From: a candidate division WOR-3 bacterium
Lineage (GTDB): Bacteria > Hydrothermota > Hydrothermia > Hydrothermales > Hydrothermaceae
Direction of reading: 5' to 3'
Assembly: GCA_039803745.1 (NCBI GenBank)
Contig: JBDRZD010000017.1
Coordinates: 1-12,125, forward strand
Length of the DNA stretch: 12,125 nt
Part shown: positions 1 through 12,125 of the stretch, piece after piece
Layout: each line of letters begins with the position of its first letter
How positions within the stretch are numbered: position 1 is the first letter of the stretch
Made by a program: the position numbers and the translations under genes
Notes under the pieces: generated by a model
Told to the model about the DNA's origin: nothing
Seen by the model: only the letters and a program-made list of their open reading frames with translations
Database searches by the model: none

Positions 1-138
1 ATAAGGGATTTAAGCAAGTTTCTTTTAAAAGGGAAGGAGAATAAAATAGTTATAAACAATCTATCAAAGGGAGTATATTTTATAAAGTTTAAGGCAGGTG
101 AATATAGAAAGGATTTAAAGGTTATAAAGGTAAGATAA
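1..138 (+). CDS. 3' end of a secreted protein with a T9SS/Por-type (type A) C-terminal sorting domain (5'-partial)
   Basis: Not in the ORF track. Frame 1 reads IRDLSKFLLKGKENKIVINNLSKGVYFIKFKAGEYRKDLKVIKVR then TAA at 136-138. LSKGVYFIK...KVIKVR matches the LxxGxYxx...KxxK pattern of type A sorting tails. Confidence 0.75.
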   Translation: MRDLSKFLLKGKENKIVINNLSKGVYFIKFKAGEYRKDLKVIKVR

Positions 139-1275
139 TCAATATATAAATTCAAGAACATTGTAAAAAGAAATTAAGGAGGGGGAAGGGGTTATATTTT
201 TTAAAATTGAATTTTTTTGTTTTTCAATTTCTTCAAAATTTAAATCTTTTATATTTTCTTTTTTTGCCTTTTCTAAATAAGGTAAATCTTCAAAAATCAC
301 AAAATCAGAAAAATAAATTATATCGTTTTTATCAAGTGATAAGTCTTTTAAAATTTTAACTGTTTCCTTTATATGTTCCTCATAAAATTTATTTCCACCT
401 ATTCCTATCATTATTATTATTCCAACAGAAATTCCTGAATTTTTTAATTTATGAACTATTTCTTTTAAATTTTCAGGGTCTTGATATTTTTCAAGAAATT
501 CTAAAAGTTTCTTACTCCCGCTTTCAAGCCCTATATAAATCCTTTCAAATCCGTATTTTTTAATCTCTTTAAAAAATTCTCTACTTCTTTTAATTCCAGT
601 AAAAATATCCATGAATGAATATATTTTTCTTTTTTCATCATATTTTCTTATAATTTCAAGAATTTTTAAAAATTCCTTTTCAGGAAGAAGTATTGCATTT
701 GCATCCCCTAAAAAAATTGATTTTCTTAAAGAAATTCCTCTTCCAAGAAAATCATAAACTTTTTTTAGATGCTCTTCAAATTCTTTTTCCTTTTTAATTT
801 TAAAAATCTTCTTTTTATAAAAATTACAGAAAATACATTTTCCATAATTGCACCCCTCAACAACCTGCAGATATATTGAAAGATATTGATCGGGTGGCAA
901 AATTGTTATATCAGAATAAATTTCGTAAAATTTTTTTTCATTCTCTTTCCAGAATTCTTCCCCTTTTTTTATTACAATTTCTGCCTCCTTTTCATCAATT
1001 TCTTCTTTTTCCTTTTTAATTTTTTTATTTTCTAAAATTTTTAAAGAAATTTCATAAATTTTTTTATCAATTTCTTTTTTTTCATCCTTATTTAATTTTT
1101 TTAAAAATGGTCTTCTTTTTTTTAATATCTCACCATTTAAACCCTTTCTATATCCAAATCCATCAATATATGAATAATACCATCTTCCTTCCCAATCATA
1201 ACTTATCAAATTAAAATTTTTATCGCTTAAAATTATTGAACTTTCCTTTAAATATATTCCTTCAAATTCTTTCAA
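139..1275 (-). CDS. Radical SAM protein (COG1032-like, Cx4Cx2C) with an uncharacterised N-terminal region of about 120 aa
   Basis: ILPPDQYLSIYLQVVEGCNYGKCIFCNFY cluster motif (Cys codons 852-826), IFLGDANA and RIYIGLESGS core motifs. The TTG start overlaps the upstream TGA (TTGA, 1275-1272), with GAGG about 12 nt upstream. Confidence 0.85.
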   Translation of the reverse strand: MKEFEGIYLKESSIILSDKNFNLISYDWEGRWYYSYIDGFGYRKGLNGEILKKRRPFLKKLNKDEKKEIDKKIYEISLKILENKKIKKEKEEIDEKEAEIVIKKGEEFWKENEKKFYEIYSDITILPPDQYLSIYLQVVEGCNYGKCIFCNFYKKKIFKIKKEKEFEEHLKKVYDFLGRGISLRKSIFLGDANAILLPEKEFLKILEIIRKYDEKRKIYSFMDIFTGIKRSREFFKEIKKYGFERIYIGLESGSKKLLEFLEKYQDPENLKEIVHKLKNSGISVGIIIMIGIGGNKFYEEHIKETVKILKDLSLDKNDIIYFSDFVIFEDLPYLEKAKKENIKDLNFEEIEKQKNSILKNITPSPSLISFYNVLEFIY

Positions 1276-3887
1276 GGTATGAATATTTCCTCAATAAATC
1301 TTGAAGGAACTTGTGGGATTCCAAATCTTTTTAATGGGTATATAAGATAAACTCTTTCTGTTGCCCTTGTTAGTGCAACATAAAAAAGCCTTCTTTCTTC
1401 TTCAATTTCTTTGATATTAGATAATGCTCTTGAAATTGGAAATGAACCTTCATAAAGTCCGCTTATAAATACAAATTTAAATTCAAGTCCCTTTACTCCA
1501 TGGGCTGTTGAAAGGAAAACGCCTTCTTCCTTTTTTTCATGTTCAAGAAAACTCGAAAGATTTAAAGCATCAATAAATTCCTTTATTTTTTTATATCCTT
1601 TACTCATCATTAATAGTTCATTTATATTTTCAAATTCATCAATTTCATCCCTTTCTTTCAAAAATTTTAAATATTCAGTAACTTCAAGAAATTCTTTCAA
1701 AATTTCATAGGGAGAGAGTTCCTTTGAAAATTCTAAATGTTTTTTTATTGTTTCAGAAATATTTTTAAAATACTTATCTTCTATTTTTCTATTACTTAAA
1801 AGCATATCCCTTGTTTTTGGAATACTTCTCTCAAATCTCAACAAAAATTTCTCAAGTGGAAAATTAAGAAATGTTTTTTTACCAGAAACTAAAAATTCAA
1901 GATAACTTATAAGGGCTTTTACTTCACTTCTTGTATAAAATCCACTTTTACCTATTAAATTATAAGGTACTCCTCCTTTTATAAAAATTTCTTCTATCTT
2001 TCTGCCCTTACTTGTAGTTCTTGTTAGAATTGCTATATCAGAATAATTCACCCCTTTTTTCAAAAGTGAATTTATTTCATTAAATATAAATTTTGCTTCT
2101 TCATTTTCATTTTCCACTTTTATTACTTTCAAAGAATCCTCACCTTTTTTACTTGTAATAAATATTTTATTTTCTCTATCTTTATTTTTCTTTATCAGGT
2201 TCTGGGCAGCAATGTATATTTTTTCCGGCAACCTGAAACTCTTTGTTAACCTGAATTTTTTGCATTCCGGAAAATATTTTTCAAACTTCCGCATCCACTC
2301 TCCTCTTGCACCTCTAAATCCATATATCGCCTGATCCTCATCACCTGTTACATAAAGATTTTTATGATAAGAAGATAAATATAAAACAAACTGGAATTCT
2401 GCAGGATTTATGTCTTGGAATTCATCAACAAAAATATATGTATATTTTTCTGAAAATCTTTTCCTTACATCTTCATATTTCTTTAAAATTTCATTTGCAT
2501 AAAAAAGAATATCATCATAATCTAAAATTTTTGATTCCCTCAATTTTTTTTGATAGATTCCATAAATTTTTGCACAGAACTTCTGCCATTCACTCGTTGC
2601 AACTTCTTCCATCTTTGAAGGGGTTAAAAGGTGTGCCTTTGCAATCTGTATTTCTTCAAGGATCGCTTTAACCTGTTCATTTCCTATTCCCTTTGCACAT
2701 TTTTTTAAAATTTCAATTTGTTCGTTTCTATTTAAAATTTTAAATTCCTCTTTTGGCAGATCAATTCTATCTCCTGCATAGTAAAGTACTAAAAGACCAG
2801 CCCAGTGAAATGTTCCAATATTTAAATTTATAAATTCTTCTTTTGATAAAAGTTTACTTATTTTTTCCCTTAAATCCCTTAAAGTTTTTCCTGCAAAGGT
2901 AAGAACAAGTATATTTTCTGGTGGAACATTTTTTTCTTTTATAAGATATGCAACTTTTCTTGCAAGACATGTGGTTTTTCCACATCCTGCTCCCCCCCAT
3001 ACATGTATAGTTCCTTCACTTTTAATTATCTCTTTTTGTTCTTCTGTAAGATCCTCAAAAATATCAATTTCCTTTTTAAATATTATTTCACTTTCTACTC
3101 CTATAGTTTCAGGTTTTTCAAACAAATCTTCTTTCATCTTTTCACAGGAAGAATATCTTTTTGAAATATCAGGTTCAAGTGCCTTTTTTATAACAACATG
3201 AAAATTTTTTGGAATTGAAGGGGATAAAGGCACGTATTTCCCCTTTTCAATCTTACTTTTAAGTTCAGCAAAATTATCTGCCTTAAAAGGTGGCTCACCT
3301 GTTAGCATCTCATATAAAATGCATCCAACACCAAATATATCTGTTTGAGGAAGATATTTACCTTCCCATCCTTCAGGTGCAAGATAAATTGGTGTTCCTG
3401 CAAAAGAAAGTGAAAGTAAAGCGCCTTTAAAAAGTGCAGCGAGTCCAAAATCAGTTATTTTTACATTTCCAGTTTTTTTTTCAATCAAAATGTTTTCAGG
3501 TTTTATATCTCTATGTAAGAATCCCTTTTTATGGGCATATGAAAGTGCATCAAGAATTTGCACTGTTATATTTTTTATTTTTTCAATTTCAAGTTTCCTT
3601 TCCCCGATTAAATTCCTTAAAGATTCTCCATCAACATACTCCATTACAAGACATATTTTATTTTCAATTATATCAATACTATAAAACCTGACAATATTAT
3701 TATGATTAAGTTCTGATAAAATTCTTGCTTCCTTTTTTAAAATTTCAATTTCTTTTTCATATAATCTTGAAACCTTTATTGCAAATTCTTTATCAATTAT
3801 TTTATCTTTTGCAAGATATACATCTCCAAAAGAACCGCCTCCAAGCCATCTTATTATCTCATATTTCCCAAATTCCTTTCCTATCAT
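1272..3887 (-). CDS. Hanks-type Ser/Thr protein kinase fused to a UvrD/PcrA/Rep-like SF1A helicase
   Basis: aa ~9-256: LGGGSFGDVY, AIK, HRDIKPEN, DFG, GTPIYLAPE, DIFGVG. aa ~277-871: LTEEQ, GGAGCGKT, GTFH, DEFQD, GDEDQAIYGFRGA, SFR, TAHGVKGLEF, EERRLFYVALTRA, PSRF. One uninterrupted frame. Confidence 0.93.
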   Translation of the reverse strand: MIGKEFGKYEIIRWLGGGSFGDVYLAKDKIIDKEFAIKVSRLYEKEIEILKKEARILSELNHNNIVRFYSIDIIENKICLVMEYVDGESLRNLIGERKLEIEKIKNITVQILDALSYAHKKGFLHRDIKPENILIEKKTGNVKITDFGLAALFKGALLSLSFAGTPIYLAPEGWEGKYLPQTDIFGVGCILYEMLTGEPPFKADNFAELKSKIEKGKYVPLSPSIPKNFHVVIKKALEPDISKRYSSCEKMKEDLFEKPETIGVESEIIFKKEIDIFEDLTEEQKEIIKSEGTIHVWGGAGCGKTTCLARKVAYLIKEKNVPPENILVLTFAGKTLRDLREKISKLLSKEEFINLNIGTFHWAGLLVLYYAGDRIDLPKEEFKILNRNEQIEILKKCAKGIGNEQVKAILEEIQIAKAHLLTPSKMEEVATSEWQKFCAKIYGIYQKKLRESKILDYDDILFYANEILKKYEDVRKRFSEKYTYIFVDEFQDINPAEFQFVLYLSSYHKNLYVTGDEDQAIYGFRGARGEWMRKFEKYFPECKKFRLTKSFRLPEKIYIAAQNLIKKNKDRENKIFITSKKGEDSLKVIKVENENEEAKFIFNEINSLLKKGVNYSDIAILTRTTSKGRKIEEIFIKGGVPYNLIGKSGFYTRSEVKALISYLEFLVSGKKTFLNFPLEKFLLRFERSIPKTRDMLLSNRKIEDKYFKNISETIKKHLEFSKELSPYEILKEFLEVTEYLKFLKERDEIDEFENINELLMMSKGYKKIKEFIDALNLSSFLEHEKKEEGVFLSTAHGVKGLEFKFVFISGLYEGSFPISRALSNIKEIEEERRLFYVALTRATERVYLIYPLKRFGIPQVPSRFIEEIFIP

Positions 3888-4648
3888 TTTCCATATTTTC
3901 TCTTTATTTCAGGTATCCATTTTTTAATATTTTTAATTCTTGTTCCATGAGATGGATGGGTTGACAGAAATTCGGGAATTTTATCACCACTTTTTTTCTC
4001 CATCTTCTCCCAGAAACTTAAGGCGCCTTCAAGATTATATCCAGATTTTGCCATAAATATTAATCCTAAATAATCCGCTTCTTCTTCATGCTTTCTTGAA
4101 AACGGTAATAATATTCCGAGCTCTACTGTAACCCCATATGCAATTTTTGCGATTTCAATTGTTTTATGCCTTTCTTTTTGAAGGGCTATTTCAAGAGCCA
4201 TTCCACCGAGCTGTGCTAAAAGAAGTTGGCTCATCCTTTCTCCTCCATGTCTTGCAACAATATGTCCAATCTCATGTCCTATAACAACTGCAAGTTCATC
4301 ATCATTTTCAATTATTTTTAAAAGTCCGGTATAGACGCATACTTTACCACCGGGTAAAGCGAAGGCATTTATAACTTTATCATTATCAATTACTCTAAAA
4401 TCCCATTTTTCCTTTCTCCTTAAACCTGCTGCATTAATTATATTCCTTCCAACCCTTTCAACCGTTTCATTTAAACTTTTATCATCTGAAAATTTTTCAC
4501 TTTTTTTAATTTCCAAAAATGCTTCTTCTCCAAGTGTTCTTTCAATTTCCAAAGGGAAAAGGATGAGTTGTTTTCTTTCAGTATATGGAACAGTCCTGCA
4601 CATATATAAAATTAAAAAAAGTGAAAAAATGTATTTTAAATTTTTCAT
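3884..4648 (-). CDS. M48-family zinc metalloprotease (Oma1/LoiP/YfgC-like), probable lipoprotein
   Basis: INAFALPGG, ELAVVIGHEIGH (HExxH), FSRKHEEEAD, FLSTHPS. The N-terminus has Lys residues, a hydrophobic stretch and Cys17 (LYMC, an atypical lipobox). AAGGAGGT lies upstream. Confidence 0.9.
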   Translation of the reverse strand: MKNLKYIFSLFLILYMCRTVPYTERKQLILFPLEIERTLGEEAFLEIKKSEKFSDDKSLNETVERVGRNIINAAGLRRKEKWDFRVIDNDKVINAFALPGGKVCVYTGLLKIIENDDELAVVIGHEIGHIVARHGGERMSQLLLAQLGGMALEIALQKERHKTIEIAKIAYGVTVELGILLPFSRKHEEEADYLGLIFMAKSGYNLEGALSFWEKMEKKSGDKIPEFLSTHPSHGTRIKNIKKWIPEIKRKYGK

Positions 4649-5151
4649 TTTAACCTCCTTTTACATTCATCACAAATTTTATAATCCTTAAAATCGGTAT
4701 CATGAATTGAATTTGAAAAAGCCATAACACATCTTTTATTTTTACAATGATTAAGTCCTTTTAAATGCCCCAATTCATGGATTATCTCCTTTGCTATTCT
4801 TAAAATTAAAATTTCCTCATTTTCTTTTTTACCATAAAAACTTTCTCTTAATCTTTTTATTGAAATAATTCCCCTTTTACCATTTATACTCTCTGCAACT
4901 CCGAAAACAAAGTTTAATCCCTCAACATAAATATCCTTATCACATATTCCGATCACTTTATCTTCACAATAAGGTACATGCTCTAAAACACATATAGCAT
5001 CATACTGGTTTCTTTTACAATTCAAACAATTTTCAGGGAAAGAAATACTTCCAAGTATATTCACTTTTTCCTCGTAAACTTCCTCAACATAAAATTTTGC
5101 TTTCTCAATATAATCTAAATTTATATCTCCCATCGGAATAAGATATATCAT
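4645..5151 (-). CDS. Archaemetzincin (peptidase M54, AmzA-like) zinc metalloprotease
   Basis: HELGHLKGLNHCKNKRCVMAFSNS...D...CDEC gives HExxHxxGxxH, the Cys4 zinc site and the Met-turn. RNQYDA and LNFVFGVA are family motifs. Start moved to the ATG at 5151 (MIYLIPMG) because the TTG at 5187 lies in the promoter. Confidence 0.88.
   Translation of the reverse strand: MIYLIPMGDINLDYIEKAKFYVEEVYEEKVNILGSISFPENCLNCKRNQYDAICVLEHVPYCEDKVIGICDKDIYVEGLNFVFGVAESINGKRGIISIKRLRESFYGKKENEEILILRIAKEIIHELGHLKGLNHCKNKRCVMAFSNSIHDTDFKDYKICDECKRRLK
4653..4660 (-). promoter_or_regulatory. Shine-Dalgarno site of the M48 protease gene
   Basis: AAGGAGGT on the minus strand, 4 nt before the ATG at 4648, inside the end of the archaemetzincin gene. 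Confidence 0.75.
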
Positions 5152-5158
5152 AATTTTA

Positions 5159-5187
5159 ATTATAATATAAATTGAATTTTTTTTCAA
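5159..5187 (-). promoter_or_regulatory. sigma70-type promoter for the leftward operon, probably leaderless
   Basis: Minus strand TTGAAA (5187-5182), 17-bp spacer, TATAAT (5164-5159), then 7 nt to the ATG at 5151. No SD present. Confidence 0.7.
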
Positions 5188-5201
5188 TTACTCTTTATAA
5201 T
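5172..5201 (+). promoter_or_regulatory. sigma70-type promoter for GTPase-thiI, probably leaderless
   Basis: TTGAAT (5172-5177), 18-bp spacer, TATAAT (5196-5201), then 6 nt to the ATG at 5208. No SD present. Confidence 0.7.
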
Positions 5202-5207
5202 TTAATT

Positions 5208-6200
5208 ATGCCAGCAAATTTGCCACCTCAATATCATGCAGCATATCAAAAATATAGAGAGGCAAAAACCATTGAAGAGAAAATTGCTGCTTTAAAAGAA
5301 ATGTGGGCAGTAATGCCAAAGCATAAAGGGACTGATAAATTACAGGCAGAGATAAAAAGAAAACTGGCACAACTTAAAGAAGAACTGGAGTTAGAAAAAA
5401 AGAGGAAAAAAGGTGGCGGTTTTCAATTCCCTGAAAGGGAAGGGGCAGGGCAAGCCTGTCTTTTAGGTCCACCAAATTCTGGTAAATCAAGCCTTTTAAA
5501 GGTTCTCACAAATGCAAATCCAGAAATTGCAGATTATCCCTTTACAACTCAGACAATAATCCCTGGCATGATGCCATATGAAGATATTAAAATTCAAATT
5601 GTTGATTTGCCTCCTTTTACTGGTGAAGAAGTAATATGGTGGCAAAGGGAAGTTGTTAGGATGTGTGACCTTGTTTTATTTATTCTTGATATTTCAAAGG
5701 ATGACCTGGTGGATGATTTTGAAAAAATAAAAAGTTATCTTGAAACTAAAAATATATTTTTAATAGGTAAAAATGTAAGAAAAGAAGAAGAATTTGGGGG
5801 TCCTGCTAAAAAAAGGACAATACTTGTATTTAACAAATTTGATGTTGAAGGAGCAAATAAAAGGTTTGAAAGTATTAAAGAATTTTTTGAAAAAGAATAT
5901 GATTTAATACCTATTTCCTGTAAAAACCTTTATAATATTGATTCATTAAAGGAAATGATATTTAAAAATCTTGAGATAATAAGAGTTTATACAAAAGAAC
6001 CCGGAAAGCCACCTGATTTAACTGATCCTTTAATTTTGCCTCTTGGTTCGAAAGTTATAGATGCTGCTTATAAACTACATAAAGATTTTGCAGAAAAATT
6101 AAAACATGCGAGAATATGGGGTTCTTCTAAGTTTGGTGGGCAAAGAGTTCCAAAGGATTATATTTTAAAGGATAAAGATATTGTTGAATTTCATATATGA
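5208..6200 (+). CDS. DRG/OBG-family GTPase with C-terminal TGS domain (Rbg1/DRG-like)
   Basis: N-terminal MPANLPPQY...PKHKGTDKL, G1 GPPNSGKS, G2 YPFTT, G3 DLPP, G4 NKFD, TGS tail IIRVYTKEPG...LHKDF...ARIWG...GQRV...LKDKDIVEFH. Start reassigned from TTG 5172 to ATG 5208. Confidence 0.88.
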   Translation: MPANLPPQYHAAYQKYREAKTIEEKIAALKEMWAVMPKHKGTDKLQAEIKRKLAQLKEELELEKKRKKGGGFQFPEREGAGQACLLGPPNSGKSSLLKVLTNANPEIADYPFTTQTIIPGMMPYEDIKIQIVDLPPFTGEEVIWWQREVVRMCDLVLFILDISKDDLVDDFEKIKSYLETKNIFLIGKNVRKEEEFGGPAKKRTILVFNKFDVEGANKRFESIKEFFEKEYDLIPISCKNLYNIDSLKEMIFKNLEIIRVYTKEPGKPPDLTDPLILPLGSKVIDAAYKLHKDFAEKLKHARIWGSSKFGGQRVPKDYILKDKDIVEFHI

Positions 6201-7636
6201 AAACATATCTTATAAGACTTGGAGAAACTTTATTAAAAGGGAAAAAAACAAGATTAAATTTTTTAAATATTTTAATAAATAACATTAAAGATGCTTTTTA
6301 TAGAGAAAATATAAATTATGAAAATTTGCATCATGAATGGTCAAGAATATTCTTTGATTCAAATGATGAAAGATGTGAAGAAATTTTGAAAAGAATATTT
6401 GGGATAGTTTCCTTTTCAAAAACACAAAAATTTGAATGGCTTTCCTTTGATGATTTGCTTTTAAAAGGTAAAGATTTTTTTTTGCCACTTATTAAAGATA
6501 AGAAGTTTGCAGTAAGGGCAAGGGTAACTGGTGCAAATTTAAGTTCAAGGGAAATTGAAATAAAACTTGGTTCATTACTTTATGAATTTTCAAAAGGTGT
6601 TGACCTTGAAAATCCTGAAATTACTTGTTTTGTTGAGGTAAGGGATAAAAATGTTTATTTTTTTAATGAAATAATAAAATGTGAAGGGGGTCTTCCACTT
6701 GGTAGCCAGGGTAAAGCAATTTCCCTTTTATCAGGTGGATACGATTCAGCAGTTGCTTCATTTTTAATGGCAAAAAGGGGTGTTCATGTAGATTTTCTTT
6801 TTTATAATCTTGGAGGTTTTTCCCATTTAAACGCTTCTTTTAATGTTGCAAAAATATTGTGGAAAAAATGGGGATATGGAATAAAACAGAAGTTTTTTGT
6901 TTGTGATTTAAGACCTGTTGTTTCTGAAATCAAAAATAAAATAAATGAAAAATACTGGAATATTGTTTTAAAAAGAATAATGTTTAAGATTGCAGATAGA
7001 TTTGTAAAAGAGAATGATTATGAAGGATTTATAACAGGTTCTTCTGTTGGACAGGTTTCCTCACAGACACTTAGAAATTTAAGAATTTCAGCATATGGAA
7101 TATCTTCACCTATTTTTCATCCCCTTTTAAGTTTTGATAAAACAGAAATAATAGAGATTTCAAAAAAGATTGGGACATATAGGATTTCTGAAAAAATTAG
7201 GGAATACTGTGCGATAACGCCTCTAAAACCTGTAACAAGACCATCATTAGAAGAGGTTCTCGAAGAAGAAAATAAGATTTCAAAGGAATTGATTGACTAT
7301 ATTTTTTCTTATATTACAGAGATTGATCTTGATAAGGATATTGAAGATTTATTTATAAGTGTAGAGGAGATTGAAGAAGATAGTGTTATAATAGATATAA
7401 GAGAAAATAAAGAGGAAAAAATAAAAGGAGCAATTGAAATGGATTTATTTGACCTTCTTACATATTCAGATAATTTATCAAAAGAAAAAAAATATATAAT
7501 AATATGTGAATTCGGTTTGAGGTCTGAAGAGGCTGCAAAAAGAATGAAAGAAATGGGTTTTAATGTAAAAAATTTTCTTGGTGGATTTGATAATTTTAAG
7601 AAAAAATTCCCTGAATTCATTTTAAAGGAATATTGA
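6197..7636 (+). CDS. thiI: tRNA 4-thiouridine(8) synthase ThiI with THUMP, PP-loop and C-terminal rhodanese domains
   Basis: RLGETLLKGK, RIFGI, FAVRAR, VDLENPE (THUMP), GGLPLGSQGK, LLSGGYDS (PP-loop), GQVSSQT, EYC, and rhodanese IIDIR...CEFGLRS...NFLGGF. ATGA overlap with the GTPase. Confidence 0.92.
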   Translation: MKTYLIRLGETLLKGKKTRLNFLNILINNIKDAFYRENINYENLHHEWSRIFFDSNDERCEEILKRIFGIVSFSKTQKFEWLSFDDLLLKGKDFFLPLIKDKKFAVRARVTGANLSSREIEIKLGSLLYEFSKGVDLENPEITCFVEVRDKNVYFFNEIIKCEGGLPLGSQGKAISLLSGGYDSAVASFLMAKRGVHVDFLFYNLGGFSHLNASFNVAKILWKKWGYGIKQKFFVCDLRPVVSEIKNKINEKYWNIVLKRIMFKIADRFVKENDYEGFITGSSVGQVSSQTLRNLRISAYGISSPIFHPLLSFDKTEIIEISKKIGTYRISEKIREYCAITPLKPVTRPSLEEVLEEENKISKELIDYIFSYITEIDLDKDIEDLFISVEEIEEDSVIIDIRENKEEKIKGAIEMDLFDLLTYSDNLSKEKKYIIICEFGLRSEEAAKRMKEMGFNVKNFLGGFDNFKKKFPEFILKEY

Positions 7637-7662
7637 CTTATTTTCATTTTTTATGTTAATAT
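7633..7662 (+). promoter_or_regulatory. Putative internal sigma70 promoter with extended -10
   Basis: TTGACT (7633-7638, overlapping the thiI stop), 18-bp spacer, TGtTAATAT (7654-7662), then 9 nt to the ATG at 7672. No SD present. Confidence 0.5.
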
Positions 7663-7671
7663 TAATATCTC

Positions 7672-8598
7672 ATGAGGAAAGGTTTTTTAATAATTTTTTC
7701 CTTTTTCTATCTTTTTGCAGGTAGTGGAAAATACGGAAGTGAGAGATTTGAATTTGGATACAGTGCAAGGGTTCAGGGGAAAGGTTGCGCATTTATAGCA
7801 GGTGAAGATGATATAACTGCTACATTTTTAAATCCTGCAATTTTATCTTCAATCAATTCTTTAAAAATAGAGGCATCCTATTCAACATATTATGGAGGAA
7901 TTTTATCATCAGGTTCTTTTAATTTATGCTTACCAAATAAAGAAAATACTTTTGGCATCTCTTTATTTTTCATTCAAGTTCCAAAAATTCCTCATACTTA
8001 TAGTTTAGATCCTGATTCAGTTGATAATTTTGATGATATAATACTCAAAGGATATTTTAATTCCTATACATATTGTTTTAATTTTAATTTTTCAAAAAAG
8101 ATAAGAAATTTTGATTTTGGTTTAAATACAAAACTATTCTATGAAGATATTTTAAATGAAAATGGAAAAGGTGTAGGTTTTGATATTGGAATTTTGAAAA
8201 AGATAAATGAAAATACTAAATTTGGAGTTTCAATTTTAAATCTGTTTGGAACATATTTTATATGGACAACAGGTAAAAAAGAAGTTTTTAATCCTCTTTT
8301 AAATACAGGTTTTTCCTTTAATCTTTTTAAGAATCTTTTAATAAATTTTGATTTTTCAATAAAAACTGAAAATATTAAAAATTCTTCATTCTTTAATATT
8401 TCCTTTCTTTCCCTTCATCCAAGATTTGGATTTGAATGGAACTTATTTAAATTTTTAAATTTAAGGGGAGGATTAGAAGAAAGTTTTCCATGTTTTGGGT
8501 TTGGTTTTATTTTTAAAGGTTTGTTATTAGATTATGCTTTGAGATATTCTTTTGATTTAGGAGATTCGCATATAGTTACCCTTTCTTATAAAAGATGA
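7672..8598 (+). CDS. PorV/PorQ-like (UPF0164-type) outer-membrane beta-barrel protein
   Basis: Signal-peptide-like N-terminus, SARVQGKG-AFIA-EDDITATFLNPA (the 'AR..gmG.a..a...D..a...NPA' motif), GVGFDIG, alternating aromatic beta-strands, and a DYA...LGDSHIVTLSY C-terminus. Confidence 0.7.
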   Translation: MRKGFLIIFSFFYLFAGSGKYGSERFEFGYSARVQGKGCAFIAGEDDITATFLNPAILSSINSLKIEASYSTYYGGILSSGSFNLCLPNKENTFGISLFFIQVPKIPHTYSLDPDSVDNFDDIILKGYFNSYTYCFNFNFSKKIRNFDFGLNTKLFYEDILNENGKGVGFDIGILKKINENTKFGVSILNLFGTYFIWTTGKKEVFNPLLNTGFSFNLFKNLLINFDFSIKTENIKNSSFFNISFLSLHPRFGFEWNLFKFLNLRGGLEESFPCFGFGFIFKGLLLDYALRYSFDLGDSHIVTLSYKR

Positions 8599-8615
8599 TT
8601 TATCTTTAAATTTTA

Positions 8616-8623
8616 AAGGAGGT
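8616..8623 (+). promoter_or_regulatory. Shine-Dalgarno site
   Basis: AAGGAGGT, 3 nt before the ATG at 8627. Confidence 0.7.
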
Positions 8624-8626
8624 AAA

Positions 8627-9805
8627 ATGCTGGGTATAATTTTTATTTTTTTATTAAATCAAAATGCAGATGTTCTTATAAGAGATGCTGAAAACCTTAT
8701 AAAGGAAGGAAAATATCAGGTTGCAAGGGATGTATACCAAAAGGTTCTGGAGATAAAAATACATCCATTTAAAAAATATAAGGTTCTTTTAAAACTTGCA
8801 GAAATTGAAATGGAATACCTGAACATGTATGATGAAGCCCTTGAAAATCTTCTATATGCAAAAAGTCTTTTTAGTGAGAATGCCTATTTTCAGGATGAAG
8901 TATTTTATAAGCTTGGTATTCTTTATGAAAAGATGGGGGACTATAAAAAGGCAGCAGAATTTTATCAAATTGTTATTACAAAATTCAGAAAGAGTAAATA
9001 CTGGAAAGAAGCCTTTAACGCTGTTGAAAGATGTTTTAGAAAAAATGTTCCTGAATATGTGGGAAGGGTTGGTGAAATTTATATAACCCTTCCGGAATTT
9101 GAAAAAGAGATTGAAAATATGCCTCCCTTTGCAAGACCAAAAGATGAGAAGAGTAAGGCAGAATTTCTTGATAAGCTGTTGGAAAGAAAAATGCTGTTTC
9201 TTGAAGCAAAAGAAAGGGGGCTTTATCTTAAGAGTTCTTATATAGAAAAACTTGAAAGTTTTACTGAAAATATACTACTCAACATTTTATGGGAGGAAAT
9301 AACTTCAGAGGTAAAGGTAAGTGATGAAGAGATAAGGAAATATTATTCAGAACATTTGGATGAATATAAGATTCCTGAAAAATATAAATTTGTTAGAATT
9401 GAAGTTAAAGAAAAAAGTCTTGCTGAAGAAATTTTTAAAAGAATTAAAAAGGGAGAAAATCCTGAATCGCTTGCTTCAAAATATTCTGTTGCTCCTGATG
9501 CAAATAGAGGCGGGATTGTTGAAAACTATACAAAGGGTAGTTATCCGAAGGAATATTATGATTATGTCTCTAAAATGAAGGTTAATGAAATAAAAGTTTT
9601 TGAGATAAAGGAAAACAAAAACTTTGCAATTGTGAAACTTCTTGAAAAATTTCCAGAAAAATTAAGACCGATTGAAGAAGTGAAAGATATGATAGAAAGA
9701 AGGATTTTAACTGACAAACAAAGGGGAAGATGGAATGAATTTATTGAGGAATTAAAAAATAAATATAAGCCTGAGAATTATTTGAAAGGGGAAGATGTTA
9801 GATAA
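8627..9805 (+). CDS. Exported TPR-repeat protein fused to a PrsA/SurA-like parvulin (PpiC-type) foldase domain
   Basis: Hydrophobic N-terminus, TPR-like helices (GKYQVARDVYQKV; YKLGILYEKMGDYKKAAEFYQIVITKF), then VGEIYIT, VSDEEIRKYY, LASKYS...RGG and PIEEVKDMI, typical of PrsA/SurA-like proteins. Confidence 0.75.
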   Translation: MLGIIFIFLLNQNADVLIRDAENLIKEGKYQVARDVYQKVLEIKIHPFKKYKVLLKLAEIEMEYLNMYDEALENLLYAKSLFSENAYFQDEVFYKLGILYEKMGDYKKAAEFYQIVITKFRKSKYWKEAFNAVERCFRKNVPEYVGRVGEIYITLPEFEKEIENMPPFARPKDEKSKAEFLDKLLERKMLFLEAKERGLYLKSSYIEKLESFTENILLNILWEEITSEVKVSDEEIRKYYSEHLDEYKIPEKYKFVRIEVKEKSLAEEIFKRIKKGENPESLASKYSVAPDANRGGIVENYTKGSYPKEYYDYVSKMKVNEIKVFEIKENKNFAIVKLLEKFPEKLRPIEEVKDMIERRILTDKQRGRWNEFIEELKNKYKPENYLKGEDVR

Positions 9806-10946
9806 GATTTTAGAAGGAATAAAGGATTGTGTAACAAAGGAAGAACTTGAAGATAAATTAAAAAGGAAGAAAATTTTAAAAGTAAAATATGGAGCAGATC
9901 CATCAAAGCCTGATCTCCATTTGGGACACTATATATGCCTCAGGAAACTTAAAGATTTTCAAGAACTCGGGCACAGAATAATTTTTGTAATAGGCGATTT
10001 TACAGCGATGATAGGAGACCCATCAGGAAGAAGTAAGACAAGACCAAGACTTTCTGAAGAAGAGGTGAAAGAGAATTCAAAGACTTATATGGAGCAGGTT
10101 TTTAAAATACTTGATCCAGAAAAAACAGAGATTCTCTTTAACAGCAGTTGGTTATCAAAACTTTCTACAAAGGAAGTTATAGAACTTGCAGCAAAATATA
10201 CAGTTGCGAGGATGCTTGAAAGGGAAGATTTCAAAAAGAGGCTTTCCTTATCAATTCCGATTTCAATTCATGAATTTTTATATCCCCTTTTTCAAGCATA
10301 TGATTCGGTATATCTTCAAGCAGATGTTGAAATTGGTGGAGAAGACCAGTTTTTTAACTTTGCACTTACAAGAGAGATTCAAAAAGGTTTTAATCAGGAG
10401 CCACAGGTTTTTATAACAGTTCCGCTTATTGAAGGGCTTGATGGAAAATTAAAGATGTCAAAATCATATAATAATTCAATAGATTTTAATGATACACATG
10501 AGGATATGTTCGGGAAAGTGATGTCAATAAATGATGATTTAATGATAAAATATTATAAAGTTGTTTTAAGGAAATGGAATAAAGAAATTGAAAATTTTAT
10601 AAAAGAAAATCCAAGAGATGCAAAAGAAAATCTTGCCTTTGAAATCGTAAAAATATTCCATGGTGAAGAAAAGGCAAAAAAGGCAAGAGAAAATTTTATA
10701 AAAATTTTTAGAAAAAAAGAAGCACCTCTGGAAATTCCTTCATTCAAAATAAGTAGAGGTAAATTGCTTGTTGATTTAATTTATGAACTTAATTTGCTTC
10801 CTTCAAAGTCAGAAGTAAGAAGGCTTATAAGGCAAGGAGGAATTAAATTTGATAGCGAAGTGATAAAAGATGTTAATTATAAAATTTTAAATAATGGTAT
10901 TTTGAAAATAGGTAAAAGAAAATTTTTAAAGATAGAAATTTTATGA
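9795..10946 (+). CDS. tyrS: Tyrosine--tRNA ligase
   Basis: KYGADPSKPDLHLGH (HIGH), GDFTAMIGDPSG, YPLFQAYDS, GGEDQ, KMSKS, and C-terminal S4 domain SKSEVRRLIRQGG...IGKRKF. Confidence 0.97.
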   Translation: MLDKILEGIKDCVTKEELEDKLKRKKILKVKYGADPSKPDLHLGHYICLRKLKDFQELGHRIIFVIGDFTAMIGDPSGRSKTRPRLSEEEVKENSKTYMEQVFKILDPEKTEILFNSSWLSKLSTKEVIELAAKYTVARMLEREDFKKRLSLSIPISIHEFLYPLFQAYDSVYLQADVEIGGEDQFFNFALTREIQKGFNQEPQVFITVPLIEGLDGKLKMSKSYNNSIDFNDTHEDMFGKVMSINDDLMIKYYKVVLRKWNKEIENFIKENPRDAKENLAFEIVKIFHGEEKAKKARENFIKIFRKKEAPLEIPSFKISRGKLLVDLIYELNLLPSKSEVRRLIRQGGIKFDSEVIKDVNYKILNNGILKIGKRKFLKIEIL

Positions 10947-12037
10947 AAATATTTTTATTTGGAGCAACAGGATGGATAGGAAGACAAGTTTTAAAAGTTC
11001 TTGAGAAAATAAAATTTGATTATGAGATTTTTGCAATAACTGCTAATAAAAGAGAAGATAATCTTTATAAAATTTTTAAAAAGTGGAAGCCAAAATATGC
11101 ATTCATAACCGGTAAAAAAAGTGGTAAATATAAGGAATTTATATATGGAAAGGAAAAGATAAATGATGTTATTGATAAAAGTGATATTATAATCTTTGCA
11201 TGCAGTGGTACAGACCTCGCAGAAAATTTTTTTCATGCTTTAAAAAAAAATAAAAAAATCCTTATTTCAAATAAGGAAATAATTGTTTCCTTTGGCGAAA
11301 TTATTCCTGAAAAATATTTTGATAATATAATTCCACTTGATTCAGAGCATTCCTCTTTATTTCAATTATTAAAGAAGATTGATTTTTCAGAAATTGAAAA
11401 GATTGCAATTACAGCTTCAGGTGGTCCATTTTTTGGTAGAGAGAAATTAGAGGATATAAAATTTGAGGAAGTTTTTTTACATCCAGTTTGGAAAATGGGT
11501 AAGAAGATAACTGTTGATTCAGCAACGATGATGAATAAAGGGCTTGAAATAATTGAAGCCCATTATTTATTTAAAATACCTGCCTCAAAAATAGAAGTAA
11601 TAGTTCATCCTCAGGCAATTATACATTCTTTTATTTTAACAAAAGATGGTTTTGTTTTTTCAAACATGTTTTATCCTGATATGAAATATCCAATTTTATA
11701 TGCCCTTTCATATCCTGAAAGAAAGGAGAATGATTTTAAAAAAATAAATTTTGATGATTTGAGCCTTTATTTCCATAAAATAAATAAAGAAGAGAATAAA
11801 GCAATAGAACTTGCTTATTTTGCTGTGGATAAAAAAAACGGGTATCCAGCAGTTTTAAATTTTGCAGATGAGGAAGCAGTTAATTTATTTTTAAAGAGAA
11901 AAATAAAATTTAAGGAAATAATTCCTATTGTTGAAAAAGTTTTTGAAAGCTATGCGCCTTTTAAAGTAAAAAAATTTGATGATATAAAAGAAATTGAAAT
12001 ATGGACTAAGAAAAAGATTGAGGAAATTTTGAGATGA
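10943..12037 (+). CDS. dxr: 1-deoxy-D-xylulose 5-phosphate reductoisomerase
   Basis: GATGWIG, NKE, DSEH, TASGGPF, HPVWKMGKKITVDSATMMNKGLEIIEAHYLF, HPQAIIHS, PDMKYPI. Confidence 0.96.
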   Translation: MKIFLFGATGWIGRQVLKVLEKIKFDYEIFAITANKREDNLYKIFKKWKPKYAFITGKKSGKYKEFIYGKEKINDVIDKSDIIIFACSGTDLAENFFHALKKNKKILISNKEIIVSFGEIIPEKYFDNIIPLDSEHSSLFQLLKKIDFSEIEKIAITASGGPFFGREKLEDIKFEEVFLHPVWKMGKKITVDSATMMNKGLEIIEAHYLFKIPASKIEVIVHPQAIIHSFILTKDGFVFSNMFYPDMKYPILYALSYPERKENDFKKINFDDLSLYFHKINKEENKAIELAYFAVDKKNGYPAVLNFADEEAVNLFLKRKIKFKEIIPIVEKVFESYAPFKVKKFDDIKEIEIWTKKKIEEILR

Positions 12038-12125
12038 ATATTTTAATCGTTTTAATTGTTTTAGGAATTCTTATAACTGTTCATGAACTGGGACATTTCT
12101 TGTTTGCTAAATTGAGAAATTGTAA
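12034..12125 (+). CDS. rseP: RIP metalloprotease RseP (M50), 3'-partial
   Basis: Not in the ORF track. ATG at 12034 overlaps the dxr TGA and reads MNILIVLIVLGILITVHELGHFLFAKLRNC, a TM helix with HELGH. dxr-rseP is a widely conserved gene order. Confidence 0.88.
   Translation, partial: MNILIVLIVLGILITVHELGHFLFAKLRNC

Follow-up and report, generated by a model that had tools for sequence, protein, structure and literature searches.

A Hanks-type Ser/Thr kinase joined to a PcrA/UvrD-type helicase is conserved in an uncultured hot-spring phylum and may be a DNA-tracking signalling enzyme

Here we show that a kinase-helicase (KH) gene in a 12,125-nucleotide stretch of DNA (the window) encodes, in one polypeptide, a complete RD-type Hanks kinase, a flexible linker of ~25 residues and a complete PcrA/UvrD-type SF1A motor. 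The fusion is a conserved gene and not an assembly artefact, and it is old and conserved in an uncultured hot-spring phylum. We tentatively interpret KH as a DNA-tracking Ser/Thr signalling kinase, that is, a bifunctional, chromosomally inherited genome-maintenance enzyme. Our literature searches found no description of a KH-type kinase-PcrA/UvrD fusion, in agreement with an earlier sequence-only reading of this DNA, which knew of no characterised example. Few bacterial routes are known that lead from the state of DNA to protein phosphorylation (YabT and Deinococcus RqkA were the cases found), and such signalling would take a direct, testable form in a kinase built onto a translocating helicase, one that has long been conserved in small genomes from which LexA is often missing. 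The fusion also gives a first lead to the function of ARPP-1, a domain without known activity.

The KH gene (1272..3887, minus strand; 871 aa) is a single uninterrupted open reading frame with an ATG start and no internal stop. Its Hanks-type RD-class Ser/Thr kinase domain (residues 9-254; 3126..3863, minus strand) is matched by Pfam Pkinase (PF00069; E 1.5e-59, with a score of 202 bits where the cut-off is 31.7). A poorly conserved linker, predicted to be disordered (residues 255-279; 3051..3125, minus strand), leads to the helicase domains 1A/1B (residues 280-540; 2268..3050, minus strand), matched by UvrD-helicase (PF00580; 1e-62), and 2A/2B (residues 541-871; 1275..2267, minus strand), where UvrD_C (PF13361; 1.1e-46) covers residues 702-850. 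The remaining seven of the ten Pfam families on KH consist of overlapping models of kinase-like or P-loop type; Pfam reports neither PASTA nor NERD nor any further domain, and the AlphaFold2 model of KH, a soluble protein, shows no hydrophobic helix. An intact Ser/Thr kinase fused to a PcrA/UvrD-like helicase, free of transmembrane, PASTA or NERD elements, was what the sequence-only reading had described; the Pfam domains and motif residues in one reading frame bear this out, and its residue numbering agrees with an alignment of 119 KH proteins. That reading did not include the ARPP-1 partner, the lost PcrA C-terminal tail or the independent kinase-helicase fusions found elsewhere. Three genes identified by Pfam share the strand of KH in a run joined by 4-nt overlaps, which opens with a Peptidase_M54 (archaemetzincin-like) gene (4645..5187, minus strand), continues with a Peptidase_M48 gene (3884..4648, minus strand) that overlaps the KH start directly upstream, and extends downstream to a radical SAM gene (139..1275, minus strand) that overlaps the KH stop.

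Both Pfam domains are present in all 120 relatives among the matches listed, with identities of 35-99% and on contigs of up to 2.8 Mb, and the linker is spanned without indels by contigs of runs X10 (2707-3236) and X12 (2983-3673), which belong to two other studies; run X2 yielded short partial pieces only. At least 79 of the 201 genomes sampled from the phylum (~40%) carry KH, counted among the matches listed, with 76 weaker matches outside this count, and clustering at 50% gives ~34 KH representatives. This breadth, together with the bridging of the linker by contigs from two other studies, establishes that the join is not an artefact. The sequence-only reading had named a chimeric join or a stop in the linker, and domains unlinked in relatives, as grounds for doubt; neither was found in the bridging contigs, the reading frame of the gene or the 120 relatives listed. 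Three shorter KH matches (P0127, P0143 and P0154) cross the junction or end at it, in the manner of contig-end fragments. In the loci fetched there is a single KH copy per genome, and carrier genomes measure 1.2-3 Mb. One KH sub-family carries the source label Thermosulfidibacter takaii, on MAG records, and an experimental system may exist if the gene is present in the cultured strain. A search of genome contigs with the Thermosulfidibacter-type P0142 was dominated by generic kinase motifs, and the long matches that were followed up proved to be tandem kinase-TPR or PD40 genes and not fusions.

Conservation was assessed in 119 of 121 KH proteins, two partial sequences (721 and 612 aa) having been dropped. 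All hallmarks of the Hanks RD class are present in KH: the Gly loop (16-21), the VAIK Lys (K38), the alpha-C Glu (E53), HRD (125-127), the Asn (N132), DFG (146-148), APE (170-172), the subdomain IX Asp and the subdomain XI Arg. K38, E53, H125-R126-D127, N132, D146-F147-G148, T165, E172, D183 and R244 are identical in 119/119 proteins. The candidate phosphoacceptors of the activation loop are S159, S161 and T165, of which S159 is kept in 98/119 and S161 in 110/119. SF1A motifs Q, I, Ia, II, III, IV, V and VI are likewise all present, with residues retained in 117-119 of the 119 proteins. Domains 1A/1B hold Q284, Walker A (298-306, with K304), motif Ia, motif II (DEFQD, 488-492) and motif III (515-527), and domains 2A/2B hold motif IV (R552), motif V (793-803) and motif VI (830-842). 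G301/G303/K304/T305, D488-E489, Q519, R552, H796 and K799-G800 are found in 119/119, R832-R833 and T840-R841 in 118/119, and Q284 and R525 in 117/119. The linker has few conserved columns in the same alignment, and the divergent, helical 2B region (~650-785) is the least conserved stretch of the helicase half. Judged by these residues, both halves look catalytically competent and are under purifying selection.

The AlphaFold2 model of KH (mean pLDDT 86, pTM 0.56) has both modules well folded, with disorder in the linker and the activation loop; linker residues 259-272 have pLDDT <50, and the pTM value means that the kinase-helicase interface is not defined in the model. Foldseek aligned 620-650 columns of the model to whole UvrD/PcrA/Rep chains (TM 0.67-0.72, normalised by target), in line with a four-subdomain 1A/1B/2A/2B fold of the helicase half. 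The best solved match of this half is PcrA (1pjr, 1.3e-82), and those of the kinase half are bacterial Stk (4eqm/9ymt, 2e-41) and StkP (1e-39).

In a FastTree phylogeny (automatic alignment, 60% occupancy trim, arbitrary rooting) all 49 fused helicase domains fall into a single clade (support 0.992), separate from 54 stand-alone helicases, which indicates that the fusion arose once. The sister of this clade has a support of only 0.43, and the candidate origins of the helicase half are duplication of an in-phylum PcrA and import. KH subclades match class labels in a first tree, since superseded by the FastTree tree; it was built by a quick method, and among its rows L071 is an artefact (wrong ORF) and the KH row L043 is unresolved. 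Inheritance of the gene looks vertical and chromosomal. Carrier genomes retain a separate stand-alone PcrA beside KH, and this includes the genome of the window, for which the sequence-only reading had suggested checking for a separate pcrA/uvrD. KH and this PcrA-like protein are 34% identical over KH residues 272-865, and 7 residues follow the PSRF motif in KH vs 70 in PcrA; in the 15 KH sequences where PSRF could be located, the protein stops 7-12 residues past it. KH ends so soon after PSRF that the C-terminal tail of PcrA/UvrD is absent. We take this extension to be a Tudor-like, RNA-polymerase-binding and partner-binding domain, and its loss would suggest another mode of control for KH. 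A role as an SOS replacement was considered and dropped: LexA, counted at E <= 1e-33, is present in 39/79 genomes with KH and 64/122 without it, an absence of association from which it follows that KH is not simply an SOS substitute. No LexA was found in the genome of the window or in its family.

The genomic surroundings of KH are those of a housekeeping gene in 21/21 loci (e.g. tRNA synthetases, Mur ligase, NAD synthase and panC), with no recognisable DNA-repair gene among the neighbours in these loci. Peptidase_M48 is conserved beside KH only within the genus of the window. A radical SAM gene adjoins KH in 5/21 loci; the downstream copies of the window and of loci L024, L025 and L036 cluster together, and the upstream copy of L029 does not. 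As this gene order is kept only within the genus, a functional M54-M48-KH-radical SAM module was rejected.

The sole recurrent partner of KH is ARPP-1 (PF20208), a domain with an invariant Cys and Gln. Adjacent to and co-directional with KH both in 7/21 fetched loci and in 30 of the 32 genomes that have the two genes on one contig, it is an operon neighbour of KH in nine families. It is present in 75 of the 79 genomes with KH among the matches listed vs 19 of the 122 without, as counted over related, non-independent genomes. One ARPP-1 clade (A) co-occurs with KH, and it is mainly in this KH-associated clade that S169 and S173 (G145 protein numbering) are conserved. In the class of the window the two genes are unlinked, the KH of the window being flanked by the M48 and radical SAM genes, and the unlinked ARPPs of this class group in one clade with the KH-linked ones (100/100 support). 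The ARPP of the window's own genome lies at the end of contig C4 and is assigned to clade A because its genus is placed there, the partial own copy being outside the tree. KH lacks an adjacent clade-A ARPP here, and the window thus represents the co-occurring but unlinked form. A predicted complex of ARPP G145 with the helicase half (273-870) of its adjacent KH scored 0.00 in both runs, which were made without controls and count neither for nor against an interaction.

In the mechanism that we tentatively favour, the helicase half would bind and translocate on single-stranded DNA; binding or translocation would gather kinase domains on the DNA and permit trans-autophosphorylation of the activation loop (S159/S161/T165), and the activated kinase would then phosphorylate DNA-bound targets, with ARPP-1 as the most likely partner or substrate. 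The whole would amount to YabT-like DNA-dependent kinase signalling in which a motor replaces a passive DNA-binding patch. A bolder version, which we consider rather unlikely, is that KH and clade-A ARPP form an unrecognised bacterial DNA-lesion signalling pathway, in which the helicase carries the kinase along single-stranded DNA, the invariant ARPP Cys marks or crosslinks damaged sugars, and the encounter of KH with ARPP leads to protein phosphorylation. In the available text of PMC9503650, the describers of ARPP propose a covalent reaction with sugar moieties and speculate that it is SRAP-like. Such a pathway, if real, would give bacteria a motor-driven equivalent of the eukaryotic DNA-damage kinases, and the recurrent independent kinase-helicase fusions would point to a general, overlooked design.

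Several other explanations were weighed. The kinase may act mainly on the helicase half of its own protein, either in cis or between dimer partners, so that phosphorylation serves as an on/off switch of the motor, e.g. via 2B or dimerisation, and KH is a specialised PcrA paralogue and not a signalling enzyme. We hold this to be a minority possibility, with the covalent tether and its short flexible linker in its favour, together with the loss of the C-terminal tail of stand-alone PcrA and the placement of the lowest helicase conservation in 2B (~650-785). The 2B region governs activity in UvrD, Rep and PcrA. Self-regulation nevertheless leaves the conserved ARPP pairing unexplained, and a full Hanks kinase, invariant in 119/119 proteins, would be a costly regulator for a single substrate.

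It is improbable, in our estimation, that KH belongs to an anti-phage or conflict system in which it would sense foreign or damaged nucleic acid together with ARPP and impose growth arrest by phosphorylation, a mode of action proposed for defence kinases. ARPP was first described within predicted ADP-ribose-centred conflict systems, according to the available text of PMC9503650, and PADLOC profiles match both halves of KH (GajB 8.6e-83, RTasHel 5.7e-83, mad6 1.1e-72 and PD-T4-6 1.1e-65). These matches are however domain-level, one half each, as the GajB profiles cover residues 277-868 only and the PD-T4-6 profile residues 3-257 only, and the three KH neighbours tested in the window gave no PADLOC match. 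The position of KH among housekeeping genes in all 21 loci, a tree that follows taxonomy and the single copy per genome in the fetched loci make a poor fit to the sporadic, island-borne nature of defence genes, and the gene is kept in genomes of only 1.2-3 Mb. The abortive-infection option offered by the sequence-only reading finds no backing in these loci, this tree or these neighbours.

Slightly less probable still is a stress or second-messenger node, in which KH and ARPP would report the state of nucleic acids or nucleotides to c-di-AMP or (p)ppGpp metabolism, outside DNA repair. In 6/6 ARPP loci of the window's order, own genome included, the gene after ARPP belongs to one cluster (253 aa), and its member in the window's own genome, which shares 4 nt with ARPP, encodes a CdaA-type diadenylate cyclase (DAC 2.1e-38, with CdaA_N); RelA/SpoT takes this position in two other families. 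Such neighbours suggest nucleotide signalling as much as DNA lesions; yet they adjoin ARPP and not KH, each pairing is confined to one or two families, and no such gene adjoins KH in the 21 loci. Finally, an assembly chimera or a recent accidental fusion without function can be dismissed, as nothing was found in its favour and it is refuted by the bridging of the linker by independent contigs, by the conservation of the architecture across the phylum and by the invariant catalytic residues of both halves.

Comparison with known systems places KH apart from each of them. With PcrA/UvrD/Rep (PDB 1pjr, 2is1, 4c30, 1uaa and 9dci) it has in common all helicase motifs and the whole-chain fold, but it adds an N-terminal kinase of ~255 residues, lacks the C-terminal tail, has a divergent 2B and forms a separate clade. 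PknB/Stk1/StkP-type kinases resemble the kinase half, to which they are the best solved matches, in being RD-type with Ser/Thr in the activation loop, whereas KH has neither transmembrane segment nor PASTA domains; no PP2C_2 phosphatase (PF13672) was found in the genome, which is 93.5% complete. GajB of Gabija is UvrD-like and matches the helicase half, but neither a GajA-like nor another PADLOC partner lies next to KH, and the PD-T4-6/mad6 kinases match the kinase half, while KH has no defence-island context in the 21 loci and no sporadic distribution.

Other bacterial kinase-helicase fusions exist, e.g. P0158 (963 aa), with a Hanks kinase N-terminal to the helicase. In the tree the P0158 helicase falls among the stand-alone helicases, apart from KH (support 0.955); P0158 is therefore an independent fusion, and bacteria have joined a kinase to a helicase more than once. 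In Atlas clusters such fusions are commonest in Acidobacteriota, and they also include Pkinase joined to AAA_11/12, Helicase_C_2 or Viral_helicase1; apart from P0158 these are leads from cluster annotation and involve other helicase families. The closest functional parallel may be YabT of Bacillus subtilis, which the available text of PMC3708118 and PMC6333020 presents as a DNA-activated Hanks kinase acting on RecA, SsbA and YabA. Like KH, YabT has no extracellular sensor and couples its Hanks kinase to an element that binds DNA, and it serves as the model for DNA-dependent trans-autophosphorylation. In YabT that element is a short basic juxtamembrane stretch, in a protein anchored by a C-terminal transmembrane helix, whereas in the soluble KH a complete ATP-driven motor follows the kinase. 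KH may thus work like YabT from outside the YabT family, the resemblance being one of function only.

The gene at 1272-3887 (minus strand) encodes a real, conserved and uncharacterised kinase-helicase fusion (KH; product P0001, 871 aa) built from two well-known kinds of enzyme. Here we show that KH consists of two intact enzymes on a flexible tether with one ancient origin, and that it is kept beside PcrA, minus the PcrA C-terminal tail, in a housekeeping context and with a link to the ARPP-1 domain. Full-text searches of open-access papers and bioRxiv turned up no account of a kinase-UvrD fusion, and public annotations read "UvrD-helicase domain-containing protein", "protein kinase domain-containing protein" or "PcrA".

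ORF calling and Pfam place KH (871 codons) among four minus-strand genes arranged head to tail with 4-nt overlaps, the others being Peptidase_M54 (4645-5187), Peptidase_M48 (3884-4648) and a radical SAM gene (139-1275). G+C content is about 25-30% across the window, and the plus strand of its right side carries housekeeping genes (Pfam: a GTPase with a TGS domain, ThiI, TPR-PPIase, TyrRS and Dxr). A 308-aa plus-strand ORF (7672-8598), hydrophobic at its N-terminus and unmatched in Pfam, is conserved in a same-genus locus, L024. The TTG starts called for the divergent genes at 4645-5187 (-) and 5172-6200 (+) make these genes share 16 nt (5172-5187); both calls probably lie too far upstream, so that the actual promoter region between the genes is likely to be wider.

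In P0001, Pfam detects Pkinase (residues 9-254), UvrD-helicase (280-540) and UvrD_C (702-850), all far above cut-off, and no additional domain type. The residue numbering of the sequence-only reading proved right in an alignment of 119 of the 121 family proteins, two partial ones being left out. Kinase residues K38, E53, H125/R126/D127, N132, D146-F-G, T165 and E172 and helicase residues G301/G303/K304/T305, D488/E489, Q519, R552, H796 and K799/G800 are present in 119/119, R832/R833 in 118/119, and Q284 and R525 in 117/119; the activation-loop serines S159 and S161 are found in 98/119 and 110/119, respectively. An AlphaFold2 model (59-row alignment; mean pLDDT 86, pTM 0.56) drops under a pLDDT of 50 only in the activation loop (151-164), in the linker (259-272) and in two short loops. 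It thus predicts two well-folded modules joined by a flexible tether, and no kinase-helicase interface is fixed with confidence. The helicase half aligns with whole UvrD, PcrA and Rep chains over 620-650 columns (best sequence match PcrA 1pjr, 1.3e-82), and the kinase half is nearest to bacterial Stk/StkP kinases (2e-41).

Both domains are present in all 120 relatives listed (35-99% identity, mostly 835-910 aa, on contigs of up to 2.8 Mb). In a sample of 201 genomes of the window's phylum, at least 79 have a match that begins in the kinase half and extends into the helicase; this is a minimum, as 76 weaker matches lie outside those listed. Hot-spring metagenome contigs from two other studies run through the linker codons (nt 3051-3125) with no indel (runs X10, 2707-3236, and X12, 2983-3673). 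A library of 1.84 billion representatives clustered at 50% identity contains about 30 proteins that align with residues 1-870 as a single stretch, plus four partial matches; ranking below them are multi-kinase giants and stand-alone helicases scoring 290-330 bits. P0230 and P0264, both stand-alone UvrD-type representatives about 1000 aa long, match the KH query in two stretches each; in P0230, Hint and Intein_splicing matches lie between the helicase motifs, which makes it an intein-containing UvrD.

A FastTree phylogeny of 104 helicase domains (49 from KH, 20 of them taken from loci and 29 from representatives; 18 from stand-alone PcrA proteins within the phylum; 36 from stand-alone representatives; and one from another fusion, P0158) placed 49/49 KH domains in one clade (support 0.992) with zero stand-alone members inside. 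In a quick IQ-TREE of 39 rows, 19 of 20 KH rows group (support 84; one row unresolved, one row an artefact) and two KH subclades agree with the class labels of the genomes. The single clade and matching subclades indicate a single origin of the fusion and mostly vertical inheritance. Members are labelled candidate division WOR-3, Hydrothermales and TA06/Stahlbacteria, with a nested subclade of Thermosulfidibacter/Thermosulfidibacteraceae and "Aquificota" MAGs. The helicase of P0158 (963 aa; Pkinase 13-276, UvrD 326-929) groups with stand-alone helicases (support 0.955, FastTree), making this fusion independent of KH. Feature-based leads in the ESM Atlas comprise further Pkinase + UvrD clusters, Acidobacteriota being commonest, one Pkinase + AAA_11/AAA_12 cluster of 473 members, and Pkinase combined with Helicase_C_2 (181 members, Chloroflexota commonest) or Viral_helicase1 (90 members). 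Fusing a kinase to a helicase looks like a recurrent bacterial design.

The window's genome also encodes a separate pcrA/uvrD, a point the earlier reading had left to a genome check: a stand-alone PcrA-like gene (685 aa), besides a third UvrD-family match. KH and this PcrA share 34% identity over KH residues 272-865, but after the PSRF motif KH has 7 residues and PcrA 70; this PcrA tail is probably the Tudor-like domain through which PcrA/UvrD bind RNA polymerase. Besides KH, a single Hanks kinase of the genome exceeds the cut-off (482 aa, without further Pfam domain). Its gene immediately follows and overlaps an FHA-GGDEF gene (L046:826-3085, contig C6), an arrangement that hints at phospho-dependent coupling to c-di-GMP synthesis. 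One FHA match was found in this genome (93.5% complete), and none to PP2C_2 or LexA (TIGR00498); LexA was likewise without a match in the four other genomes of the window genome's family (f1), and in the sister family gave sub-threshold matches only in 4/6 genomes and none in 2/6. Across the phylum, LexA presence showed no relationship with that of KH.

When the window and 20 loci fetched from diverse carriers were compared, KH neighbours varied by locus and were housekeeping genes, among them GltX, a Mur ligase, NAD synthase, PanC, BioY and a POR subunit. The M54-M48-KH-radical SAM order is restricted to the genus. A radical SAM gene adjoins KH in 5/21 loci: those downstream in the window, L024, L025 and L036 form one BLAST cluster (the L036 copy with a B12-binding domain), and the upstream gene of L029 lies outside it. 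The sole recurrent neighbour is ARPP-1 (PF20208), directly upstream and co-directional in 7/21 loci. ARPP-1 occurs in 94 of the 201 phylum genomes, 75 with KH and 19 in which KH was not found among the matches listed; in 103 neither was found, and four (G148, G178, G192 and G115; 130-320 contigs) have KH without an ARPP match. As the genomes are related, these counts are descriptive rather than a statistical test. Where both genes have listed coordinates on one contig (32 genomes), they are adjacent on the same strand in 30, ARPP lying upstream in 28 and downstream in 2; these pairs cover nine families, all outside the window's class. The window's genome carries its ARPP away from KH, truncated by the end of contig C4, and so represents a "co-occurring but unlinked" state.

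An ARPP tree (25 rows) resolves two clades (100/100 support each): clade A, to which every KH-linked copy (7) and every unlinked copy of the window's class (13) belongs, and clade B with second paralogues and a copy from a KH-less genome. Iyer, Burroughs and Aravind described ARPP, a domain in which one Cys and one Gln are absolutely conserved, proposed that it acts on sugar moieties, possibly by SRAP-like covalent crosslinking, and reported it with ARG/phosphatase systems, HIRAN, WYL or a deacetylase; passages of their paper on the domain name no kinase or UvrD partner (PMC9503650). In our alignment Cys106 and Gln84 (G145 protein numbering) are invariant, and both clades share N20, P25, G76, E77, Q84, R86, C106, E108, R111, W112, R130, Q151, W155, T171, G200 and Y232 (L034:5093-6001 numbering). 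L162, S169, S173 and D176 are conserved mainly in clade A (clade B having five sequences only), making S169 and S173 candidate phospho-acceptors. In the window's order, one 253-aa gene cluster comes after clade-A ARPP in 6/6 loci (L044, L048-L052). In the window's genome (L044:734-2253, contig C4 end) this gene overlaps ARPP by 4 nt and encodes a CdaA-type diadenylate cyclase (DAC, 2.1e-38, plus CdaA_N), a Pfam call on this member only, the other five being joined via BLAST clustering. Two other families of the class have, after ARPP and on its strand, a gene for a RelA/SpoT (p)ppGpp synthetase-hydrolase (L053:4989-7969, G144; L054:2636-5870, G182).

We tentatively propose, by analogy with YabT, that KH is a DNA-loaded motor activating its kinase toward DNA-associated proteins. 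The motor half would load on single-stranded DNA; loading would concentrate or activate the kinase through trans-autophosphorylation of S159/S161/T165; and the active kinase would phosphorylate DNA-associated proteins, with ARPP as prime candidate. That KH is instead a helicase under the control of its own kinase seems to us rather unlikely. A defence or conflict system, an option raised from the sequence alone, is improbable: its only support is that PADLOC profiles match the KH halves separately, at domain level (GajB and RTasHel; mad6 and PD-T4-6), and that ARPP was first described in conflict systems, but the three KH neighbours tested in the window gave zero PADLOC matches, and the housekeeping context and mostly vertical inheritance of KH speak against it. 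The ARPP-CdaA and ARPP-RelA/SpoT pairs would fit a link of KH to nucleotide second messengers, which we likewise regard as improbable. An artefactual fusion is extremely unlikely, the join being conserved in relatives and its linker crossed by independent contigs.

The closest working precedent for the proposed mechanism is Bacillus subtilis YabT, a Hanks kinase that cannot trans-autophosphorylate without its DNA-binding stretch and whose reported substrates are RecA, SsbA and YabA (PMC3708118, PMC6333020). Deinococcus RqkA is another kinase responsive to DNA damage (PMC6052341); KH lies outside the YabT family and may work in a similar way.
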